The position numbers and the translations under genes are program-made. A stretch of 64,000 bases of DNA from Escherichia phage vB_EcoM_EP57. Of this stretch, positions 1-64,000 are shown in pieces; positions within the stretch are counted from its first letter, which is position 1, and every line of letters starts with the position of its first letter. Below the pieces are notes generated by a model that saw nothing but the letters and a program-made list of their open reading frames with translations, did not search any database and was not told the origin of the DNA. The stretch lies in sequence record OR544956, one strand, 5' to 3'.

Positions 1-55
1 ACCCAAAGCCATGCCGCGAAAAGAACAACAATAACAATTACCAAGAAACTAAACA

Positions 56-370
56 CTATTGGCATTGCACATCCTCCTGTGTAGCATGATCTTTTACCCA
101 TTTTATACGGGCAGCATTCAAATGCAATAGCCCGTTTCTTTGTGCAAAATCATATTTAAACCAGTCTCCGTCATCAAACGGGTATTCTTCAGACAACCCT
201 GCTTCTCGAAATTGCATTTGCATTTCATAATTTAGATCATCGTAACCACCAGTCCAAAGGTAGAGGCAACTACATAATCCTTTATCATGCCAGAAAGGAT
301 TATTATCTGGAGCACCAGCTAACAGCCAGTTATGATATGCTTGATAAAATTCTTTAAGTTCTTCTGACAT
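56..370 (-). CDS. hypothetical early protein (104 aa)
   Basis: ORF on block coding strand; GGAGG RBS; coupled to upstream small ORF. Confidence 0.6.
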   Translation of the reverse strand: MSEELKEFYQAYHNWLLAGAPDNNPFWHDKGLCSCLYLWTGGYDDLNYEMQMQFREAGLSEEYPFDDGDWFKYDFAQRNGLLHLNAARIKWVKDHATQEDVQCQ

Positions 371-547
371 TTAACCTCCTGTATGCAGTGTTGCAAGATA
401 CACAGCAAAAGCATTCTCGGCTGTTTTCACCTCCTCTTCAAGATCTTCACGCTCTGCTGGCGTTAATGCATTCCGCACAGCAGCGTCTGCTTCTCGGATT
501 TTTCTTACTAAACGTGAAACATCTTTCAGTTGTTGAAAAGTAGCCAT
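371..547 (-). CDS. small hypothetical protein (58 aa)
   Basis: hand-found ORF, ATG with GGAGAAAG RBS, stop abuts next gene. Confidence 0.35.
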   Translation of the reverse strand: MATFQQLKDVSRLVRKIREADAAVRNALTPAEREDLEEEVKTAENAFAVYLATLHTGG

Positions 548-561
548 AATCTTTCTCCTGT

Positions 562-798
562 TTAGTCAAACCAGTTGTATTCGGAAGGGTAACGAGCGTA
601 GTTTGGCTTATACCCCAGCCTTTTCATCTTAACAGACATACGAGTGAAGCCAAAGGTTGTTTTGCCCTTAGACATAAACTTCTTCCCACTCTTCATTGGC
701 TTCTTAGGGTCTTTGATCGTCTGGTGTAACGCTCGCGCAAGCCACAAAGTGTATGCGCTCGGCACTTGATTAACTTTCATCTTGTTACCTTTCATCAT
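562..798 (-). CDS. hypothetical basic protein (78 aa)
   Basis: ORF 562..813 trimmed to ATG with GAGGTGA RBS; ATGA overlap with upstream gene. Confidence 0.5.
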   Translation of the reverse strand: MMKGNKMKVNQVPSAYTLWLARALHQTIKDPKKPMKSGKKFMSKGKTTFGFTRMSVKMKRLGYKPNYARYPSEYNWFD

Positions 799-1094
799 TT
801 CACCTCGGACCAATCAATAGTGATCCACTCGTATGCCCCGTTCAGATCCATTTCTTTATAAACAATAAGCCCACGCTCACGAAGAATTGCTACTGCTTCA
901 TCCATCCACTTCACCTGATTGTAGATCGCCCCTGGGTGGGTGGGGGAATTATCCAGACCAAAATCAGATGGTGTGAAATTTCTTGAAGAATTCCCCGCTC
1001 GTGCTTCAGCAAAACATGTCTCGATCACTTCTTCAACAGGGAAGTTGAAGGAAGCTTCTTTTGCAATACGGCGTAACTGTTCGGTCAGATTCAT
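795..1094 (-). CDS. hypothetical protein (99 aa)
   Basis: ORF, strand-consistent. Confidence 0.55.
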   Translation of the reverse strand: MNLTEQLRRIAKEASFNFPVEEVIETCFAEARAGNSSRNFTPSDFGLDNSPTHPGAIYNQVKWMDEAVAILRERGLIVYKEMDLNGAYEWITIDWSEVK

Positions 1095-1121
1095 CTTATT
1101 CTCCTTTCGTTGTGCGAAACA

Positions 1122-1559
1122 TTATAACAGATCTAATGCTTTCAATTCTTCTTTCAATGATTCAGGCAGGTCACATTCAATGTCAATCAGAGATAACAAG
1201 TGACCAACAATGCCTTCCAGATGTTGATACTCACTATAACTTATAAATTCAGAATTGTAAACAGAAACATCCTTAGTTTCTTTCACAACTTCCCCCGCAG
1301 ACACGCACATAAAAAAGTTACGCTCTCCGCGAGCTAACAATATCTCCCAACTCCTGAACGGATACTGTCCAGCTTCAATAATATCCCCGCTGTCCAATAA
1401 AGTCAATGAGCAAACAGACCCTGATTCACTAACATCTTCGACGCGGAAACAAGACCCTTCAATCAAAGCTGCCATTTTGAAATTTTCATCAGAGATCATA
1501 GAGAAAGCTTCACGGGCAGCTTTAGTTTTGAAACAGTAAACAGCATTAACTTTAAACAT
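1122..1559 (-). CDS. hypothetical protein (145 aa)
   Basis: ORF, strand-consistent. Confidence 0.6.
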   Translation of the reverse strand: MFKVNAVYCFKTKAAREAFSMISDENFKMAALIEGSCFRVEDVSESGSVCSLTLLDSGDIIEAGQYPFRSWEILLARGERNFFMCVSAGEVVKETKDVSVYNSEFISYSEYQHLEGIVGHLLSLIDIECDLPESLKEELKALDLL

Positions 1560-1571
1560 AACATTCCCCTT

Positions 1572-1985
1572 TTAAACAAAAGATACGCCGATGGTAGCAA
1601 CAACCAAACGTTTATAAACTTCAACCTCTTCTGTAGGATTAGCCATTTTATGCTCTGCTGCTTCTTTCAAAGCTTCTTCATAACTTTCAAATCCAGAAAT
1701 ACAGGTGTCACCAGTCATTACAACATACCACTCTTCTTTTGTTGTATCAACAGGTTCTTCTTGGGGTTTTCCACGACCACCACGAACACCGCCGTCAACA
1801 AAATAATCTATATGAGCAGAATTGATTATGTAACGATCCCCATCGCCAGCAGTGATAATACCGTCTCTCATACCTATTACAACCATTGACAAGATATTAC
1901 CATTTGCATCAGTGCTCAACACCTCGAAAAAATTCTCTCCAATGATAGCCGCAATACTGTTATCAAAGGTAGAATATAGTCGCAT
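1572..1985 (-). CDS. hypothetical protein (137 aa)
   Basis: ORF, RBS AGGATGAGG. Confidence 0.6.
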   Translation of the reverse strand: MRLYSTFDNSIAAIIGENFFEVLSTDANGNILSMVVIGMRDGIITAGDGDRYIINSAHIDYFVDGGVRGGRGKPQEEPVDTTKEEWYVVMTGDTCISGFESYEEALKEAAEHKMANPTEEVEVYKRLVVATIGVSFV

Positions 1986-2104
1986 ATAATCCTCATCCTG
2001 GAAACGGTAGACATGTCTCCTCCTAGTTCATCATACCATTTCAAAGCGTCTTTTGGAAGCATACCAAAATCTTCTTTTAGTTCTTTTTCAATCTCTTCTT
2101 TGTC

Positions 2105-2344
2105 TCATTTTCTACCTCCCCATAATGCTAACATTTTATTGAAAATGGAAACGCGTCGTGCGCGAGATGCAACCGGATTCCCTCGGAAGTATTCGTTAAT
2201 GAAATCGATAACACACGTTTCACTGCCTGTCACAACGGACGGCTTAAAGTTTTGGAATTCTACAGCTACACGGCTGGCTTTAGCCAGTGCTTGCACACGT
2301 GTAGGATCAGTCAAGAACATTGTGACAGTTTTCAAATTCTTCAT
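2105..2344 (-). CDS. hypothetical protein (79 aa)
   Basis: ORF with GAGGAGATGAA RBS. Confidence 0.5.
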   Translation of the reverse strand: MKNLKTVTMFLTDPTRVQALAKASRVAVEFQNFKPSVVTGSETCVIDFINEYFRGNPVASRARRVSIFNKMLALWGGRK

Positions 2345-2569
2345 TTCATCTCCTCATTTATTCAATGCAAGCATTATTTGCATGACAATCTCCTCTCATC
2401 GTTAGCCATCTTTCATGGCAATCATCAATCACCAACATCATACGATCAATCTCAGGGAATTACAATCGAATTATCATAGGGGATTCCTATCAATTATCCC
2501 ATATATACCGATTATTTTTGACACCCCACTCTTGTATAAAAAGTAACCCAAAATATCTACGGGGAGAGA

Positions 2570-2764
2570 TTATTTCGACACACCCTGTTTCATGGCAATC
2601 ATGGCAAGAATATCTAATAGAATCAATATCATATGGCAAAAATCATGACGCATACGTAAGAAGTGCTTAACGCGAATTTTCGGGCCGTCAGGTCCACGCA
2701 GCGACAATTCCCAAATATCATGCGAATGAGAATAATTATCATTCGTATTCAATGACTTATGCAA
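2570..2764 (-). CDS. hypothetical protein (64 aa)
   Basis: ORF only; weak support. Confidence 0.3.
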   Translation of the reverse strand: MHKSLNTNDNYSHSHDIWELSLRGPDGPKIRVKHFLRMRHDFCHMILILLDILAMIAMKQGVSK

Positions 2765-3787
2765 GGCTCATGCCAACATAGCGACAAGGTGGGCCACCTG
2801 ATTATAAATCACACAAACACTTATTTATCAATGGCTTGGCAACTTCATCATATGACGGAACAATGTCAACTGATCCCGCTCATGACAAACGGACTATTAT
2901 TTATATGAGAATGATTATTATTTAAACGTTTATTAACATAAAAGCCAAAATAAATCAAGAATTTTCTGATTTTATTTACGTTTAAGAGAACTTGCTCAAC
3001 ATATCGCTACGCGATAGTATTCGCCCCCCATGCTAATGATCTCATCTTGTAATTACCACAATGATTATTGTTATTGCGCTAATGTTATGATCTTGGTAAT
3101 TACATATAATGCTAATAATAAGCCAGCGCAATAAGTGTAAGCGTCATTACGCTTGCAATTATTGCAAGCTACGCAGTAACAAGAAATAACCATCACCGAT
3201 GGTTATGATTGTTGGGGTGTAGTTGGCTTATTATTAGCTCGCTATGTGTCCGGCATAGCGTGCTAATGATGACTCTGTGAATGATTCGTTTTGTAATGAT
3301 TTCATTTAGGCACTATTATGGTAATAGTTATTATTTTAATGGTTTCGTTTGTTATTGTTCGTTAGTTGGTTGTTTTGTCGTGTTATCGTTATCTTGTTTA
3401 GTATTCATCATGGTTTGATTGTTTGTTGTTATCAATCATCTTGCTATTATTCCTTTGATTATGATTAGTTTGCTTATTGTTTTAGGTTGTTGGTTAGTTA
3501 GTTGTTGCGAACTATTATCAACATTATAGTTATGCACTTATATTGCATAGATAAACATGGATAGATGATAATGGTTATCATTGCACTAGAAAGGAGGTAA
3601 AAGGGTGTTTTTGATGGTTTGTTGTTGGTTGTTGATCGATTTTAACCGCTATAAATGGCTCTCTAACAGCCTGTTACCCTGGGAGGTATGGTTATTCGTT
3701 TAATGGTTGATTAGCTTGATACCGCTATTTATTCAGTTTTGTTCTGTGTCGGTTTTCCATAGGCGGAATCTATCAACATTATTCAGG

Positions 3788-3815
3788 CAAAAAGAAAGGG
3801 CGCTTGGTGCGCCCC
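3788..3815 (-). terminator. rho-independent terminator
   Basis: hairpin GGGCGC-TTGGT-GCGCCC followed on minus strand by CTTTCTTTTT; downstream of 3831..4250. Confidence 0.6.
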
Positions 3816-3830
3816 TTGTTTTGTTGTCAA

Positions 3831-4250
3831 TTATAACGCTTCATAGATTGAGTAGATCCGGTTTGCCAGGTCATTACGAAAGCGGAATTTTTCATCACGT
3901 TTGATCATCAGATCCTTAAAACCACATTCTTTCAAGGCTTCATTAACTTTATGGCGGCAAACGTTCATATTATCTTGCGCGTCACCAATAAACTTATTAC
4001 TGTGATGCATTGCTTTGATCTCTTCCTCTAATACCAGGGCAACTACACGGATCGGATCAAGCTGATATGCGGTAACATCCATGCGGCATTGTAAACGGCT
4101 TTTAACATCGTTTACCGGATATACTGCAACCTCTTCCCCGTCAACGTTCACGATAACCAATTTACCATCGATTTCGAAGCCTTTGGCGGCGCTACCGTGA
4201 CAAAAAGCATTATCGAAGGAGTAAGCTGGATTATTTGATTTAATGTTCAT
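3831..4250 (-). CDS. hypothetical protein (139 aa)
   Basis: ORF, strand-consistent. Confidence 0.6.
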   Translation of the reverse strand: MNIKSNNPAYSFDNAFCHGSAAKGFEIDGKLVIVNVDGEEVAVYPVNDVKSRLQCRMDVTAYQLDPIRVVALVLEEEIKAMHHSNKFIGDAQDNMNVCRHKVNEALKECGFKDLMIKRDEKFRFRNDLANRIYSIYEAL

Positions 4251-4359
4251 GGTGTTGTCCTTTGTTTCGTTTCGTTGTTTGCTGCCAGTGAGTTAAATAT
4301 AATATAACGCCGATCCCCTGTCAATAGGGGATAGCGCATTATTTACATTTCTTTACGTT

Positions 4360-4380
4360 AAAGGGCGCTTGGTGCGCCCC
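4360..4380 (-). terminator. hairpin, possible terminator
   Basis: same GGGCGC..GCGCCC hairpin as 3798-3815, weaker U-tract. Confidence 0.4.
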
Positions 4381-4390
4381 TTGTATAATC

Positions 4391-4759
4391 TTACTTTGTG
4401 CGGTTGTGAACGTTATCGCGTTCAACCATCAGGGCAAGGCGGATCAGTTGATCAGTTGTATCGCGTAAATTGTCGGGCCATGTTTTACTGTTCCAGCTAT
4501 CCATGTTTGATTGTATATAGGTTTCAATGGCTTGATCCATATTATCAAACAAGTTTTCCTCCAGGCTCTCGGCTGTTTCACACTGGAAAGCATTAGCGAC
4601 ACTATTAATCAATAAGCAAGCCAGTAAATCAGCATTACGCCAATTTTTACGGATAGTTTCATCTGTCAGATAACCAACGAGATTAACCTTTGCGCCAGTG
4701 GTTGACGTTGCGATAACTTCTTGTGCTTTTTCAAGTGCTTTAATTGCTGATTTGCTCAT
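4391..4759 (-). CDS. hypothetical protein (122 aa)
   Basis: ORF, strand-consistent. Confidence 0.6.
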   Translation of the reverse strand: MSKSAIKALEKAQEVIATSTTGAKVNLVGYLTDETIRKNWRNADLLACLLINSVANAFQCETAESLEENLFDNMDQAIETYIQSNMDSWNSKTWPDNLRDTTDQLIRLALMVERDNVHNRTK

Positions 4760-4837
4760 TTTATTTTCCTCTTTGTGGGCTTGCTGTATTGCTCGCCCTA
4801 CGCAATAACTATAAGTTAACAGGAGCTATAAAGCAAG

Positions 4838-5071
4838 TTATTTTTTATAAAATTTTTCTGCTGTGATATTCTTCCCAGTAGGCTTAACCACTTGCAAGAT
4901 CTTATCATGTGCCGAACGTCCAAAAGAGTAAGATCCGTACACGGTAAACCAATAATCCCCGTTCGGTTGAACGGTTACGGCGGCGTACGGTGTACCTCTT
5001 TCATTATCCCCGATAAAGTGAGAAACATTACCGTTAACATTTGGTTTAGTGCTTTTAATTTGTTCGATCAT
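4838..5071 (-). CDS. hypothetical protein (77 aa)
   Basis: ORF, strand-consistent. Confidence 0.55.
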   Translation of the reverse strand: MIEQIKSTKPNVNGNVSHFIGDNERGTPYAAVTVQPNGDYWFTVYGSYSFGRSAHDKILQVVKPTGKNITAEKFYKK

Positions 5072-5090
5072 GATATGACTCCTAAATCAG

Positions 5091-5148
5091 GCGGGAAACA
5101 TTCCCGCCCTACGTGATAAATAATAATGTAAGCGTGATCCGGTGTCAA
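5091..5148 (-). promoter_or_regulatory. early promoter + 5' hairpin cassette (PeSL-like)
   Basis: minus-strand TTGACA, -10, then hairpin gcgggaaacattcccgcc just upstream of next ORF. Confidence 0.55.
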
Positions 5149-5324
5149 TAGGTAGGATTGTAAAGATTTGATAGTTTATTCCTTTGATGTTTTGTTATTT
5201 GATAGGCGTTAGTTATCAATATATAGCGGGGTCTTCCGGTGATTATCTTCCCCTGTTTCCAGGTGCCGCCCGTTCAATAAGCATAACAAAAAACAGGACA
5301 AAAGCAAGCCCTGTTTTGTAAAGA

Positions 5325-5516
5325 TTAGATCTCGTCACCTATATAATCAGATCTGTTCTTCTCTGTCATACGCTTAAACAATTCTTGCATATGGCTTATA
5401 GCTTGCAATGTGTCTTCTTCCAGACTTGAATCAACATAATCAGGATCATTCTTTACCTTGCTATGGTTGTGATAGCGCAACGCTGCTAATACCTTTCTAA
5501 CTTGTTCTGTATTCAT
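5325..5516 (-). CDS. hypothetical protein (63 aa)
   Basis: ORF. Confidence 0.45.
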   Translation of the reverse strand: MNTEQVRKVLAALRYHNHSKVKNDPDYVDSSLEEDTLQAISHMQELFKRMTEKNRSDYIGDEI

Positions 5517-5664
5517 TTTATTATTCCTTAAAACCAGGTGCCAACCGTTTCCAATAGGTCACTGACTACCAGGACAACATTGATCAGCACATATTCAACC
5601 ATGAAAGGGATAAGCGCCAGTGTCACTACTATGATCCCCATTGTGATGATTACCTTTCTCATGG

Positions 5665-5949
5665 TTAGCGGTTTACGTGGGCTTTACCGTTTACGGTCAT
5701 CGGTATGGCCTCAAGGTCTGGATCTTCCTTAAGGTCGCGTGAAAGCTCACCGCAGCGGATACCCTCGAATCCGTAGTACTCTGTTGTGCCGTCCTGGAAA
5801 GTTTTAGCGGCAAGGCATAGGCGATAATTAACACCGATCCGGTTTACCGCGTTGATATCGGTTAACGTGATGGATTTAGGCAACTCCTTAGCCATTACAG
5901 GCGCGTTAATACCAACAACCAGGGCAACTACTGCGATCATCTTTTTCAT
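5665..5949 (-). CDS. secreted hypothetical protein (94 aa)
   Basis: N-terminal signal peptide MKKMIAVVALVVGINAPVMA. Confidence 0.55.
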   Translation of the reverse strand: MKKMIAVVALVVGINAPVMAKELPKSITLTDINAVNRIGVNYRLCLAAKTFQDGTTEYYGFEGIRCGELSRDLKEDPDLEAIPMTVNGKAHVNR

Positions 5950-6003
5950 GTGTCTATCCTCTTCCTATTGCGTTTAATAGGGCGTTACCGCCCTGCTTAA
6001 AGT

Positions 6004-6240
6004 TTATTGATTGATGTTATAATGAAAGTTATTTTCTTCAATAGCTTTTAAAATAAAAGCTGTGATCGCTTTCGTGTCTACTTGTTCGAACGTATCAGAA
6101 TAGCACCAATAATAATCATCCCCTACTTTCGGCGGGTAAACCTGGACAAGGAGATCGCCACCTGGTTGATCTATAAGCTCAACATGCAAGCCGGATGATT
6201 CAGCGGTTTTAACGGCGGTTAATACTGTTGCAATACTCAT
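6004..6240 (-). CDS. hypothetical protein (78 aa)
   Basis: ORF. Confidence 0.55.
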   Translation of the reverse strand: MSIATVLTAVKTAESSGLHVELIDQPGGDLLVQVYPPKVGDDYYWCYSDTFEQVDTKAITAFILKAIEENNFHYNINQ

Positions 6241-6284
6241 AATCTTTTCCTTTCTGATGTGGGGCGTTGCCGCCCCTTTGTTGA

Positions 6285-6584
6285 TTAGATCGCTGTTTCC
6301 AGTAGTTCGGCTAACGTCTTACCGCCTGATAGTTGGTCTAACGTTTGCTCTTCTGGCAAGAAATTAGCTGATATTAACCCGACTTGATTCCCTTTGTGCC
6401 AATTAGCTTGACGGATGATTCCATCCTTTAAGGATTTTACCGCCATTGTGCAACCGTCGCCAAATGATTCATTTTTATGATCCATCACTTCATAAGCGCC
6501 CAGTTTGCTGCTGTTAGGCACCATTAACGCGAATACATCACCAACAACCAGTTTTTCTACGGTAACAATAGCGATAGTTTCCAT
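6285..6584 (-). CDS. hypothetical protein (99 aa)
   Basis: ORF; RBS GAGGAAA after hairpin. Confidence 0.6.
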   Translation of the reverse strand: METIAIVTVEKLVVGDVFALMVPNSSKLGAYEVMDHKNESFGDGCTMAVKSLKDGIIRQANWHKGNQVGLISANFLPEEQTLDQLSGGKTLAELLETAI

Positions 6585-6602
6585 TTTGTTTTCCTCATTA
6601 TC

Positions 6603-6659
6603 GGCGGCACCATTGCCGCCCTACGTGGTAAATAATACCATATTGGGGATCGGTGTCAA
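6603..6659 (-). promoter_or_regulatory. early promoter + 5' hairpin cassette (PeSL-like)
   Basis: TTGACA-N17-TATTAT then hairpin ggcggcaccattgccgcc. Confidence 0.6.
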
Positions 6660-6665
6660 TACTTT

Positions 6666-7052
6666 TTATTCAATATAAATCAAATTATCTTCACCGATGT
6701 AAGCCGACACGTTCGGCATAAACTTAGCTGCATTGGTTAGGCGGTTGGCGGTGTTAGTGGTGTATATTTCAGTGCGATCCCAAAAGCCTACGCCGTGACC
6801 GTTACGGGTAAAATGTAAATCATTCCCGATCTGGTTGGCTGTAGCGCCGTCGCTCATCGCCTCAGAGATAGCGGCATCATTGGCATCACAAAACGCCGCA
6901 ACGTCACGAATGATCCGTTGATGGGCTTGATCTGAAAATTCATAATCAGTCATGTCATCTATAAAATTACCTTCATGATCCCTTGCTGATTCAGCAAAAA
7001 TAAAGGCTTCTTTATAGCCGTTGATGATTTCAATAATGATTTCTGTTTTCAT
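6666..7052 (-). CDS. hypothetical protein (128 aa)
   Basis: ORF. Confidence 0.6.
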   Translation of the reverse strand: MKTEIIIEIINGYKEAFIFAESARDHEGNFIDDMTDYEFSDQAHQRIIRDVAAFCDANDAAISEAMSDGATANQIGNDLHFTRNGHGVGFWDRTEIYTTNTANRLTNAAKFMPNVSAYIGEDNLIYIE

Positions 7053-7273
7053 GCTGTACGCTCGACAATAATAATAGTTTGCGGGATCTCGTTTTCTACT
7101 ACTAACAAGGCTTTTTTCTGTGTAATAGATATTTTAACACGTTGTAAAGTAGCGGTGAAATCTTTCATTTCATTATGCGCGGACTTCGTGCAATGCCAGA
7201 TCTCAGGCTTACCAACTTGTAAGCCGCGTAAAAATTCCGTTTTGCCTGTTTTGTTCGTGATCATTTGTTTCAC
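7049..7273 (-). CDS. hypothetical protein (74 aa)
   Basis: ORF, ATGA coupling. Confidence 0.5.
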   Translation of the reverse strand: MKQMITNKTGKTEFLRGLQVGKPEIWHCTKSAHNEMKDFTATLQRVKISITQKKALLVVENEIPQTIIIVERTA

Positions 7274-7274
7274 C

Positions 7275-7379
7275 TTAACCGATACCGTGGGAAGATAGGA
7301 TCATGTTAGCCATAGTTGCAACCACTCCAACCGATAACGCCAGGCCAACCACTGCAACCGTGAAAATTTTCTCTAACAT
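7275..7379 (-). CDS. small hydrophobic peptide (34 aa)
   Basis: table ORF 7275..7478 trimmed to ATG after GAGGG RBS; longer form would translate the hairpin. Confidence 0.3.
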   Translation of the reverse strand: MLEKIFTVAVVGLALSVGVVATMANMILSSHGIG

Positions 7380-7398
7380 GATTCTACCCTCATTAGTA

Positions 7399-7459
7399 GG
7401 CGTTGCACCATTGCCCCGCCCTACGTAATACACTTTACTAGATAACAAATTATTGTCAA
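7399..7459 (-). promoter_or_regulatory. early promoter + 5' hairpin cassette (PeSL-like)
   Basis: TTGACA and imperfect hairpin ggcgttgcaccattgccccgcc. Confidence 0.45.
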
Positions 7460-7462
7460 GCT

Positions 7463-7600
7463 TTATTTTACTTCCCAAACGGAAAATTCGCTGCCTGTTG
7501 GGATCATCTTTTTAATCTTGTTTGCTGCCGCTACCAGGTCAACGGCTTGCACTGTAATAATATAACCAATTGTCGAGGCTGTTGCGTTGAAAGTTTTCAT
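7463..7600 (-). CDS. small hypothetical protein (45 aa)
   Basis: hand-found ORF with AAGGGTAATATA RBS. Confidence 0.35.
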   Translation of the reverse strand: MKTFNATASTIGYIITVQAVDLVAAANKIKKMIPTGSEFSVWEVK

Positions 7601-7620
7601 TATATTACCCTTTAATACAG

Positions 7621-7637
7621 GCGGGATTAATCCCGCC
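7621..7637 (-). promoter_or_regulatory. GC hairpin of the same family, no promoter
   Basis: ggcgggattaatcccgcc between two small ORFs. Confidence 0.4.
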
Positions 7638-7644
7638 TTGTTGA

Positions 7645-7815
7645 TTACTCTTCATCGTCGCCGTTATAGTATTCAATGCCGTTTTCATCGGTTACGGTGA
7701 TGTTAACGCCACCGATAGCAACACGATCACGGGCAAACGTCATAGCTTCATTTAAATCTTCAGACCAAAAAATATTGTGACCTTTGCGCGATACATAAAA
7801 CATAGTCGGGATCAT
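7645..7815 (-). CDS. hypothetical protein (56 aa)
   Basis: table ORF 7645..7899 trimmed to internal ATG downstream of hairpin. Confidence 0.45.
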   Translation of the reverse strand: MIPTMFYVSRKGHNIFWSEDLNEAMTFARDRVAIGGVNITVTDENGIEYYNGDDEE

Positions 7816-7836
7816 GATTTGTTTCTCTTCTGTTGT

Positions 7837-7899
7837 GAGCGGTGGACCATTCCGCCGCTCTATGTAATAAACTTTACTACGTTGTTTGCCTACTGTCAA
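7837..7899 (-). promoter_or_regulatory. early promoter + 5' hairpin cassette (PeSL-like)
   Basis: TTGACA then hairpin gagcggtggaccattccgccgctc. Confidence 0.55.
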
Positions 7900-7900
7900 A

Positions 7901-8185
7901 TTATTTTTTAATGTTTTGCCCTACAAAATTGATCACTTCCTTAAGCTGTTTCTCAGTCATGATCGTGCCTGGTAGTTCCTCTTTGATTTCTTCTGGTAAA
8001 TAGATATTACCGCGCCAGGTTAACAAACAACCGTTTTGATCTTCGCAGATAGAATAAGAAAACATCCACTCGCAATCATTTTCAAGCTCCCAAAAACACA
8101 AAAAGTCTTCTTTCCCTAAGTTTTCAACGGTTAAACATAATCCGCGACGTGCTGCATAATTAGTTAGGCTTTTTGTTATTTTCAT
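7901..8185 (-). CDS. hypothetical protein (94 aa)
   Basis: ORF trimmed to ATG downstream of hairpin. Confidence 0.55.
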   Translation of the reverse strand: MKITKSLTNYAARRGLCLTVENLGKEDFLCFWELENDCEWMFSYSICEDQNGCLLTWRGNIYLPEEIKEELPGTIMTEKQLKEVINFVGQNIKK

Positions 8186-8204
8186 GATTTTTCTCTCTTC
8201 TTGT

Positions 8205-8262
8205 GAGCGGCACCATTGCCGCCCTACAAGATACATATTATCAGACTAGGCGGACTTGTCAA
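8205..8262 (-). promoter_or_regulatory. early promoter + 5' hairpin cassette (PeSL-like)
   Basis: TTGACA-N16-TAATAT then hairpin gagcggcaccattgccgcc. Confidence 0.6.
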
Positions 8263-8263
8263 A

Positions 8264-8548
8264 CTATTTTTTCTTTTTCTTTGCTTCCAACCGTCTAAGG
8301 TTACGGCTTGACTTATTGCGCAAGGCGCTTAGATCGTCGTACCCTTTCCATGCTTGCATATCTTTCGGATTCATGTTATCCCCCTTATATTTGTTAGCCG
8401 GATTATATACCAGGACCGCGCCGCTTGCTTTCACGCTTTCCGCTTCATAGTTGCGCAGATCGTTTTCTGTAAGATTGAGCGCGATCACTTCCTCGACTTC
8501 AACGCCAGCGGCAAGGGCGATCTCTTTGATAATGTCTGTTATTTTCAT
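8264..8548 (-). CDS. hypothetical protein (94 aa)
   Basis: ORF trimmed to ATG with AAGGTG RBS. Confidence 0.55.
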   Translation of the reverse strand: MKITDIIKEIALAAGVEVEEVIALNLTENDLRNYEAESVKASGAVLVYNPANKYKGDNMNPKDMQAWKGYDDLSALRNKSSRNLRRLEAKKKKK

Positions 8549-8679
8549 GGTGTGCACCTTATAAGATGATTGATAAGATAGTGACAACGAAAGCGATTAT
8601 ACTGATGGCAAATGTCATCTTTTTTACCTTCGGATACTGCCGGATTCTCTACCGTGTATTCTACTGTGTACTTGCTCAT
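8545..8679 (-). CDS. small hypothetical protein (44 aa)
   Basis: hand-found ORF, GAGAGGA RBS, ATGA overlap with next gene. Confidence 0.3.
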   Translation of the reverse strand: MSKYTVEYTVENPAVSEGKKDDICHQYNRFRCHYLINHLIRCTP

Positions 8680-8702
8680 CGTGTAATCCTCTCGTTTGCT
8701 TT

Positions 8703-8759
8703 GGGAACTATTCCCGCCGCCCTATGAATTAAATATACACTATCTCAAAATGATTGCAA
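8703..8759 (-). promoter_or_regulatory. early promoter + 5' hairpin cassette (PeSL-like)
   Basis: TTGCAA-N16-TATATT then hairpin gggaactattccc. Confidence 0.5.
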
Positions 8760-8776
8760 GCCTTTTTCTAAATTAT

Positions 8777-9061
8777 TTATGCAGTAAACAAACCATCATT
8801 TACAACGGCGGCGATGATCTCCCGTGCCATTGATTCAGGGAAAGGGGCGCTATAGTCCTGGCTTGTCTCATCGGTATCAGTGATCCAATGATAAGCTAAC
8901 GAGTAAAAGCCTTTACTAACTGTTTTCAGTGAGATGATGATCACTCGGTCAAGCTTATTGGTGAATGTTGCCGTTAATGTGTTACCCTCCTGCGTCATGT
9001 TGGACAAGTAAGCGGGATCATTAATCAGGGAAAACATTAGCACGGTGTTAGCTTTACTCAT
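8777..9061 (-). CDS. hypothetical protein (94 aa)
   Basis: ORF trimmed to ATG downstream of hairpin. Confidence 0.55.
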   Translation of the reverse strand: MSKANTVLMFSLINDPAYLSNMTQEGNTLTATFTNKLDRVIIISLKTVSKGFYSLAYHWITDTDETSQDYSAPFPESMAREIIAAVVNDGLFTA

Positions 9062-9079
9062 GATTGCATCCTCAAAGGG

Positions 9080-9138
9080 GGCGCGGCACCATTGCCGCCC
9101 TACACGATAACTATAACACAATATAAAACAGGATCAAC
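9080..9138 (-). promoter_or_regulatory. early promoter + 5' hairpin cassette (PeSL-like)
   Basis: hairpin gcgcggcaccattgccgcc; weak -35. Confidence 0.45.
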
Positions 9139-9340
9139 CTTTATTTTTCCACGGTGTCAGCTTGTTAATCATTGGTGATAAATAGCGTTTACCAACGTAA
9201 AACAGCACGCCAACTGATGCAACGGCGGCGATCTCATGTAAGGAGGAAGGACGCGCGGTGTCATAGTAGGTACCGATAATAGCAATAGCGGCAACGGCTG
9301 CAACGTCGATAATGATTTTTTCTTGTTTTGCGGTGATCAT
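9134..9340 (-). CDS. small membrane protein (68 aa)
   Basis: hydrophobic segments. Confidence 0.5.
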   Translation of the reverse strand: MITAKQEKIIIDVAAVAAIAIIGTYYDTARPSSLHEIAAVASVGVLFYVGKRYLSPMINKLTPWKNKG

Positions 9341-9362
9341 AATATTTACCTTTTTGTATGGT

Positions 9363-9419
9363 GGGGAACTATTCCCCGCCTGATGTAATACAGTTTAACA
9401 GGTCCGGTTATGGTGTCAA
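9363..9419 (-). promoter_or_regulatory. early promoter + 5' hairpin cassette (PeSL-like)
   Basis: TTGACA then hairpin ggggaactattcccc. Confidence 0.55.
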
Positions 9420-9425
9420 CCACTT

Positions 9426-9611
9426 TTAAAGATATTTTATACTGATAACGTTTTCCGGTTTAACCTTGTTGCGATGTGCATCAACATAGATCAAACCATC
9501 GTCAGAAAAGCCCAGGATCACGCCCTGCGCAATAAAACCGTATTCGTCACGGTAACGCACGGCTATTTTTAATGTTGCGTTGTAGGCTGTTTTAAGCTCG
9601 TTTAAAGTCAT
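9426..9611 (-). CDS. hypothetical protein (61 aa)
   Basis: ORF. Confidence 0.5.
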   Translation of the reverse strand: MTLNELKTAYNATLKIAVRYRDEYGFIAQGVILGFSDDGLIYVDAHRNKVKPENVISIKYL

Positions 9612-9631
9612 TTTTGTTTATCCTCTACATG

Positions 9632-9659
9632 TAAAAAGAAAGGGCGCTTGGTGCGCCCT
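9632..9659 (-). terminator. rho-independent terminator
   Basis: GGGCGC-ACCAA-GCGCCC hairpin plus U-tract on minus strand. Confidence 0.55.
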
Positions 9660-9666
9660 TGTTATG

Positions 9667-9813
9667 TTAATCCTCTAAATCCATCCAATTATATTTGTCA
9701 CTCTTCCCGCGCTTTGTTTTATTGCGCTTGTCGCCTTTGCGGATCACTTCCTCATTCCAGGCCTTGCGGATCTTGGAAGATTGAATTTTTTCTGCGCGAT
9801 TAGATGTATTCAT
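9667..9813 (-). CDS. small basic protein (48 aa)
   Basis: hand-found ORF, AAAGAGGAAACAAA RBS. Confidence 0.35.
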   Translation of the reverse strand: MNTSNRAEKIQSSKIRKAWNEEVIRKGDKRNKTKRGKSDKYNWMDLED

Positions 9814-9831
9814 TTTGTTTCCTCTTTATAT

Positions 9832-9886
9832 GAGCGGCACCATTGCCGCTATATTATTAATTTAAACTGTTTTGTAAAATTGTCAA
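9832..9886 (-). promoter_or_regulatory. early promoter + 5' hairpin cassette (PeSL-like)
   Basis: TTGACA then hairpin gagcggcaccattgccgc. Confidence 0.55.
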
Positions 9887-9892
9887 GGTTTA

Positions 9893-10246
9893 TCATTCAT
9901 AAGAGCAAGCAAGGATCACTCCTGCAATATAAAGCCAATAATTTTCCCTTTCTCGTTGGATTTTATCATCGCTGCTATTCTCTTTAATGTATCCCCAGGA
10001 TGTTAACAAGCGATCCACTTCCCAATATTCGAAAGCGATATTAATGTCTGATGGCAAACCTTGTAACCATGATGCAAGTGCTTTAACAATACTATAATTA
10101 AAACGTGATTGGTTATCAGGGTACCAGTACTCGGAATTAAAACGGCGCATCAATTCCGCGATCTTCTCTTTTTCGGTTGTAATACCATAATCATTAAAAT
10201 CGATAGCGGCAAGGATGTACTCTTTAATTGCATTTTGTGCTTTCAT
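9893..10246 (-). CDS. hypothetical protein (117 aa)
   Basis: ORF. Confidence 0.6.
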   Translation of the reverse strand: MKAQNAIKEYILAAIDFNDYGITTEKEKIAELMRRFNSEYWYPDNQSRFNYSIVKALASWLQGLPSDINIAFEYWEVDRLLTSWGYIKENSSDDKIQRERENYWLYIAGVILACSYE

Positions 10247-10264
10247 GGTCTTTCTCTCTTTTTA

Positions 10265-10321
10265 GCGGGAACTATTCCCGCCCTATGTGTAACAGTTTAC
10301 TGAAAATTAGATCCGTGTCAA
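10265..10321 (-). promoter_or_regulatory. early promoter + 5' hairpin cassette (PeSL-like)
   Basis: TTGACA then hairpin gcgggaactattcccgc. Confidence 0.55.
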
Positions 10322-10324
10322 GCT

Positions 10325-10546
10325 TTATTTTGTTACTACCATTTGGTACCCTGTTTCAATGTTAGTAAATACTGTTATCCCGTCCTGGCGTTCACTCATT
10401 AGCATACAAGGCGCTAACATCCTTTCTACTGCCTTGCACTCGTTGTAAACGGCGGTTATATCTCCTGCTGCCTTGTCTTCTGTAGTAAATGTCTCATTTA
10501 CGTAAACTTGACCAGCGACAACGGTGACAATAGCGAAAGTGATCAT
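10325..10546 (-). CDS. hypothetical protein (73 aa)
   Basis: ORF. Confidence 0.5.
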   Translation of the reverse strand: MITFAIVTVVAGQVYVNETFTTEDKAAGDITAVYNECKAVERMLAPCMLMSERQDGITVFTNIETGYQMVVTK

Positions 10547-10619
10547 GATGTTTTTCTCTTTATGTGTTTCGATTAGTTGATATTACAGCAATTCGCAGAT
10601 TAGTTTTCAGCAATTCGTG

Positions 10620-10838
10620 CTATTTACTCATAACAGTATCGAAAACAAATTTTTCTTTGTTGTCAAAGCTCACGTATCCGATTCGACCACGCAAGCCGCG
10701 AGTAGTGCCGTATTCGTAACCGTCAAGACCTTTAACCTTCCAATCCACGCCCATTAAAACCGCATTATATTTCTGACCAACTACAAACGCGCCACCAGTT
10801 GATTCAATGCAAACAACTTTAATTTTACGGATTGCCAT
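10620..10838 (-). CDS. hypothetical protein (72 aa)
   Basis: ORF. Confidence 0.55.
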   Translation of the reverse strand: MAIRKIKVVCIESTGGAFVVGQKYNAVLMGVDWKVKGLDGYEYGTTRGLRGRIGYVSFDNKEKFVFDTVMSK

Positions 10839-10916
10839 TTTCTTTCTCTCTTTCTGGTGATTGGTTTCTCTTCTCTATAGCGCCCATTATAAGGCGCTAT
10901 AACGAAAAGTCAACGA

Positions 10917-11084
10917 TTATTTTTTAAGGCTTAAAGTACCTAACTTGTCAGCGTGACGCAGACCAGGGAAGATCCATTTGCCTGATTCATCTTTTACAGG
11001 GGCTTTAAGTGTAGCGCCCAGGTTGGCGGCGTTAACTTTACGTGCAACGTTGCGAGCGGCTTCACGGGTAGTAAAAGTAATCAT
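10917..11084 (-). CDS. small hypothetical protein (55 aa)
   Basis: hand-found ORF, GAAGAGGAAAACATC RBS. Confidence 0.35.
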   Translation of the reverse strand: MITFTTREAARNVARKVNAANLGATLKAPVKDESGKWIFPGLRHADKLGTLSLKK

Positions 11085-11108
11085 GATGTTTTCCTCTTCT
11101 CTTTGTTA

Positions 11109-11169
11109 GGCGGCGGACCATTCCCCGCCTTGATGTAATACAGTTTACTTTATTTTTGCAGTATTGCAA
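11109..11169 (-). promoter_or_regulatory. early promoter + 5' hairpin cassette (PeSL-like)
   Basis: TTGCAA then hairpin ggcggcggaccattccccgcc. Confidence 0.5.
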
Positions 11170-11174
11170 GCGTT

Positions 11175-11387
11175 TTATGAAATAATCGTCAAAGTAAAAT
11201 TGTAATCACCTGATTGATACAATACCTTGTCACCGAACGTTCCAACACGTTTAACATTGCAATATATACCCATAACACTTTTTACATCTTTGATATTCTT
11301 CACGCCTGTAATATCTTTATTAAAATGATCGTGATCAGAAAATAAAACTTGTTTTGCATTTTTCAACAAGGTGCAGATATTAACCAT
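11175..11387 (-). CDS. hypothetical protein (70 aa)
   Basis: ORF. Confidence 0.5.
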   Translation of the reverse strand: MVNICTLLKNAKQVLFSDHDHFNKDITGVKNIKDVKSVMGIYCNVKRVGTFGDKVLYQSGDYNFTLTIIS

Positions 11388-11410
11388 CGTGATAATCTCT
11401 CTTCTGTTGT

Positions 11411-11468
11411 GAGCGGCACCATTGCCGCCCTACGTAATACAGTTTACTCTTTTTCTTTCCCGTGTCAA
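11411..11468 (-). promoter_or_regulatory. early promoter + 5' hairpin cassette (PeSL-like)
   Basis: TTGACA then hairpin gagcggcaccattgccgcc. Confidence 0.6.
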
Positions 11469-11477
11469 CAATCTTTT

Positions 11478-11705
11478 TCAGATTAATTCATCCAGGCATA
11501 ACAGGCGATCAACGTTGAGATCGGTTAGGCTGATGGTTGGCACCTGGTAGGATTCGATGTACTCGACGCTTGCATATTCCCCAAAATTAGCAATAGCCCA
11601 CTTATTCAAGATCTCACATACATCATTAATCTTTTTGTTTGTTACAACTGCAATAACCTGGGAAGTGCCAACGGTGCCGGATACGCGAACAATATTGATA
11701 GCCAT
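11478..11705 (-). CDS. hypothetical protein (75 aa)
   Basis: ORF. Confidence 0.55.
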   Translation of the reverse strand: MAINIVRVSGTVGTSQVIAVVTNKKINDVCEILNKWAIANFGEYASVEYIESYQVPTISLTDLNVDRLLCLDELI

Positions 11706-11726
11706 AATCTTTAATCTCTCTGTTGT

Positions 11727-11788
11727 GAGCGGGAAACCACTTCCCGCCCTATGTGATACATCTTACACTAATTTTAAACGTTGTCAAC
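11727..11788 (-). promoter_or_regulatory. early promoter + 5' hairpin cassette (PeSL-like)
   Basis: TTGACA then hairpin gcgggaaaccacttcccgc. Confidence 0.55.
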
Positions 11789-11796
11789 TGTTTTTA

Positions 11797-12036
11797 TTAC
11801 ATTCCAACCATCGCGGCGCGGATCGCTGTAGTGCTATACTTGAAACCGTCCGGTGTTTTATCTTGTCCAGTTTGTTCCAGAAAAAGCATCATATCACGGG
11901 CAGCATCATTACGATTAGTATTAGCGGCGATAAATTCTTTCGCCAATCGATATAATGATTCGTCGTTATTAATCCAAAGGCTTACATTCCAATGAGTTTT
12001 GTTTTTGTGACCTAAGAACATTTTTGATTTAGCCAT
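11797..12036 (-). CDS. hypothetical protein (79 aa)
   Basis: ORF. Confidence 0.55.
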   Translation of the reverse strand: MAKSKMFLGHKNKTHWNVSLWINNDESLYRLAKEFIAANTNRNDAARDMMLFLEQTGQDKTPDGFKYSTTAIRAAMVGM

Positions 12037-12060
12037 GATATTAATCTCTTTTTCAGTGAG

Positions 12061-12119
12061 GCGGGAACTATTCCCGCTCTCTATGTAATACAGTTTACTC
12101 TTTTTATTCGTGCTGTCAA
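12061..12119 (-). promoter_or_regulatory. early promoter + 5' hairpin cassette (PeSL-like)
   Basis: TTGACA then hairpin gcgggaactattcccgc. Confidence 0.55.
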
Positions 12120-12125
12120 TGCTTT

Positions 12126-12491
12126 TTATAAATCTTTTTTACGTTTAACATCGCTTGCATGACTGTATACAGCGATCCCATTATCACGGCAAAAACGGGA
12201 AAGGTAGGCATAATTTGAAAACTCTTTACCTTCCAGGTTGATAACCTTGCTAAACTCTTCTAGGGCAACGGTATCAAAATGATCCCCATAGCCATATTGA
12301 AACGGAACGTTAACTACTTCGATCAGTTTACCGCCGATCTCAACATCAACCATCAAAGAGAAATAAGTATTACCATAAGACTTTTGAAACCAGCGACGGG
12401 CGCTAATATGTACCGCTTCAATGCTGGATAGTTCAATTTTAGCAGTGTTAGCCAGGGTAGCATAAGCAGAAACATTGATATTTTTAGCCAT
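12126..12491 (-). CDS. hypothetical protein (121 aa)
   Basis: ORF with E. coli-like codon choice. Confidence 0.6.
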   Translation of the reverse strand: MAKNINVSAYATLANTAKIELSSIEAVHISARRWFQKSYGNTYFSLMVDVEIGGKLIEVVNVPFQYGYGDHFDTVALEEFSKVINLEGKEFSNYAYLSRFCRDNGIAVYSHASDVKRKKDL

Positions 12492-12586
12492 AGTCTTTAA
12501 TCTCTTTTGATTAGTTAGGAGTATTCCCGATAAAAGTTATTATGCTTATACTATCACTCATTGTCAATAGTATAAGACTAAAACTT

Positions 12587-12766
12587 TTAACGATAATCAT
12601 TATAGGCTTTATTGACCTGGCGAATGTAACATTCGAAAGCAAGATCAATGTATTCGTATTCACGCACATAATCACCATAGGTCACTACATACATTTTTAA
12701 AGTTTCCTCATAAGCCAGGAGGATCGAATCTAAACCTATAATCTCAGTTTTTGCAATGATAGCCAT
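12587..12766 (-). CDS. small hypothetical protein (59 aa)
   Basis: hand-found ORF with RBS. Confidence 0.35.
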   Translation of the reverse strand: MAIIAKTEIIGLDSILLAYEETLKMYVVTYGDYVREYEYIDLAFECYIRQVNKAYNDYR

Positions 12767-12786
12767 GATGTTAACCTTTTATTGTT

Positions 12787-12843
12787 GGCGGCACCATTGC
12801 CGCCCTACGTGATAAACTATACCAGAATTTTAAACAGTGTCAA
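12787..12843 (-). promoter_or_regulatory. early promoter + 5' hairpin cassette (PeSL-like)
   Basis: TTGACA then hairpin ggcggcaccattgccgcc. Confidence 0.6.
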
Positions 12844-12849
12844 CCGTTT

Positions 12850-13212
12850 TTATTCGTAAATTTTACCGCTTTCGGCCCATACCATAACGCGGCGCATACT
12901 ATCCCAAGTGTTCTGATCCAAGTTTAAGCCGTGCAACTCTTCGGTACTTCCCAGACCAGGTACCGCTTTGTTGTAAGTTGCATATAAGCGCCCTTGATAC
13001 TCATACGCCAGAGTAAGATCCGTTTGAATCATCTTTTTAAGCATAGCATTAAGCATCATATTAGCGGCATGTTGATCACGTTTTAGCGGTAACATATCAA
13101 TAAGGGCGCGATAAGCTGAAACATGAATATCAACCGTTTCACGTGGTAAATTTTTCATATCATCACGGAAAGATACCAGATTAAACATGATAGTATTGAT
13201 TTGCTTGCTCAT
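12850..13212 (-). CDS. hypothetical protein (120 aa)
   Basis: ORF trimmed to ATG downstream of hairpin. Confidence 0.55.
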   Translation of the reverse strand: MSKQINTIMFNLVSFRDDMKNLPRETVDIHVSAYRALIDMLPLKRDQHAANMMLNAMLKKMIQTDLTLAYEYQGRLYATYNKAVPGLGSTEELHGLNLDQNTWDSMRRVMVWAESGKIYE

Positions 13213-13234
13213 TGTGTTACCCTTTTTTTGTTTT

Positions 13235-13295
13235 GGCGGGGAAGTATTCCGCCGCCCTATGTGATACATCTTATCAGATTAAAAAACGTTGTCAA
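13235..13295 (-). promoter_or_regulatory. early promoter + 5' hairpin cassette (PeSL-like)
   Basis: TTGACA-N16-TAAGAT then hairpin ggcggggaagtattccgccgcc. Confidence 0.6.
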
Positions 13296-13429
13296 GAATA
13301 TTTTTTAGAAAATAATAACCGCTACTACAACCCAAAATGGAACGGCTAGAATGATAGCGTTAATCGTTCCAACCGTCAAGCTATTTTCTTTATTAATCAT
13401 TGTAAGCCTCTTGCATAATTTCACTATTA

Positions 13430-13486
13430 GCGGCACCATTGCCGCCCTACGTGGTAAATATTATGCCAGTGGCGGCGATATGTCAA
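13430..13486 (-). promoter_or_regulatory. early promoter + 5' hairpin cassette (PeSL-like)
   Basis: TTGACA then hairpin gcggcaccattgccgcc. Confidence 0.55.
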
Positions 13487-14049
13487 AGACTATTTTCAAA
13501 GTTTTCTAGTGCGATCCTTTTTTCTTCCTCTGTTGGCTGATAATCAGGAAAAGCATCAACACACAACAACGGCGGGATCTCTTCGTACTCTTCCTCTTCC
13601 GTTGTCTCCTCGTCTTCCTCCTGGGCTATGGCTGCAATTTTGGCTAATTTTCTTTCAGCTTGAATCAATTTACCATCAAGTACGTTTTTTGCCATGTTGT
13701 AAGCGGTCCAGGTGATGCGCTTACTTTCCAATGCTTCATCAAGCGCCGCTATCTTGCTGGGGTATTCATCCAGGACACGAAAAGCCGGATCAACTTTGTA
13801 CAAAGGATTATCTTTCGCGCCATCGCTCGCATCTTCCGCACTGGATAAATCAGCGTTACCATTTGCCAGCCAACCAGGGCGCACATAACGCGCTTTTACG
13901 TTGCCGTTACTACGTGCTAATCTGTTACCTATTTGCTCACCGCTATACCCCGTGGATTCATCGATAAGATGATCGGGAATGATGCGCGGATCATCTGCTT
14001 CATGTTTTACCCAAGACTGGATCACATATTCGCGGCCCATATTAACCAC
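13483..14049 (-). CDS. hypothetical protein with acidic tract (188 aa)
   Basis: ORF; EEDEETTEEEEYEE stretch. Confidence 0.6.
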   Translation of the reverse strand: MVNMGREYVIQSWVKHEADDPRIIPDHLIDESTGYSGEQIGNRLARSNGNVKARYVRPGWLANGNADLSSAEDASDGAKDNPLYKVDPAFRVLDEYPSKIAALDEALESKRITWTAYNMAKNVLDGKLIQAERKLAKIAAIAQEEDEETTEEEEYEEIPPLLCVDAFPDYQPTEEEKRIALENFENSL

Positions 14050-14299
14050 CTTTTTTCAACAATTGACATACTTTAAAAAGACTTGCTGAATCCTTGCAAG
14101 GGTAGAAAGATGTACGATAATCACGTACGCCAACCTTGCGGATCTCGATGTTTTCGCATGTTGTTTGATCAAAGATATTTATTTCATCACGCCCCCTTAT
14201 ATAAACATAGTGGGGATGTATTAACGCATATTTTGCTAATCTGTAAAAAGCGTTATCTTTGAACGCGATCACGTGACCTTTTAATTTGATGTAAAACAT
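14042..14299 (-). CDS. hypothetical protein (85 aa)
   Basis: ORF. Confidence 0.5.
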   Translation of the reverse strand: MFYIKLKGHVIAFKDNAFYRLAKYALIHPHYVYIRGRDEINIFDQTTCENIEIRKVGVRDYRTSFYPCKDSASLFKVCQLLKKGG

Positions 14300-14326
14300 T
14301 CTACCACCTTACAAATAGCGGGAACT

Positions 14327-14372
14327 ATTCCCGCTTTATGTAACATATTAACAAATTATTCGTTAATGTCAA
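14327..14372 (-). promoter_or_regulatory. early promoter + 5' hairpin cassette (PeSL-like)
   Basis: TTGACA then hairpin gcgggaactattcccgc. Confidence 0.55.
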
Positions 14373-14375
14373 GCC

Positions 14376-14648
14376 TTAAAGCAAAAACGCTACATCTTGC
14401 GCTTTTAGTGTAGTATCAACCATTTTCGGGCTTTTATAATCAACAAAGCGCGCGGTTTTTTCAATAGCGAAACCGAGATAATCTTGCTTGTTGAAATTAC
14501 ATTCTTTCTTAAATGTTTCCCGTGCAATAGCGATCGCTGCGTCCAGGGATAAACGCCCGTCAATATCGATATTAGCGAAAGATCCGCCACCGCTCATAGG
14601 TTTACCAGTTGTGCCAGCTACGATCATTGTTGCGCTATATGATGCCAT
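14376..14648 (-). CDS. hypothetical protein (90 aa)
   Basis: ORF; preferred over overlapping 14405..14590. Confidence 0.5.
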   Translation of the reverse strand: MASYSATMIVAGTTGKPMSGGGSFANIDIDGRLSLDAAIAIARETFKKECNFNKQDYLGFAIEKTARFVDYKSPKMVDTTLKAQDVAFLL

Positions 14649-14671
14649 GATGATAATCTCTCTTCTGTTAC

Positions 14672-14732
14672 GAGCGGGAAACCACTTCCCGCCCTATGTG
14701 ATACATCTTATCAGGTTGTTGTTTGTTGTCAA
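14672..14732 (-). promoter_or_regulatory. early promoter + 5' hairpin cassette (PeSL-like)
   Basis: TTGACA then hairpin gcgggaaaccacttcccgc. Confidence 0.55.
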
Positions 14733-14738
14733 TAGTTT

Positions 14739-14936
14739 TTATTCTATTCCTGCGATTTGATTAACGCGCTTGCATTTTGTAGCGTGCTGGTCTTCTGTAA
14801 TGACTCCCATTTCTAACAGGGAATCAATGAAAGATAAAACCGTTTCATGATCATCCTGGGGGTGACTGAACTCAGTAAAACCGTTTACCACTACGTTGAT
14901 TTGTCCAGCTTTCGCCACAATGTGCAATGTTGCCAT
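14739..14936 (-). CDS. hypothetical protein (65 aa)
   Basis: ORF trimmed to ATG downstream of hairpin. Confidence 0.5.
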   Translation of the reverse strand: MATLHIVAKAGQINVVVNGFTEFSHPQDDHETVLSFIDSLLEMGVITEDQHATKCKRVNQIAGIE

Positions 14937-14954
14937 GATCTTAACTCCAAATAG

Positions 14955-15013
14955 TGAGCGGCACCATTGCCGCGCTACGTGGTAAATATTATGCCGCCGC
15001 CTGGCGAACGTCA
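14955..15013 (-). promoter_or_regulatory. early promoter + 5' hairpin cassette (PeSL-like)
   Basis: -35-like TTGACG then hairpin gcggcaccattgccgcg. Confidence 0.5.
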
Positions 15014-15122
15014 ACCATTTTTCAATCTTTTTTATTTTCTTTTTGCTTGCTATATATAAAGAAAAGGGCTATTATCTTTCTACCGCGCCAACCAGGGCGC
15101 ACAACAAAGAAAGGGCGATACC

Positions 15123-15326
15123 ATGACAACTACATTACACCTTATGCACTCATTGGGCTGGCAAGGCGGCACGGTGCACCAGGTAGCAAGCGCAACGGGC
15201 TTAAAGGTTGAAACCGTTCTCAACCTGGGCGATCATAAAGTGGAAGAGATAGAACATTTTGATCCGTTGGCGGCGGGGAAAGCAAGATACCGCCAGGGGC
15301 GCGGGGCGATATGTATTTTTGGTTAG
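15123..15326 (+). CDS. hypothetical protein (67 aa)
   Basis: isolated plus-strand ORF in inter-block region. Confidence 0.3.
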   Translation: MTTTLHLMHSLGWQGGTVHQVASATGLKVETVLNLGDHKVEEIEHFDPLAAGKARYRQGRGAICIFG

Positions 15327-15360
15327 GTGTCCTATCCTGGCAAGAAAACAAAAAATAATC

Positions 15361-15389
15361 TTGACAAGCCCAGGGATCGGGCTTATACT
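15361..15389 (+). promoter_or_regulatory. sigma70-type promoter with no downstream ORF
   Basis: TTGACA-N17-TATACT; reads into ORF-free region. Confidence 0.5.
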
Positions 15390-15662
15390 GTTTTACATAC
15401 AGAAGAGGAAGCGCCACCCCACGGCGTAAAGGCGGGGCTAACATACCAGGGGCACTGGTTGGAAGGTTGATCGCCGGTAGCTCGTCTAAAATAAATTTGT
15501 AAAGAAATGTAAAGATAAAAATAATCGCTTGCTTTTTATTCTTATTGTATGGCGAGGGGACACGGGAGCGCGAGACAAACACCGCCCCTGCGCGTCATTC
15601 TCTAAATGAGATTGATTCTTATTTAATAAAGTAAATGATAATCATTCTCATTTAAAAATTTT

Positions 15663-15850
15663 TGTAAACTTTAAATTTTGCTTTTGTACTTTCATTTTTG
15701 TAAAAGCAAAAAAACTTTAAATACTGTGGGCGCGCAAAATTTTTAAAATTTTCCTTGACTTTTGAGTTTTGTTTTGTATCTAACATTTTAAGATAATTTT
15801 CCTAAACTTTAAATTTTGCTTTTCAACTTTCACTTTTGTAAATTCTTAAA
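15663..15850. repeat. two about 45-bp AT-rich direct repeats about 145 bp apart
   Basis: aaactttaaattttgcttttgtactttcatttttgtaaa vs aaactttaaattttgcttttcaactttcacttttgtaaa. Confidence 0.6.
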
Positions 15851-16188
15851 AAGTTTAAATAATTTGAGGAATTTTTGAGATACTCTCTACGGTGCTGTAG
15901 GAGCCTTATTTCTGTGCTACAAAGTGACACCTTTGTTCTAAAAATGAAAAAAGTTAAAATATCACAAATATCGTCTTTGCGGTATTTTGTCTGGGAAAAG
16001 TATTTCGATCAGTTTATTATGATATTTGCCTAAAAGATTCTGCCCTTTCCAGGTGGCAGGGTTTAGCACCCCTGGTTCATACATCCCCATTCCAATTCCG
16101 TAAACCTTATCGTAGGGGCTTGCTTCAACAAACGTTTTGTATTGGTAAAGGTGTAAGTCTGCATACAAATCTGGATTCTGTACATATT

Positions 16189-16305
16189 TCAAGGATTGAC
16201 TTCCAAACGTTCTTCATCCTCTTTATAACAATCCAACACTGCTTTAAGTTCATCATAGTGGTTCAGAATAGGTTTAAAGATTTCATGATCTGCTAAACGT
16301 GCCAT
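16189..16305 (-). CDS. small hypothetical protein (38 aa)
   Basis: hand-found ORF with AAGGAGAAACT RBS. Confidence 0.3.
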   Translation of the reverse strand: MARLADHEIFKPILNHYDELKAVLDCYKEDEERLEVNP

Positions 16306-16318
16306 AGTTTCTCCTTTG

Positions 16319-17824
16319 TTAATCCATCCACCAGTAGCCATAAACCGCGTCTGCGTCGATGAGTTTGTGTTTGTTGTTCCGCATGTAGTCTAAGATAAGT
16401 AGACGTTTATTGTATCTGGAGAGATTATGACCCTCTTTTCCGCCATAGTCAAAATATTTTGCAAGATCTTTACACTCAAACAAAATCAATTCGGGAGTTT
16501 CTTCATACTGGTCTGTCTGGTACACTTGACGAATGATCATGTATACATCATCGTCTTCCGCTAAATGCTCTACTGGTCCACATCCAGCAGGAACAAATTC
16601 ATAGTCCCATCGAATCAGATGTTTCTCTACTGCTTCAAAGAAGTCCATTCTTTCGTTGCGCATAATTTGAACGTCAACTAACATGTTTCCTCCTCTACCC
16701 AGGGTAGTGGAACGTTGTGTTACAGGTTCCAGCACCACTCGCAGAGTGTTTCCTGGTGTAGTGCTCATAACCAGAATCTTACCACCTTCAATCAGATCAC
16801 AAGTTAGACCATCAGCCGTTGCACATAGATCAATATGTGGATCACCATCTTCATCCAGGATAACATAACTGTTGGTTTCCATTGCTTCCACTTCATCATC
16901 TTTCAAACTTTGTAGATAGATGTTCAGGGAACAAGCACCCGACAAAAACTTAGTAGGGGTGAAGTCGTGCCAGTTATTGATCCAATTCACCTTCAAGGTT
17001 TTGCCATTAGCTACGATAGAAGCCACATTCCATTTAGCATCGTTCCCTAAAGAAATACCCATCATTTCAAGACATTCTTTAAAAGTCATTTTTGGATAGA
17101 AATTCAATTCTTCTACAATGCCTTGAATAACATCGAAAGACAACTCTGTGCTAACATCCCATAAACGTTGGAAGTTATCTACGTGCTTTTTATTTACCAA
17201 GTTCTTATCCAAGTAATCTAACATAGTTTCACTAGACAGTTTATCGTAATTGAAACTGTAGTAGATACGACTAGGACGGTTTACAAAATATTCCGAGATA
17301 TAACCACTATTTTTAGTGAGGATGTAAAGTTTATTCCCACTTCCTGTTCCATCCAACAAGGTCAACAGTGCTTCCTGATCTTCTTTCTTAGCGTACACTT
17401 TATCAAATTCGTCAAATAAAACAACAGCACGATCTGTAATTTTACTCATAAATTCTAAGAAGCCAGCATCTGTGTAAGGCTGTGTAACCAAAATGGTTGG
17501 AATACCTAAACCTTCTGTGGACATTAGGGACATGCTAATTAGTTTAGCTAACATCGTCTTACCACTGCCTTTTGTGCCTGTCAGTAACACCCCAGTATTT
17601 TTACCTTCTTTACTACGACGAGCAAATGTTTTAATAACATGTGCGGCGCGGTCTTTAGTTTCCCCATAAAGAGTGTTCGGAAGAGAGAAACTTTCGCCAC
17701 GCACTAAAGAGTAGTTACCGTGTGGATCGCAGTTGACAACCCAAACTCCAGCAGGAAGTTTATTAGCTTCAACACCATATTCCTTATTTACAACAGCCAC
17801 ATCTCCAAAAATAGTGTATTTCAT
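16319..17824 (-). CDS. AAA-type ATPase, unknown role (501 aa)
   Basis: Walker A GTKGSGKT, Walker B VVLFDEFD. Confidence 0.65.
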   Translation of the reverse strand: MKYTIFGDVAVVNKEYGVEANKLPAGVWVVNCDPHGNYSLVRGESFSLPNTLYGETKDRAAHVIKTFARRSKEGKNTGVLLTGTKGSGKTMLAKLISMSLMSTEGLGIPTILVTQPYTDAGFLEFMSKITDRAVVLFDEFDKVYAKKEDQEALLTLLDGTGSGNKLYILTKNSGYISEYFVNRPSRIYYSFNYDKLSSETMLDYLDKNLVNKKHVDNFQRLWDVSTELSFDVIQGIVEELNFYPKMTFKECLEMMGISLGNDAKWNVASIVANGKTLKVNWINNWHDFTPTKFLSGACSLNIYLQSLKDDEVEAMETNSYVILDEDGDPHIDLCATADGLTCDLIEGGKILVMSTTPGNTLRVVLEPVTQRSTTLGRGGNMLVDVQIMRNERMDFFEAVEKHLIRWDYEFVPAGCGPVEHLAEDDDVYMIIRQVYQTDQYEETPELILFECKDLAKYFDYGGKEGHNLSRYNKRLLILDYMRNNKHKLIDADAVYGYWWMD

Positions 17825-18180
17825 TAGAACGTTTCTCCTTTTAAAATAATTACTGTAAACTTTGCAGTTTTTTCACTCTTAATATTCTTGACTAATAAGT
17901 ATTCTCCTCCAGGGGCATCTTTATACTGTTTAATAGCTACTATTTCATTTTTGCAAGTGGCTATAATCGAATAAAAAGGACGTTCCGTGTTATCTTCTTT
18001 TCCTGTATATGCCTCAACATCTTGGCACTCTTCCAGAACACCATTTCCAGGTGTATAGTAAAATTTGTTGCCTGTGATTACAACATCTTTACCAATATCT
18101 GTTTTAACTGCTACAAATTTTTGAGCGTAAGTGGTGAAGCTTACGGTAGCCAGCAATGTGGCTAAGATTAATTTTTTCAT
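17824..18180 (-). CDS. secreted hypothetical protein (118 aa)
   Basis: signal peptide MKKLILATLLATVSFTTYA; overlaps ATPase start. Confidence 0.55.
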   Translation of the reverse strand: MKKLILATLLATVSFTTYAQKFVAVKTDIGKDVVITGNKFYYTPGNGVLEECQDVEAYTGKEDNTERPFYSIIATCKNEIVAIKQYKDAPGGEYLLVKNIKSEKTAKFTVIILKGETF

Positions 18181-18191
18181 AAACTTCCCTC

Positions 18192-18356
18192 CTATTCCCA
18201 CAACATACAAATCGCAGCGACAAACATATTAGCAATAGCCGCACCAAGAACTATAAACATCGCCAGTTCAGAACAATATTCACCAACCAGAGGGGATACT
18301 ATTGCACAAAGTAGTCCCAATGTCAAACACAAGTTGATGATGAAGTTTAAAATCAT
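18192..18356 (-). CDS. small membrane protein (54 aa)
   Basis: hand-found ORF, GTAAGGAGAGAAT RBS. Confidence 0.35.
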   Translation of the reverse strand: MILNFIINLCLTLGLLCAIVSPLVGEYCSELAMFIVLGAAIANMFVAAICMLWE

Positions 18357-18517
18357 ATTCTCTCCTTACAACCAACCCTTTGCCTGGTAGCCTTTAGAAA
18401 ATCCATCTTCCCATTCTTCGAATTCCTTTTTGTGTATGGATTTACTTTATTAAACATACCAAACTTGAACCCTGCGGTATACCCTTTCTTAAAAGCTATT
18501 GATTCTAAAGAGATCAT
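18353..18517 (-). CDS. hypothetical basic protein (54 aa)
   Basis: ORF trimmed to ATG with AAGAGGAGAAAG RBS. Confidence 0.4.
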   Translation of the reverse strand: MISLESIAFKKGYTAGFKFGMFNKVNPYTKRNSKNGKMDFLKATRQRVGCKERI

Positions 18518-18530
18518 ATTCTTTCTCCTC

Positions 18531-19014
18531 TTAGAACTCGACAATGATTTTGTCTAAGTGTTCTGCTTCAACTTGGGATAATGTTAACACCTGCACCAAA
18601 CCTCTGTCAATGCCTAATTTGATCACTTGCAAATAATCACCGAAAAGATCCTTAACATTACATACTCCCGTATTCTGGTTCAATATTATGTTTACGACAA
18701 ATGGTATCCCAACGTTCATTACCAAAACTTCTTCCATGTAGAGCGTTAAATGCGAAATGCTCTGCCAACCACAATACTACATCATCAGGATCTGTGTCAA
18801 GAGGAATTCTAAACTCTCGATCATAACGCATACGCAGAATAAAATCCTTATCATCTTCAAGGAGATACATGTGACTTTTAGCCCGTGATGCCAAATCAAA
18901 GAAAGGAGGCTCATCTTTCCAAACGTGACGCTCAACTTCAACACCATGATCAACTACCAGAGTAGCGATCACCTCTCTCATTTCTTTACTAAACATATTA
19001 CCTCCATTAACCAA
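18531..19014 (-). CDS. hypothetical protein, possibly frameshifted
   Basis: ORFs 18658..19014 and 18531..18737 overlap in different frames, both protein-like. Confidence 0.4.
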
Positions 19015-19195
19015 TTAGTTCAACCGATTTGCAAATGTAAATCCAAACTGGAGTGAGCATAAGAGCTATACCGAATACACAATTCCACTTAATTCCCATT
19101 TCCTCTATTAGAGACATGATTAAGCCAACAGCACTAATAATCAGATAGATCCCTAAGAAAGCCATTGTGAAGAATTCAGACATATTTAGCTCCAA
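19007..19195 (-). CDS. small membrane protein (62 aa)
   Basis: hydrophobic ORF. Confidence 0.45.
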   Translation of the reverse strand: MELNMSEFFTMAFLGIYLIISAVGLIMSLIEEMGIKWNCVFGIALMLTPVWIYICKSVELIG

Positions 19196-19542
19196 AGATT
19201 ATCAAAATAACTAGCGAATAAAAGACGGCCCTCTAATCGTGCCTTCCTTTGATCTTCAGCATACACGATTTCTGGATTACCACTATCAATAAAAGCATTC
19301 TCCATCTTTTCTAAAATATTTAACCACTCTCTTCTACCTGTCTCCTCTTCTTCATCTGTATACGGCGCACTTCTATTTGGATACAAAACACGCATCAGTT
19401 TAGTGGGGATCATGACAAACGTGCTATTGTTTGCCTTCTCACGGAAGGCTTTAATTCCTGCATAGATTACCTTCCCCAAAGCTGCATCCAAATCCATCAG
19501 GTCACTTTCTTCTATTTGAATTTCATCGTGTACAATTTTCAT
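19186..19542 (-). CDS. hypothetical protein (118 aa)
   Basis: ORF. Confidence 0.55.
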   Translation of the reverse strand: MKIVHDEIQIEESDLMDLDAALGKVIYAGIKAFREKANNSTFVMIPTKLMRVLYPNRSAPYTDEEEETGRREWLNILEKMENAFIDSGNPEIVYAEDQRKARLEGRLLFASYFDNLWS

Positions 19543-19826
19543 CGTGCCTTCTCCCGATCTGCATCTAATTTCAACAAGAAAGCTGTATACTCTTCCGAAC
19601 CTTGGTGTAAAAACATGCGATAAGAGCTTACCAGTTTCTTGGTCGTTGTATAACGTTCCATTTCCCCAACAACACCTCCACCTAGTGTGTAGAGCACAAT
19701 ACCTTCAACTCCAACATGGGTTACTACTTCAACCAAGTCTGTGTTATCCCAATGATAGTTAGGTGACACAATAAGATCGCCAACTGCCAGTTTAATGTTT
19801 GCTACTTCATTTTGTGAATAATACAT
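19539..19826 (-). CDS. hypothetical protein (95 aa)
   Basis: ORF trimmed to ATG with GAGAGGAGG RBS. Confidence 0.5.
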   Translation of the reverse strand: MYYSQNEVANIKLAVGDLIVSPNYHWDNTDLVEVVTHVGVEGIVLYTLGGGVVGEMERYTTTKKLVSSYRMFLHQGSEEYTAFLLKLDADREKAR

Positions 19827-19863
19827 TTGGTCCTCCTCTCTTAATTGATGGAAGTAGTATACC

Positions 19864-20355
19864 TTACCACATAATCTCGCGCAACTCTTTTTCTTCTTTA
19901 AAATTACGTAAGTTTTCCAGTGCACGATTTAGGTCTTCTTCCGTCTCTGCTTTCTGGACTTTTTCCATCATTTTCGCAACAATATTTTTCTTAACTTGCA
20001 AATCTGGAACAGGCATACGTTTTTCCATTTCATAAGCTTCTCGTTTATGACGTTCCTCCATCTCTGCTTTTTCTTTCACCCAATCCGCCTCGTCCATTGC
20101 ACCTTTGCAGACACAAGTGTAACCTTTAATAGTATAATCACCATGTTCAATACCAGGTTGAAGAGCTAAGGCTTCATTACCACAATACGCGCACAACGGA
20201 CGACCTGGCATTTTCAAAGTTTTGGTAGCCTTAGCGCCACATTGACTATCCCAGCTTGTTTTATAACTGGAACCGTTGTCTCCGTGAGAACGACCAACCA
20301 AGAAGTTACGGAAGAAACCCATAGCACGTTCGTCAATGTAATCAGGGTAAGCCAT
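19864..20355 (-). CDS. Cys-rich hypothetical protein (163 aa)
   Basis: CAYCG..C.C zinc-ribbon-like spacing. Confidence 0.6.
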   Translation of the reverse strand: MAYPDYIDERAMGFFRNFLVGRSHGDNGSSYKTSWDSQCGAKATKTLKMPGRPLCAYCGNEALALQPGIEHGDYTIKGYTCVCKGAMDEADWVKEKAEMEERHKREAYEMEKRMPVPDLQVKKNIVAKMMEKVQKAETEEDLNRALENLRNFKEEKELREIMW

Positions 20356-20367
20356 TATATTCTCCTT

Positions 20368-20661
20368 TCACATTAAGACACGTTTTGTGTCGATGGGTGC
20401 ATTATCAAACATGTTAAGAACATTGTCAAGCAGTTTTACTAATTCATTTGTAATTTGTTCTTTTGAACGGGAGGAAGTGAGCACTTTGCTTTCACCAACG
20501 ATATGCATAACTTTTATAGGAGCGTCTAAAATGATGTTGTGTTGACGATCCTCTTCAAAAGAAGCCAACCATTTCTCATTGTTACCGTGCAAGGCTACAA
20601 TCACACCAAAACCGTTAATTGTTTCAGAAATATTCTTAGTTGCTAAAGTAATGTTCATCAT
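20368..20661 (-). CDS. hypothetical protein (97 aa)
   Basis: ORF, first gene of leftward block. Confidence 0.55.
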   Translation of the reverse strand: MMNITLATKNISETINGFGVIVALHGNNEKWLASFEEDRQHNIILDAPIKVMHIVGESKVLTSSRSKEQITNELVKLLDNVLNMFDNAPIDTKRVLM

Positions 20662-20717
20662 CTACCTCTCTTGTTAATGTTCATACATGATACCTGAAAA
20701 TAATTTCAGATCAAGTG

Positions 20718-20745
20718 TTGACATGCTTTTTAGTCCTGTTAAGAT
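20718..20745 (+). promoter_or_regulatory. sigma70-type promoter for rightward block
   Basis: TTGACA-N16-TAAGAT then AAGAGGAG RBS. Confidence 0.55.
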
Positions 20746-20775
20746 CAACTCATACAAAACAAGAGGAGAAAACAA

Positions 20776-21204
20776 ATGCAAAACATGACTTGGACCGAAG
20801 CTAAAGAAGCGATGCAGAATGGCAAACGTGTGAAGCACGAATACTTCTGTAGTGATGAGTGGTTTGAGATGCAATACGGTGTTATTCTGGATGAGCATGG
20901 CTACAATATGTCAAACTGGTTCCGAGGGGAAGCTTGGCAAGAACAGGGTTGGTTTGTAATTGAAAAAGAAGACAGTAAGGAAGAAGGCGTGTTGTCTAAT
21001 GTAGAACGCGAGATGAGGGAAACAAAGATACCTGCTTTGGATTTTGTATACCTGGAAGAACTTGTGGCAGCATCTTTTGTAGCAGGAAACCTTTGGAATA
21101 CACCTGTTAGCCGACTGGAGAACCAAAATAACCCGTCTGCTCGTAATCACAAGCTTTATAAGGGTAAAGGTCACAACAAATTAAAGAAAGGAAAGAAGAA
21201 ATGA
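20776..21204 (+). CDS. hypothetical protein (142 aa)
   Basis: ORF. Confidence 0.6.
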   Translation: MQNMTWTEAKEAMQNGKRVKHEYFCSDEWFEMQYGVILDEHGYNMSNWFRGEAWQEQGWFVIEKEDSKEEGVLSNVEREMRETKIPALDFVYLEELVAASFVAGNLWNTPVSRLENQNNPSARNHKLYKGKGHNKLKKGKKK

Positions 21205-21350
21205 TCTACAAAAACAAGTTCACTGGTTGTCTCCGTAAATTTATCGATAAGAAAGGGTTTGTTTCTCTTGACAAGGGTGTTACGTGGGTGCAAAATGGCA
21301 CTTCAGAACAACTGATCAAGGCTTTACCTTACTATGAGGAGGTTTTATGA
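21201..21350 (+). CDS. small hypothetical protein (49 aa)
   Basis: hand-found ORF, ATGA coupling both ends. Confidence 0.4.
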   Translation: MIYKNKFTGCLRKFIDKKGFVSLDKGVTWVQNGTSEQLIKALPYYEEVL

Positions 21351-21607
21351 CACTTTATCACGTAACTACAGAAGGCGACTGTGAAGGCCGCACTACAAAA
21401 GATTTGGGGTATGTTGAAGCAGATTCACCTGAACATGCTATCAAATACCTGCATTCCATCGGGAAGTATGCGGGTTATGAGTATACTATCTACGAGGTTG
21501 AAATTATTAACCTTATACAAGTGGCAACTCCTATGGCAGAGTTGAAACATCTTAAGGCAAAAGTAAGACCTGGTGTAGTGTCCGATTACAAAGGGGAAGT
21601 AAAGTGA
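21347..21607 (+). CDS. hypothetical protein (86 aa)
   Basis: ORF. Confidence 0.55.
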   Translation: MTLYHVTTEGDCEGRTTKDLGYVEADSPEHAIKYLHSIGKYAGYEYTIYEVEIINLIQVATPMAELKHLKAKVRPGVVSDYKGEVK

Positions 21608-21816
21608 GTGGATGGATTAAAGTATCTGGTACCGAGAATGTTCCTATCGGAGAGTGGCTTGTAATCATGGCAAACGGCAAGAAGGGATTCTGTGAAGTTA
21701 ACAAAACACGCAATGGCACGATAGCTGTTATCAATGGTCATTTTTATTTTGACTTGGCACCTGTGATCGCATACCATGCACTACCAACATATGAAGAGGA
21801 GATTAACAATGGCTAA
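21604..21816 (+). CDS. hypothetical protein (70 aa)
   Basis: ORF, GTG start. Confidence 0.5.
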   Translation: MSGWIKVSGTENVPIGEWLVIMANGKKGFCEVNKTRNGTIAVINGHFYFDLAPVIAYHALPTYEEEINNG

Positions 21817-22132
21817 CAAAGAACCACACGTATATACTGCACTGGTAAAGCACTTGAACAAAGAACGTAACAGGATCATTGCAGATTATCGTAAATTTAA
21901 ACGTAGTAGTCTAAATCGTAAATACATGCCACATGCAGCTTTTGACGCTACACGTGCAGTATTTCGTGCAAAGATTGCGGAAATGGATAATCTGCTTAAG
22001 CTTGCACGATTATCTATTCAGGCATCCAAAGTAACAGGGGTCACTCACTTCTTTGACTTCGATACTAAAGCACTATATGCACCAGAAGCAGGTGAACAAT
22101 TGATTTATCTACTTACCAAAAATAAGTGTTGA
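21809..22132 (+). CDS. hypothetical protein (107 aa)
   Basis: ORF trimmed to ATG after GAGGAG. Confidence 0.55.
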   Translation: MANKEPHVYTALVKHLNKERNRIIADYRKFKRSSLNRKYMPHAAFDATRAVFRAKIAEMDNLLKLARLSIQASKVTGVTHFFDFDTKALYAPEAGEQLIYLLTKNKC

Positions 22133-22301
22133 CTTTTTTCAAAAAATATGCTACCCTAACCCCGAAGGGTCGAGCGATAGCGAGTATAGATTATGTAATA
22201 GATTAATCTCTATCGTTAGATGTTCGAAGAATAGAGATTTAAGTACTTGTTCTTATCGGTAGATGATCGTAAGATCAAGAACAATAATAGGAGAGTATGT
22301 T

Positions 22302-22499
22302 ATGTTAGTCAGTGAAATACTACCTGACTCTAATGGTAATCAGATCACTGTTGATTGGTTTCCTGGTACTGGTACACTAGATCTAACTGCTGAATGGTCT
22401 GGTGATATTTATGGAGAAGGTGTATTATCATTGTCTACAGAACAAATGATCATCCTTCGTGACTTCTTAATTAGTTTAGATCTAGGAGAAAACAAATGA
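22302..22499 (+). CDS. hypothetical protein (65 aa)
   Basis: ORF trimmed to ATG after AGGAGAG. Confidence 0.5.
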   Translation: MLVSEILPDSNGNQITVDWFPGTGTLDLTAEWSGDIYGEGVLSLSTEQMIILRDFLISLDLGENK

Positions 22500-22765
22500 G
22501 TAAAACTTCTGTTGAGTTTATCGAGAAATCCCCTGTTCCAAAGTTATACCGTTTATCTGAAATTGAACCTATGTCTGTTTTCTACTACTACGATTCAGAA
22601 GTAAGTGAACAAGAACGGGACTACTACTTAGCTACAGATACAGGTGCAGTGTGCTTAACAGGTTCTCGTGCAGGAGAATACATTGTGACTAGTCGTTTTA
22701 ATGAAGCAGATTACTGTTGGGCTAAGGTTGAAACTAAGATTGTCATCAACATCACTAATCATTAA
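22496..22765 (+). CDS. hypothetical protein (89 aa)
   Basis: ORF. Confidence 0.55.
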   Translation: MSKTSVEFIEKSPVPKLYRLSEIEPMSVFYYYDSEVSEQERDYYLATDTGAVCLTGSRAGEYIVTSRFNEADYCWAKVETKIVINITNH

Positions 22766-22787
22766 GACTAATCTGACAAAGAGTTAC

Positions 22788-22817
22788 TTGACATGTGCAA
22801 AGCTCTTTGTGTAGAAT
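22788..22817 (+). promoter_or_regulatory. sigma70-type promoter within inverted repeat
   Basis: TTGACA-N17-TAGAAT; caaagag..ctctttg dyad spans -35. Confidence 0.5.
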
Positions 22818-22847
22818 AAAGATTCACTTACTAAGGAGATTTTATAA

Positions 22848-23045
22848 ATGGCTACAAAGAAACAGAAAATGAAATGTCTTACTCTCACTGAACTGGGTCA
22901 AGCTTCCAACTGCGTTACTGTTGGTAAGATTTATTCTACAGTTCTTGATAAAGACAACAACAGTTTTACTTTCAAAGATGATAACGGAAACCCTCAAGTT
23001 GGAATCTACCCTTCCTGTGCTTTTGGTACTTGGGAAAAAGTGTAA
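22848..23045 (+). CDS. hypothetical protein (65 aa)
   Basis: ORF with AAGGAG RBS. Confidence 0.55.
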   Translation: MATKKQKMKCLTLTELGQASNCVTVGKIYSTVLDKDNNSFTFKDDNGNPQVGIYPSCAFGTWEKV

Positions 23046-23087
23046 CTAATTAGAGGGTATACTTGTAAACAAGATTAAGGAGGCATT

Positions 23088-23261
23088 TATGGGAGATAAA
23101 CAAAGTAACATCCGTTACGCGCTTTATGGAAGAATGGGTGCAGATTGTGAATGGATGCTTCTGTCGCAACGTATACCCTCTTACAAAGAGGCTCTTGAAA
23201 AAAGAGACTATTATAAACAAACATGGCGTTTTGTCATTTGTAAACACTATTTGGAGGCGTG
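23088..23261 (+). CDS. small hypothetical protein (57 aa)
   Basis: hand-found ORF with AAGGAGG RBS. Confidence 0.45.
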
Positions 23262-23413
23262 ATGAGTACATTATCATTAGCAGTTATGGTACATCAACAG
23301 TATGAAGAAGCTGTGAAAGATTCAGAAAACCCTTCTACATTGGTGTTTGAAGATCGGACTGGTCTTAAATGGGTAGAATCTGGGGATGAACTCTACTTTT
23401 GGTATCCACTCTG
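23261..23413 (+). CDS. small hypothetical protein (50 aa)
   Basis: hand-found ORF with GGAGG RBS. Confidence 0.4.
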
Positions 23414-23438
23414 ATCGCACGTATGTGTTTAGGTTAAT

Positions 23439-23807
23439 ATGAAGGTATTAAACTTTTACCATTTAGGCAAAACAATCCCAGAGGGTGCTGTTTATATTGG
23501 TAGAGCAATGCCACATATGGGACTAAAAGCCTCTAAGTTTGCAAATCCTTTTAAGTTAAAAGATGATGAACCACGAGGATCAACCATACAAAGGTATAAA
23601 GAGTGGTTGTGGGAGCAAATTCGTTGTGGTAAGATCACTCTTGAAGATTTATTAGAGTTAGAAGGGAAAGATTTAGTTTGCTTCTGCTCACCTCAACCTT
23701 GTCATGGAGATGTATTGGTAGCAGCCGTGGCTTGGGCTAGAAAAGAGTGGGACAAAAGGCATCCTACTTATGTAGACAATTATTGGATTTGGGAGGAGAA
23801 TTTTTGA
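23439..23807 (+). CDS. DUF4326-like protein (122 aa)
   Basis: YIGR, SKFANPF and C..C.P..CH signature recalled from DUF4326 family. Confidence 0.4.
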   Translation: MKVLNFYHLGKTIPEGAVYIGRAMPHMGLKASKFANPFKLKDDEPRGSTIQRYKEWLWEQIRCGKITLEDLLELEGKDLVCFCSPQPCHGDVLVAAVAWARKEWDKRHPTYVDNYWIWEENF

Positions 23808-24157
23808 AAAATATTATTGATGTAGATGTGTTTGGTATCACAACACTACAAGACAAACAAGCAACACTGTATTATCATAAAAAAGAGGACCAAGCTTACA
23901 TCTACATCGGGGCAGAAAAGTTTGGTGTCGGAGATATGGTTTTAAATGTTGAAGGAGATCTTCCTTTAGAACAAAAGTTGAAAGTTTTTCGTTTCACAGG
24001 AGATGTTAAACTAGATGGCGTTATCGCAATCCTACAAGAAGACCATTATTATATGGTAACTTTCGTTACTCCTGCTTTCTCTGGCCTTAATGGAGAAGAA
24101 GCTCTTAATGATGTTATTATCTTAAAGATTGGTAATGCTCTAAACGATGTAAACTAA
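23804..24157 (+). CDS. hypothetical protein (117 aa)
   Basis: ORF, likely TTG start after GGGAGGAG. Confidence 0.45.
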   Translation: MKNIIDVDVFGITTLQDKQATLYYHKKEDQAYIYIGAEKFGVGDMVLNVEGDLPLEQKLKVFRFTGDVKLDGVIAILQEDHYYMVTFVTPAFSGLNGEEALNDVIILKIGNALNDVN

Positions 24158-24170
24158 AGGGGGAGTGAGT

Positions 24171-24680
24171 ATGTTCTTTGATGCAAATTCTCTTTTTGTA
24201 TCTACAGCAGGGCAGTCTGCTGTTAATGCAGAATTTGAGGAAAGAGAAGAATGGATTGATAATCACAACTACGATCCAAGTAATTTAAACTGGTGCAGTT
24301 TGGATGTTGGTAATCTTAGTAGAGATAATGCACTTAGAGCATACTACTCTGTATATACTGTTGACAATCTTTATCAATACTACGTGTTTCGTAGTCTTAT
24401 TGTTAATCTTAATTTAGCTGGACGTTTAAAGAACAATAAGGCATTCACATTGGGACATTATATTCCCTTCCGTAAAGGTGGTGTGCATTTTCCATGTAAT
24501 TGGATTATTCAAACACGAAAAGAAAACAGTTTAGCAGGAGACACTATGCCAAGATTTAAAGATAAGTGGACATGGGAAAAACAAATGGGATACATTAATG
24601 CACATTTGCCACCTAATCTAAAAGAACCTTACGCCAGCAGAGCTAAGGAAATGATGAGGATTGTCAAGAGTTTTTATTAA
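24171..24680 (+). CDS. hypothetical protein (169 aa)
   Basis: ORF with AGGGGGAG RBS. Confidence 0.55.
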   Translation: MFFDANSLFVSTAGQSAVNAEFEEREEWIDNHNYDPSNLNWCSLDVGNLSRDNALRAYYSVYTVDNLYQYYVFRSLIVNLNLAGRLKNNKAFTLGHYIPFRKGGVHFPCNWIIQTRKENSLAGDTMPRFKDKWTWEKQMGYINAHLPPNLKEPYASRAKEMMRIVKSFY

Positions 24681-24694
24681 GAGAGGAGAAATAC

Positions 24695-26287
24695 GTGTCT
24701 ACACAATTGAGTTTTACACCTACCGATGAACAATACGCTATTGAAAGTGGGTATAAAGAAAATCGTTTCGTTACAATTCAAGCTAAATCTGGATCAGGTA
24801 AAACGTCAACACTATATATGTTGGCTAATGGCACAAATGATAGTATTCTATACTTGGCGTTTAACAAAAGTATGGCAGAGGAAGCTCGGCGTAAAATGCC
24901 GCCTAACGTTATGTGCCGAACGCTACATTCAATCTGTTACCAGCGTCTTCCACAAAACCTTCGACACAAATTATCTCGTCCAGAAGGTCAATATGTTAAC
25001 GTAGCTGGAACTGGTAGTGAGATTGCCAAAAAATTCAAGATTCAGAACTTGATTGATAAGAATGGTAAAGTGCTACTGACTCGTGCAATGATCGGGTTAA
25101 TGGTAAAACAAACTTTAGCTAAATATGAGTTTTCTGACGATGAACATATTGGACATAAACATTTTCCTAAAGTGCATATGTCAGATCTTAAACGTAAGAA
25201 TATCAACGAACAAAAACTTATTAACGAAGTTGTTAAATATGCGAAGCAACTTTGGCGTGAGCGTATTGATCCTAAATCAGAAACCATTATGACTCATGAC
25301 ACCTATGTGAAACTCTTTGAATTGAGCAAAGAAGATTTAGGATACGATATTATTTTTGGAGATGAATTCCAGGATGTTAACCCTGCATTCCTGTCTATCC
25401 TTCGCAATGCTAAATCGGCTAAACGTATTGTTGTTGTGGGTGATGAATTTCAGAGTATTTATCAGTTCCGTGGAAGCCAGAACATGATGAAGCAAACAGC
25501 TACATATGGGGTTGAGTTGCCTCTGACAGCTTGTTTTCGCTTTGGTCCTAAAGTTGCGGACATTGCTAATGCGATCCTTTCTGATCGTTCACCTCTGAAG
25601 CATCCGCTGGTAGGCAAAGGTTATGATACTGTCACTGGAAGTTTTCATTCTGATGTGGTAGATTATAGTAAACCTTACACCATTATTTTCCGTAAGAATT
25701 TGACTCTGTTGCTCGAAGCTATGGACCGAATCGCTAACGGAGAAGAGATTATTATTAACGTAGATACCAAAGATTTCATTTCTATGGTTGATAGTGTTAA
25801 TGCTTTACGTAGAGGCGATTTGGACAAAGTTAAGCATGAGACAGTTCTCCCTTACACCTCTTGGGAAGAATTTGTAGAGTGTGCAGAATCAGATCCTGAT
25901 GCAAAACGACTTTTAAACATTGTTGTTTCTGGTAAAGCTAATAATATTGCATACACTTTACGTATGCACCGTAACTCTCCAACGGCTAAAGTTACTTTAA
26001 CTACAGCCCACAAATCAAAAGGTTTGGAGTGGGATCAGGTTATTGTTGCAAATGACTTCCCTTCTAATTATGATAAGAAGGGTGAGTGGGTAGGTCTTGA
26101 AGAATCAGAACGAAACCTTCTGTATGTTGCACATACACGTTGTATTAAATGTCTACAATGGAACCAGACTGTTCAAGAGATTCTAGACATGCATCGTTTA
26201 GGTAAGAGCACGGCTCCTGTATCCGAAGAAGATAAGCTTATAGCTGCCCTTGCTCGTAAGATTAATCAAATCAGAGAGGATCGTTAA
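24695..26287 (+). CDS. UvrD/Rep-family SF1 DNA helicase
   Basis: Walker A SGSGKTS, DEFQD, GDEFQSIYQFRGS, TAHKSKGLEWD. Confidence 0.8.
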   Translation: MSTQLSFTPTDEQYAIESGYKENRFVTIQAKSGSGKTSTLYMLANGTNDSILYLAFNKSMAEEARRKMPPNVMCRTLHSICYQRLPQNLRHKLSRPEGQYVNVAGTGSEIAKKFKIQNLIDKNGKVLLTRAMIGLMVKQTLAKYEFSDDEHIGHKHFPKVHMSDLKRKNINEQKLINEVVKYAKQLWRERIDPKSETIMTHDTYVKLFELSKEDLGYDIIFGDEFQDVNPAFLSILRNAKSAKRIVVVGDEFQSIYQFRGSQNMMKQTATYGVELPLTACFRFGPKVADIANAILSDRSPLKHPLVGKGYDTVTGSFHSDVVDYSKPYTIIFRKNLTLLLEAMDRIANGEEIIINVDTKDFISMVDSVNALRRGDLDKVKHETVLPYTSWEEFVECAESDPDAKRLLNIVVSGKANNIAYTLRMHRNSPTAKVTLTTAHKSKGLEWDQVIVANDFPSNYDKKGEWVGLEESERNLLYVAHTRCIKCLQWNQTVQEILDMHRLGKSTAPVSEEDKLIAALARKINQIREDR

Positions 26288-26518
26288 ATGGCGGGGTATC
26301 ACATAACAGACATTAAGAAACAACCTTATGGCAGCATAGAAAAGATTAAAGAGGAAGTAGAAGAACTTTTTGATGCTGTTGAGCAGGATTGCAAAATAAT
26401 GCAACTTGTTGAATTGTCAGATATTATAGGTGCTGTCGAGGGAGTTTTAGAACAACAGTTCCCAGATATGACTTTACCCACGTTACCGCAAGCGTCGTCA
26501 GAAGCCGCCAGTAGGTAA
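26288..26518 (+). CDS. hypothetical protein (76 aa)
   Basis: ORF. Confidence 0.45.
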   Translation: MAGYHITDIKKQPYGSIEKIKEEVEELFDAVEQDCKIMQLVELSDIIGAVEGVLEQQFPDMTLPTLPQASSEAASR

Positions 26519-26573
26519 GAAGAGTGTCGTTCGTGTCCTTTACACTACACAGCAGACATACACATTTAAAAAT

Positions 26574-26846
26574 GTGGTAGACGTGCAAGTGACCGAGGAG
26601 CGAGTTTATATCCAATATGATCGTGAAGTTACAGAGGGTATTAAAGAATCGGTTACTACCGAAATTGAAAATAAGCTTGTTATGGCAATCATTGTAGAAG
26701 AAAGTAAAGTAGAGAACGGTAAAGCCTACACTGTTCGTGATAGTTTCTTGCGTAACATTGATGGAACTTGGGATTATAATGGACACGATGGGACCGCTGT
26801 AAAGAACGGTAAGATCATGGGAAGACAATTCCTCTCCAAACGATAA
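26574..26846 (+). CDS. hypothetical protein (90 aa)
   Basis: ORF, GTG start. Confidence 0.45.
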   Translation: MVDVQVTEERVYIQYDREVTEGIKESVTTEIENKLVMAIIVEESKVENGKAYTVRDSFLRNIDGTWDYNGHDGTAVKNGKIMGRQFLSKR

Positions 26847-26852
26847 AACTTA

Positions 26853-26877
26853 AAGGCGCACTTTGCGCCTTTTTTGA
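26853..26877 (+). terminator. rho-independent terminator
   Basis: AAGGCGCA-CTTT-GCGCCTT plus TTTTTTG. Confidence 0.65.
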
Positions 26878-26946
26878 TTTTCCTCAAAGCTTTTTTCGGT
26901 TGGAAGAGGTAGAATAATAGTTCTACTCACAAAATAAGGATTAATA

Positions 26947-28196
26947 ATGAAAGATTTGTACCAAGATGTTTTTTCTTTTTTAGATCGCACTTCAGAAACA
27001 TACACTAGAGAGAATGCAAACAAACCTTCCCACCTCGTTAACACACACAGGGATCTCTTGGCGGGGATTTTAAGCAAACATATGGCAATGACACAGATAC
27101 TGCCAAAAAACTTGTCAGAATGGCATACAGAAGGTTTTGGACATATTCACGACTTGGATTATCTGCTCTCTCCTCTTACAAACTGTTGTCTTGTTAATTA
27201 CCAAGATATGTTAGAAAATGGTTTTAAGATCGGTGCTGCACAGATAGAAAAACCAAAATCTATTGGAGTAGCTACCACAGTGCTAACTCAAATCATCCAA
27301 GCTGTAGCATCCAGTCAGTATGTCTGTTCCTTTGAACAAAGAAGTTACGGGATCAGCAGATGGTACTGTTACGAGTATGGGTTGTCGTTCCTTTTTGTCG
27401 TACTATGCCACCGAACAAGGAGAAAAATATGATGGACGATTCAACCTTGAGACATACCAAAGCATCTGAAAACCCTATTCTTTTCATGGAAGGGGCTTTA
27501 GCGCGTTTAAATGCCAATGATGAAATTGGTGTTTTGTTTGAAGATGGTTATGCTTCTATTAGTATTGGTTATGTAGGTCTTGCCGAAGCTTTGGAAATCC
27601 TTTATCCAGAAGAAAAAGATAAAAAGGAACTTGGTAAAAGCATTCTGCAACATATGAAAGATGTGTGTGCTGTGTTTAAAGAACGATCTAAGCTGGCGTT
27701 TAGTCTCTATGGAACTCCAGCAGAATCCTTGTGCTATAAGTTTGCAACAGCTTTAAATAAAAAATACCCAGGTTTGGTAGAAAGAGACTATCTTACTAAC
27801 TCTTTTCATCAACCTGTGTGGTTGGTAACAAATCCTTTTGAAAAATGGGATTATGAAGCAGGTTTTGCACAGATTAGTAATGGTGGTAACATAAGTTATG
27901 TCGAAACACCAAACTTAAAGAATAACTTAGAAGCTTTGGAGACTTTAGTAGACTACGCTTATGAACATATTCACTATTTTGGTATTAATCAGCCCGTGGA
28001 TCAATGCTTTAAGTGTGGTTTTCATGGGGAATTTAAGGCAACGGCTAAAGGGTTTGAGTGTCCTGATTGTGGCAACCATGAAGAAGAAACTATTTCTGTA
28101 GTTAGACGTGTATCAGGGTATCTTTCTGCCCCTAATTCACGGCCTTATAACAAAGGTAAAATGCAGGAAGTTTTGCAAAGGGAGAAACATCTTTGA
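26947..28196 (+). pseudogene. nrdD: anaerobic ribonucleotide reductase nrdD, disrupted
   Basis: RDLLAGI, HIHDLDY, MGCRSFL, glycine-radical RVSGY, C-terminal Zn ribbon; read across three frames and lacks central part. Confidence 0.75.
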
Positions 28197-28663
28197 ATTT
28201 TGCAGGATATGAACCTGTAGATCTTATTAATGGTGAGGGAGTTAGGTGCTCCCTCTGGGTTAGTGGTTGTAGCCACGGTTGTCGTGGCTGTTTTAACCAA
28301 AAAGCCTGGTCTTATTCTTATGGGAAACCGTTTACTCACGAAAATGTAGAGCAAGTTTTAAAAGATTTGTCAAGACCGTTTGTAAAAGGTTTAACAATTT
28401 TAGGAGGAGAGCCATTAGATCCGCAGAATATTTACAATGTTAAAAACCTTATAGAAAAGGTTAGAGATGTTTATGGGTCAAGCAAAGATATAATGGTGTA
28501 TACAGGATATACTTTTGAGGAAGTGCCTTTGTATATTAAAAATCTTGTTGACATTATTGTAGACGGAAAGTATGAAATAAACAATCCAACTACAAAACCT
28601 TTCAGAGGGTCAGATAATCAAAGATTATGGACCAAAACGGCAAGTGGTTGGCAATCAGATTAA
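28193..28663 (+). CDS. nrdG: anaerobic RNR activating enzyme (radical SAM)
   Basis: CSHGCRGC C-x3-C-x2-C motif; follows nrdD. Confidence 0.75.
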   Translation: MNFAGYEPVDLINGEGVRCSLWVSGCSHGCRGCFNQKAWSYSYGKPFTHENVEQVLKDLSRPFVKGLTILGGEPLDPQNIYNVKNLIEKVRDVYGSSKDIMVYTGYTFEEVPLYIKNLVDIIVDGKYEINNPTTKPFRGSDNQRLWTKTASGWQSD

Positions 28664-28676
28664 CTTAGGAGGTTTC

Positions 28677-28868
28677 ATGGTTACATATTTTGCTGTAGGA
28701 GATAGAGTAGGGACGGCAGGACAACTTTTGAAGAACAGTGATCGGGACGTTAAGGACATTCTTGCAACCCTTGTGGATATTTTACAAAGAAAAGAGTTGC
28801 TTTCTGATCGAGATGTTGCTAAATTACTTGATATCGGAGGAGATGAACTTCAAAGACTTCCATTTTAA
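28677..28868 (+). CDS. hypothetical protein (63 aa)
   Basis: ORF trimmed to ATG after AGGAGG. Confidence 0.45.
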   Translation: MVTYFAVGDRVGTAGQLLKNSDRDVKDILATLVDILQRKELLSDRDVAKLLDIGGDELQRLPF

Positions 28869-28883
28869 GTGAGGAGATAAGTA

Positions 28884-29489
28884 ATGCAACATAGTGTAGT
28901 AGTCAACATGCCGAATAGTGGGGATAAATCTTTTGGTGTCCCTGCTAAAAAAGTGTGGAAAGCCCATTTTCATCTTACTTTATCTAACGTTAGTTCTGAA
29001 GAGTTGATGAAAGCAGCTAAGATTATTGGTGCCAAATGCACAACAATTGATTTACATCGGGATACAAAGTCTCAACGTGATCGTATGTTAACAAAGTATC
29101 AAAGCGATCTCGACACTACTTTAATGTTGCAGTGTGTAGAAAAACTTGAGAATGCAGGTTTCAATGTTGTTCGTTACAAACTGGAACGAATGTTTAAACA
29201 TGTTGCCTGTGTTCTTTTCATGGATCTAAGTAAAGAAAATTACGGAGAAGTTCACATTAAGACTTCAGCAAGTGATCCCGAAGTAGAAACAAACTTCTTC
29301 CGTATTTCTTCTAATGCTGAAGAAATTGATTACCGATTTTATAATGCTCGCTTATATTCCGCAGAAGATAAGTTGCGTTTCAATGAAGCGTATGATATGC
29401 TCTTGAACAGTGGGATACAGATAAAAGGCTACCACATAGAACAAGTGGTAGTGGACAGTAATCTTAACTTAGACGCATGGTGGGCTTAA
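28884..29489 (+). CDS. hypothetical protein (201 aa)
   Basis: ORF; one HLTL (HxTx-like) motif only. Confidence 0.55.
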   Translation: MQHSVVVNMPNSGDKSFGVPAKKVWKAHFHLTLSNVSSEELMKAAKIIGAKCTTIDLHRDTKSQRDRMLTKYQSDLDTTLMLQCVEKLENAGFNVVRYKLERMFKHVACVLFMDLSKENYGEVHIKTSASDPEVETNFFRISSNAEEIDYRFYNARLYSAEDKLRFNEAYDMLLNSGIQIKGYHIEQVVVDSNLNLDAWWA

Positions 29490-29490
29490 T

Positions 29491-30147
29491 ATGACCATTA
29501 AACATATCTCTTTTGATGTATGGAACACACTGATCACAGCAAACTCCAATTACGCAGACATGCGAGCCTGGACTATCGCAAAATATGGAGATATTACGGA
29601 AGTGGAAGCAAGAGCAACTTATAAGAAGATCAAAAAGGAACTGGATAATGCAGCACTTCAAGGCAAAGCCGAGTGTGCAGCATACGCCTGGGAAAGACTT
29701 GGTTCTGAATTTGGGATAACGCCTTGGAAGTCTGCAAAGCTTCGTTTCGAGTGTGAACAGTGGTTCCTTAAGTTTCCACCACACGTAGCCGTAGATCTGC
29801 CGATGTACTTGCTGTATCTTTCTGGGCGTTATGATTTGAGTATTAAGAGCAATACCAACTTCATATCAGGGGATATTCTGCGTCGTGCTTGTAAGTTTGA
29901 TAGTTGGAATTGTTTTGAGTTCACCCATTTCTCGGATGAAGCTTTACTTTGTAAACCAGATCCGCGATTCTTTGCTCGCACGCTCACGTATTCTCCGATC
30001 CCTCTGTTAGGGCACGAAGTGTTGCACGTAGGCGATAGTGAAGAATATGATGGAAAATGTGTTGACTTAGGGTTTAACTTCTGTCATATTAAGAACCCTA
30101 ACGACTTACTAGAGAAACTTAAAAGAGGAGAAATTGTAAATGCGTAA
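29491..30147 (+). CDS. HAD-superfamily phosphatase
   Basis: FDVWNTL, KPDP, GDSEEYD motifs. Confidence 0.6.
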   Translation: MTIKHISFDVWNTLITANSNYADMRAWTIAKYGDITEVEARATYKKIKKELDNAALQGKAECAAYAWERLGSEFGITPWKSAKLRFECEQWFLKFPPHVAVDLPMYLLYLSGRYDLSIKSNTNFISGDILRRACKFDSWNCFEFTHFSDEALLCKPDPRFFARTLTYSPIPLLGHEVLHVGDSEEYDGKCVDLGFNFCHIKNPNDLLEKLKRGEIVNA

Positions 30148-30967
30148 TCAAACTCAAATTTTTGCAAATAAATTTGATGACCTGGAAACTGCTACTTTTG
30201 ATATCCAAGATTATTCAAAATTGAAATTTGGTAGTAACCAAGCTGCGCGTCGTATGGGTAAAGAATTGGCACTTCAGTTTTTTGCTCAAGTGGCAATGAA
30301 ACATATTGGGGAACAATTTGTTATCATTCCTTCTCCTTACAACCATGTGTATAATGCTGCAACAATGATGACAGATCATTTTATTAATTACTTCAATATG
30401 TTGCAAGCACAATATGATCAAGGTCGTTCAGCAGAACTGGACATTATTCATCGTAAAGTTAGCTATATCAACGATTATGGTTTCTTGGATAAAGCTAGTC
30501 GTAAGAAACTTATTGATGGGGATACATTCTACTGTAACAAAGAATTCTGGGGGGATAAGAAGCTTGTATTCATTGATGATGTAAATATCACTGGAACGCA
30601 TGAAGACAAACTGATTGAGATCCTTAATGAAAATCAAGTTAAAAATGATGTTTACTTCCTGTATTTTGCAAAATATGAAGGTAATCAAGCAGATACCGAA
30701 GCTAAACTGAATTTTAACTACATTAATACACCGGAAGCGTTTGTTAAAATGATTAATGAAGAACGTGATGCACAGTGTCTTGTTCGTCCTATTAAGTATC
30801 TTATGGGCCAAAATCATGAAGACTTCAAAATCATTCTTAGCCAATTGCCACATTACTATGTAGAGCAACTTTTCTTTGGATGCTTGGGAGAAGGTTACAA
30901 CCGAATTTCAAAGTATGCTGAAAACTTTGAATTCTTGGATCGTTACACAAAACAACACATTCTGTAA
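30140..30967 (+). CDS. type-I phosphoribosyltransferase-like protein
   Basis: PRPP-binding motif LVFIDDVNITGTHE. Confidence 0.6.
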   Translation: MRNQTQIFANKFDDLETATFDIQDYSKLKFGSNQAARRMGKELALQFFAQVAMKHIGEQFVIIPSPYNHVYNAATMMTDHFINYFNMLQAQYDQGRSAELDIIHRKVSYINDYGFLDKASRKKLIDGDTFYCNKEFWGDKKLVFIDDVNITGTHEDKLIEILNENQVKNDVYFLYFAKYEGNQADTEAKLNFNYINTPEAFVKMINEERDAQCLVRPIKYLMGQNHEDFKIILSQLPHYYVEQLFFGCLGEGYNRISKYAENFEFLDRYTKQHIL

Positions 30968-30980
30968 TAAGGAGCTAAAA

Positions 30981-31454
30981 ATGCTTAAAATGAAAACAGG
31001 TAATCTTATTGATGCCGCTAAAGCAGGTGAAGTAACTGTTATTGCTCATTGTTGCAACTGTATGTGTAATATGGGGGCAGGTATTGCCCCACAAATCAAA
31101 CGAGCATTTCCTTACGCATATGCAGCAGACTTAGGCACAATGGCTGGTGATCAAAGTAAACTAGGTTGTTTTAGTTTAGGGGTGCCAGACGAACAATCAG
31201 ACCCTTTGGTATATAATCTATACGGGCAATACCGTTACGGATACAATGCTAAAGGTCGTCAGTTGGACTATGATGCACTTTACGATGCACTAATAGCTAT
31301 GGCTAACGATTTGCTTCTCCGTGACCAAAAATGTAAGATCGGCTTACCTATGATTGGCGCTGGATATGCTGGAGGTAATTGGGCTATCATCCAAGTGATG
31401 ATTGAAGAAACTTTAGTAAAAACAGGTTACGATGTGACTATTTATAAACTTTAA
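30981..31454 (+). CDS. macrodomain protein, TARG1/DarG-like
   Basis: IAHCCNCMCNMGAGIA and GLPMIGAGY..VTIYKL resemble TARG1. Confidence 0.65.
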   Translation: MLKMKTGNLIDAAKAGEVTVIAHCCNCMCNMGAGIAPQIKRAFPYAYAADLGTMAGDQSKLGCFSLGVPDEQSDPLVYNLYGQYRYGYNAKGRQLDYDALYDALIAMANDLLLRDQKCKIGLPMIGAGYAGGNWAIIQVMIEETLVKTGYDVTIYKL

Positions 31455-31466
31455 GAGGAGATTAGT

Positions 31467-31688
31467 ATGGGTGTTTTTGCAGGTATTGTTGCAGTGGTAA
31501 GCTTTTTTGTTATTGCTTTTATGCTTAGTTTGATTCCAGCTTGGTTATTGTTGCTGGCTTACAACTATGTTGCTGAGGTTATGGGTCATGCAGATATCAC
31601 TGTCCCAGTAACCTTCTGGACCGTGGTTTGTGTTTCGTTTATTCTGGCTGTATTACGAGGAATCTTTTCCTCTCATTCAACAAAATAA
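31467..31688 (+). CDS. small membrane protein (73 aa)
   Basis: two hydrophobic helices. Confidence 0.5.
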   Translation: MGVFAGIVAVVSFFVIAFMLSLIPAWLLLLAYNYVAEVMGHADITVPVTFWTVVCVSFILAVLRGIFSSHSTK

Positions 31689-31691
31689 GTG

Positions 31692-31750
31692 TTGACATAG
31701 TTCTTAAAAAGAGTAAGATGTATCACATGAAGCGGGGAATAGTTCCCCGC
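31692..31750 (+). promoter_or_regulatory. early promoter + 5' hairpin cassette (PeSL-like), plus strand
   Basis: TTGACA-N17-TAAGAT, gtatcacat, hairpin gcggggaatagttccccgc. Confidence 0.6.
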
Positions 31751-31767
31751 AAAGAGAGGAGAAAAGA

Positions 31768-32686
31768 ATGCAACTTGGTTTCCCAATTATTGATGTAGTT
31801 GTTTTAGTTGGTATTTTAGCATTGTCTATTGGTATTGATTTCTTTGGTCACAAAGAAAATAAAGAAATTTCATTCAAATCCGCAGTTGGTTGGTCGATCT
31901 TTTGGATTGGTGTATCATTAGCTTATTATGGTTTTGTATACTTCCAACATGGTGCCGATTTTGCTAACTTGTTTTTAAGTGGATATGTGTTGGAAAAATC
32001 TTTGTCGGTAGATAACTTGGTAGTATTTGTAGCAGTATTCGCAAGTTTTGGTATTAAAAGCACACACTTGCAGCACAATAGGCACTTACTTGTTAAGTTT
32101 GGGCTGGTATGTTAATATCTTCTTCGGTGCGGTCATCCTTTTCTGTGCAGCTAAAATGGTATTTGCTGGAGATAATGACGCAGAAGTTGATTACTCTAAA
32201 CACTGGGCTACCCGTATTGTTCGTAAACTGTTCCCTGTATCTAATAAAATGGATGGGGAGAAGTTCTTCACAATCGAAAATGGTGTTCGTGTAGCAACTC
32301 CAGCTTTGGTTTGCGTATTCGTGATGGAAATGGTGGATGTAATCTTTGCAGTAGATTCGGTTCCAGCGGTGATCGCAGTGACACAAGAACCCCTGCTTGT
32401 ATTCTCTTCGATGTTATGTGCAATCTTAGGTCTACGTGCTCTGTTCTTTGTTCTTAGTGTCGCACTGAAGTATCTGGTTCACTTGGAGAAAGCAGTTATT
32501 GTGGTTCTGGTGTTTGTAGGCGTTAAACTGATGTATCACCCGTTTGCAGAAACATTGCATGAGAAAATGAGTTTCCTGCCAGCACATATTGATCCAACTA
32601 TTAGTATGTATATCGTGCTTGGTACTTTGGCCCTTGGTGTTATTGCAAGCTTTATCTTCCCTGAAAAAGAAGAAGCTACTGTTTAA
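31768..32686 (+). CDS. terC: TerC-family membrane protein, frameshifted
   Basis: LSVDNLVVF and QH motifs; ORFs 31768..32115 and 32048..32686. Confidence 0.65.
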
Positions 32687-32691
32687 TAAAT

Positions 32692-32717
32692 GAGCCTCCT
32701 TCGGGAGGCTATTTTAT
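32692..32717 (+). terminator. rho-independent terminator
   Basis: GAGCCTCC-TTCG-GGAGGCT plus ATTTTAT. Confidence 0.6.
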
Positions 32718-32728
32718 AGGAGAGACTT

Positions 32729-33079
32729 ATGAGTAATTTTGATGAAATTCAAGAACTTGTTTGGGATTTATCTGGTGATGTGGATTACATTTCAGATTAT
32801 CTTTCAAAAGTTTACCCTGGGGTAAGCGTTATGATTGTGACCAAAGATCCAATTAATTTGCCTCCTAATGTTGTAGCTTGTTGTGGAAGTGGTTCAGGAG
32901 AAGTAGAGCCTGTATCTCGTTGGGAATTAACTAAAGCTGTTTCAAAACGAAACGGTGAAGTTTTGAATATTGATATTGAGCAAATATGGACTTCTCCAGC
33001 AGCCAAATGGAATGATCCAAATGGTTGGGATTTGTTCTTCTGGGATAATGAGACTGATGATGAGGTGTTTTTAAAATGA
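32729..33079 (+). CDS. hypothetical protein (116 aa)
   Basis: ORF. Confidence 0.55.
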   Translation: MSNFDEIQELVWDLSGDVDYISDYLSKVYPGVSVMIVTKDPINLPPNVVACCGSGSGEVEPVSRWELTKAVSKRNGEVLNIDIEQIWTSPAAKWNDPNGWDLFFWDNETDDEVFLK

Positions 33080-33321
33080 AATACTTGTTGGTTGTGTTTG
33101 AAAATATCTGTTTTGCAATAGGGTTGTTTGTTGTAATTTTTGTATTGACAAGCGTAATCAACGGCAGTAAAGTGAGTTTATACCGAGATGGAGAGCAACT
33201 TTATTGCTTCTCTGGAGATTTCAAACACAGATGTATTAATAGCCAAAACGAGGAAAGCAAATATGAAAAAACTAGCCCTGATTTTAATTGGTTGTATCTT
33301 TTTAACAGCTTGCGAGGATGA
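33076..33321 (+). CDS. small membrane protein (81 aa)
   Basis: N-terminal TM helix; overlaps next start. Confidence 0.4.
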   Translation: MKYLLVVFENICFAIGLFVVIFVLTSVINGSKVSLYRDGEQLYCFSGDFKHRCINSQNEESKYEKTSPDFNWLYLFNSLRG

Positions 33322-33700
33322 AACAAATCCTGCACAATACCAACAACCTCCTCAACAATACGCTCAACAAGGATCTGACGGAGATACAACTATTATCAAC
33401 AATGGTGGCGGTTCTAGTAGTAGCGGTGTTGGTGAGTTTGCTACAGGTATGTTGTTAGGGCATATGATGAGTGGCGGTAGTAATCGTAGCAGTGGGGATT
33501 ATAACGATAACAGAACGATTATTAATAAGCATTATAATACACCTAAACCGAAAACTAATTTTTATGGTAAGCCTAAACAAGAGATAAAAACTTATGAAAA
33601 GCCGAGACAAACTTTTAAAACAAATAGTAGCTATACAACTCGTAAATCTTACAATAGCCCTTTAAGTAAAAAGAGTTCATCTCGTAGCAAGCGACGTTAA
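33263..33700 (+). CDS. lipoprotein (145 aa)
   Basis: signal peptide and lipobox LTAC; Gly/Ser-rich. Confidence 0.6.
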   Translation: MKKLALILIGCIFLTACEDETNPAQYQQPPQQYAQQGSDGDTTIINNGGGSSSSGVGEFATGMLLGHMMSGGSNRSSGDYNDNRTIINKHYNTPKPKTNFYGKPKQEIKTYEKPRQTFKTNSSYTTRKSYNSPLSKKSSSRSKRR

Positions 33701-33714
33701 TAAGGAGAAAAACA

Positions 33715-34308
33715 ATGACAATTTCTATTCGTACTTCCATCGTAGGTGTTAAAAGGTTGCCTAATGCTTTGCAAATCACACGCGCTTTGAGGGATACATT
33801 CTCTGCTGTGGACGAGCATAAGATGCTTGATAATCTTTCAAATTGGCCCTATTTCCATTATTTTAAAAATGAAGATGACGAGTTTATAGACGCTGTTTCT
33901 TATGGTTATGATTTCGGTAAGGAGGTTTCTGCTGAAGAATTTGTAGCTATGGTGTTCCCAAACGGTTTGCCTACTCGCAGTAAACGTAAAAAAGGACCAA
34001 AAAACAAGAAACGTGCTACTAATAAAGCTACCATTTTCTTTACTGATGGCACACAATATACGATTAAAGATTTTGAAGAGGTATCTTATACAGCAGGTGG
34101 GAATCTTTCTTTCTACACCATCAAAAAACAAAACTCTACGTTCAGCCATGTTTCTAACATGATTGAAATGTTAGTAGAAGATATTGAAAGCGTAGCTGTG
34201 TTAGGTATGCATAAAAGCTTTTTAATTACAAATATTTCAGATTTCAGTGCAAGTTTATCTGGCCCTGATTTTGAAGCCACGACCACGCATTTCGCTTTTA
34301 AGGTGTAA
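33715..34308 (+). CDS. hypothetical protein (197 aa)
   Basis: ORF with AAGGAG RBS. Confidence 0.55.
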   Translation: MTISIRTSIVGVKRLPNALQITRALRDTFSAVDEHKMLDNLSNWPYFHYFKNEDDEFIDAVSYGYDFGKEVSAEEFVAMVFPNGLPTRSKRKKGPKNKKRATNKATIFFTDGTQYTIKDFEEVSYTAGGNLSFYTIKKQNSTFSHVSNMIEMLVEDIESVAVLGMHKSFLITNISDFSASLSGPDFEATTTHFAFKV

Positions 34309-34311
34309 GTT

Positions 34312-34902
34312 ATGCATACCGAGAGAGACTTGCAACTCTTGTGGTGGGAAGTGATGCAGGAAATAAAAGAAGATTTTCCTGTTTACTACAACATGTTACG
34401 TGAAGCAGGATATAAAGCTTGTGTTAGAAACAAAGTGAATAACTCTTTCGGTTGGTGCAACTACCGAGATAAAATTGTTGTTGTAAATTGGCACTTGCAT
34501 AAGAACTCCACAAGAGATATGATCGTGGATACAATGAAGCACGAAATTGCTCATGCTATTGATGGTTGTATGGGTAAGTTTAGTAGGCACGGTGCTCATT
34601 GGCAAAAACTGGCAGCAGAATTAGGGGCTAATCCTAAAGCCACTTCCAAAGAGCCGTTGAACCACGAATATAAATATGTTCTTGTTCTGGTAGATAGGTT
34701 TGCGACAAGATGTGTTAGAGGTTATAATCGTAAACCTAATCGCATGTACCCAGGTAAGCAACCTAATATGTGGTTGAAATCAGATAAAGAAGGGACCGAA
34801 GGAAAATTATGGTTGTATAAATGGGACGATTGGGTTAAAGTAGCTAAAGAGTACGGTGTTTCACCATATATAAGAGATGCAGAAGAGGAGAATGAAGAAT
34901 GA
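34312..34902 (+). CDS. SprT-like zinc metalloprotease
   Basis: HEIAHAI with downstream HG.HW. Confidence 0.55.
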   Translation: MHTERDLQLLWWEVMQEIKEDFPVYYNMLREAGYKACVRNKVNNSFGWCNYRDKIVVVNWHLHKNSTRDMIVDTMKHEIAHAIDGCMGKFSRHGAHWQKLAAELGANPKATSKEPLNHEYKYVLVLVDRFATRCVRGYNRKPNRMYPGKQPNMWLKSDKEGTEGKLWLYKWDDWVKVAKEYGVSPYIRDAEEENEE

Positions 34903-36011
34903 CAAGTCCATTTTTAAAAGCAGCTACTGGTGGTCAGAAGAAGCCTGAAATGAGCGTATTTGCTGCAACAACAGATGCAAGTAAATCTGTATTCGCTCCA
35001 AGCGTGTTAGATGCCAGTCCTGTTTATGCACCAGCGGCACCGCAAGAAGTTCCAGTTTTGCCTTCTATGACCCGACAAGAGATCGAAGAGATTGGGGCAG
35101 AGGCAGGAACAACCTTGCGTTCCTTGAATGCCGAGGTATTAAAACATCAACGTAGTAATCAAGGCGATCAGATGAGTGAACGACTCACAGCTTTGATTAA
35201 ACAGGCAAAACAACTTGATCCAAACTCTATTAAACAAAGCAAGGGTATTACTAAACTCATTAAAAAAGTTATGGGTATGAAAGAAGACCTGTTTGGGGAG
35301 TTTGATAATGTTAATAACCGTATTGAAGAGTTGGTAAAGAACCTTCAAATGGATATTCGCAAAGAAGAAGATTCCTTGGTATATCTTGAAAAGCTACATC
35401 AAGCTATTGGACAATATGCTGCAAGTTTGAACCGAGATATGCAGCTTCTAACAGCAACCTATGAAAAAGAAGAACAAGCTTTGGCTGCTCTTCCAGAAGA
35501 TGCAGTAGAACAGCGACAAGTGATCCGAGATACTTTGGATCTTCTGGAGATTCGTATTGCAGATTTAAAAGCATTGCGCCTACTGTGTGTCCAAATGGGA
35601 CCGCGTGTACAAGGTATGCAAAAAGTTTCTGCAAGCTTAATGCGATCTGCGCGTAACATAGTAAATAATGTTATTCCTGCTTACTCTGCTAACTTCTCAA
35701 TGTATATAGAGAGCTTACGTCAAATGAAAGCAGCAGAGACGCAGAATAACGTTCTTGATGAATTTAACCTGGCAATTAAACTGGGTAGCGATCTTGCCAC
35801 ACAGAATCAGATCGAAGCAGCAGCACTGGCTAACCGTCAAGTGTTGGATATTGAAACTCTGCGTCACGATCAGGAAAACTTGGTTAAGATGTTGGAAGAA
35901 ACTAACCGCATCAATACGGAAGCCCGTGCTGCTCGTGTTGATTATATTAATGAAGTTCAATCTCTGGAAGACGGGATGGTAGCTGCTGTGAAACGAGGGC
36001 TTGGTAAATGA
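34899..36011 (+). CDS. coiled-coil protein, possible TelA-like
   Basis: 370 aa helical protein in Ter context; assignment by size and composition. Confidence 0.35.
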   Translation: MTSPFLKAATGGQKKPEMSVFAATTDASKSVFAPSVLDASPVYAPAAPQEVPVLPSMTRQEIEEIGAEAGTTLRSLNAEVLKHQRSNQGDQMSERLTALIKQAKQLDPNSIKQSKGITKLIKKVMGMKEDLFGEFDNVNNRIEELVKNLQMDIRKEEDSLVYLEKLHQAIGQYAASLNRDMQLLTATYEKEEQALAALPEDAVEQRQVIRDTLDLLEIRIADLKALRLLCVQMGPRVQGMQKVSASLMRSARNIVNNVIPAYSANFSMYIESLRQMKAAETQNNVLDEFNLAIKLGSDLATQNQIEAAALANRQVLDIETLRHDQENLVKMLEETNRINTEARAARVDYINEVQSLEDGMVAAVKRGLGK

Positions 36012-36205
36012 GAATCCGTATCTATATAATTGATGAAGACATTGGTGTCCGTTATGATGACGAAAAACGATTCGCACCGATGGGAGGTATATATCCCCCA
36101 AGTGTTCTAGCAGTTTGTCGTGATTGTTATATTTATGAAGGTTGTCGTAACTTCCGTAAATTCGAACTCCTTGCAGATATTGACTTCAATGAGGAGGAGG
36201 AGTAA
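36008..36205 (+). CDS. hypothetical protein (65 aa)
   Basis: ORF. Confidence 0.45.
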   Translation: MRIRIYIIDEDIGVRYDDEKRFAPMGGIYPPSVLAVCRDCYIYEGCRNFRKFELLADIDFNEEEE

Positions 36206-36378
36206 TGAAAATATTACGAGTGAATATTGAAACTGCTTGGTGTGGATGCAATGAGGTTGTGGATATCGAAATTGAAGATGATATGTCTCAAGAGGATATA
36301 GAAGATCTTGCGCACGAAACCTTTCAGGATTATTGTAATTACGGGTTCCATATTTTAGAGGAGGAAGAAGATGTTTAA
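36205..36378 (+). CDS. small acidic protein (57 aa)
   Basis: hand-found ORF, GAGGAGGAGG RBS. Confidence 0.4.
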   Translation: MKILRVNIETAWCGCNEVVDIEIEDDMSQEDIEDLAHETFQDYCNYGFHILEEEEDV

Positions 36379-36546
36379 TTGACTCGACAGGAACTGATCA
36401 CAATCATTGAAGATGCTTTTATTGATGGCTGGAATACACAAGATAATGACTGGGGTGGACCCGAAGCTTTTCTGGAACATCATAAAACTTATGGAGACTC
36501 TTGTGAAACCACTGTAGCTCTTGATAATCTGAAGGAGGGTTTGTAA
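36379..36546 (+). CDS. small hypothetical protein (55 aa)
   Basis: hand-found ORF, TTG start. Confidence 0.3.
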   Translation: MTRQELITIIEDAFIDGWNTQDNDWGGPEAFLEHHKTYGDSCETTVALDNLKEGL

Positions 36547-37109
36547 TGGGTTGTTTTAGCTTTTTGTGCAAAGAATCGGGCAAAGCTGCCCTTTCTACTT
36601 CTTTCGACGGATCACCTTGCTACCTCTTTCTTTTGAAGGACGGTGTTGTTATTGAAGAGATGTATGGCAACTATGATAGTTATGGTTGTGTTTTCTCTGG
36701 AAAGGAGGATGAAAACGGCGTTCGTGAACGATTTGAATGGGCTATGGATTGGGGTAAGGTTTGTGATTTGATGCATTCCTCAAATCCAAGGGACGGTATC
36801 GCTATGGTGCTGGAAGAGTACTTTACAGGTGAAATCCCTACAGAACAATCTGACGGAGATCCTAACCAAGGTTGGGGTGATGGTGAAGAAGATCCAGATT
36901 GTTTTTTCAGCACAGAAAAGAATAAGTTTAAACGTGTTGACAACCCTTATCACAAAGTGCATAATACTCTCATTGAAACAGAAGATGACAAGATGGAAAT
37001 TGAAGAAGATGATCCTCTTGTAACACTTCCTGTAAGTGAGTTACAAAAGATCACTAAGGAAGCTTACGATTTGGGCTTCAAAATTGGTAGAGGAGGTATG
37101 CGTGTTTAG
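36546..37109 (+). CDS. acidic hypothetical protein (187 aa)
   Basis: ORF. Confidence 0.55.
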   Translation: MGCFSFLCKESGKAALSTSFDGSPCYLFLLKDGVVIEEMYGNYDSYGCVFSGKEDENGVRERFEWAMDWGKVCDLMHSSNPRDGIAMVLEEYFTGEIPTEQSDGDPNQGWGDGEEDPDCFFSTEKNKFKRVDNPYHKVHNTLIETEDDKMEIEEDDPLVTLPVSELQKITKEAYDLGFKIGRGGMRV

Positions 37110-37380
37110 ATTCAATATTCAAGAAGAAAAAAGTCAGGATTTACCTATTGCTTTCGAAGATCTTGACGTAGGGGCCACATTCATGTATTATGATGCCTAT
37201 GAAGACGCAGGGTTGGATACCTACCGTAACTTGGTGTTCATTAAAAATTCCACAAACAGTGCGATCTGTATTAATGGATCACTAGCACAACGAGGCTATA
37301 CTCATTGCATCCCACCAGATACAAATATGGTGGAAGTAGATTTAGAAGTTACCAATATTACACTTAAGAAGGAGAAATAA
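37102..37380 (+). CDS. small protein, paralog family member A (92 aa)
   Basis: GTG after GAGGAGG; paralog of 38402..38671. Confidence 0.5.
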   Translation: MFRFNIQEEKSQDLPIAFEDLDVGATFMYYDAYEDAGLDTYRNLVFIKNSTNSAICINGSLAQRGYTHCIPPDTNMVEVDLEVTNITLKKEK

Positions 37381-37381
37381 T

Positions 37382-38176
37382 ATGTCCGAGAAAATCAGCC
37401 TGAAAAAACGTCAAGAAAACCTTGCTTTCTCTCTGAAAAAGAATAAGAACCTGAATGAAGGTAAGATTGTTCTTCGTGTAGCATGTGCTCTAGATATTTC
37501 TGGTAGTATGCATGGTCTATATTCTAGTGGGGTAGTGAGTGATTTTGTAGGTAAACTGCTTCCTTTTGGTATGCTGTTCGACGATAATCAACAAATTGAT
37601 ATGTGGGCCTTCAATACGAGTTCCCAAGAGCTTACTCCAGCAACAGCAGATGTTTACGATGACTATGTTGGTAAATGTATGCGTAATGTTCGTATCGGAG
37701 GTGGAACAAATTACGCCCCTGTAATGGCGGATATCTACGATGAGTATTTTGGCACTGTTACTAAATATATTACCACTAAACAAGTGGTACAAGAGGAGGC
37801 TCCAAAGAAAGGTTTCTTTAATCGTCTACTTGGTAAAACTGAAACAGTATCTGTAGAGCGTGAAAAGGTCGTAGCTGTATCTGAACCAGGTGCTGACGTT
37901 ACCCCTGGTGTTGTATTCTTCCAGACAGACGGTGAGAATGGTGATCCTAGTGCTGTTCGTCGTCTTATCGAAGAGAATAAGAATAAACCTATTTATTGGT
38001 TCATGGTTGGCGTTGGTAATGAGAAGTTTGGCTTCCTGAAAGAACTGGCAAATGCTTATGATAATGTTGGTTTTATTGGCATTAAAGATTTAGACTTGAC
38101 AGATTCAGAGCTTTATGACAAACTCTTATCTGAAGAGTTCGGAGAGTGGGTTGTTAAAGTAGGTGCTAAAAAATGA
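37382..38176 (+). CDS. vWA-domain protein, TerY-like
   Basis: MIDAS motif DISGSM; TerD-like N-terminus ISLKK. Confidence 0.65.
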   Translation: MSEKISLKKRQENLAFSLKKNKNLNEGKIVLRVACALDISGSMHGLYSSGVVSDFVGKLLPFGMLFDDNQQIDMWAFNTSSQELTPATADVYDDYVGKCMRNVRIGGGTNYAPVMADIYDEYFGTVTKYITTKQVVQEEAPKKGFFNRLLGKTETVSVEREKVVAVSEPGADVTPGVVFFQTDGENGDPSAVRRLIEENKNKPIYWFMVGVGNEKFGFLKELANAYDNVGFIGIKDLDLTDSELYDKLLSEEFGEWVVKVGAKK

Positions 38177-38421
38177 TCGACGAGCTTGCCTCTCAAGTCA
38201 TAGAAAATTATTGGCGCGAGAGAGAAGCTTTCATTATGCGCAGTCTCAAAGAGTATTTCATTGGGACTGTGCGAATGGAAGATATTGTAAGTAGAGTAGA
38301 GATTCATGTATGGCCCGATTATGAAGAATGGGTTGACAAAGAAAATGAAAATGCTATAATTCTTCGTATATACAAACCGGAGATAACATTAGGAGGAAGA
38401 AGTGTTAAACTTCGAAATTGA
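38173..38421 (+). CDS. hypothetical protein (82 aa)
   Basis: ORF. Confidence 0.5.
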   Translation: MIDELASQVIENYWREREAFIMRSLKEYFIGTVRMEDIVSRVEIHVWPDYEEWVDKENENAIILRIYKPEITLGGRSVKLRN

Positions 38422-38671
38422 TGAGCAAAAAGTAAATAAACGATGCCTTACCATTAAAGATTTGGATGTAGGAGATACTTTCGTCTATGAAAATGCATTT
38501 GACGAAAATGGTTTAGACCTTAGTGAAATCATTGTTTATTTAAAAGTAGATGATGGGGAAAATGATTATTCTGCTGTAGAACTAAACCATCATGCACAAT
38601 TAGTATCAATCCAAAACACATCTAAGCTTTTGGAAGTAGAATTGACTGTAACTGGTATTACACTTAAATAA
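38402..38671 (+). CDS. small protein, paralog family member B (89 aa)
   Basis: GTG after AGGAGGAAG; shares DLDVG.TF.Y..A.D..GLD and EV.L.VT.ITLK. Confidence 0.5.
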   Translation: MLNFEIDEQKVNKRCLTIKDLDVGDTFVYENAFDENGLDLSEIIVYLKVDDGENDYSAVELNHHAQLVSIQNTSKLLEVELTVTGITLK

Positions 38672-38686
38672 TAGAGGAGACAAAAG

Positions 38687-39289
38687 ATGACTGATAAAAT
38701 TTCCCTGAAAAAAGGCTCTAGCGAAAAAATTTCCCTGAAGAAAGTTGCTCCGGCTCTGAAAGAACTACGCCTGGAATTCTCTTGGAAATCTGATTCTAAA
38801 CTAGATCTGGATGTAAGTGCACTGGTTTGTCGTCACAATGCCGCTGGCAATCCTGAAATGCTGTCTGCACGTCATCTGGTTTGCTATGCTAACAAGTTTG
38901 ATCCTGAACGTTCTACCTTCGCTGGTGACGATGTTCGTGATGGAACTGGCAGCATGGAGCAGATTGATATTACTCTGGCTAAAATCTCTCCTGATGCACA
39001 AGAGATTGCCTTTGTTCTGACCATTGATGATGATACAGGTCTGAAACGTTTTGGTCATGCTTCTGAAGGTATGCTTAAAATCTTCGACTCCGAGCGCAAT
39101 GTGGAAATTCTGGATTTTGACTTCCTGGCTCCTGAAGTAGCTGGCAACACAATCTGCCACGTGGCTTCCTTGGTTCGTGAAGATGGGGAATGGAAGCTGA
39201 AAGCATATGGTGTAGGTAAAGCTGGTCTGGATATTTGTGATGTGGTGATGGCCTTCGGTGGTAAAAAAGAATGGTATGAATGTCCGTAA
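38687..39289 (+). CDS. terD: TerD-family stress protein
   Basis: ISLKKG repeats, LDLDVSAL, GDDVRDGTG, GEWKLKAYGVG; highly optimised codons. Confidence 0.8.
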   Translation: MTDKISLKKGSSEKISLKKVAPALKELRLEFSWKSDSKLDLDVSALVCRHNAAGNPEMLSARHLVCYANKFDPERSTFAGDDVRDGTGSMEQIDITLAKISPDAQEIAFVLTIDDDTGLKRFGHASEGMLKIFDSERNVEILDFDFLAPEVAGNTICHVASLVREDGEWKLKAYGVGKAGLDICDVVMAFGGKKEWYECP

Positions 39290-39307
39290 TAATTAACAAA
39301 TGATTTT

Positions 39308-39330
39308 GAGGGGGAGAAATCCCCCTCTTG
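39308..39330 (+). terminator. hairpin, possible weak terminator
   Basis: GAGGGGG-AGAAAT-CCCCCTC, short U-tract. Confidence 0.35.
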
Positions 39331-39356
39331 CAATAAAGCCTCTATCGTGTTATACT
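39328..39356 (+). promoter_or_regulatory. sigma70-type promoter
   Basis: TTGCAA-N17-TATACT upstream of 39389. Confidence 0.5.
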
Positions 39357-39388
39357 AGAAATTCGTTAACTTAAAAAGGAGGCAAAAT

Positions 39389-39910
39389 TTGCTGATAAAA
39401 AACTTTGTAACAGTTGCGTTACTATCCTTAACTGCTTTTACATTTACACCTGTTGTGGCGAAAGCCGAAGCTGCAAACGTAAAAACCGCTAAAGTAGTTC
39501 ACAAATGTACAAAGCAATATAATGATAAAATTCTATTAGCTTGTGCAATTTACGCAGAAGGTCGCGGTCTGGGTAAAAAAGGAATGAATGCCGTTGGGAA
39601 TGTGGTAATCAACAGAAGAAATGATACCTACTTCCCTAACACAGTCAGAGGAGTCTTGTTCCAGAAAGGGCAATTCTCATATGCGAAAACTTTTAACGTA
39701 ACAGAGAAAGATAAGTGGCAGGAAGCAAAAGCAATAGCGGAGCGTTTACTTTATTTAGAGAAACATTTTCCTGAATTGCGGTCTGTTTTAGATGTTACTA
39801 AAGGTGCTCTATACTTCAAGAAACGGAATATAAGAACACACTGGGAACGTGATATGCGTCTTGTTTATCGAGATAAAGTGCATGGTTTCTATCTACCAAA
39901 GGGGAGTTAA
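39389..39910 (+). CDS. secreted SleB/CwlJ-like cell-wall hydrolase
   Basis: signal peptide; AIYAEGRG..VGNVVINR. Confidence 0.6.
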   Translation: MLIKNFVTVALLSLTAFTFTPVVAKAEAANVKTAKVVHKCTKQYNDKILLACAIYAEGRGLGKKGMNAVGNVVINRRNDTYFPNTVRGVLFQKGQFSYAKTFNVTEKDKWQEAKAIAERLLYLEKHFPELRSVLDVTKGALYFKKRNIRTHWERDMRLVYRDKVHGFYLPKGS

Positions 39911-39911
39911 A

Positions 39912-40196
39912 ATGCAAGAAGATAATACTGTTGTTGTAGCAAGTTACCTGGTTGTCGGTCTTACTGAAGAGGATGTATACTACACCCGTAAGCATTTAGA
40001 AGCATACGCTACTTTGTTTATGGAAGATGAAAAGGATGTAGATAAATATAGCATTGACATGATCAACGACAGTATTTATCCTTGTATGGTTCTTAAAGTA
40101 GATGCTGTGTTGTGGGAGCGTTTTGCAAGGACTCATGATGCTGTAGAATGCTCCGCAGTAATGTCTCAAAACAACATTTTAGGGGAGATTCACTGA
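39912..40196 (+). CDS. hypothetical protein (94 aa)
   Basis: ORF trimmed to ATG. Confidence 0.5.
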   Translation: MQEDNTVVVASYLVVGLTEEDVYYTRKHLEAYATLFMEDEKDVDKYSIDMINDSIYPCMVLKVDAVLWERFARTHDAVECSAVMSQNNILGEIH

Positions 40197-40420
40197 TGGG
40201 AGAAGTCATTGAAGTCAATTTTCGCACTAAACAGAAAGTGCAAAAATATGTCGTTATTAAAAACATTTGCGTTGTCTGCTTCAATACAGTAATATACGAC
40301 TCACGACGCGGAGAAAACGAACCTTACATTGAAATTTCTAAGAACAAAGGTCAATGTATTTGTAAGAACTGTGCAGTAGCTATTAAGGAGGTTGTAAATG
40401 AAAACGCTTGGGACCAATGA
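40196..40420 (+). CDS. Cys-rich small protein (74 aa)
   Basis: C..C ... C..C spacing. Confidence 0.5.
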   Translation: MGEVIEVNFRTKQKVQKYVVIKNICVVCFNTVIYDSRRGENEPYIEISKNKGQCICKNCAVAIKEVVNENAWDQ

Positions 40421-40589
40421 AACTGGCGAGATCTCTCTTCAAGAAGTGACAAACGACAAACTGATTAAACTACGGGACGTAGCCCGTGACCATCTCCAAG
40501 AATCTTTTAAAGAATATATGGAAGCACGAGATCGTGTGATCCAAATCCAACAAGAAATGATTAAACGTGGGATTGTAGCCGACAGTTAA
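40398..40589 (+). CDS. hypothetical protein (63 aa)
   Basis: ORF with AAGGAGG RBS. Confidence 0.5.
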   Translation: MKTLGTNETGEISLQEVTNDKLIKLRDVARDHLQESFKEYMEARDRVIQIQQEMIKRGIVADS

Positions 40590-40605
40590 TATAACGGAGG
40601 GGAGA

Positions 40606-41169
40606 ATGATTTATTATATTACTCCCTATCTGACAGGAAATATCGGCAAGGCTATCAATGAAGCCATTGCCGTTCTTCCAGATGATAGTTGGGTGTGTTT
40701 AAGAGATACCGATACAATGTTCCTCCTACCTGATCAACCATCTATGCTTGAAGAGCTTGTTATGTCAAACCCGCCTTTTGATGTAATAGGTGCAACTTGT
40801 AACAGGTTAGGCAGTGGTTATCAGCTTTTCTCTAACCAAATTAACGATGATCCAGATATTCTAAACCATATAGAATATGCTAAGATTGCAAGAGAATATC
40901 ATAAAGTAAATGTTGAAGAAGTTCCTTTCGGAACACCTCTGGCAGGTTTCTTTTTGCTTTTTAGAAAATCATTGTGGAATGAAATTCCTTTTGAAGAAAA
41001 ATCTATCCAATTCGACTTAATTTTCTCTCGCACTTTACATGAAAAAGGAAAGAGGTTAGGATTGATGCGGGGAATGTATCTGTTTCACATTTACAGATTA
41101 GGTCAAACAAATCCTCAACGGTCTATACATCATTTATTACACTGTCATGATCACAGTAAAACTATTTAG
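40606..41169 (+). CDS. putative GT-A-like glycosyltransferase
   Basis: DTD (DxD) after N-terminal beta-alpha-beta. Confidence 0.4.
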   Translation: MIYYITPYLTGNIGKAINEAIAVLPDDSWVCLRDTDTMFLLPDQPSMLEELVMSNPPFDVIGATCNRLGSGYQLFSNQINDDPDILNHIEYAKIAREYHKVNVEEVPFGTPLAGFFLLFRKSLWNEIPFEEKSIQFDLIFSRTLHEKGKRLGLMRGMYLFHIYRLGQTNPQRSIHHLLHCHDHSKTI

Positions 41170-41177
41170 GAGAGAAA

Positions 41178-41861
41178 ATGGAAAATATTAAAATCGGAGT
41201 GGGTGTTATCACTGTAGGTGTCCGTCCGCTTAAAGACTACCTTGTAACAGATCCACGTGCAGATTTTCGAGTATTCAACGATCCAGATCGTAAAGGTGTA
41301 GCTTATGCCAGGAATGAACTTATGCACCAGTTTTATGAAGAAGGTTATGATTATTGGTTTATTTTTGACGACGATTGCTACCCAGTCATGGAGGGATGGG
41401 AAACATATTTTGTAGATCAAGCTGTCTCTGGAGGATGGGATTTCTTTGGTATGCCGGAGTACTTCAAAGATAAAGTTGTTGGAAGCAAAGGAGAAGTTAT
41501 TCTCTGGGAACTTGCAATGTGTCAATTTGCAATGTATTCTCGTGCCGTTGTTGAGAAGATGGGTTATTTCCGTCCTTACACTCACGGTTATGGTTTTGAA
41601 GATGCTGAATGGGGACACCGTTTGCAAGCTGCTGGTTTGAATCATGGTATTCAGGCAACACCTTGTCCACTTCGTATCATGGCTTATATCCACCCAGACG
41701 ATGTTTTTGGAAACAATCCTATGCCTTTTGCTAATCTGACAAAAGAAGAGAAAGAAGCTGCTATTGGGATTAACTGGGAAGAATATAAAGCATCTTTAGA
41801 GGATATTAAAAATGGGAAAATCCGAATTTCCTATGAGGAGGCACTAGCACATGTCAAATAA
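41178..41861 (+). CDS. GT-A (family 2-like) glycosyltransferase
   Basis: FDDDCYP DxD and GFEDAEWG. Confidence 0.55.
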   Translation: MENIKIGVGVITVGVRPLKDYLVTDPRADFRVFNDPDRKGVAYARNELMHQFYEEGYDYWFIFDDDCYPVMEGWETYFVDQAVSGGWDFFGMPEYFKDKVVGSKGEVILWELAMCQFAMYSRAVVEKMGYFRPYTHGYGFEDAEWGHRLQAAGLNHGIQATPCPLRIMAYIHPDDVFGNNPMPFANLTKEEKEAAIGINWEEYKASLEDIKNGKIRISYEEALAHVK

Positions 41862-42798
41862 AAAATGGTCTAAACTAAAAATTGATGCAAAACCTCACAG
41901 CGGTTGTGACTATCATCGTATTGTTATGCCATTTAACAACAATAATATTCAACCTAAGAAAGATGCTGTTGTGTTTAACCGTATCCACTCTAAAGGTGCA
42001 GAATACGTTTTATCTTTGAAACGTCAAGGTGTTAAGATTGTTGTAGATTTAGATGATTTCTACCAACTTAATCCAGAACATTATTTAGCAAGTCTATACG
42101 AGTCAAACACTCATGCTATTGTAGCTATGGTTAAGCTTGCGGATGTGGTTATTGTGACTACGGAATATTTGGCATATAAGATCCGTCACTTAAATAGGAA
42201 TGTTGTTGTGATCCGAAATGCACTTCCTTTTGATAGTGGACAATTCACTTTGTCAAATGATCGTTCATCCGGTACCCCTGTTGTATGGGCTGGCGGTGCT
42301 AGTCACGAACCAGACTTACGACTAGTCTCTAATACTTTCGATGATGAACTTCTTACTATTGCGGGATATGAAACATCACAAAGCATCACGGGACAAGAGT
42401 GGATTAAGATTCGCAGAAATTTACCAAATGCTAAATATAAAGCCGCTGTAAAAGATTTAGATAATTACATGAGTGTTTACGAAAGTCATGCTATTGCTAT
42501 AGCTCCTTTGGTAGATAACGATTTTAATAATTGTAAAAGTAATCTCAAAATCCTGGAAGCTGGAGCAAAAGGTATTCCAATTGTTTGTTCTAAGGTATTA
42601 CCTTATTTTAACCCTGTAGATGCTCGCGCTGTTGCTTACGCAGAGAATAAAGCAGAATGGCATTACGAAATTGTTAAGCTTCTTCGCAATCCAAACTATC
42701 GGGAAGATCGTGGCTTGTTCTTGGCTGAACATGTTCGAACACATTATAATCTGGCAGATGCAAACGAGTTGCGACGCCAGGTTATTGAAAGTTTGTAG
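41851..42798 (+). CDS. GT-B-fold glycosyltransferase
   Basis: KSNLKILEAGAKGIPIV donor-binding motif. Confidence 0.6.
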   Translation: MSNKKWSKLKIDAKPHSGCDYHRIVMPFNNNNIQPKKDAVVFNRIHSKGAEYVLSLKRQGVKIVVDLDDFYQLNPEHYLASLYESNTHAIVAMVKLADVVIVTTEYLAYKIRHLNRNVVVIRNALPFDSGQFTLSNDRSSGTPVVWAGGASHEPDLRLVSNTFDDELLTIAGYETSQSITGQEWIKIRRNLPNAKYKAAVKDLDNYMSVYESHAIAIAPLVDNDFNNCKSNLKILEAGAKGIPIVCSKVLPYFNPVDARAVAYAENKAEWHYEIVKLLRNPNYREDRGLFLAEHVRTHYNLADANELRRQVIESL

Positions 42799-42805
42799 GT
42801 GAAGT

Positions 42806-43750
42806 ATGGGACAAATAATTCTTGACAATCGTAACGGAATCAATTATAGTGTCTGCGATTTCCATAGGGTAGTGCTGCCTTACTCAAGGCAGTTCTCTTC
42901 ACAACCTAAACACAACGTTTTCGTTTTTAACGGGGTGCCAACAAAAGGTAAAGAGGGCTTTTTAGCCCTTAAAAACCTAGGCTTTAAAATGGTTATGGAT
43001 TTGGATGACTCTTTAGTTATTCCAAAAGGACACATGTTAGAAGGTATTTTTGAATCAGGTATTCGTGAACATTTAAAATGGTTTTTAGAGCACAGCGATC
43101 TTGTTACAACTACGACACCTGCTTTGCAAGTTGAACTTTCACAATACAATGATAATGTGCACATAATCCCTAATGGACTTCCTTACGATGAAGGTCAATT
43201 TGTGTTGACCCGTGATCGCTACTCCAAAACTCCATTAGTCTGGGCTGGAAGTGAAACACATAAACAAGATTTGGCTATCTTGCCCGATTTTGGTAAAGAT
43301 CTTACAATATGTGGTTTTCGTAGGGATTCTGAAGTTTTAAGTAGTCGTGAATGGTCTGTGATCAGAGAAAATGTAGCACCAACTTGTGTTTATGAAGGTG
43401 TAAGACCATATGCCAACTACATGGAATCTTACGATGGTCATCAAATCAGTCTTGCGCCATTGATTGATAACGTGTTTAATAATGCAAAAAGCAATCTTAA
43501 AATTCTTGAGGCAGGTGCTAAGGGTTTACCTTTGATTTGTTCTCCTCGTGAGAATTATCATACACAAGAGTTTAAAGATTTGTTATTCTTTGCTGAAACA
43601 CCTTCCGAGTGGAAAGATATTACGGAATACTTATTAAGTGCTCCCGATGTTTGCATGGAGAAAGGATTAGCATTAGCTAAGTATGTCAGGACTCATTATC
43701 ACATTGATGTGTTGAATGAGCGTCGTAGACTTTTATTTGAGGAGCTATAA
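42806..43750 (+). CDS. GT-B-fold glycosyltransferase, tandem paralog
   Basis: KSNLKILEAGAKGLPLI; colinear with previous gene. Confidence 0.6.
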   Translation: MGQIILDNRNGINYSVCDFHRVVLPYSRQFSSQPKHNVFVFNGVPTKGKEGFLALKNLGFKMVMDLDDSLVIPKGHMLEGIFESGIREHLKWFLEHSDLVTTTTPALQVELSQYNDNVHIIPNGLPYDEGQFVLTRDRYSKTPLVWAGSETHKQDLAILPDFGKDLTICGFRRDSEVLSSREWSVIRENVAPTCVYEGVRPYANYMESYDGHQISLAPLIDNVFNNAKSNLKILEAGAKGLPLICSPRENYHTQEFKDLLFFAETPSEWKDITEYLLSAPDVCMEKGLALAKYVRTHYHIDVLNERRRLLFEEL

Positions 43751-44028
43751 TGATTAACACTTTTGATTTTGAATACACCACTCGTAACGGGAAAGCTTTA
43801 GTCGTGGAGGTGGATTACTATTATGAAGAGCCTAACCCGCTTTCTCGTGAAAGTGATTGGGATTACCACGGAGGGCTTTTAATCGACGGTATTCGTTTTT
43901 ATGAAGGCTCTACAGAAGTTTTTGAAAAAGATTTAAATGTAACTGTAGCAGAAATTGCTTTCCAATTTAGAAAGCACATGGAAGAACTAGAAGCAGAATA
44001 TATGATGGAGACTAACGAACCATTTTAA
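43750..44028 (+). CDS. hypothetical protein (92 aa)
   Basis: ORF. Confidence 0.5.
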   Translation: MINTFDFEYTTRNGKALVVEVDYYYEEPNPLSRESDWDYHGGLLIDGIRFYEGSTEVFEKDLNVTVAEIAFQFRKHMEELEAEYMMETNEPF

Positions 44029-44040
44029 CAGGAGAACAAA

Positions 44041-45812
44041 GTGTCGCACATTATAACTAAATATGGATTTGATGTTGATCTTAGCAAGGAAGGGCATACA
44101 GGTTGTCCGCGCTGCATGAAAAATGGCAAGGATCGCTCTCGTAATAACCTGATGGTTTATGGATTAGATTCTAATGGAGAGCATAAAGGTGCTAAGTGCT
44201 TTGCGTGTGAATACACTATTCCTAGCGTAGAATGGTTACGAGAAAATGGTGAAGTTTTAGAAGAAGAGGAGGAGATTGTGGGTTCGGAATTTAATAAACA
44301 GATTCATCGTAAAATTGTTCAAGAAACATCAACCAACCCACGTGGTTATCGAGGCATTAAAGAAAAAGTTTCATCTTTCTATGGCGTTCGTTATGAATAC
44401 CGTCAGGAAGGGGATCAGATGGTAGTAGAAAGTTGTTTATATCCGACTACCATCGGTAAAGAGTTGGTTGGTTTTAAGCGTCGTATTCATCCTAAAGATT
44501 TCAGTAAACCTATTGGTCAAGTAGGTAAAGATGTAGATCTTTTTGGACAAATTCGTTTTGCAGACCGTTCTCATACTGTGGTAATTACAGGTGGTGAACA
44601 CGATGCTCTGGCAGCTTATCAAATGCTGTCTGAAAACTTGGACAACAAATATGAACTTCCAGCAGTAGTTAGTGGCACAACTGGTGAAACCAGTATGTAT
44701 AAACAAGTTCAGGCACAATATCCTTTCTTTGAAAAATTTAAGAAGATTATTGTTTGCATGGATAATGACAAAGCAGGTAATGAGGCATTTGAAAATATTG
44801 TTAAGGTGCTGCCTCGTAACAAAGTCTACCGTATGCAGATGGATCTAAAGGATGCCAATCAGTATCTGGAAGAAGGCCGTGCAAAAGATTTCGTAAAAGC
44901 TTTTTGGAGTGCTCGTCTATACACCCCAGCAGGTGTTTATGCTTCTAATGTCTTGTATGAAGCTGCATTAGAATGCTTGGAATCCAAGATGATTACCTTG
45001 CCTCCTTTTATGCGTGTTGCTGCAAACATGCTGGGTGGTGGTTTAGTAGAGGAAGAGATTACCGTCATCCTGGCAAAGACCAGTATCGGTAAAACTTTGA
45101 TGGTGAACGAGATCACCAAACATATTATTGTTGCGCACCCAGAACATACCCTAGGTATTCTGTCCTTGGAAGCAACTTATAAGAAATATTCTCGTAACCT
45201 GTTGTCCTCGTTCCTGCATATTCCTCTACACAGGAAAACACCGGAAGAGAAATTTCAAATCTTGGAAGAGAATAAAGAAAAAATCCTAGATTTTTACGAA
45301 AGAGAAGATGGATCACCACGTTTTTATGTGTGTGATGATCGTGGAGCAGATGTGGAGTCTATCAAAGAAAAAGTTTTGGAGATGATCATCTATTTTGGAG
45401 TAACAATTCTTGTTATCGACCCTTATTCTGATTTGCTTTCTGGTATGGATGTTCAAGCCCAGGAAGAGTTAGCAACATGGTTGAAGCGCATCATGAAAGA
45501 GTATGCTATAACCATTATCCACACGTTAAGAAGTCGGCTAATGGTGGCAATGAACACTTAACAGAGGACGATGCAATGGGTAGTAGTTTCTTGGCTAAAG
45601 GTGCTGGTATTACCTTGGCTTTGGAACGAGATAAAGCCGCTGAAGACCCTGTAGAACGCAATACGACTCATTGCTTTATCCTAAAAAACCGTGAGTTCTC
45701 GGAAACTGGTCCGGCAGGGCAGTTTTACTATGACATTAGAACTGCAACTCTGCATGACAAAGAGCAGTATTTCAACAATCCTGCTAATTTGCCTACGGAT
45801 AGCAACTATTAA
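44041..45812 (+). CDS. T7 gp4-like primase-helicase, frameshifted
   Basis: Zn ribbon, TOPRIM, Walker A/B, C-terminal HVKK..GG..ALER in next frame; ORFs 44041..45561 and 45477..45812. Confidence 0.75.
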
Positions 45813-45832
45813 GGGCTTCGGCCCTTTTATTA
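45813..45832 (+). terminator. rho-independent terminator
   Basis: GGGCTTCGGCCC plus TTTTATT. Confidence 0.65.
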
Positions 45833-45842
45833 AAAATACCTG

Positions 45843-45871
45843 TTGACAACTTTACGGAAGAGATTTATACT
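45843..45871 (+). promoter_or_regulatory. sigma70-type promoter
   Basis: TTGACA-N17-TATACT then AAGAGGAG RBS. Confidence 0.6.
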
Positions 45872-45904
45872 TGTCTCATCAACCAAACAAGAGGAGAAGT
45901 AAAA

Positions 45905-46336
45905 ATGCGTATGACAATCGATCTGAATGCAAAAGTTAAAGCTGCTGGTGCTCTGGGTGCTGGTGTTATTAAACACAAACAAGCGTTGGCATTTGCCATC
46001 CCACATATGATTGTTGAGGATCATCCTGAAGAGTTTGCTGTAAAAGTTGTTGAGAACAATGTCTCTGTTATTGAACATCTTCCAACTGGACGTTCTTACC
46101 GTGTTGTTTCTTCTAAAGGTTTTCGTTTCGATGTAAGCCCTTCTTTCACAAAAGGTGCTGGTCGTAGTAAAGTGGGTATTCTTTCTTACAAATATTATAT
46201 CGATAAAGTTGCAGATGGTGTCGCATTCTGTCGTGTAAGTGAAGGTAAAGTAGATATCATCTTTAAAAATACCAAAAACATGGTTATTTCTGACGATGGT
46301 AAAGTTGACCTCACTATTGAGTTCGCTAACAACTAA
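45905..46336 (+). CDS. hypothetical protein (143 aa)
   Basis: ORF. Confidence 0.6.
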   Translation: MRMTIDLNAKVKAAGALGAGVIKHKQALAFAIPHMIVEDHPEEFAVKVVENNVSVIEHLPTGRSYRVVSSKGFRFDVSPSFTKGAGRSKVGILSYKYYIDKVADGVAFCRVSEGKVDIIFKNTKNMVISDDGKVDLTIEFANN

Positions 46337-46345
46337 GGAGGACTA

Positions 46346-47140
46346 TTGAGCAAGTTGAATACACTTGATCAATATTACACTAACCCCGCTTATGCGGGGT
46401 TCTTATGTGATAAGATCAAAGAAATTTTTGGAGAGGAAGCTAACTACGTAGAACCATCTGCGGGAGAAGGAGCTTTCTCTTTTTGTTTTAAAAACATAAC
46501 TTCTTTTGATATTGATCCTAAGTTTGAAGATTGTATTGAGGCAGATTTTTTAGCTCAATCTGTTGAGTCTGTTGGTAGTGTAACTGCTTTTGTCGGTAAT
46601 CCTCCGTTTGGAAAAAATGCCAGTCTTGCCATTAAGTTCTTTAACCATTGTGCTGAAATGTTGGATAACGAAGGTGGTATTTGTTTTATCTTGCCTCGCA
46701 CATTTCAAAAAATCTTTTTTGCACACAAACTAAATCCCCACATGCATCTTCTTTACGAAGAAGAATGTCCAAAAGGATCTTTTATTCTTCATGGAGAACC
46801 TTGGGATGTTCCTTGTGTATTCCAGATATGGATTAAACGCAACGAGAAGCGTTCTCCCGTTGTTTTAGGAGAAAATCGACTGTTCGTATTAGGTAACAGT
46901 AAAGACTACGACATAGCCGTTAGGAGAGCGGGAGCAAGTGCAGGTAAAGTGTTATCAGAAGAAGATTCTTTATCTGAAGCATCTACCTACTTTTTAAAAG
47001 CCTTGACTTCTGATCTTAAAACACGTATCATTGAGGCTTACCCGTTACTTAAAGCTGAAGCTAGTAAAACTGCGGGAGTAAGAAGTTTAAGTTTAAAAGA
47101 ACTTCAGTGGGTTCTGGAGAACATTAGAAAGGAGGAATAG
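46346..47140 (+). CDS. DNA N6-adenine methyltransferase
   Basis: SAM motif EPSAGEGAF and catalytic GNPPFG. Confidence 0.65.
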   Translation: MSKLNTLDQYYTNPAYAGFLCDKIKEIFGEEANYVEPSAGEGAFSFCFKNITSFDIDPKFEDCIEADFLAQSVESVGSVTAFVGNPPFGKNASLAIKFFNHCAEMLDNEGGICFILPRTFQKIFFAHKLNPHMHLLYEEECPKGSFILHGEPWDVPCVFQIWIKRNEKRSPVVLGENRLFVLGNSKDYDIAVRRAGASAGKVLSEEDSLSEASTYFLKALTSDLKTRIIEAYPLLKAEASKTAGVRSLSLKELQWVLENIRKEE

Positions 47141-49737
47141 TGAGTAAGTTTACATGGGATATTGAAGCAAACGGATTGTTGAATAATGACACTATTGATT
47201 ATTTAGCTAGTCCTTATCGTCTCAAAGACACATTTCAAATGCACTGTATTGTCTTAGAGAACCATGAAACAGGAGAAATAGTAGCTTTCCACGATGGCCC
47301 TAAATACATCTTTGATGGGCGTCCTTATGAAGAGTCAGATGGTAAATACACATATGTTCTTAAAGAGTATGTGGCGCAAGATTACACACATTTTCAACTA
47401 AAAGATTTCCCAGATTTTATTAATCATGAAGGTTATTTTAAAGATAAGCCTGAATATCTGGTTGAAATGGCTGTGGCTCACAACGGTATCAACTACGACT
47501 GGTTGGCTACAAAACTGTTTTATGGATTAGATTACAGTGTTAAATATAATACGTGGGGCAAAAATAAGGTAAAACTTATTGACTCCTTGATTTTGAGTAA
47601 AGTGTTAAACCCAGATCGAAAGATTGAGGGCAAATCAGGACATAGCTTGGCAGCACTTTCTCGAAAAGCAGGTGGTGATGTAAAAATAGATTTCCGTAAA
47701 GAGATTCCAGAAGAAGATCGATTTAAGACTTTTGCTGCGGATATGCTTTATTACTGTATCTATGACAACAAAGCCAATACGAGCGTATATAATTACCTTA
47801 TGGAAGAATGGGGTGATTATGATAAATGGGAAGGTCCATTTGAACTTGAACAACGTGTAGCAGACATTATTACACGTCAGGAACACCGTGGATTTGCTTT
47901 TAACATGAAACAAGCAGAAGAGAACCTTGCTTTTTTGGATGCAGAAATGGAGCGTCTTCGTTTACTCGTTGAGCCTATTTTGCCACCTAAACCAGCAACA
48001 AAAGGTTATCTTAAGGCTTTTATTCCACCTAAGTTGCAAATTAAAAAGAACTTAGAGCCAACTAACCATATGATCAATTTTGCTAAGAAACATGATGGTC
48101 ATTTGGAAGAGAGGGATGGCGATTGGTGGTTAGTTATGTTGGGGAAAGAGTGGAAACTGCCAGTTGCAGCAGATGAGCCTCTATGTGATCCTAACATCCC
48201 TGCAACATTGAACGATACAACCCATATTAAAAACTGGCTTGTAGGATTAGGTTGGGTACCGTCTGAATATAAAGATAAAGACTTGACGCTTAAATCTGGC
48301 ACCAAAATTAAAAAGAGCGAGGAAGAACTTCAGAAAGGTATTCGAGCTTACGTTGAGCAAACTCTATCTTCTAATTTTTGTCAGGATCGTTGTGATCATC
48401 TGGAGTGCACACCGGAAACCTTGGAAAGGAAGATTCAAGAGCGTATAGCAAAAGGTAAAGGTCGCGGTCTTAAAGTATTGACTAACCCGTGTTTTACCAA
48501 AGGTCAGGAAAAAGAAATTTGTCCTAACCTGCAAGCTTTGGGTGAGAAGTTTCCTTATGCTACACAGATTGTAGAATACTTAACGTATAAGCATCGTAGG
48601 AACTCTATTTTAGGTGGCGGTGCTGATTGGGAAGAAGATGAAGAAGATCAAGAATACGATAAAGGTTTCTTAGCCGCAGTAAGGGCGGATGGTCGTATTC
48701 CTACCCCAGCAGCTACATGTGATGCTGCAACCTCTCGTATGAAGCATAGGTCTGTAGCTAATATTCCTCGTGTCACATCTTTGTTTGGATGGGAGATGCG
48801 TAACTTGTTTGGTGTAGAGGTTCCTAAATACTTCCAGATTGGCTACGACTTCGACTCTTTGGAAGCAAAAATTGAATCACACTACTGTTGGCGGTACGAG
48901 CCGGAGCCACACGAATATTGTAACGCTCTGTTATTAGAGAAACCTAATGATGTTCACACAATGATGGCAAAACGTATCACTGAAACTATCGGACGTAAAT
49001 TTGAACGTAGTCCTGCTAAATCTGTTAAGTATGGTATTACCTATGGTGCACAAGCCGACAAGGTTGCTAAAACAATTGGTAGCGATAAGTTTACAGGTCA
49101 ATTGGTGTTCGATGCTTTCTGGGAAGCTGCATTCCCATTGGCGCGTCTTAAAGAACGTTTAAACGATTTCTGGGTTAAGACTGGTAAACAATATGTTTTG
49201 GGTATTGACGGTCGTAAGGTTCCTACTCGTTCTGCTCACGCGATTCTTAACTCTCTGTTCCAAAGCGGCGGGGTTATCTGTGCTAAACGTGCAATGGTTA
49301 TTTATGACGACATGATCGAAGAAGAAGGGCTAAGTGTTGACTTCTTTAAAGATGACTGGAAGAATAAAGATTTCGTGCAACAAATGATTGCATATCACGA
49401 TGAAGCCCAGCTTGAAGTTTCTCGTAACCTTGTAGAATTTAAATGGTTTTCACCTGAATCATTAGGTTGGAAGAAAGTAGACGATCCTGAAGAACAAAAG
49501 AAAATTGATAAAGAATGCCTTGCTAAAGTTGAAGAATGGAAGCATAATAAGGAAAAAGAGACGGGACAAATTTGGGCTAACATTCATGAATCTCCCAAAG
49601 GTGGATGGTTTACAGCCTATAGTCGGGCAGGTGAACTTGCTGCTTTAGCTGTTACTAAGGCTGGAGAATTTTACAATCTTAACGTTCAGCTTACTGCCGG
49701 ATATGATGTGGGTAACTCTTGGGCGTCCTGTCACTAG
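47140..49737 (+). CDS. family-A DNA polymerase with 3'-5' exonuclease domain
   Basis: DIEANGL exo motif, K..YGITYG motif B, YHDE motif C. Confidence 0.85.
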   Translation: MSKFTWDIEANGLLNNDTIDYLASPYRLKDTFQMHCIVLENHETGEIVAFHDGPKYIFDGRPYEESDGKYTYVLKEYVAQDYTHFQLKDFPDFINHEGYFKDKPEYLVEMAVAHNGINYDWLATKLFYGLDYSVKYNTWGKNKVKLIDSLILSKVLNPDRKIEGKSGHSLAALSRKAGGDVKIDFRKEIPEEDRFKTFAADMLYYCIYDNKANTSVYNYLMEEWGDYDKWEGPFELEQRVADIITRQEHRGFAFNMKQAEENLAFLDAEMERLRLLVEPILPPKPATKGYLKAFIPPKLQIKKNLEPTNHMINFAKKHDGHLEERDGDWWLVMLGKEWKLPVAADEPLCDPNIPATLNDTTHIKNWLVGLGWVPSEYKDKDLTLKSGTKIKKSEEELQKGIRAYVEQTLSSNFCQDRCDHLECTPETLERKIQERIAKGKGRGLKVLTNPCFTKGQEKEICPNLQALGEKFPYATQIVEYLTYKHRRNSILGGGADWEEDEEDQEYDKGFLAAVRADGRIPTPAATCDAATSRMKHRSVANIPRVTSLFGWEMRNLFGVEVPKYFQIGYDFDSLEAKIESHYCWRYEPEPHEYCNALLLEKPNDVHTMMAKRITETIGRKFERSPAKSVKYGITYGAQADKVAKTIGSDKFTGQLVFDAFWEAAFPLARLKERLNDFWVKTGKQYVLGIDGRKVPTRSAHAILNSLFQSGGVICAKRAMVIYDDMIEEEGLSVDFFKDDWKNKDFVQQMIAYHDEAQLEVSRNLVEFKWFSPESLGWKKVDDPEEQKKIDKECLAKVEEWKHNKEKETGQIWANIHESPKGGWFTAYSRAGELAALAVTKAGEFYNLNVQLTAGYDVGNSWASCH

Positions 49738-49755
49738 TTAACATATTGTTTTATA

Positions 49756-49775
49756 AGGGGCTTCTGCCCCTTTAT
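49756..49775 (+). terminator. rho-independent terminator
   Basis: AAGGGGC-TTCT-GCCCCTT plus TAT. Confidence 0.55.
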
Positions 49776-49785
49776 AGGAGGAAAT

Positions 49786-49977
49786 ATGCATTACGATTTA
49801 GATTGTCTTGGTATGCCTTACCTACCAGATGAATTTGAAGGCGAAGAAGAACGTGAATGGGACGATGGGGATATCCGTTGTTGGTCTTGTGGTAAAGATA
49901 TGTCTTATGAACAACATATGCACAATGATGGTTTCTGTATACATTGTTATAATGAAATTGATCTGGAGGAAGATTAA
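49786..49977 (+). CDS. Cys/His-rich small protein (63 aa)
   Basis: CWSCG ... CIHCY. Confidence 0.5.
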   Translation: MHYDLDCLGMPYLPDEFEGEEEREWDDGDIRCWSCGKDMSYEQHMHNDGFCIHCYNEIDLEED

Positions 49978-50144
49978 TGGGAAATGGTATCATGATTTGC
50001 TATAAAATTGTGCGTATTGTCGGAGACGAAGTTACCACTCGGTATTTTATGATAGAGTCTCAAGCCGATGAGGTTTACAATGACTGGCTTGAAAAAGGTG
50101 GATACGATTTTGTATCTAAAGAAACTTTCCGTTTAGAAGTATAA
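49977..50144 (+). CDS. small hypothetical protein (55 aa)
   Basis: hand-found ORF after GGAGGAAG. Confidence 0.4.
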   Translation: MGNGIMICYKIVRIVGDEVTTRYFMIESQADEVYNDWLEKGGYDFVSKETFRLEV

Positions 50145-50154
50145 GGAGAAAACA

Positions 50155-50373
50155 ATGCGTAAACTAGTGAGCTTTAATGTTTCAATTCTTATTGATGAAC
50201 AAAATGAAGATGTTATTAAAGGTCTTGCAAATAAGATTGCAGGTGGAATGACGGAAGCTGAAGTGTGGGAAGAATGTGCTCGACTTTATGAGGAAGGTGT
50301 TATTGAGGTCTTGGGAGATGAGATTAATATGGACGATATTGTTAAAGTAACTGTGGAGCGTATCAATGACTAA
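50155..50373 (+). CDS. hypothetical protein (72 aa)
   Basis: ORF with AAGGAG RBS. Confidence 0.55.
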   Translation: MRKLVSFNVSILIDEQNEDVIKGLANKIAGGMTEAEVWEECARLYEEGVIEVLGDEINMDDIVKVTVERIND

Positions 50374-50868
50374 ATCAAAACAAATCAATATTGCCAAAGA
50401 AATTCTTACCGTATTAAAGATCGCTGATCCTAATTCTGTCTTGGCTGGCGGTGCTGTTCGTGATTGGCGTATTCTTGATATTGCTGGACGTGATCTGGAT
50501 TTTTACACATCTCTTCCTGCACATCGGAAGGTGTTACTGGTCTTAAACACGTTTTTGAGTTTGAACGTGATGGTCAGCTTTGCAACCTTATGATTATGGA
50601 ACCAAGCGTAATGACAACCTTTCTAAATGAGTTTGATCTGTCCATCTGTCAAGCTGCATTTGATGGGAAGGATTGTTATTATTCTAAAGATTTTGAAACA
50701 ACCTTGGAAACAGGGATCTGCTTCTTGCACAAAGATGTTAGAGAAGATGCCAAACACGTTATTAAAATTGCTACACGTTTCCCATATCTTCGTTTTGTGA
50801 AAGAGGTTAAGGTTCCACGTCCACCTCAAGTAGATACCAGATTGGAAGAAGATGATATTCCTTGGTAA
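50366..50868 (+). CDS. Pol-beta-superfamily nucleotidyltransferase, frameshifted
   Basis: GGAVRD and DLD motifs; C-terminal part continues in another frame. Confidence 0.45.
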
Positions 50869-50875
50869 TTAAAGC

Positions 50876-50905
50876 TTGACAATATTAAACATTTTATGAT
50901 AGGAT
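50876..50905 (+). promoter_or_regulatory. sigma70-type promoter
   Basis: TTGACA-N18-TAGGAT. Confidence 0.5.
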
Positions 50906-50913
50906 AGCATTCA

Positions 50914-51306
50914 ATGACTGAACGTTCTAAGATAGCTGTTGAAACTGTTTATGGAAACTATACCAGTTTGACACTAGTTGAGAAAAATGTTGTAGGTCTT
51001 GACAACTCTTTTTATTTTCAAATTTTGGTTATTCAAGGTGGAAACAAGAAGCTAACTGCTCGTGTTGAAACATCTGAAATAATTGAAACCACTGTTACAA
51101 ACAAAGAATTCATTTCACTGCAAGATACAATCCGAAACGTTATAGACGAAGAAGGCAAAGCTGCCACAATTAAACTCGGAGGTTTCCCAGTGCAAATAGT
51201 TCATTTTCCTAATGGTGAAATTGGAGTTGGAATAGGTAAAGGTAAATACCTGTTAGAGCAAGATGATATGGAAAGACTCCGCTCTTTCTGTGCAAAATTA
51301 ATGTAA
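50914..51306 (+). CDS. hypothetical protein (130 aa)
   Basis: ORF. Confidence 0.55.
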   Translation: MTERSKIAVETVYGNYTSLTLVEKNVVGLDNSFYFQILVIQGGNKKLTARVETSEIIETTVTNKEFISLQDTIRNVIDEEGKAATIKLGGFPVQIVHFPNGEIGVGIGKGKYLLEQDDMERLRSFCAKLM

Positions 51307-51322
51307 TGTAGAGGAGATAATA

Positions 51323-52210
51323 ATGTCCGTAATTAATACTGAAACTGATCGTAAAGGCAAAACCGTAACTTATGCAACTGGTATCGTAGACTACGTTAAA
51401 CTGGATAAATTCGCTGAACCTAAAACTTTCCATTGGGAAGGAAAAACGATTGTTTCAACTCACCGAGCTTCTCTTGTTCTGAAAGAGAAAGGTGCTAAAC
51501 CAGATGAGAAAGGTGTTTGGATTTCTCTTGGTGACATTGAACTGAAAGAAGGTTATGAAAACCTGCAAGTCAAAGAAGGTGATAACTGGATCACTATTGA
51601 AAAAGGTGTAGAAGTAAGTATTGATATTGATCGCGTTGATAATAAAGGCGGTAAAACTTACTACAATACTAAAAAATCTCGTATTACAGTATTGTCTACC
51701 GAGGGTGTTCAGAAGTCTAACAAATCTTCTGGCAATAAGGGGTCCAACGATGCGGCTCCTAAACAATCCTATAAAAAACGTGATACTGTAGGTCTGGAAA
51801 CTGGTCACGCAGTAAATGGTGCACTGGAACTGATTCGTAATGGTGTTAAAGGCGATGCTTTCGATATTGCTGGGGTTGTTCAATCTGCAACTGTCACGCT
51901 GAAATCTGAAATTGCTGAATCTCGTGGCGTTGATATTAATGATTATGATCTTGGGGCATCTGTTGGTCACGCTATTCTCAATGCTTGTAAAGACCATACT
52001 ATTAAGACTGTCTCTGTAGAAGATCTGATTGATTCTGCTCGTAAAGTTCTGGCTCTGTCTGATAAAGTTGCTGCTGCCATTCGTGGTTCAGCAGAACAGC
52101 CTAAGAAAGAAGAGAAGAAAGAAGTTAAGAAACCTGAACCACAACCAGAACCAACTCCAAGTAATCAAGAAGAACCTCCAATGGACTTCGACGATGATAT
52201 TCCATTCTGA
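51323..52210 (+). CDS. putative ssDNA-binding protein
   Basis: acidic C-terminus MDFDDDIPF as in E. coli SSB; optimised codons. Confidence 0.5.
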   Translation: MSVINTETDRKGKTVTYATGIVDYVKLDKFAEPKTFHWEGKTIVSTHRASLVLKEKGAKPDEKGVWISLGDIELKEGYENLQVKEGDNWITIEKGVEVSIDIDRVDNKGGKTYYNTKKSRITVLSTEGVQKSNKSSGNKGSNDAAPKQSYKKRDTVGLETGHAVNGALELIRNGVKGDAFDIAGVVQSATVTLKSEIAESRGVDINDYDLGASVGHAILNACKDHTIKTVSVEDLIDSARKVLALSDKVAAAIRGSAEQPKKEEKKEVKKPEPQPEPTPSNQEEPPMDFDDDIPF

Positions 52211-52220
52211 TCTTATTGAT

Positions 52221-53849
52221 TTATAAAGAGTTTTTATAAAAGAAAAGATACTCAACAACCATACCAGGTAAGCTTGCTGCCCCTGTTGGCGTTATTTCTG
52301 CTACCATTGTTTGTGTTGTTCCTACATCCATCGCAGATAAGCTAGGAGTGTAAACGCTCAATGTTGAAGCATATCCTCCAGAGGTATCTGATAAAGTTGT
52401 TCCTTCAGCGTTTAAGGCTGTCATACCTGCATCAAAACCACCTTCTGCATGGAAAGTCATTAAACCAGTAGATGATATTGTCATGTTTGCAGGGGCAGAA
52501 GAAGTGTATTTAATATTGAAAAGTTTACCTCCTTCTGGGCTAACAGAATGTGTCAACTGTTTAGTTCCACCTACAATACAAATTCCTAAAGAATCTGTAG
52601 TTAAGCCAGTTGCCAGAATATCACCCGTAATCACGGAGCTTGCTATTGGTGTGAATTTATTATAGTTTAGACCGCTATTGAACAGATACGAGGCTTTCCC
52701 ATCTTTCCAAATACCGGAATAATACATATCTCCATTATAAACGAAAAAGGTTCCTTGATAACCTAATTGGTTAGTAACATCCATATTCAGCGTATGAACG
52801 CTTGTGAGCTTGTTTATATCCCAAGAACCCACTCCTTCAGGTTTAACTGGTTTTCCCACTTGGAGTGGATCTCCGCTCGCAGAATCATACCCCAAACCTA
52901 AGTTTGCAGTGTAGTTCTTACCAATAGCCCACAAGGAATTATTGATCCCAACGAAAAAAGAGTGGCGGCTTGGTGGAAACTTCCATGTTGAGAAACCTGC
53001 TGCAAAGGTATCCAGTTTAGTGTAGGTTGTTTCTGTATTAGACCTAACATATAAGTAGTTTACTGTACCCGAGCCACCGGAGGTATCTCCTACAACTATT
53101 GTCTGGGAAACTGTATTGATGTAATCTTTGACATACACTGTTTCAGTAGCGGATATCTTAGCATTGACAAAAGCTGTTGTTGTGTTATTATTACCTGCTA
53201 AACCTTTACTAGCTCCACAAACACGCAAGGTTCCCACATTGTTGACATAAGAGCATTGGTTGTAACCTGCATCAAAAGCAACTGCTGCACTTGTTATCTG
53301 ACGAGGAGTAGAAACTTCGTTAGTAGTACTTGCACCTAAACTACCTACTGTGTTTTGACCTGATCCATAAAGAACACCACTATTCATTAACCAGAGAGTG
53401 TTGTTATATCCTCCCTTAACCTCTTTAAGATTGGCTAAAGAGATAGTCCCTGTTATTACAGATGGAAAGCTGGTCCAAGTAGTTACACATGCGTCCGTAC
53501 CACCTGCCGCTATAGATCCTACCAATCCTGCTGTCAATCCTGAATATTGCCATCCCCCACTGTTAGTTTTAATAACAAAACAACGATCTGCGGTAAACAC
53601 ATCCGCTACTACAGTAGAAGCTAAGTGGAAATTATTGAATCGTGCACTACGAGTTCCATCTGCAATCTCACCAAAAAGGTTTGCGCCTTGAGTAAACAAT
53701 CTACCATCATTAAGCAAAATTGCTAAACTGCTATTAGAATTACCAGCATTATCTGGGTAATCTAAAGTGATTACTTTTTTAACAATACCTGCTGGCAGAG
53801 GAACGACACCAGTGCTGGTCATAATAGTAAATATTGGAATTGGAAACAT
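52221..53849 (-). CDS. tail fibre / receptor-binding protein (542 aa)
   Basis: G/T/S/N-rich beta protein next to fibre genes. Confidence 0.5.
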   Translation of the reverse strand: MFPIPIFTIMTSTGVVPLPAGIVKKVITLDYPDNAGNSNSSLAILLNDGRLFTQGANLFGEIADGTRSARFNNFHLASTVVADVFTADRCFVIKTNSGGWQYSGLTAGLVGSIAAGGTDACVTTWTSFPSVITGTISLANLKEVKGGYNNTLWLMNSGVLYGSGQNTVGSLGASTTNEVSTPRQITSAAVAFDAGYNQCSYVNNVGTLRVCGASKGLAGNNNTTTAFVNAKISATETVYVKDYINTVSQTIVVGDTSGGSGTVNYLYVRSNTETTYTKLDTFAAGFSTWKFPPSRHSFFVGINNSLWAIGKNYTANLGLGYDSASGDPLQVGKPVKPEGVGSWDINKLTSVHTLNMDVTNQLGYQGTFFVYNGDMYYSGIWKDGKASYLFNSGLNYNKFTPIASSVITGDILATGLTTDSLGICIVGGTKQLTHSVSPEGGKLFNIKYTSSAPANMTISSTGLMTFHAEGGFDAGMTALNAEGTTLSDTSGGYASTLSVYTPSLSAMDVGTTQTMVAEITPTGAASLPGMVVEYLFFYKNSL

Positions 53850-53860
53850 TTAAACCCTCC

Positions 53861-53886
53861 ATAAAAAGAAAGCCCCTTTCGGGGCT
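53861..53886 (-). terminator. rho-independent terminator between fibre genes
   Basis: AGCCCC-GAAA-GGGGCT plus TTCTTTTTAT on minus strand. Confidence 0.6.
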
Positions 53887-53890
53887 TCTG

Positions 53891-55429
53891 TTATCGTGTT
53901 ACAACAACCATGTCCACGATATCACCCACACCAGGATACGTTAATTGCAAAATTGTTACTGCGTTAGCAGTAGTTGCTATTTCTGTATCATTTAGTGCTC
54001 CATAAGACGCATCTAGTGTAACCGTGTGTCCCGTTGTATCTTGAATCAAATAAATCATTGCTGAAAACGCTTTAGGTTTTGTAGAGCCAGTGACACCAGG
54101 CCATGCTCCAACTGTCAGAGCGTCAGTTACTGTAACAACATACATATTGGAAGTTCCAGAAGGAGTCCAAGATGCTCCAGAGTTGGCAGTAGTTGTTTCA
54201 AGTTCCATGAAACCTGCTGTAACTCTAGTTGGTGTTATAGCTTCCGTAGGATCTGATCCTGATATTTCGATCCAGTTTCCATCAGAACGACCATACGTCA
54301 AGCCGTCTTGAGGGGCTTCTGGTATACTAGGAAGAGTTCCTATAAGTGTCCACGTAGAAGAATCTGTTTTCTTAAACACTGCTCCAGTGGTAGTATTGAA
54401 GGCGTAATCATTGATAACACCGTCTCCTGCGACTGGATTAGTTGTTGCTACAAACCATTGTGCGCCGTCCTTACCGACAAAATCTACTTCTGTCCCTTCA
54501 TTACCAGCATCCAGCCAACTTTGATATGCAGATTTCCCTTCGTCTCCATCTGTTCCATCTAGACCGTCTTTACCTGCCTCACCTTGTGGACCTTGAGGAC
54601 CAACAATATTACCCATGTTGACCCAAGCTGTCCCATTAGAGACATAAAGATTACCACTGATAGAATAAGCTTGGCTTACGTTTTCAGAGTTAGGTTGTGG
54701 TAAGTTACTTGTAGAAGGCAAATCTCCACGATAATCAAAACCGTTGGCGTTAACACCAGGTGCTCCCTGTGGCCCTGTAGGACCAACATCGCCTTTATCA
54801 CCTTTTATAGAGGTAAGAAAATCATAAACAGACCCTGTATTACCATCTGCCAACCATACCTCGTAAGCTGATTTACCTTCTGGCCCAAGAGAAGAAATAA
54901 GTTTCCAAACAGAACCATCCCAAGCGTAAATCACATCACCTACAATATAACCGTCCCCTGCAACGTTACCTGTGGATGGTAGTTCACTAGTGCTTGCTAA
55001 TGATCCTTTAATATTAAGTTGAGCACCAGTATCCCCTTTCAAAGAGGCAAGCCATTGTGCTTCTGTTCCAACAAAACCATTATCAAGTGCGATCTGATAA
55101 GCCGATTTACCAGCTTCAGGTATTGTTTCCGACAGATCATCAATTTGTTGCTGCACTGCCGTAAACTTGGCATTGATAATTGCTATATCATCAGCGGTCC
55201 CAACACTTTGCCATGCAAGGGAAGAAATACCACCTGTGGTGGCTGGCGTAGAGTTTGCTGGAACTACTTTAGGAAAAGTTCCTTTCCATTGGTAATAATT
55301 CCCTTCTGCTGCTAACAGCAAAACTTCACGGGAATTACGTAATGTAAAACCTGCCTCAAAGCTGCGACGTTTTCGATAAGTAGCTTCTACCAGATCGGCT
55401 ATCGCACTATTAGGTCTTGTTAAATTCAT
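53891..55429 (-). CDS. tail fibre protein with collagen-like repeats (512 aa)
   Basis: Gly-X-Y runs such as GPQGPQGEAGKDGLDGTDGDEGK. Confidence 0.6.
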   Translation of the reverse strand: MNLTRPNSAIADLVEATYRKRRSFEAGFTLRNSREVLLLAAEGNYYQWKGTFPKVVPANSTPATTGGISSLAWQSVGTADDIAIINAKFTAVQQQIDDLSETIPEAGKSAYQIALDNGFVGTEAQWLASLKGDTGAQLNIKGSLASTSELPSTGNVAGDGYIVGDVIYAWDGSVWKLISSLGPEGKSAYEVWLADGNTGSVYDFLTSIKGDKGDVGPTGPQGAPGVNANGFDYRGDLPSTSNLPQPNSENVSQAYSISGNLYVSNGTAWVNMGNIVGPQGPQGEAGKDGLDGTDGDEGKSAYQSWLDAGNEGTEVDFVGKDGAQWFVATTNPVAGDGVINDYAFNTTTGAVFKKTDSSTWTLIGTLPSIPEAPQDGLTYGRSDGNWIEISGSDPTEAITPTRVTAGFMELETTTANSGASWTPSGTSNMYVVTVTDALTVGAWPGVTGSTKPKAFSAMIYLIQDTTGHTVTLDASYGALNDTEIATTANAVTILQLTYPGVGDIVDMVVVTR

Positions 55430-55491
55430 TTATCTCTCCTATCATTAGACCATTCTATTGGAAGAAGAGGGGGGAATCCCCCTCTATTCCA

Positions 55492-57704
55492 TTAGGTTGT
55501 TGGCACATCTACTACTGGCGTTGGGCGAATAACCGCAGTATTACCTACAGAAACATTACTGGAATCATTAGGTATGGTTTTAATTCTAACTCCAGCACTT
55601 GTAGGCGTTACAATTGGATCTGCAATGTCTATTTTAACTGGGTTAGTCCACGTATCATTATCTTGATAAGGTGCACGAGTAATAACTGTGTCCAAATCTG
55701 CTCCACCTACGCCAGCACCAGGAATACGGATACGTGTCCCTGCTGACAGAGGGTAATGATACAACCAAGAAGCATTTGTTGCTGTCCCGTTAGGAGTCAA
55801 GTTCTGTGTCAGGAAGGTATCTCCTGCCTGTGTAGCTCGAATACCGAAAGCTGGGATATCTGGAATATATGCCCCACTTGTTGTTACAAGGAAGAACGTA
55901 TTATCCGCCTTGACTATCATATCACCTTTGTCAAACTCTTTCCCTGTTGGGAAATGCATTCCATCAATGTTTCGACTAGGATTAGGCTCTAAGTAATAAA
56001 CTTTGCCCGTTGTCCCTACAATAGCTCCAATACCACCTGCGATATTGGTATACATATTAGCTTCAACATTACAGTTGACACGATGAATATCCGAGTAACG
56101 GCAACGGCTCCACTGTGGACGACCAGTAACCATCGTCTTGCCATCTGGGTAACAGTTTACGTTAACCATTTCAAGAACAGATTTTTCTCTACGGAAGAAT
56201 CCATCATAAAATGTTCCTGGACCAGATTCAGGTTGACCAACACAATCGAAGATATTACAGGTGATGTTAGACATTGAAAGCCAAGAAGCTATACCGAACA
56301 ACTGCAATGCAGCGCAACGAATATTTTCAAAGCTAACTCTGTTTTCATAACCTGGCCCAGCGGAAACTCCCGCAAAAACACGCCCAGTTTTGGTGTGAAT
56401 GTTACGAACAGAATAGTTAAAGCATGGGTTTGAAGGTCTACCCTGTGCCGGAACTACCGGATTACCCTCTTCGTCCAGAACTGCGTTAGTTCCCCACTCC
56501 AAATAAATCATACGGATATTACTTGCAAGTGTGCTACCGTCTGTTTTAGGCTCCCCATAAACACCGTCAATCGTAAAATCTTTACTTCCATACATTACAA
56601 CTGCGCCAGTTGCCAAACCTGTCCCAACAGATACGGTTTGATCTGGATCGCCATGAATGTTTTCGATAGAAATATTACGACCAACTTCTACGTGGACAAT
56701 CTGACGGCAACGTTTTGCAAAAACGTTACGAATTGTAATATTCTTGCAATATTGATCATCAGGGATTCCGTAACCATATGGTCCTTTACCAGCTACACCG
56801 ATACCGATACCCCAGTTGGACAGAGGAATAGGAGCGTTAGTCCCATCGATATTAGACAGGTAAATATTCTCAATCACACAACCATCATCATAATGTTTAT
56901 TGATGACGTTCAGTTCTATCGCATCACCTTGCATGTCCATGAAGGTAAGGTTACGGAAGACACCACGTGTTACTGGTTCCCCTGTCCCTTGTTGAAGCCA
57001 TATAACCCGTTTTTAAAAGTACAGTTATCAATTTCAAAAGTACCTGATATTGGGTTGCCTTGGAATACCAAGCTACCAACTTGACCTGCGCGAGGAGCAC
57101 CGTCCCACAAACAATCGAACATGCGCACAGCACCACCCCAATACATAACACGAGAGTTACGGAAAGTTGTGCCTTCTACTGTAGCATTTTGCACACGATA
57201 GTCGCGTTGACCACGGAACACACCCCCACGCAAAGTGATATCTTGAATATCAAAAGAGCTTGTCGTGAAAGTCATATCGCAACCGTAAGCATCGAGAATC
57301 TTGCTTTTCGAAGCTTTTGCTGCTAACAGTGCCGCCTGGAAAGCTGCTTCTGGTGTGGTATAGGTAGTTGTATTGTTAGCAAATTCTGACAAGTAGACAA
57401 CATCGAATAAATCGTTGTATGTTCCACCACGAGGGGTTAACAGTCCTTCCGTATTAGTTAGAACCCATGCGTTTGGACCTAATCCACCGCTTGTCTCTAA
57501 TGTGTCAGAGGCCAAAATACTTTTTGGTAAACTTCCAGCCCAACGATAACGACCAGCACCACGTCCAATCGTCTGATTTTTAGCTGTCAGGGTTACGTTA
57601 TTACCAAAGCTTGTAGGCAAATGGACAAATTGTCCACGTTCAACAGCCAGTGCAGAAAGATCTACAGATCCCCCAGAATAAGTCATTACTCCAGAAACAG
57701 ACAA
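55492..57704 (-). CDS. tailspike-like beta-helix protein, frameshifted
   Basis: ORFs 56970..57704 and 55492..56940, contiguous in different frames. Confidence 0.45.
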
Positions 57705-57709
57705 AGATG

Positions 57710-58261
57710 TTAAAGTTCCTGTAATGTTAGGAGGTAGTGTGTAGGAAGACTGTGACTATCTTCTATGCGGAAAGCTTCCCCCAGAACCTGAATAACACCA
57801 TTGATCGTAACAATAGCACTATCAAAGATGTAAGGAGGACTAATTACTGTTTCATAACCAGTTGCACCAGAATATACCCAAGGGGTGACTTCTGTTGCCA
57901 ATTGTTCTGTCTTCAGTCCCCACAATACCCAGTTGTTATCTCCTACTGGAGTCCCTTGCATAGGGATAGGGTTAACCAATGTAGCGTTAGGAGCATAGTA
58001 ATAACCGCTCAATACTCCATTCTGGAAATAACGAAGTTGGTTAAAAACTGTTTCGTTTGTGCCTTGCGCCCAATCCAATGGGCTTTTAAAGAAAAAGTTG
58101 TCAACAAGGGCTTTTCTCAGGGTTGGTATCAACCCTGATTCTGTTTCAATACTCTCTGTAGCACTTCCATTAATAACATCATGGAGTTGGTTAGATGAGA
58201 AAATAACCAGGTCTACGCCCTGTTCGAGAGACGTTGCTGGATATGTTGGGAATGTTGCCAT
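57710..58261 (-). CDS. tail/baseplate-associated protein (183 aa)
   Basis: ORF in structural operon. Confidence 0.5.
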   Translation of the reverse strand: MATFPTYPATSLEQGVDLVIFSSNQLHDVINGSATESIETESGLIPTLRKALVDNFFFKSPLDWAQGTNETVFNQLRYFQNGVLSGYYYAPNATLVNPIPMQGTPVGDNNWVLWGLKTEQLATEVTPWVYSGATGYETVISPPYIFDSAIVTINGVIQVLGEAFRIEDSHSLPTHYLLTLQEL

Positions 58262-58264
58262 TAA

Positions 58265-58516
58265 TTACCCCTTATTCTGTGTACGTTTAACTATGTCATC
58301 TAGCATCATTTGGATAGTCGCATTCTTGAGGTCCATAATCTTTTCAATTTTTTGCTCAAGGGTGTTGTTATTTGCCATTAATGTAGAGTTAATTTGATTT
58401 AGCATCTGGGTAAGTTCGGCTTTAGTTGCGTAAGTTGATTCAACAAAGACCAACTTCTTCTCTAGCTCTCGACTTTTCTCCTCCATTTCCTCAAGATCAG
58501 AGCCGAATTTATCCAT
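58265..58516 (-). CDS. coiled-coil structural or chaperone protein (83 aa)
   Basis: helical, charged. Confidence 0.45.
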   Translation of the reverse strand: MDKFGSDLEEMEEKSRELEKKLVFVESTYATKAELTQMLNQINSTLMANNNTLEQKIEKIMDLKNATIQMMLDDIVKRTQNKG

Positions 58517-58557
58517 TTTTTGTTTGAAAAAGAACCAGATGACTCCGATTAAAGGGA

Positions 58558-58950
58558 TTATTGCATCCTTTGCAAGTCCCCATGCGTAGCATCTGTAATA
58601 TTTGCCGACAAGTGATTATGACTGTTATCTAGAACTTGAATAGATAAAGTAACTTCTTTATTACCATTCCAAGTAGCCTCACCAGTAGCATCACCTGCCA
58701 TTGTAATCTTAGTTCCAACTAAAGGCAAGTAAGTATCAGGTAAAGTTGGAAGAAAGTCATCCACCAAATAGCGAATCCATAAACCGATATTATTAAGAAT
58801 CCAGTTCATTTCTTCGCAAGTCATGATTTGACCATAATCCATACCAACTGTGCGGATGGTTTCTTTAGGTCTAATTTTGTTTGTGTTTAAAGTTCCTGGG
58901 AGCGTTACAGTTTGTGTAGCCCAGTCAGGATAATATATTGGCTTCGCCAT
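58558..58950 (-). CDS. baseplate-associated protein (130 aa)
   Basis: position after baseplate genes. Confidence 0.45.
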   Translation of the reverse strand: MAKPIYYPDWATQTVTLPGTLNTNKIRPKETIRTVGMDYGQIMTCEEMNWILNNIGLWIRYLVDDFLPTLPDTYLPLVGTKITMAGDATGEATWNGNKEVTLSIQVLDNSHNHLSANITDATHGDLQRMQ

Positions 58951-58959
58951 TTAAACTCC

Positions 58960-59589
58960 TTAATCTATTTGCTTGAGAAGCGTACACATGCGTCCTGTTT
59001 CATCCCCAGTAGATTCCATGTACAGGGAACCTAAACCACCAATACCATGAGGCGGTTTGGTAGCATAATAAGAACTAAAACCAAAAGCTGATCCTGCTTT
59101 TGCTCCAAGACGGTAGCTACTAATGATAGGGAAAACACTTAGCAACTGTTCTAAAGCTTGATCAGATTGAAGACACAGGTTGTAGAAAAACACATCAAAG
59201 GTTTTATTCAAACCTACGTAAGTATTAAGCGTTTCACGCTCTGTTCCTGTGAAACGGGCGAAGATATCAATTATGTCACCACGAGTCCCCGATGAGGCTA
59301 CGCGGTAAGCCCTGATTTTTAATATTGTTCTATACTCTTCATCATCAGAGCCATTACGTTCGATCCCCATTTCTTCTCCTAAGATATCTAGGTATTTGCC
59401 TGTGGCTGTGGAGATCAAGCGGTGTTTAGCAAGATAGATCATTGCCTGATCTATCTTTTGCTTTTCACTGGATACGATGTAGAGGAGCTTGACAATGTTA
59501 GGAGAAGATTTAAAATCTTCAATCAGAAGGTTTTTAACGTCTTCATTGATACTGGCCCAAGTTGTTACATGGTCAACACTCACTGCCAT
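58960..59589 (-). CDS. baseplate protein, gpI-like (209 aa)
   Basis: immediately downstream of J-like gene. Confidence 0.4.
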   Translation of the reverse strand: MAVSVDHVTTWASINEDVKNLLIEDFKSSPNIVKLLYIVSSEKQKIDQAMIYLAKHRLISTATGKYLDILGEEMGIERNGSDDEEYRTILKIRAYRVASSGTRGDIIDIFARFTGTERETLNTYVGLNKTFDVFFYNLCLQSDQALEQLLSVFPIISSYRLGAKAGSAFGFSSYYATKPPHGIGGLGSLYMESTGDETGRMCTLLKQID

Positions 59590-59591
59590 TT

Positions 59592-60969
59592 TTACACTCC
59601 ATACTCGTAAGAAATGTTATCAAGGTCAAAAGAAGGGACAACATTATAAGCAGGAACTATATTATTCTCTGTATATTTACTGTCATCCTCAGTATTAAGT
59701 TTAACATAAACACGAAGAGAAGTCAAGCGTCCAAAAGCAAGTGCTGCATAAATAACCCCTTTGATTTGATCGTTCGTTACTGAAGAACCTAATTCAAAGT
59801 AAGCTTGCAGGTTTTGTAAAGCTTCTACGATGTTTTGTTTTTCTGTTCCACTTAAAGTTGTTCCGTTGACAGTTTGATAAACAAGTTTTACAGAATACAT
59901 AGCAGAAGCACCTTTCTTCAGCACTCCCTCCATAAACTATAGTCTGGAAAGTCATAGCTGGAGCATGTTCTTGATCATGTAACGTAGGGTTATCATAAAT
60001 CTTCACCTTAGTAACACCATCTGTAAGTAACAGAGCTTTCACAATAGCTGCTCGTGTCCCTGCGTTAGCTTCGTCAACGTTGTCATTGAAACGAGAGCGG
60101 AATTCTGCGTCTGTCTCAACATCTCGACCAGGGGAAAATGAATAGAAGTTACCACTATCAAGATAACCTGTAAAGGTAGAAGATATCCCTGTAATAGACT
60201 CCACACCAACAGGATTGTATCCTTTCTCTGCTGCAACTACCGGAATCTCACTCCACTTGGTTCCAACCGGAACACTAGCATAAAATTTAATAGGAGTTAC
60301 CAGTCCCACTGGAGTATCACTGGTTAAAGAAGTAAAACCAATTGATAAGTTACCTGAATCAGAAAATACAAGACTACGATCAGCTTCTGTTAAATTTGCC
60401 TTGATAAAAGTTTCAAGATCGGTTATAAATGTAGAAGAACCAGGTGCAAGTGTTTTACTGTTTAGTCCTCCATCGACCGCACTTTGTGCATAAAAAGTAA
60501 TATTTGGAACACCTGTAGCAGTTGCATTAGCACGAGAGATTTGATAAGCTGCAATCTTAGCATTCAACATGGTTGGTGTGCTAACATAATAGTTCATATC
60601 ACTATCAGAGTTGAAGTAAATATCCGTGCCTAACTCATAAGTCCAAGCTGCTTTGTTATTACTCTTAACATATGCATAACCTGTACTTGCTGCTGCCCCT
60701 GCTCGATAGAAACCGCGTTTAGAAAAAATTTCGTCAAGATAAATACCTTCTGCGCCATCTAGTGTTTGAGTATTATAAACACCTTGCATACCTTCCCACA
60801 ATGTGTAATCTGTGTATGCAATTATTCTAAACAGTTGTCCGATCACAGTATCTTCAGAAGTGGCTGCATCTGCACCAAATGTGTTTTTTACTGCTGTCAT
60901 ATAATTGTTTAGAACATCGTCAAAAGTCGGGATTACAAATCCCGCATCTGTTAAACCATATTCGTCCAT
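59592..60969 (-). CDS. baseplate J-like protein, frameshifted
   Basis: ORFs 59794..60969 and 59592..59933; shift at an A-run. Confidence 0.45.
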
Positions 60970-61151
60970 TAGTCATCCTCTTTGGTAGATTGTGATCTGC
61001 CCCAACGTAAATCAATAAGATTTTTCATGAGGCGAGAAGGGGTTATCATGAAAACAAAAGCCCAACCCATCCATTCAGGAATTTCTTTTTCTATTCCTAA
61101 AAAGATAAACATGCCTGTCATAACAGACATGCCTACAGCGTTCCAGACCAT
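60969..61151 (-). CDS. small membrane protein (60 aa)
   Basis: two TM segments. Confidence 0.45.
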   Translation of the reverse strand: MVWNAVGMSVMTGMFIFLGIEKEIPEWMGWAFVFMITPSRLMKNLIDLRWGRSQSTKEDD

Positions 61152-61202
61152 TAACTTTTGATGTTTCGGGTAAATTAGTAATTGTAGTTGACATTTTTAC
61201 TC

Positions 61203-63283
61203 CTATATATAAAATTTTTGTGTTGTTACTAAATCTTCTCCAGATTTAGTGGCTAATGTAATTCCACTTATGGTGGCAATCTCAACATTTACCTGTTTAA
61301 GAGTGATATCCTGTAAATAAACGTTCAAAGGCACGTTACCCATATAGAAAACTTGGGATTGAGAATTAACTACCGTGATAGAATCGTGCATTATTTGAGG
61401 ATAGGCCCATATATATTGTGTAAGTCCGTCAAACTTATTGGCGTTCAACACTATGTTACCTATAATCATCTTCCAAAGATACGTGCGGTAGTTTGATTTA
61501 GGATCAAAGCCATACAAAGGTGCAAGAGTAGCATCTGGAACAAAACCTGCATCTTACCTTCCAACAACCAGTCATAACACTCTGAACAGTAAAAATCAAA
61601 AGCTTCAGGAATGTAGTAATCAGACGGGAAGTTAACTTTCTCCATCAAACCGTTGCCGATAATTGATGGCAAGAACGGAAGCAATGTTACCTTGGCTCCT
61701 GGGTAAGTTGCTCTAGTATCTGTTGCAAACTTTGTAACTCTTAATCCTAGTTTACGAGACAAAAATGCATAGTATTCGTCAAACGGCGTTCCTGTTTTAT
61801 AATTATCTATTGTTCCTGCATCTTGTGCAAATAAACCTGTTTCTGTGTTGAATGCCAGTTTGGTAGTGTAATCATATATGCAAGGCATTTTACTTGCTGT
61901 ATTATACCACCACCAAGGCTCACCAATTTGAATGACAACTGGAATATTATTAGCTTGCGAAATAGATGCTATTTTATTAATAACATTTTGCAAATATTCC
62001 ATACCTTCGTCAATAGTTGGAGACAACACATAACTAGGAGGTTTATACCCTGTTGCTGCAAGAGCATCGTTCCAATCATGCTGGACCCATTCTACAGGAC
62101 AAACTGTGCTCATCAATTCAAAACTTAAAGAGTTCATTATTGTGTAGCCCTTCTCGTTTGCTATAGAATGGAAGCTGTTAAGCCAAGCTTCTGTAGCCGG
62201 ATTCAGGAAAACAGATTTATTTAAAGCCCAAGATGTTCCATTCCATGAGAACTCATAATAGTGAGACATTCCGTTATAATGGTTAATCATCCCACGATAA
62301 CCTAGTGCATATGTATTATAAATAACTCTCTCTGGAGTCAGGTTATACATATCATCATAAGATGTGCACATGCGAATATCATGTTCAGGCTGGACAAGGT
62401 TGCTGACTTTCATCATACTGTAACCAGAAGTAGGTTCAAGAAGAGTGAAAGTAAACCAAGCCTCTTGACTGGCAATAGGTACAATCTCTTCTATTTCTTC
62501 GTACCTTGCTGTAATCAAAGAGAAGAAAATATTATCTACAGCACTCATATCCAAAGGAATATCATTATTAGGGCCAGAAAAGATATTACCAAAATCTAAC
62601 TTGATTGTAGCTGTTTTACCATCTTCTGAAATATCTAAAGCGTAGAATCCTAAACTGACATAATGAACACTTTTATCCAGGAGAGTTACAGTCAAAGTCG
62701 GCACCAAAGGTTCTTCTTTAAAACCTGGCATGTTTTGACTAATTTCCATTTTAAACCAAAGTTTCTCTGAACTTAAATCTGTGTGGGGTAAATACCCAAC
62801 ACCTTTATGGTCATATTTGTCAACTGTGCTCCAGATAACCCCTGCCAAACCTGCTGTTGTTCTGTTTACAAATCTTGCAGTAAAAGAGTCTCCATGAGAT
62901 ACAATAGAACAACTTTCCGTTGCTTGAGAATCTATTGTCCAATACATAGGAGAGAACATTTTAACGTCTTTTGTAGTCCAAGTTATTGGAGTAGTATTTT
63001 CTTGGATAGTAGTTATAATACAATTGATGGTTGTTTCAACCATCATATTATTTTGACTAATCCCTGAAACTTGGAGGGAGAAGTTAAGATCTATTGAGTT
63101 CTTTGGTCGTTCAAATACTTCAACCACAATAGTAGCAGAATCAGCATCATCAGGGAACACAAGTGTTCCCGATTTTGCAATATAATCTCTACCAGCGACT
63201 GCTGTTCCGTCAACAGTCGTGTAGTTAAATGAACTCGCATTTACTCTCTTGTCTCGCGTGACAGTAAATATAGCTTGTTTCAT
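61203..63283 (-). CDS. large tail/baseplate structural protein, frameshifted
   Basis: ORFs 61466..63283 and 61203..61517. Confidence 0.45.
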
Positions 63284-63291
63284 TTTACCCC

Positions 63292-63885
63292 TTACTCAGT
63301 AACGTCCACACTAATGTTTGCCATTGTCAAAACAGTAAGTGCAGGAATATTGCTCGAATCCAAAACAGGTAATGCATTTTGGGGATTAAGTTTTTTGTAT
63401 AAGGCATACAACCCAAAACCACGTAACAACTCTCCAGCGTGGAAGCCAAAGAAAACTCCGTTATCACTGTCTGGTCTAGGGGCAGCACTCCAACAACCAT
63501 TCATAACGTGATTAGGACCAAGAACAATATAATTTTCCTGAATAAGTTCAAAACAGCGGTCTGCTACTATTTTAATGTTAGGAATTTCTGAATCATATCC
63601 AGCCATCCCCATTATAGCACATCCCGCCATAAAGAGCGCAGACATGTGACTTGTAAAGTCATCTACAGGCGCAGCCACTTCTCCGTTGGGATAAAATATT
63701 GTTGGTGTTCTTCCTTCGTTGTTATCTTGGAACCACTTCAGATAGTTGATCCAGTTTTTACAAACTGTTAAAAGTTTTTCAGGAACTTCTGCTCCTCGTC
63801 GCTTTAGTTCGTATACCGTATGACACGCACAGAAGAATGCTCGTGCTTCATAACCATCCCAAGCTTTATCGTTCCAATGATACAT
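63292..63885 (-). CDS. structural-module protein, 5' end may lie beyond annotated start
   Basis: frame stays open upstream of first ATG. Confidence 0.45.
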   Translation of the reverse strand: MYHWNDKAWDGYEARAFFCACHTVYELKRRGAEVPEKLLTVCKNWINYLKWFQDNNEGRTPTIFYPNGEVAAPVDDFTSHMSALFMAGCAIMGMAGYDSEIPNIKIVADRCFELIQENYIVLGPNHVMNGCWSAAPRPDSDNGVFFGFHAGELLRGFGLYALYKKLNPQNALPVLDSSNIPALTVLTMANISVDVTE

Positions 63886-64000
63886 TGTGAACTCATTTTT
63901 GTTTCCATAACATAAGCTTGTGCCATTGGCCCAGGCATTACAGGGGCAAACTTATTATAAAACCACATTTGTGAATCATATAAAAAGTCTATACTGTTGT

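Follow-up and report, generated by a model that had tools for sequence, protein, structure and literature searches.

An apparent 501-residue AAA ATPase in the record of Escherichia phage vB_EcoM_EP57 joins the products of two separate phage genes

The 501-residue Walker-type protein predicted from the genome record of Escherichia phage vB_EcoM_EP57 (OR544956) is, as judged by sequence comparison, a chimera that joins an AAA ATPase, 379 residues long in relatives, to a 121-residue protein; the two are encoded by separate phage genes. Very probably, the chimera results from the absence of 1,061 bases, for which a drop-out in the EP57 assembly is the likeliest cause, and its ATPase part belongs to a large phage AAA family. 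In the window, the 64,000-nucleotide stretch of this record that was analysed, the open reading frame is present where the first-pass annotation placed it (Table 1), but its length of 501 residues is not a property of a real protein family. Both annotated nucleotide-binding motifs can be read in the frame, as Walker A (GTKGSGKT, G83-T90) and Walker B (VVLFDEFD, V134-D141). The exact 501-residue sequence occurs solely as WPK29215.1 of EP57.

Table 1. Positions of the 501-codon reading frame, its component parts and the upstream gene in the window.
Feature	Position	Strand	Remarks
501-aa ORF	16319..17824	(-)	Walker A and Walker B present
ATPase codons 1-376	16697..17824	(-)	In relatives the complete gene runs to 379 codons, with ...LGSVF-stop at its end
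Walker A	17555-17578	(-)	Within ATPase part
Walker B	17402-17425	(-)	Within ATPase part
Artificial linker, codons 377-380 (R-G-G-N)	16685..16696	(-)	Hybrid codon AG/A (slash, breakpoint), then AGGAGG Shine-Dalgarno sequence and spacer of the 121-aa gene
121-aa gene (tuntematon gp052, phrog_24465)	16319..16684	(-)	Appears in the EP57 record as the C-terminal part of the 501-aa ORF
118-aa signal-peptide protein gene, homologue of tuntematon gp055	17824..18180	(-)	Upstream of the ATPase

Residues 1-376 of the reading frame are 100% identical to the 379-residue ATPase gp054 of phage tuntematon (YP_009986430.1), and residues 381-501 match its 121-residue gp052 exactly (YP_009986428.1). Residues 377-380 (R-G-G-N) come from translation of the junction and of the Shine-Dalgarno sequence of the 121-residue gene: comparison of the window with tuntematon, ukendt and phiWec190 identifies this linker as AGGAGGAAAC upstream of the ATG, read as codons. 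The EP57 junction consists of CTGGGTAG joined to AGGAGGAAACATG, and chained BLAST alignments to three relatives put the breakpoint between positions 16695 and 16694. Relatives carry 1,061-1,243 extra bases at this point, with exactly 1,061 nt, at positions 19,719-20,779 of tuntematon, absent from the window. Because these 1,061 bases are absent, ATPase codon 376 is read in frame through the Shine-Dalgarno sequence into the 121-residue gene. That the fusion falls in frame is a one-in-three coincidence, which counts against a chimera formed by drop-out.

The contiguous junction was found in none of 70 related phage genomes. The ATPase and 121-residue halves lie in separate places in 68 of them, and in the remaining two, which are without the endonuclease gene described below, they are ~245 bp apart. 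In phiWec190, which was read in detail, two genes are separated by 45 nt comprising a stop codon, a hairpin, a Shine-Dalgarno sequence and an ATG. PHROGs likewise holds the two parts as separate families, with phrog_2376 covering residues 1-372 and phrog_24465 covering residues 381-501. In a search of 5.8 billion proteins, none of the best 120 of 475 homologues covered more than 75% of the 501-residue query. The best 150 of 3,746 phmmer hits, from an exhaustive search of 1.84 billion representatives, aligned to residues 1-375 or to residues 381-501, and never to both. A 21-mer spanning the junction was not found in IMG/VR or JGI metagenomes.

The window derives from a Phapecoctavirus and is 99.5% identical to phage tuntematon in this stretch. 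In seven of the 68 genomes, which were read in detail, a 379-residue ATPase gene and its stop codon are followed by a terminator-like hairpin, then by an endonuclease gene that stands free, and finally by the 121-residue gene as a gene of its own; the annotations of tuntematon, ukendt, P3322 and ESCO5 give the same succession of ATPase (379 aa), endonuclease and 121-residue protein. The hairpins 3′ of the ATPase stop have predicted energies of -17.5 and -17.7 kcal/mol (z -4.3 and -3.6). By comparison with tuntematon, the true EP57 locus would encode, in order, the 118-residue signal-peptide protein, the 379-residue ATPase, the hairpin, the endonuclease and the 121-residue protein. The ATPase would overlap the preceding gene by one base and end ...LGSVF-stop, and the 121-residue gene would have its own AGGAGG-N5-ATG. 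The 1,061 absent bases would take with them the final three codons of the ATPase gene and its stop codon, together with the hairpin and the complete endonuclease gene.

The reading frame in the spacer of the relatives encodes a putative homing endonuclease. It contains CapR zinc-finger repeats (E about 1e-22) and gives weak T5orf172 and MUG113 (GIY-YIG-like) matches of 0.006-0.015, below cut-offs. In T4-like phages, the seg and mob genes encode free-standing homing endonucleases and lie between conserved genes. Like these, the reading frame in the relatives occupies a spacer between two conserved genes, has its own Shine-Dalgarno sequence, overlaps the start of the next gene with its 3′ end and is missing from some genomes. 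Unlike them, this putative nuclease combines CapR repeats with weak T5orf172/MUG113 similarity and is absent from the window. Its alleles are of different lengths and share only about 77% identity, and phiWec188 and phiWec190 are without the cassette.

The 121-residue protein matches phrog_24465 with an E-value of 6.5e-84, and its gene stands alone with its own Shine-Dalgarno sequence and ATG in the relatives read. Only 8 clusters of this family were found. Its predicted model, built from a shallow alignment, has a pLDDT of 64.7, and Foldseek returned no fold match for it at E < 0.8. In two more distant phages (loci L016 and L017), an ATPase 48-49% identical to that of the window adjoins the 121-residue gene at a distance of 23-38 nt.

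The EP57 genome was assembled from Illumina short reads with SPAdes to a length of 130,723 bp (PMC11657129). The genomes of its relatives span 145-161 kb, most being about 150 kb, which leaves EP57 20 kb short. Relative to tuntematon, the window alone has 24 gaps that amount to 13.4 kb net. At least 11 of these gaps, located between 15.2 and 32.1 kb, are shared by none of three relatives tested, and most are without replacement bases; the eight gaps past 47 kb were compared with tuntematon only, save for the baseplate gap. A gap splits the baseplate wedge gene, with residues 1-352 in frame -2 and residues 387-495 in frame -3, and the 110 nt absent from it, at the junction of window positions 59,912 and 59,913, are present in 12 of the 12 best relatives. 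Gaps also split nrdD across three frames, divide the genes for TerC, a nucleotidyltransferase and gp141, and truncate the tail protein gp128. As several of the gaps throw baseplate, tail and nrdD genes out of frame, we infer that the 1,061-base loss is most likely one of many assembly drop-outs and not a biological deletion. Some gaps in tail-fibre genes could reflect natural variation.

Two specific routes to such a gap were considered and rejected. Collapse of a repeat does not apply, as the endonuclease cassette is single-copy in tuntematon, and deletion between direct repeats is not indicated by the overlaps at the gap junctions, which occur at about the chance level. A de Bruijn assembler does not normally create junctions that are without read support, and this counts against an artefact.

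Alternatively, EP57, or part of its population, may truly have lost the 1,061 bp and make a genuine fusion of the ATPase and the 121-residue protein, in which case the latter might also be produced from the retained internal Shine-Dalgarno sequence and ATG. The clean, in-frame junction is compatible with such a deletion, as is the coming and going of endonuclease cassettes within the genus, illustrated by phiWec188 and phiWec190. The adjacency of the two genes at L016 and L017 further suggests that a fusion could be tolerated if the proteins act together. Nonetheless, a real deletion is improbable. It would have to be set among many other gaps shared by no tested relative, including the frame-shifted baseplate wedge and the truncated tail protein, which are incompatible with a plaque-forming myovirus, and in a genome that falls short by 20 kb. 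The junction was moreover absent from every other genome, virome and metagenome searched, and the fusion costs the ATPase its aromatic C-terminal tail, a feature conserved throughout the family (SVF, LLY, KLF or MFDGK).

Assignment of the N-terminal part to the AAA-type ATPases is borne out by a match to Pfam AAA (PF00004) over residues 79-170 (E 1.2e-6; 29.4 bits against a gathering cut-off of 21.2). The protein is neither a clamp loader nor a terminase: it matches its own family, PHROG 2376, with an E-value of 1e-110, against 1e-3 to 1e-4 for clamp-loader and DnaC-like PHROGs. Across 33 homologues, Walker A residues G83, K85, G86, G88 and K89 and Walker B residues D138 and E139 are invariant. 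The same holds for the second region of homology, which comprises T170, N172 and the segment N-R183-P184-S-R186, and supplies sensor-1 (N172) and two arginines (R183 and R186). Distant members read NRPGRIY here, and the region aligns with the RPGR segment of p97 D2. The pore-loop aromatic residue Y117 is Tyr, Phe or Trp in nearly all of the 33 homologues. Pore loop 1 reads Y117-T-D in the window protein, placing Asp at the glycine position, and YVG, FVG or FFG in distant members.

The family profile matches Cdc48/p97 D2, VAT, NSF, Rix7, AFG2, Msp1 and PEX1 chains in the PDB with E-values of about 1e-9, and the ATPase is a stand-alone classic-clade AAA protein, one of a large phage family. Compared with the ATPase modules of Cdc48/p97 D2, NSF D2, Bcs1, YjoB, Msp1, FtsH and proteasomal Rpt, it shares the Walker A and B motifs, the sensor-1 Asn, an RPxR motif with two arginines and the pore-loop-1 aromatic residue. 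It differs from them in consisting of a single AAA module without a protease, transmembrane or second AAA domain, and in a pore loop 1 that reads Y-T-D in the window in place of aromatic-hydrophobic-Gly. By analogy with the classic clade, the protein probably forms a ring in which ATP, acting through K89, D138/E139, N172 and R183/R186, would power the threading of a protein substrate along a central pore that would be lined by Y117.

In a model of the monomer, the AAA module is flanked by a small beta domain at the N-terminus (residues 1-45) and a beta-rich one towards the C-terminus (about 265-367). The latter is family-specific and accounts for part of what the original description called a large unassigned C-terminal domain; the remainder is a different gene. 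No solved structure matched the N- or C-terminal beta domain; alignments cover the AAA module only. At E <= 1e-30 the family numbers over 1,100 clusters, defined at 50% identity, and it occurs at no fewer than 429 IMG/VR loci. The window holds no second ATPase paralogue. No functional study of the family was found in the literature.

The same protein appears in Phapecoctavirus annotations as a 'putative ATPase' (tuntematon gp054, ESCO5 gp153), a label carried over from phAPEC8. The window copy resembles tuntematon gp054 in its match to phrog_2376 (E 1e-110) and in the upstream 118-residue gene with a one-base overlap; it differs in lacking the three terminal codons, which encode SVF, and a stop codon after them, so that it runs into the next conserved gene.

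The idea that the ATPase works as a phage unfoldase, taking apart a host protein such as a defence complex much as Trip13 does, is a doubtful one. The phage protein is 16% identical to the bacterial Trip13/Pch2-like CBASS remodellers (PDB 6p8v), a resemblance that is structural only, and no HORMA partner or CBASS context is visible around the ATPase. PADLOC gave no significant match, its only hit being a weak one to mad8 (4e-5), and NCBIfam returned nothing near cut-offs for a defence or anti-defence assignment.

The 118-residue gene upstream of the ATPase begins at the ATG at 18180, preceded by a GGAGGG Shine-Dalgarno sequence, and its product starts with MKKLILATLLATVSFTTYA followed by QK. 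The protein has a signal peptide, as the earlier annotation proposed; it is conserved, of Sec type and read directly from the sequence as MKK, LILATLLATVSF and T-Y-A/Q, the slash marking the predicted cleavage point. Its n-region is basic, its hydrophobic h-region spans about 12 residues, and the residues at positions -3 and -1 are small. The protein matches phrog_5474 (E 1e-39) and is identical to the tuntematon and anhysbys proteins. The phiWec190 homologue is 39% identical, reads MKK...ASFVASA/A and retains both Cys residues of the mature part. Tuntematon gp076, which carries the same VOG label, was rejected as a paralogue, as BLASTP detected no similarity. The overlap with the ATPase, described initially as one codon, is a single nucleotide: in the sequence TAATG, the stop codon of the 118-residue gene shares base 17824 with the ATPase start.

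The first-pass annotation further proposed that the ATPase and its exported neighbour form a functional pair, and their suggested role in host takeover or superinfection exclusion is pure speculation. As to the putative early region in which it placed them, promoter-like sites are not enriched over shuffled sequences (20 found, 16.6 expected). A dedicated two-component system of this kind, with the 118-residue protein acting in the periplasm, is highly unlikely. The TAATG overlap is kept in the closest relatives, and the 118-residue protein diverges far more quickly than the ATPase (identities to phiWec190 of 39% and 80%, respectively), as would be expected of a protein facing a host or competitor. 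The coupling is nevertheless confined to those closest relatives and is lost in phiWec190 and at locus L012 (68 nt between the genes). The phiWec190 spacer contains a promoter-like TTGACA-N17-GATAAT motif. Members of the 118-residue family were detected in close Phapecoctavirus relatives alone, and it is not obvious where an AAA protein in the cytoplasm would meet a soluble protein that is exported.

A census of neighbouring genes at 82 loci revealed no constant partner of the ATPase, and the gene upstream of it changes from lineage to lineage. NADAR follows the ATPase at only 7 of the 82 loci, and a NAPRTase/NAMPT-family gene is nearby at 12. The ATPase often lies among accessory genes such as these, an observation that lends slight support to an unfoldase function.

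Phage genes split by endonucleases are exemplified by T4 topoisomerase genes 39/60 and Aeh1 nrdA, and the endonuclease sits exactly between the two halves in most relatives; even so, it is extremely improbable that the 501-residue gene is ancestral and was split in the relatives by a homing endonuclease, group I intron or intein, given that endonuclease-free relatives still have two genes (as in phiWec190), that the listed ATPase homologues, down to about 30% identity, are 283-497 residues long and match the ATPase part only, and that the linker in the window is a Shine-Dalgarno sequence read as codons. An intein was rejected on the length of the insert (1,061 nt, 2 mod 3), and a group I or II intron on the absence of an Rfam match at E <= 1 in loci L001 or L002.

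The reading of the 501-residue frame as a drop-out chimera carries a caution, in that its length and unplaceable C-terminal domain stem from missing sequence in a low-quality public record. The roughly two dozen gaps of this record generate other false fused or truncated reading frames, and any scan of the window should be compared with a relative whose genome is complete, for instance tuntematon (NC_052660). The ATPase itself is already catalogued and widespread in large phages (PHROG 2376), with no specific new mechanism indicated, and its family is a reasonable, though not urgent, target for functional work.

The 501-aa ORF, described in the first-pass annotation as an AAA-type ATPase with a large C-terminal domain, joins two genes into a chimera; in every related genome examined, these genes stand apart. 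The locus is 99.5% identical to that of Escherichia phage tuntematon and 92–99% identical to 69 other Phapecoctavirus records, and in every record among the matches listed the match is split into two parts ~1.06–1.28 kb apart. Residues 1–376 are 100% identical to the tuntematon ATPase gp054, and residues 381–501 are identical to a separate tuntematon protein, gp052, leaving the large C-terminal domain unsupported. Correspondingly, residues 1–372 match PHROGs family phrog_2376 ('ATPase', profile length 363) and residues 381–501 match phrog_24465 (121 positions). In tuntematon, ukendt, P3322 and ESCO5, the annotated order is 118-aa protein, 379-aa ATPase, 'endonuclease' (332 or 402 aa) and 121-aa protein.

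The tuntematon ATPase gene ends ...CTG GGT AGC GTA TTC TGA and is followed by the hairpin AAACCCGC-TTCG-GCGGGTTT and a T run (folding energy −17.5 kcal/mol, z −4.3). The endonuclease gene lies 3′ of this hairpin with its own ribosome-binding site, and its last codons overlap ...CAGGAGGAAACATGTTAG, the Shine–Dalgarno sequence and ATG of the 121-aa gene. The window junction reads ...CTG GGT AG|A GGA GGA AAC ATG TTA G..., and exactly 1,061 nt (tuntematon 19,719–20,779) are missing, so that ATPase codon 376 runs through a hybrid codon and the Shine–Dalgarno sequence (R-G-G-N) into the 121-aa gene. The fusion deletes the conserved aromatic tail of the ATPase family C-terminus (SVF, LLY, KLF, RIF, MFDGK).

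The endonuclease of the relatives carries CapR zinc-finger repeats and a weak C-terminal T5orf172/MUG113 (GIY-YIG-like) match. Its 332- and 402-aa alleles share ~77–81% DNA identity between flanks that are 97–99% identical, and it looks like an active, putative free-standing homing element. It is neither an intron, as Rfam matched nothing in L001 or L002, nor an intein, since 1,061 cannot be divided by 3. The endonuclease is absent from two records, phiWec188 and phiWec190. Without it, phiWec190 still has two genes: ...AGT GTG TTC TGA, the hairpin ATGCCCC-GCAA-GGGGCAT (−17.7 kcal/mol), then GGAGGAAAATT-ATG. The same hairpin precedes the endonuclease gene in ukendt. Taken together, these arrangements place the endonuclease in an intergenic spacer as a free-standing element.

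With a query spanning the junction, none of 70 phage records showed the two parts contiguous. Among 5.8 billion proteins searched, none of the 120 best of 475 homologues (283–443 aa long) covered >75% of the query. Searching 1.84 billion cluster representatives exhaustively with phmmer yielded 3,746 matches; each of the top 150 matched one of residues 1–375 and 381–501, and none matched both. The junction 21-mer was not found in IMG/VR or JGI metagenomes, and exact look-up of the 501-aa sequence returned only WPK29215.1 of Escherichia phage vB_EcoM_EP57 itself. On this evidence, the fusion is a derived state and unique to date.

The 1,061-nt gap does not stand alone. The EP57 genome (OR544956; 130,723 bp) was assembled with SPAdes from Illumina reads (PMC11657129); relatives in the searches measure 145–161 kb, most of them ~150 kb. 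Chaining the whole window against tuntematon revealed 24 gaps, a net deficit of 13.4 kb over 64 kb. The missing segments, of 27–2,225 nt each, are present in 99%-identical relatives, and at most gaps no window bases substitute for the missing stretch. At least 11 gaps between 15,268 and 32,078 are shared by none of the three relatives tested (tuntematon, P3322 and ESCO5). Two others, at 8387|8388 and 36379, also occur in relatives and look like ordinary polymorphism.

Locations of the ORFs, disrupted genes and junctions (window positions unless a related locus, L-number, is named)
Feature	Position	Strand	Remark
501-aa ORF	16319..17824	minus	Walker A, Walker B and Pfam AAA
118-aa ORF	ATG at 18180		directly upstream of 501-aa ORF; GGAGGG Shine–Dalgarno precedes ATG
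NADAR-domain protein	15962-16192	minus	C-terminal third only (Pfam profile positions 100-154)
nrdD	26947-28193	plus	three reading frames, via two gaps (433 and 128 nt)
TerC-like membrane protein gene	31768-32683	plus	two frames, shifted by 53-nt gap
gp130 frame change	56994-56997	minus	residues 516/517; DNA alignment gapless there
Baseplate wedge (baseplate J-like) gene	59595-60969	minus	residues 1-352 in frame -2, 387-495 in frame -3
'Endonuclease'	L001 4596-5594		between ATPase and 121-aa genes; window without element
'Endonuclease'	L002 4568-5776		between ATPase and 121-aa genes; window without element
420-aa protein	L005 3650-4912		MGSFNTTC...; without Pfam match
Junctions	15268, 15658, 15882|15883, 16193|16194, 16694|16695, 18650|18651		comparison with relatives
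Junctions	23409|23410, 26477|26478, 27322, 27449|27450, 32078		comparison with relatives
Junctions	50528, 52245, 54476|54477, 57758, 58585|58586		comparison with relatives
Junctions	59912|59913, 61148, 61549|61550		comparison with relatives

The gaps unshared by the tested relatives fall at arbitrary places within genes and are not preferentially multiples of 3 in length, and junction overlaps are at chance level. Besides nrdD and the TerC-like gene, the nucleotidyltransferase gene and gp141 each occupy two reading frames, and tail protein gp128 keeps only residues 1–534 of 890. The baseplate wedge gene is broken by 110 missing nt that are present in 12 of the 12 best-matching relatives. No plaque-forming myovirus could carry a frame-shifted baseplate gene together with truncated tail genes, so loss of segments from the record, through drop-outs or contig joining, is the simplest explanation, and the 1,061-nt gap is probably one such loss. 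A real deletion in EP57 at this particular site is improbable. Repeat collapse was ruled out as the cause, the endonuclease cassette being single-copy in tuntematon.

Several further irregularities were observed. The tail fibre-like gp130 ('colanic acid degradation' in tuntematon) is hit by a 277-nt gap at 57755; its additional frame change points to a small indel error or else a mutation. The NADAR remnant is explained by a 375-nt gap at its junction (16193|16194), and an intact NADAR gene (180 aa, PF08719, E 8e-36) is found after the ATPase block both in relatives and in one distant phage contig, L010. ARAGORN found no tRNA genes in the 64-kb window; the 11 stated for the EP57 genome (PMC11657129) must sit elsewhere in the genome or inside missing segments.

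The ATPase assignment itself is sound. Walker A (GTKGSGKT, residues 83–90) and Walker B (VVLFDEFD, residues 134–141) are present, and Pfam AAA (PF00004) matches residues 79–170 above the gathering threshold. Across an alignment of 33 homologues, with identity down to 30%, residues G83, K85, G86, G88 and K89 (Walker A), D138 and E139 (Walker B), T170 and N172 (sensor 1), and R183, P184 and R186 are invariant; at the sequence level, this is the full classic AAA catalytic set. Distant members read NRPGRIY around R183–R186, which carries the RPGR signature typical of the second region of homology in classic AAA proteins. The family profile matches Cdc48/p97 D2, VAT, NSF, Rix7, AFG2, Msp1 and PEX1 (E 1e-9 to 1e-5), and a conserved aromatic, Y117 in the window protein, aligns with the pore-loop-1 W-F-G of p97 D2 (YVG, FVG or FFG in distant members). 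The AlphaFold model (pLDDT 85.4) comprises a small N-terminal β domain (1–45), a linker helix, an AAA α/β domain with lid (77–255) and a β-rich C-terminal domain (265–367). By analogy, the ATPase would assemble into a ring and thread a protein substrate using Y117, driven by ATP hydrolysis at K89, D138/E139, N172 and R183/R186. Clamp-loader or terminase homology, named in the first-pass annotation as counting against its reading, was looked for; clamp-loader and DnaC-like PHROGs matches are weak (1e-3 to 1e-4) and restricted to the P-loop surroundings, so this objection does not apply.

The neighbouring 118-aa protein was correctly flagged as secreted: its N-terminus, MKKLILATLLATVSFTTYA|QK, reads as a Sec-type signal peptide. 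Its gene ends in TAATG, so it shares a single base (17824) with the ATPase gene, not the codon originally proposed. This overlap recurs in tuntematon, ukendt, P3322 and ESCO5. Both phiWec190 and the related locus L012 have 68 nt between the two genes, indicating that translational coupling is local rather than a conserved property of the pair, and the suggested functional pairing is unsupported. Overall, the first-pass observation stands in part, and its interpretation is supported in part. The phiWec190 spacer contains TTGACA-N17-GATAAT; its signal-peptide protein is 39% identical to the 118-aa protein, retaining the signal peptide and both cysteines, and its ATPase is 80% identical. No member of the 118-aa protein's family was found beyond close relatives. 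The ATPase gene sits ~3 kb from the start of a dense leftward gene cluster, which begins at a divergent region near 20.7 kb, and promoter-like motifs between 15.2 and 21.2 kb were not enriched over shuffles.

Only eight clusters of the 121-aa protein turned up in a large database; its gene directly follows the ATPase gene in two further loci (L016 and L017; ATPase 48–49% identical). The structure predicted for this protein is of low confidence (pLDDT 64.7) and gave no fold match. Across 82 loci, the genes flanking the ATPase vary by lineage and none accompanies it throughout: NADAR lies 0.25–1.6 kb after it in seven loci, and a NAPRTase/NAMPT-family gene and a GDSL-like hydrolase occur in 12 and 14, respectively. 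Neither PADLOC nor NCBIfam, searched as defence libraries, returned a significant match. The 420-aa protein, with homologues in L018, L021, L022, L025 and L084, adjoins the ATPase upstream in nine loci of jumbo (GAP32-like) phages and may be a lineage-specific partner.

The ATPase family is large and phage-borne: IMG/VR contains at least 429 of its loci, and 1,137 cluster representatives match at E <= 1e-30. It is represented in the jumbo phages GAP32, Serratia BF, Xanthomonas XbC2 and Yersinia fHe-Yen9-03, as well as in Aeromonas phage BUCT695. Some IMG/VR phages of ~149 kb carry two paralogues ~16 kb apart (contig pairs L013/L024, L015/L019 and L014/L023), ~64% and ~44% identical to the window protein; the window has one. 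The real ATPase is already in dozens of sequenced Phapecoctavirus genomes, annotated 'putative ATPase', so there is nothing new at this locus. The useful outcome is a warning: the record holds many artificial junctions, and any ORF across a listed junction is suspect.

Follow-up and report, generated by a model that had tools for sequence, protein, structure and literature searches.

The class III (anaerobic) ribonucleotide reductase NrdD has been described in phage T4 (PDB 1H78, 1H79, 1H7A, 1H7B and 1HK8), and its MGCRSFL motif includes the catalytic cysteine. The T4 gene is also among the phage nrdD genes that are split by a group I intron (the nrdD/sunY intron). Phapecoctavirus members carry the gene in an nrdD-nrdG operon, as exemplified by the phages tuntematon (tuntematon_85/86, MN850618.1) and phAPEC8 (phAPEC8_00222/221, JX561091.1). 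In both, the intact nrdD comprises 1815 nt in one ORF that encodes 604 aa, and its end overlaps the 471-nt nrdG. The NrdD of an intact relative aligns with T4 NrdD (PDB 1H78) from end to end (E 1.4e-166), with the alignment taking in the motifs NCC and MGCRSFL, the Zn ribbon and the glycyl-radical loop, which reads RRVSGYL in the relative versus RRTCAYL in the deposited T4 chain. A literature search on the Phapecoctavirus RNR yielded routine genome descriptions only.

In this study, we undertook a computational analysis of a stretch of 64,000 nt (hereafter the window) from the sequence record of Escherichia phage vB_EcoM_EP57 (OR544956), which by sequence is a genome segment of a Phapecoctavirus (phAPEC8-like myovirus). 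Its closest relative is Escherichia phage tuntematon, a live phage to which it is ~99% identical and from which it diverges overall by only 0.7%. A megablast search with positions 26900–28700 matched 67 phage records, four of them at no less than 99% identity, with tuntematon (MN850618.1) the best. As in tuntematon and phAPEC8, nrdD-nrdG in the window sits between a UvrD-type helicase block and hydrolase/PRTase genes, and the retained DNA is 98.3–99.4% identical to that of tuntematon. Unlike those phages, the window does not have nt 377–813 and 941–1068 of the gene, nor 1628 nt upstream of it, and the three remaining parts of nrdD are mutually out of frame. Our analyses indicate that this split nrdD is most likely one instance of a segment loss that runs through the whole window and stems from the building of the sequence, rather than a product of gene evolution.

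Local BLAST comparison with tuntematon showed that nrdD (26947–28196) is short of 437 nt plus 128 nt, together 565 nt, relative to the 1815-nt gene. The remnant is composed as follows:

26947 to 27322, + strand: nrdD fragment A, gene nt 1–376, the first 125 codons and 1 nt more, frame 1; motifs NCC (aa 79–81), HIHDLDY and ASSQY; PF13597 profile positions 1–103 (E 9e-27); 124/125 aa shared with tuntematon NrdD
27322 to 27323, + strand: junction 1, gene nt 377–813, codons 126–271 (437 nt) gone; blunt, microhomology 0
27323 to 27449, + strand: nrdD fragment B (127 nt), gene nt 814–940, codons 272–313, frame 2; motifs MGCRSFL, which aligns with MGCRSFLS of T4 NrdD, and GRFNL; 42/42 aa identical to tuntematon
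27449 to 27450, + strand: junction 2, gene nt 941–1068, codons 314–356 (128 nt) gone; blunt, microhomology 0
27450 to 28196, + strand: nrdD fragment C, gene nt 1069–1815, codons 357–604 plus stop, frame 3; Zn ribbon (CFKCG...CPDCG) and glycyl-radical RVSGY; PF13597 positions 316–562 (E 6.5e-70) and Gly_radical (E 6e-28); 248/248 aa identical to tuntematon

Since each of the two losses shifts the frame by 2, the three pieces lie in three frames, and the ORFs found in the window divide in the same manner:

26947 to 27432, frame 1: NrdD ORF 1, with RDLLAGI, HIHDLDY, FKIGAAQIE and ASSQY
27320 to 27469, frame 2: NrdD ORF 2, with MGCRSFL...GRFNL
27360 to 28196, frame 3: NrdD ORF 3, with CFKCG...CPDCG...RVSGY

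This ORF listing and the Pfam matches bear out the initial annotation of the region, which had noticed conserved nrdD motifs split over three frames. It had also described an internal deletion plus at least two frame changes, of which the missing DNA is confirmed, while the frame changes are no separate events but the two deletion junctions themselves. Likewise, the stretch between ASSQY and MGCRSFL that it reported as missing is indeed absent, although the true gap, up to the SVPLNK...MGCRSFL piece, measures 146 aa and not 150–170 aa. A second gap, of 43 aa after GRFNL, had been overlooked, and a third loss, of 1628 nt, occurs between 26477 and 26478. Alignment of the three-frame conceptual translation to the intact tuntematon NrdD, a check that the annotation had proposed, succeeded with the identities listed above.

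The consequences for the protein are severe. No ORF of the window runs continuously for ~600 aa over the whole NRDD profile (PF13597 plus PF01228), and positions 104–315 of the Pfam NRDD profile are covered by no window ORF, so that 189 core codons are absent. In comparison with T4 NrdD, residues 126–271 and 314–356 are missing, and MGCRSFL, in frame 2, is unreachable from the ATG at 26947, whereas the C-terminal RVSGY and the four-Cys Zn ribbon are present in fragment C. All of the motifs spanned by the T4 alignment of the intact relative are thus found in the window fragments, though not in one frame. As written, translation leaves the frame after fragment A and ends at the stop at 27432, so that only a truncated 161-aa product can result; exact-protein look-ups with this chimeric ORF and with the window’s helicase found no record.

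The genes on either side of nrdD fare differently:

28193 to 28663, + strand: nrdG, radical-SAM activase, intact; its TTG start overlaps the nrdD stop; CSHGCRGC cluster motif
26477 to 26478, + strand: upstream junction, 1628 nt gone, directly upstream of nrdD
26288 to 26518: ORF, a chimera across the loss at 26477/26478
26574 to 26846: ORF, C-terminal remnant of a 462-aa gene (tuntematon_84)

The earlier description of nrdG as intact holds: it is a full-length open frame with the CxxxCxxC motif of the activase (PF13353/PF04055), a Fer4_12 match over positions 1–136 of 137 (E 3e-42) and a protein identical to that of tuntematon. Upstream, the loss of 1628 nt takes out the end of one small gene, the whole of the next and most of the 462-aa gene, which is intact in tuntematon as tuntematon_84 and matches phrog_15930, labelled ‘ribonucleotide reductase’ (E 3e-168), with no Pfam domain.

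Interrupted nrdD genes do occur in relatives of this phage. In a public contig (L007, logan SRR6474917_581, 7418–10004) and in phage nepoznato (L020, MN850571.1, 850–3434), nrdD is split by an insert of ~770 nt adjoining the MGCRSF codons, with complete exons on both sides. The insert, which contains an HNH/I-HmuI-like ORF of 169 aa, matches Rfam RF00028 (Intron_gpI) at 39.7 bits (E 5e-8), short of the gathering score of 50. The nrdD of these genomes resembles that of the window in being annotated as separate ORFs, and natural splitting by group I introns is the one point in favor of the idea that the split gene is still expressed, be it with the help of an intron or intein or by programmed frameshifting or translational bypass. 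That idea can be given almost no credence, however, as the window lacks DNA instead of having an insert, and no intron was matched: a scan of 26000–29000 at E ≤ 0.1, with L007 as the positive case, returned no Rfam match, and the region has no extra DNA relative to intact genes. Moreover, the codons that are gone belong to the conserved core, and absent residues are beyond rescue by recoding. The L007 contig has a further feature of this kind at 2541–5171, a UvrD-type helicase of 876 aa versus 530 aa with weak Hint and Intein_splicing Pfam matches, which suggests that this helicase carries an intein insertion.

Comparison with public sequences revealed the lesions of nrdD in the window only. 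The DNA missing from it is carried by the 64 phage records that match 27200–27600; most of these match in three pieces over 964–1015 nt, versus 401 nt in the window, and in most of them nrdD is a single uninterrupted ORF of 1815–1827 nt. The exceptions are nepoznato with its intron-split gene, vB_EcoM_REC, whose record ends in the region, and a few partial matches. In vB_EcoM_REC (L019, OM386667.1), the match to nrdD exceeds that of other relatives by 51 nt and the annotated nrdD starts at an internal position; judging by its locus tags, this linear record appears to begin and end in the region. Junction 1 has an identical breakpoint against all 11 of the 11 relatives compared. In the public protein collection, 371 blocks, that of tuntematon among them, list the exact NrdG protein, and the eight NrdG-identical contigs listed out of those 371 blocks encode a 604- or 608-aa NrdD or, in one case, have the intron-split gene. 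Neither the 64 matching phage records nor these eight listed contigs have the nrdD deletions. Searches of viral_contigs, genome_contigs and metagenome_contigs for the junction k-mers found none, a result that is uninformative for viral_contigs, the one collection in which an intact 25-mer control was run, as this control was absent there as well.

These observations bear on the possibility that nrdD itself is decaying or has been lost adaptively, the reductase being dispensable, for instance during aerobic propagation, and deleted while nrdG has not yet decayed. T4 nrdD is dispensable under aerobic conditions, nrdD of the window is hit twice within 565 nt, and the neighboring gene that matches a ‘ribonucleotide reductase’ PHROG family is hit too. 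The sequence of the remnant speaks against this reading. Relative to tuntematon it has nine differences, eight synonymous and one non-synonymous, and no small indels; the non-synonymous change is common to all six other relatives compared and is therefore specific to tuntematon. The variation is thus of the purifying type only, with no trace of relaxed selection in the form of non-synonymous changes, extra stops or small indels, nrdG is likewise free of further damage, and the same type of lesion recurs at ~19 other sites, including essential structural genes. Together with the absence of the deletions from the 64 matching records and the eight listed contigs, this renders a decay specific to nrdD highly improbable. 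The initial annotation had left the choice between gene decay and locally poor sequence; the first is disfavored by the ~21 sites hit and the lack of relaxed selection, and the second is favored, except that the problem is window-wide and not local.

Comparison of the whole window with tuntematon identified 26 colinear offset steps, every one of them a loss in the window, which sum to 13.4 kb. Approximately 21 of the 26 are window-specific blunt losses of 56–2227 nt that account for ~12 kb of the ~13.4 kb shortfall, with essentially no gains, and their breakpoints in the window are the same when it is compared with SKA64, phAPEC8 and seven other public contigs. Besides the two in nrdD, there are nineteen such losses, of 56–2227 nt, specific to the window against all relatives compared, and many of them lie inside genes:

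Other loss junctions, first part, by last base of the left block: 2100, 2170, 3028, 8387, 15882, 16193, 16694, 18650, 23409 and 26477
Other loss junctions, second part, by last base of the left block: 32078, 50527, 52246, 54476, 57757, 58585, 59912, 61148 and 61549
59912 to 59913, - strand: baseplate wedge subunit gene (phrog_6), short of 110 nt and split into ORFs 59592–59933 and 59794–60969

Other affected genes include those for TerC (56 nt lost) and tRNA nucleotidyltransferase (104 nt lost), and losses of 284–2227 nt occur in tail-fiber, tail-fiber assembly and tailspike genes. The lesions are hence not confined to dispensable genes, as would be looked for in pseudogenes formed by deletion in vivo, and a phage with the window genome exactly as written should be non-viable. 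The window also differs from tuntematon by ordinary presence/absence polymorphisms that are not specific to it, namely 220 nt at 36379, common to several public contigs, and 667 nt at 2015, common to SKA64. All but 20 nt of the window align to tuntematon; 18 of these 20, at 2359–2376 (TATTCAATGCAAGCATTA), match neither flank of the corresponding tuntematon gap, and the rest is two bases.

The character of the junctions is uniform. Of the 16 with an exact position against tuntematon, 13 have a microhomology of 0, the mean being 0.31 versus 0.72 for random placement, and no filler was found at the unique junctions examined. Only 3 of the 16 losses are in frame, showing no preference for keeping the frame. 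The direct repeats or microhomology expected at the junctions of a pseudogene formed by deletion in vivo are missing from both nrdD junctions, and such blunt junctions fit slippage-type deletions poorly. Two technical causes were also considered and ruled out: repeat-mediated assembly collapse, as junction microhomology is just 0–2 nt, and GC-biased coverage dropout, as the lost DNA has a GC content of 0.408 versus 0.395 overall and GC across nrdD is unremarkable.

One explanation for losses of this kind is that the deletions are genuine and the phage genome defective and non-viable, as in a population of defective particles or a captured, decaying copy, with nrdD one of many genes hit. The junctions are clean with flanks of high base quality, letters alone prove no artifact, and a one-off genome would be expected to be absent from public collections. 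This explanation would nevertheless demand ~21 independent blunt deletions without microhomology in a genome just 0.7% from a live phage and without relaxed selection. Spontaneous phage deletions usually arise via short direct repeats and, to our knowledge, E. coli is generally held to be without classical end joining. A captured copy also finds no counterpart in E. coli chromosomes or plasmids, as a search of complete E. coli genomes and plasmids gave no match to the window region. In view of this evidence, and of the position of the losses described below, we consider real deletions in a defective genome to be unlikely.

The losses coincide with patches of the genome that vary between strains. 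The fraction of the lost segments that is non-identical between tuntematon and SKA64 is 37%, versus 10% ± 5% at random placement, and none of 2000 permutations of same-sized segments reached the observed value. Roughly half of the losses have both ends within ~50 nt of a patch boundary, and at roughly half the identity of the relatives is 96–100% in the 50 nt outside the loss versus 0–88% just inside. What has been kept is correspondingly uniform: no 100 nt of the retained sequence are less than about 82% identical to tuntematon, and only 0.2% of 100-nt windows fall below 90% identity to tuntematon and none below 80%, versus 15.6% and 11.8%, respectively, in the natural pair tuntematon and SKA64. 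The missing fraction of ~17% is about the divergent share in a natural pair. In addition, the mismatch rate rises to 2.1% (~2.7-fold) at 11–30 nt from the junctions, compared with 0.77% for the whole and 0.7% within the final 10 nt, a clustering that has the shape expected of local-alignment ends. We know of no biological process that excises exactly those patches that differ between other strains, which counts further against a defective genome.

Loss 1 of nrdD illustrates this coincidence. The 12 nrdD alleles compared fall into a 604-aa and a 608-aa class, set apart by a mosaic patch that spans gene nt ~360–896, and their nucleotide diversity is 0.160 within loss 1 versus 0.019 in the N-terminal flank. 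The loss begins (nt 377) where the patch begins, and positions 27306 and 27309 of the window (gene nt 360 and 363), 14–17 nt ahead of junction 1, have the first two SNPs of the 608-aa type. An intact allele with these flank SNPs was found in neither viral_contigs nor metagenome_contigs, the latter searched without a positive control. The 608-aa class is represented by the relatives L010, L011, L017 (ECO340P1) and L018 (P3322), in which the patch is ~70–80% identical to that of the 604-aa class. The end of the patch is the insertion site of the intron, which suggests that exchange of the patch is linked to intron homing.

The same patches allow a third kind of explanation to be weighed, in which the losses are independent of divergence and represent random coverage gaps closed without Ns or an arbitrary removal of segments after assembly. 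The range of sizes from 56 to 2227 nt, the unbiased composition, a spacing of junctions that appears roughly random by eye and the location of several losses within conserved stretches are all compatible with it. The strong tendency of the lost segments to be genus-variable patches, which 0 of 2000 permutations reached, is not, and neither is the identity of many loss boundaries with patch boundaries; furthermore, the presence of islands of 71–131 nt beside islands of 14 kb would, judging by the block lengths, be a poor fit to simple random shotgun coverage. We therefore regard divergence-independent loss as improbable, more so than a defective genome.

The explanation that we favor, loss during the building of the sequence, would have as its cause a build limited by similarity. 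This could have been contig stitching or a reference-guided consensus that relied on a tuntematon-like genome, or else an assembly of a strain mixture that was joined without gaps. Only the parts close to the reference would have been kept, and patches at which the sampled phage had a divergent allele would have been dropped silently. Reference-guided consensus or stitched assemblies that omit uncovered or unalignable regions are a known class of artifact, and the window resembles that class in having only losses, with blunt junctions that are blind to frame and gene function and tend to lie at divergence boundaries, and in having kept nothing divergent. It is unlike that class in the 18-nt stretch and in the losses within conserved regions, neither of which is a direct consequence of the model. 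Loss 2 of nrdD (gene nt 941–1068) lies in a stretch conserved among the few relatives compared, as do the losses corresponding to tuntematon 10446–10802, 39654–39709 and 58378–58481, so that one must assume for them either a simple gap in coverage or a divergent allele that has yet to be seen. Similarly, the 18 nt at 2359–2376, which match neither flank, would not be expected from a pure mapping consensus on tuntematon, and the tuntematon-type sequence of fragment B means that the sampled allele is not simply the known 608-aa type.

Were the junctions real after all, a natural defective Phapecoctavirus would have lost about twenty segments by blunt joining, roughly half of them clearly strain-variable patches and the mosaic middle of nrdD included. 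A possible process is the excision of heterologous loops from heteroduplex DNA in a mixed infection, but we hold the chance of such an origin to be very slim.

Taken at face value, the window would describe a phage that is losing a gene for anaerobic nucleotide supply while keeping its activase, and our evidence marks that inference as false. Instead, the window is the sequence of its closest relative minus the variable patches. All of the apparent pseudogenes, frameshifts, truncated tail-fiber genes and gene fusions in it are suspect, and its other pseudogene-like findings are probably the same artifact. As for the real phage, it most likely has a continuous nrdD of ~604–608 aa with a divergent middle section.

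What the first reader, a model, noticed from the sequence alone, without database searches (positions are those of the whole stretch)
28884..31454. TARG1/DarG-like macrodomain next to PRTase and HAD phosphatase: possible ADP-ribose or NAD-linked counter-defence
The protein from 30981-31454 has the diagnostic TARG1-type macrodomain blocks (IAHCCNCMCNMGAGIA; GLPMIGAGY..IEETL..VTIYKL). TARG1 and DarG macrodomains remove ADP-ribose from nucleic acids or proteins, and DarT/DarG is a known anti-phage toxin-antitoxin system that ADP-ribosylates DNA. A phage copy could reverse host ADP-ribosylation of phage DNA. Together with the neighbouring PRTase and HAD phosphatase it could also process ADP-ribose-derived signals or rebuild NAD during NAD-depleting defence. 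The upstream 201-aa ORF (28884-29489) is unassigned.
Basis: partly seen in the sequence, partly recalled or inferred. Interest (0 to 1): 0.75.

Follow-up and report, generated by a model that had tools for sequence, protein, structure and literature searches.

The report
Phage macrodomain beside Ter-linked PRTase–HAD pair
A coliphage of the phAPEC8 group carries a small ADP-ribose-removing enzyme of a kind phages are now known to use against bacterial immunity. The neighbouring PRTase and HAD genes belong to a separate, already predicted tellurite-resistance-type (Ter) module, and the fourth gene belongs to an undescribed viral enzyme family.

Summary
Window 28884-31454 has four tightly packed + strand genes in a Phapecoctavirus, 99.4% identical to phage tuntematon.

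**Macrodomain (30981-31454).** It is a real macrodomain of the TARG1/DarG/SCO6735/Poa1p class (AF2 pLDDT 91.5; best Foldseek hit TARG1, E 9e-12). It lacks TARG1 Lys84/Asp125 and DarG Lys80. It has the SCO6735-type Asn26/Gln83, invariant in 24 homologues.
- Closest characterised relative: the phage ADPR-1''-phosphate phosphatase Adpp of NARP1-AP operons (40% identity to Thalassavirus copies).
- Next: SCO6735, a thymidine-ADP-ribose DNA hydrolase (31%).
- PhiKZ AdfM is not detectably similar.
- The lineage has no NARP1 or NARP2 genes.

**HAD + PRTase_3.** This is a strictly conserved pair (16 of 16 divergent loci). It sits with TerC, TelA, vWA-TerF and TerD, matching the Ter "nucleoside-like metabolite" module predicted in 2012 and 2021. 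It is not NAD salvage. The macrodomain is not a conserved partner of the pair.

**201-aa ORF.** It belongs to a virus-borne family with no Pfam model (254 cluster representatives). Members are fused to NUDIX, HD_4 or Ham1, and PADLOC labels the family "AbiEi".

**Verdict.** A new member of known kinds, of moderate interest.

The parts
28677..28868 (+). Small ORF (63 aa as annotated in relatives; 74 aa from the GTG at 28644), function unknown
   Evidence: PHROG 17780, E 4e-39. Annotated as a 192-nt CDS in relatives. It precedes the cluster in Stephanstirmvirinae loci.
28884..29489 (+). 201-aa protein of an uncharacterised virus-borne alpha+beta domain family. PADLOC labels the family 'AbiEi'. 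It has no Pfam model.
29491..30147 (+). HAD-superfamily hydrolase, the obligate partner of PRTase_3
   Evidence: Pfam Hydrolase E 4e-4 and REG-2-like HAD E 4e-8. PHROG 14393 'hydrolase'. It lies immediately upstream of PRTase_3 in 16 of 16 loci and in CcrColossus and Rhizobium phages. The motifs D9-x-W-N-T, SN, K-P and GDxxxxD are conserved, and Asp+2 is an invariant Trp.
30140..30967 (+). PRTase_3 ('ComF-like') type I phosphoribosyltransferase; the base substrate is unknown
   Evidence: PF15610, E 6.7e-42. The PRPP loop D146 D147 .. T151 G152 T153 is invariant in 24 homologues. The gene occurs in 156 cultured-phage records. No solved relative exists.
30981..31454 (+). Stand-alone macrodomain of the ALC1-like (TARG1/DarG/SCO6735/Poa1p) class, Gln-type active site (Asn26, Gln83, Gly126, Gly128)
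   Evidence: establish the fold. Searches give the residues. It is 40% identical to the NARP1-AP macrodomains of Thalassa and Direpillow8, 31% to SCO6735, 28% to TARG1, and has no significant match to PhiKZ AdfM.
31467..31688 (+). 73-aa protein with three hydrophobic segments; it always follows the macrodomain gene
   Evidence: PHROG 16065. It follows the macrodomain gene in L009-L013, even where insertions separate the macrodomain from PRTase_3.
31768..32686 (+). TerC/Alx-family membrane protein, frameshifted in this window by a 56-bp deletion at about 32076-32078
   Evidence: TIGR03718 hits on both halves. An intact 324-aa gene in relatives matches Pfam TerC at E 1e-38. The deletion is mapped.
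32693..32710 (+). Terminator-like GC-rich hairpin followed by a T-run, closing the nrdD-to-terC gene block
   Evidence: This is a consensus scan only.
34899..36011 (+). TelA (toxic anion resistance protein family)
   Evidence: Pfam TelA, E 3e-33.
37382..38176 (+). vWA-TerF-like protein
   Evidence: PF10138, E 1.6e-37.
38687..39289 (+). TerD-domain protein
   Evidence: PF02342, E 3e-28.
15998..16189 (-). C-terminal remnant of a NADAR gene that is intact in relatives; NADAR proteins are the known anti-DarT1 factor type
   Evidence: tblastn with a phage NADAR gives window E 1e-10 over residues 98-161 only, against the full gene in tuntematon L027:11148-11648 at E 2e-25. The deletion is mapped.

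Best explanation
The four genes are co-transcribed neighbours, not one pathway.

**(a) Macrodomain (30981-31454).** This 157-aa protein is a stand-alone ADP-ribose hydrolase of the TARG1-like (ALC1-like) class. It binds ADP-ribose through the HCCN...MGAGIA and GAGYAGG loops. It removes whatever is attached to C1'' of the distal ribose. It does this with the SCO6735-type mechanism, in which Asn26 positions Gln83 and water attacks, and not with the TARG1/DarG lysine.

This phage has no NAD-rebuilding genes. I therefore think the protein most likely acts alone, as an orphan-antitoxin-like eraser. Its target would be thymidine- or uridine-linked ADP-ribose placed on phage nucleic acid by DarT2-type host toxins. 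In intact relatives a NADAR gene of the anti-DarT1 type would complement it. Dephosphorylation of ADPR-1''-phosphate, the Adpp activity, is probably a second activity of the same site.

**(b) HAD + PRTase_3 (29491-30967).** This is a separate, strictly conserved pair. The PRTase joins an unknown base to PRPP, and the HAD enzyme is inferred to process the product. This is the 'nucleoside-like metabolite' arm of a phage-borne Ter system, together with TerC, TelA, vWA-TerF and TerD downstream.

**(c) The 201-aa ORF.** It is an independent accessory gene from an undescribed viral enzyme-like family linked to nucleotide hydrolases.

**Shown:** folds, residues, homologies and gene linkage. **Inferred:** substrates and every in vivo role.
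For: **Class and fold.**

**Active site.** Asn26, Gln83, Gly126 and His23 are invariant in 24 homologues. They align with SCO6735 Asn27, Gln85 and Gly126/128. In SCO6735, Q85A and N27S abolish thymidine-ADPr DNA hydrolysis, and the protein rescues E. coli from DarT (PMC9411070).

**Class-wide activity.** Among the hydrolases tested, only TARG1, DarG and SCO6735 notably reverse T- and U-linked ADPr (PMC13036486).

**Precedents in phages.** Phage orphan erasers are established: AdfM is a macrodomain (PMC13309987) and AdfN is a NADAR protein (PMC11825919).

**Context of the closest homologues.** Homologues about 50% identical sit directly beside or one gene from NADAR in phage NAD/ADPr islands. 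The tuntematon lineage has NADAR and SIR2 but no Adps, Namat, Nampt or NMNAT. A stand-alone benefit is therefore needed to explain why the gene is kept.

**HAD-PRTase_3 pairing.** They are adjacent in 16 of 16 loci.

**Ter genes.** They are present in the window and next to the pair in three other lineages: L007/L014, L018 and L020. The published prediction is in PMC7824862.

**Macrodomain is not a conserved partner.**

**Independence of orf201.**
Against: - The nearest experimentally characterised relative is not a DNA hydrolase. It is the ADPR-1''-P phosphatase Adpp type: 105-111 bits and 40% identity, against 64 bits for SCO6735.
- The SCO6735 DNA-binding lysines Lys34 and Lys89 are Ala33 and Gly87 here (alignment).
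- No activity was measured.
- No DarT2 sensitivity data exist for this phage group in the papers I could read.
- The validated Gary Adpp sequence itself was not retrieved. Only two phages of the same genus with the same operon were compared.
- The Ter link of HAD-PRTase_3 was absent from the neighbours scanned in six other lineages.
- The HAD lacks the Asp+2 general acid of classical phosphatases.
- The Ter 'metabolite' has never been identified.
Confidence: 0.4

Rival explanations
1. The macrodomain is an Adpp-type ADPR-1''-phosphate phosphatase. It converts ADPR-1''-P, the product of RES-domain NAD+ phosphorylases such as the E. coli aRES defence, into ADP-ribose. This would detoxify the product or feed NAD recovery.
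For: This is the best pairwise match to any characterised kind. The window protein is 40% identical over its full length (E 2e-34) to the macrodomain lying between Adps and Namat in Vibrio phages Thalassa and Direpillow8. Both belong to the same genus as Gary, whose Adpp was shown to convert ADPR-1P to ADPR and to be needed against aRES (bioRxiv 10.64898/2026.01.28.702374). aRES occurs in E. coli. GenBank annotators call the protein Poa1p-like phosphatase. Homologues sit in NAD islands.
Against: No Adps, Namat, Nampt or NMNAT is found in the window or in tuntematon 7.5-150 kb. The ADPR produced therefore cannot be turned into NAD+ by the phage. Removing ADPR-1P alone would not restore NAD+. 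Macrodomains of this class are found in 2981 phage records. That is far more than the roughly 15% of 859 NARP1 operons that carry one.
Confidence: 0.3
2. The macrodomain is a working part of the PRTase_3-HAD-Ter module. It would trim or recycle an ADP-ribose-like or phosphoribosyl intermediate of the Ter 'nucleoside-like' metabolite. This is.
For: The macrodomain starts 13 nt after PRTase_3. The genes share one strand and probably one transcript ending at the 32693 hairpin. The order HAD-PRTase-macro-TM-TerC is kept across Stephanstirmvirinae genera. One distant 197-kb contig has a macrodomain 7 kb from PRTase_3 and TerD (L018).
Against: Outside Stephanstirmvirinae the pair has no macrodomain within 10 kb in 10 of 11 lineages. 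Insertions of 295-954 bp separate PRTase_3 from the macrodomain in L009-L011. Macrodomain homologues occur mostly without PRTase_3: 2981 records against 156.
Confidence: 0.1
3. PRTase_3, with or without the HAD and macrodomain, is a non-canonical NAD+ or nucleotide salvage route that counters NAD-depleting defence.
For: In Rhizobium phage RHph_TM21B the pair lies two genes from an NMN adenylyltransferase/Nudix gene. Phage NAD reconstitution pathways are diverse.
Against: PRTase_3 has no similarity to the Nampt/Namat (PF04095) or Prs families. An obligatory phosphatase-like partner would undo NMN synthesis. The recurring neighbours are Ter genes, not NAD genes.
Confidence: 0.07
4. The macrodomain is a housekeeping RNA-repair accessory. 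It would clear ADPR-1''-P made by a Tpt1/KptA-type 2'-phosphotransferase after tRNA cleavage.
For: This is the Poa1p analogy. The phage carries tRNA genes and a CCA-adding-type nucleotidyltransferase. Thalassavirus loci have RNA ligases nearby.
Against: No KptA, RNA ligase or 2H cyclic phosphodiesterase is annotated in tuntematon. The 201-aa ORF, my initial 2H candidate, does not have a 2H fold.
Confidence: 0.05

Closest known systems
Adpp, the macrodomain ADPR-1''-phosphate phosphatase of the phage NARP1-AP pathway (Vibrio phage Gary; bioRxiv 10.64898/2026.01.28.702374)
   Same: Stand-alone phage protein of about 157 aa. It is 40% identical end to end to the copies in two other Thalassavirus phages. 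It shares the AH-CNC, N-x-YGQY and GLP-IG-G-AGG-W blocks.
   Different: It is not embedded between Adps and Namat, and the lineage has no NARP1 at all. It has Ala33 where the Thalassavirus proteins have Arg. Its activity is untested.
SCO6735 of Streptomyces coelicolor (PDB 5E3B), an orphan macrodomain that cleaves thymidine- and uracil-linked ADP-ribose
   Same: It is the closest solved structure by sequence (E 4e-13, 31% identity). It has the same Asn/Gln active-site pair in place of the catalytic lysine, the same long 'mobile loop' length, and a stand-alone architecture.
   Different: The DNA-binding Lys34 and Lys89 are not conserved. Val25 is Cys24 here. SCO6735 is bacterial, not viral.
AdfM (PhiKZ gp104) and the DarG2 antitoxin macrodomain
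   Same: Same fold class. The proposed logic is the same: a phage-borne orphan eraser of DarT2 damage.
   Different: 17% identity with no significant BLAST match. AdfM scores 133 bits on the PADLOC DarG model against 37 bits here. AdfM and DarG have the FPTK lysine, while this protein has Gln. There is no DarT-binding domain.
Human TARG1/OARD1
   Same: Best structural match (Foldseek E 9e-12, TM 0.78-0.88) and an identical MGAGIA loop.
   Different: The catalytic Lys84 and Asp125 are replaced by Gln83 and Ala130 (the TARG1 sequence was verified).
Ter-system 'signal/nucleoside-like metabolite' biosynthesis module (PRTase + HAD), predicted by Anantharaman, Iyer and Aravind 2012 and noted in phages by Iyer et al. 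2021 (PMC7824862)
   Same: A PRTase_3 family member with an adjacent HAD, and TerC, TelA, vWA-TerF and TerD within 9 kb. The 2021 paper explicitly mentions 'certain other related smaller tailed phages'.
   Different: No ATP-grasp or TIM-barrel lyase component was seen. In six other phage lineages I found no Ter gene among the neighbours of the pair that I scanned. The HAD has Trp at the Asp+2 position.
NARP1 and NARP2 phage NAD+ reconstitution pathways
   Same: They also involve a phosphoribosyl-type transferase and, in NARP1-AP, a macrodomain.
   Different: None of the defining enzymes (Adps, Namat, Nampt, Nmnat) is present. PRTase_3 is an unrelated type I PRTase family.

Membership tests
Macrodomain, ALC1-like / TARG1-like class | Macro fold (three-layer alpha/beta/alpha) with closest structural neighbours in this class | tested here: met
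   AF2 pLDDT 91.5. Foldseek top 19 hits are TARG1, BT1257, DarG, Poa1p and SCO6735, with E 9e-12 to 1e-8.
Macrodomain, ALC1-like / TARG1-like class | ADP-ribose-binding loops (H-x-x-N...MG-G-A and G-x-G-x-x-G-G) | tested here: met
   H23, N26, G32, G34, A36, G126 and G132 are invariant or nearly invariant in 24 homologues and align to the PDB relatives.
TARG1 proper | Catalytic Lys84-Asp125 dyad | tested here: not met
   Gln83 and Ala130 occupy the aligned positions (TARG1 sequence verified).
DarG2 antitoxin / AdfM | Catalytic lysine (Taq DarG K80, PhiKZ AdfM K78) with the conserved Asn | tested here: not met
   The Asn is present (N26), but the lysine position is Gln83. AdfM has ..FPTK.. there. 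Residue roles come from PMC13309987 and PMC9411070.
DarG2 antitoxin / AdfM | Sequence membership and, for DarG, the C-terminal DarT-binding domain | tested here: not met
   The protein is 157 aa with one domain only. The NCBIfam DarG model matches 46 residues at 33.8 bits against a 250-bit cut-off. The PADLOC DarG model scores 37 bits, against 133 bits for AdfM. BLASTP against AdfM gives E 0.012.
SCO6735-type (Gln-type) hydrolases | Asn27 and Gln85 equivalents, Gly126/Gly128, and an extended mobile loop | tested here: met
   N26, Q83, G126 and G128 are present, and the alignment through the loop is ungapped. Their importance is shown by mutagenesis in PMC9411070.
SCO6735-type (Gln-type) hydrolases | Hydrolysis of thymidine-linked ADP-ribose on ssDNA; rescue from DarT | not testable with these tools
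   This needs an enzyme assay or co-expression with DarT2.
Adpp of NARP1-AP | Homology to the validated phosphatase | tested here: inconclusive
   40% identity (E 2e-34) to the operon-embedded macrodomains of Thalassa and Direpillow8. These belong to the same genus as Gary. The operon is 80-100% identical in nucleotide sequence across 49 Vibrio phage records matching the Thalassa operon. Gary's own sequence was not retrieved.
Adpp of NARP1-AP | Gene located within or next to an Adps-Namat operon | tested here: not met
   No Adps or Namat hit at E<=0.01 in the window or in tuntematon 7.5-150 kb.
Ter-associated PRTase-HAD module | PRTase of the Ter-linked families (PRTase_3) | tested here: met
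   PF15610, 144 bits against a 28.7-bit cut-off.
Ter-associated PRTase-HAD module | Adjacent HAD-fold enzyme | tested here: met
   The genes overlap by 8 nt here and are adjacent in 16 of 16 loci.
Ter-associated PRTase-HAD module | Neighbourhood with TerC, TerD, TelA and TerF-type vWA genes | tested here: met
   TerC 31768-32686, TelA 34899-36011, vWA-TerF 37382-38176 and TerD 38687-39289.
Ter-associated PRTase-HAD module | [quoted passage not shown] | not testable with these tools
   This is a prediction only in the literature available to me. The 2012 paper was not held.
NARP1 / NARP2 NAD+ reconstitution | Adps + Namat, or Nampt + Nmnat | tested here: not met
2H phosphoesterase (my initial idea for the 201-aa ORF) | Two H-x-T/S-x motifs on a pseudo-symmetric 2H fold | tested here: not met
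AbiEi antitoxin (PADLOC label for the 201-aa ORF family) | Match to an AbiEi model | tested here: met
   PDLC02277 E 4.7e-13 over nearly the full length; 42 of 42 family members hit it.
AbiEi antitoxin (PADLOC label for the 201-aa ORF family) | Adjacent AbiEii (DUF1814) nucleotidyltransferase toxin; similarity to Pfam or solved AbiEi | tested here: not met
   No AbiEii neighbour in 9 contexts. No Pfam AbiEi hit in 42 members. No PDB sequence hit.

The most novel reading that the evidence does not exclude
The 201-aa ORF would be the novel element. It would represent an undescribed enzyme family of phages and giant viruses with an invariant His/Thr/Arg/Lys/Glu/Asp constellation. It is repeatedly fused to NUDIX, (p)ppGpp-type HD or ITPase domains, sits in NAD/ADPr islands, and is homologous to what PADLOC calls AbiEi. 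On this reading it neutralises a nucleotide-based host defence, for example as an orphan antitoxin against AbiEii/MenT-type nucleotidyltransferase toxins, or as a degrader of a nucleotide signal. With the Gln-type macrodomain acting without NARP1, window 28884-31454 would then hold two independent orphan-antitoxin-like counter-defence genes flanking a Ter metabolite module.
Probability: 0.2. Interest if true: 0.7.

Novelty: new member of a known kind. Interest (0 to 1): 0.4.

Why it matters
Phapecoctaviruses (the phAPEC8 group) are common coliphages, and several of the records were isolated on pathogenic E. coli.

**The macrodomain.** Knowing that these phages carry an ADP-ribose eraser of the Gln-type helps predict which host defences they evade: DarTG2, RES-type NAD phosphorylases, or RNA ADP-ribosyltransferases.

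The case also exposes a gap. Macrodomains of this class occur in about 6% of sequenced phage records (2981 of 50,697). Only two functions, AdfM and Adpp, have been shown, each in a special context (the phage nucleus, or a NARP1 operon). This gene is a stand-alone copy in phages isolated on E. coli K-12. It is therefore a good test of whether such macrodomains act on DNA, on soluble ADPR-1''-P, or on both.

**The HAD-PRTase_3 pair.** With a full set of Ter genes in a 150-kb coliphage, it offers a simple system for finally identifying the long-predicted Ter 'nucleoside-like' metabolite.

**The 201-aa family.** It is a lead to an unknown viral nucleotide-handling enzyme.

Tried and rejected
2. 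**Homology to the unnamed ORFs beside macrodomains.** I tested the 201/205-aa ORFs beside macrodomains in NAD islands. There is none.
3. **NARP1/NARP2 components in this lineage.** None found.
4. **Macrodomain as a conserved partner of PRTase_3.** Rejected by the locus survey.
5. **Ter genes next to the pair in six further lineages.** None among the ten neighbouring ORFs scanned.
6. **AbiEii neighbours for the 201-aa family.** None in 9 contexts.
7. **Adjacency of the 201-aa family and the macrodomain in Rheinheimera Barbavirus.** Both genes are present in the genus. Comparing records of near-identical length, they lie about 26 kb apart.
8. **Searches that could not be completed.** Anantharaman et al. 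2012 is not in the library. A guessed accession for Vibrio phage Gary returned a different phage of the same genus.
9. **Literature searches.** Searches for PRTase_3/PF15610 and for Phapecoctavirus + macro domain found nothing relevant.
10. **Promoter scan.** It is not above shuffled expectation (19 found against 22.7 expected), so I draw no promoter conclusions.

Full report
**What the window is.** Window 28600-31700 is 99.4% identical to Escherichia phage tuntematon. It matches 75 phage records, nearly all Phapecoctavirus or other Stephanstirmvirinae. The finding lies between the anaerobic ribonucleotide reductase genes nrdD and nrdG and a run of Ter genes. It sits in a block (window 27450-32078) that aligns to tuntematon without interruption.

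**Check of the observation.** Four + strand ORFs are present exactly as stated. They are packed tightly: a 1-nt gap, an 8-nt overlap, then a 13-nt gap. Good Shine-Dalgarno sites precede 28884 and 30981. The quoted peptide blocks are in the 157-aa product.

- By sequence, the 157-aa protein matches solved macrodomains: SCO6735 4e-13, BT1257 5e-9, TARG1 1e-6, Taq DarG 2e-6 and Poa1p 3e-3.
- An AlphaFold2 model built on 24 homologues has pLDDT 91.5.
- Its best Foldseek hits in the PDB are TARG1 (E 9e-12, TM 0.78/0.87), BT1257, DarG, Poa1p and SCO6735. Alphavirus macrodomains come only after these.
- The PRTase is Pfam PRTase_3 'ComF-like' at E 6.7e-42, with an invariant PRPP loop.
- The HAD assignment is weaker but consistent.

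**What kind of macrodomain.** In 24 homologues down to 47% identity, His23, Asn26, Gln83, Gly126, Gly132 and Trp134 are invariant. Aligned with TARG1 (sequence verified), Gln83 takes the place of catalytic Lys84 and Ala130 that of Asp125. The same position is Lys80 in DarG and Lys78 in the phage factor AdfM.

The Asn/Gln pair is the signature of SCO6735. Q85A and N27S mutations abolish that enzyme's thymidine-ADP-ribose DNA hydrolase activity, and the authors propose a water-mediated mechanism (PMC9411070). The protein therefore belongs to the TARG1-like class but is not of the TARG1 or DarG type.

**Comparison with the two phage macrodomains of proven function.**

PhiKZ gp104 (AdfM) removes DarT2 marks from DNA (PMC13309987). 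It shows no significant similarity to the window protein: 17% identity, E 0.012.

The other case is Adpp. A 2026 preprint shows that Vibrio phage Gary encodes a macrodomain between Adps and Namat. It dephosphorylates ADPR-1''-phosphate, the product of the RES-domain defence aRES, so that NARP1 can rebuild NAD+. I could not fetch Gary itself. Two phages of the same genus, Thalassa and Direpillow8, have the same three-gene operon. Their macrodomains are 40% identical to the window protein over the full length.

| Compared with the window macrodomain | Bit score |
|---|---|
| Thalassavirus NARP1-AP macrodomains | 105-111 |
| SCO6735 | 64 |
| BT1257 | 51 |
| TARG1 | 47 |
| PhiKZ AdfM | 20 |

**Which substrate in this phage.** Neither the window nor 143 kb of tuntematon contains Adps, Namat, Nampt or NMNAT. 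They do contain NADAR and SIR2 homologues. Without NARP1, making ADPR from ADPR-1''-P does not restore NAD+.

Removing ADP-ribose from nucleic acid, by contrast, needs no partner. Among the hydrolases tested, only TARG1, DarG and SCO6735 notably reversed thymine- and uracil-linked ADP-ribose (PMC13036486). Homologues about 50% identical, on large phage contigs (35-328 kb), sit beside or one gene from NADAR in NAD/ADPr islands. NADAR is the proven anti-DarT1 fold (PMC11825919).

I therefore favour an orphan eraser of DarT2-type marks (0.4). ADPR-1''-P phosphatase is a close rival and a probable second activity (0.3). Sequence alone cannot separate them.

**PRTase and HAD.** I collected 14 viral loci with an alignment of PRTase_3 proteins, plus two metagenomic places. 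I then searched all loci with the window's proteins.
- The HAD gene lies immediately upstream of PRTase_3 in every one of the 16 loci. The same holds in Caulobacter phage CcrColossus and a Rhizobium phage.
- The macrodomain is adjacent only in Stephanstirmvirinae. Even there, insertions of 295-954 bp can separate it from PRTase_3.
- Elsewhere the macrodomain appears once, 7 kb away (L018).

In the window the pair is followed by TerC, TelA, a TerF-type vWA protein and TerD. Ter genes also flank the pair in three unrelated lineages. Among the ten neighbouring ORFs I scanned in six others there were none.

This is the arrangement Aravind's group predicted to make a 'nucleoside-like' Ter signal. 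They noted it in jumbo phage ME3 'and certain other related smaller tailed phages', and suggested a role in excluding superinfecting phages (PMC7824862). No experimental work on PRTase_3 turned up. One caution applies: the HAD family has an invariant Trp where classical HAD phosphatases have the Asp+2 general acid (the role of Asp+2 is from my own knowledge of the HAD superfamily).

A profile search found 254 cluster representatives. Some carry extra domains:
- an N-terminal NUDIX domain (3 of 3 tested; 13 representatives share that length and layout);
- an HD_4 domain;
- a Ham1/ITPase domain.

The HD_4 fusion lies next to NAD kinase, Nampt and Nudix genes. The most distant stand-alone copy I looked at abuts an Acb1 gene. 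Twelve polar residues are invariant across 42 members, which points to an enzyme.

All 42 members hit PADLOC models named 'AbiEi'. Yet none of nine contexts has an AbiEii toxin gene, and no Pfam or solved AbiEi is similar. I report the PADLOC label as a lead, not a classification. In other phages the gene stands alone among small early-type ORFs. Close homologues occur only in Phapecoctavirus relatives and Barbavirus. It therefore looks independent of its three neighbours.

**Transcription.** Two GC-rich hairpins followed by T-runs, at 26852-26872 and 32693-32710, bracket nrdD through terC. This fits one transcript. The scan matches consensus patterns only, and promoter-like sites are not enriched.

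**Novelty and score.** Each assignable part has a published counterpart:
- phage macrodomain counter-defence factors (AdfM and Adpp, both 2026);
- the SCO6735 mechanism (2022);
- the phage-borne Ter module (2012 and 2021, computational only).

This locus is a new member of those kinds, in a much-isolated coliphage group. What is new here is threefold. First, the macrodomain is placed in the Gln-type/Adpp-like subgroup in a phage that lacks NARP1. Second, the HAD-PRTase_3 pair is uncoupled from the macrodomain. Third, the 201-aa family is delineated.

I score interest 0.4.

Noticed in passing
window 8387/8388, 15882/3, 16193/4, 16694/5, 18650/1, 23409/10, 26477/8, 27319-27322, 27449/50, 32076-32078, 36379: Compared with tuntematon (about 99% identical otherwise), the window has at least 11 clean internal deletions of 56 to 1629 bp. 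Several break genes: nrdD twice, terC (56 bp, frameshift), NADAR and a homing-endonuclease-like gene. They could be natural deletions, an assembly artefact or editing of the window.
   Followed up: partly
window 15998-16189 (- strand); intact gene at L027:11148-11648 (tuntematon gp050): The lineage encodes a NADAR protein, the fold of the proven anti-DarT1 factors AdfN. It is annotated only as hypothetical. In this window only its C-terminal third remains.
   Followed up: partly
window 28884-29489 and relatives P0275-P0422: The 201-aa ORF family has 254 cluster representatives. Members are fused to NUDIX, HD_4 or Ham1. The fold recurs in giant viruses, and 12 polar residues are invariant. PADLOC labels the family 'AbiEi', but there is no AbiEii partner in 9 contexts. 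One member (P0423) lies on a 2.87-Mb contig, presumably a bacterial chromosome.
   Followed up: partly
window 29491-30147 (residues 9-13): HAD motif I reads D-V-W-N-T. The Asp+2 general acid of classical HAD phosphatases is an invariant Trp in all 13 partners of PRTase_3, as in dehalogenase-like HADs. The 'phosphatase' label is therefore uncertain.
   Followed up: partly
window 31467-31688: A 73-aa protein with three hydrophobic segments always follows the macrodomain gene in Stephanstirmvirinae, even where insertions separate the macrodomain from PRTase_3. It may be the macrodomain's real partner, or a Ter-side membrane component.
   Followed up: no
L023, L025, L026 (large phage contigs, 35-328 kb): Macrodomain homologues about 50% identical sit in islands that hold NUDIX(-NMNAT), a Glu_synthase-like gene, NAMPT, NADAR, the macrodomain, HAD_SAK_2, SIR2, a Prs-like gene and Thg1. 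This is a dense NAD/ADP-ribose toolkit.
   Followed up: partly
window 26852-26872 and 32693-32710: Two strong terminator-like hairpins (9-bp and 7-bp GC-rich stems followed by T-runs) bracket the nrdD-to-terC block.
   Followed up: no
window 40606-43750: Four consecutive glycosyltransferase genes lie downstream of TerD and the SleB-type lysin. Relatives also carry a dTDP-rhamnose pathway elsewhere in the genome. This may mean modification of a host or phage glycan.
   Followed up: no
phage records OP562383.1, MG065650.1, OR584014.1, MH252123.1: Several records with hits in this region carry non-Escherichia names. The Acinetobacter, Campylobacter and Klebsiella phage records are 98-100% identical to E. 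coli phapecoctaviruses here. The Pseudomonas phage record is 78% identical in PRTase_3. The near-identical host labels look doubtful.
   Followed up: no
L038/L039 5001-6187: One 201-aa-family member overlaps an Rv2179c-like 3'-5' exoribonuclease gene next to thymidylate kinase. This is another nucleotide/RNA-end context for the family.
   Followed up: no
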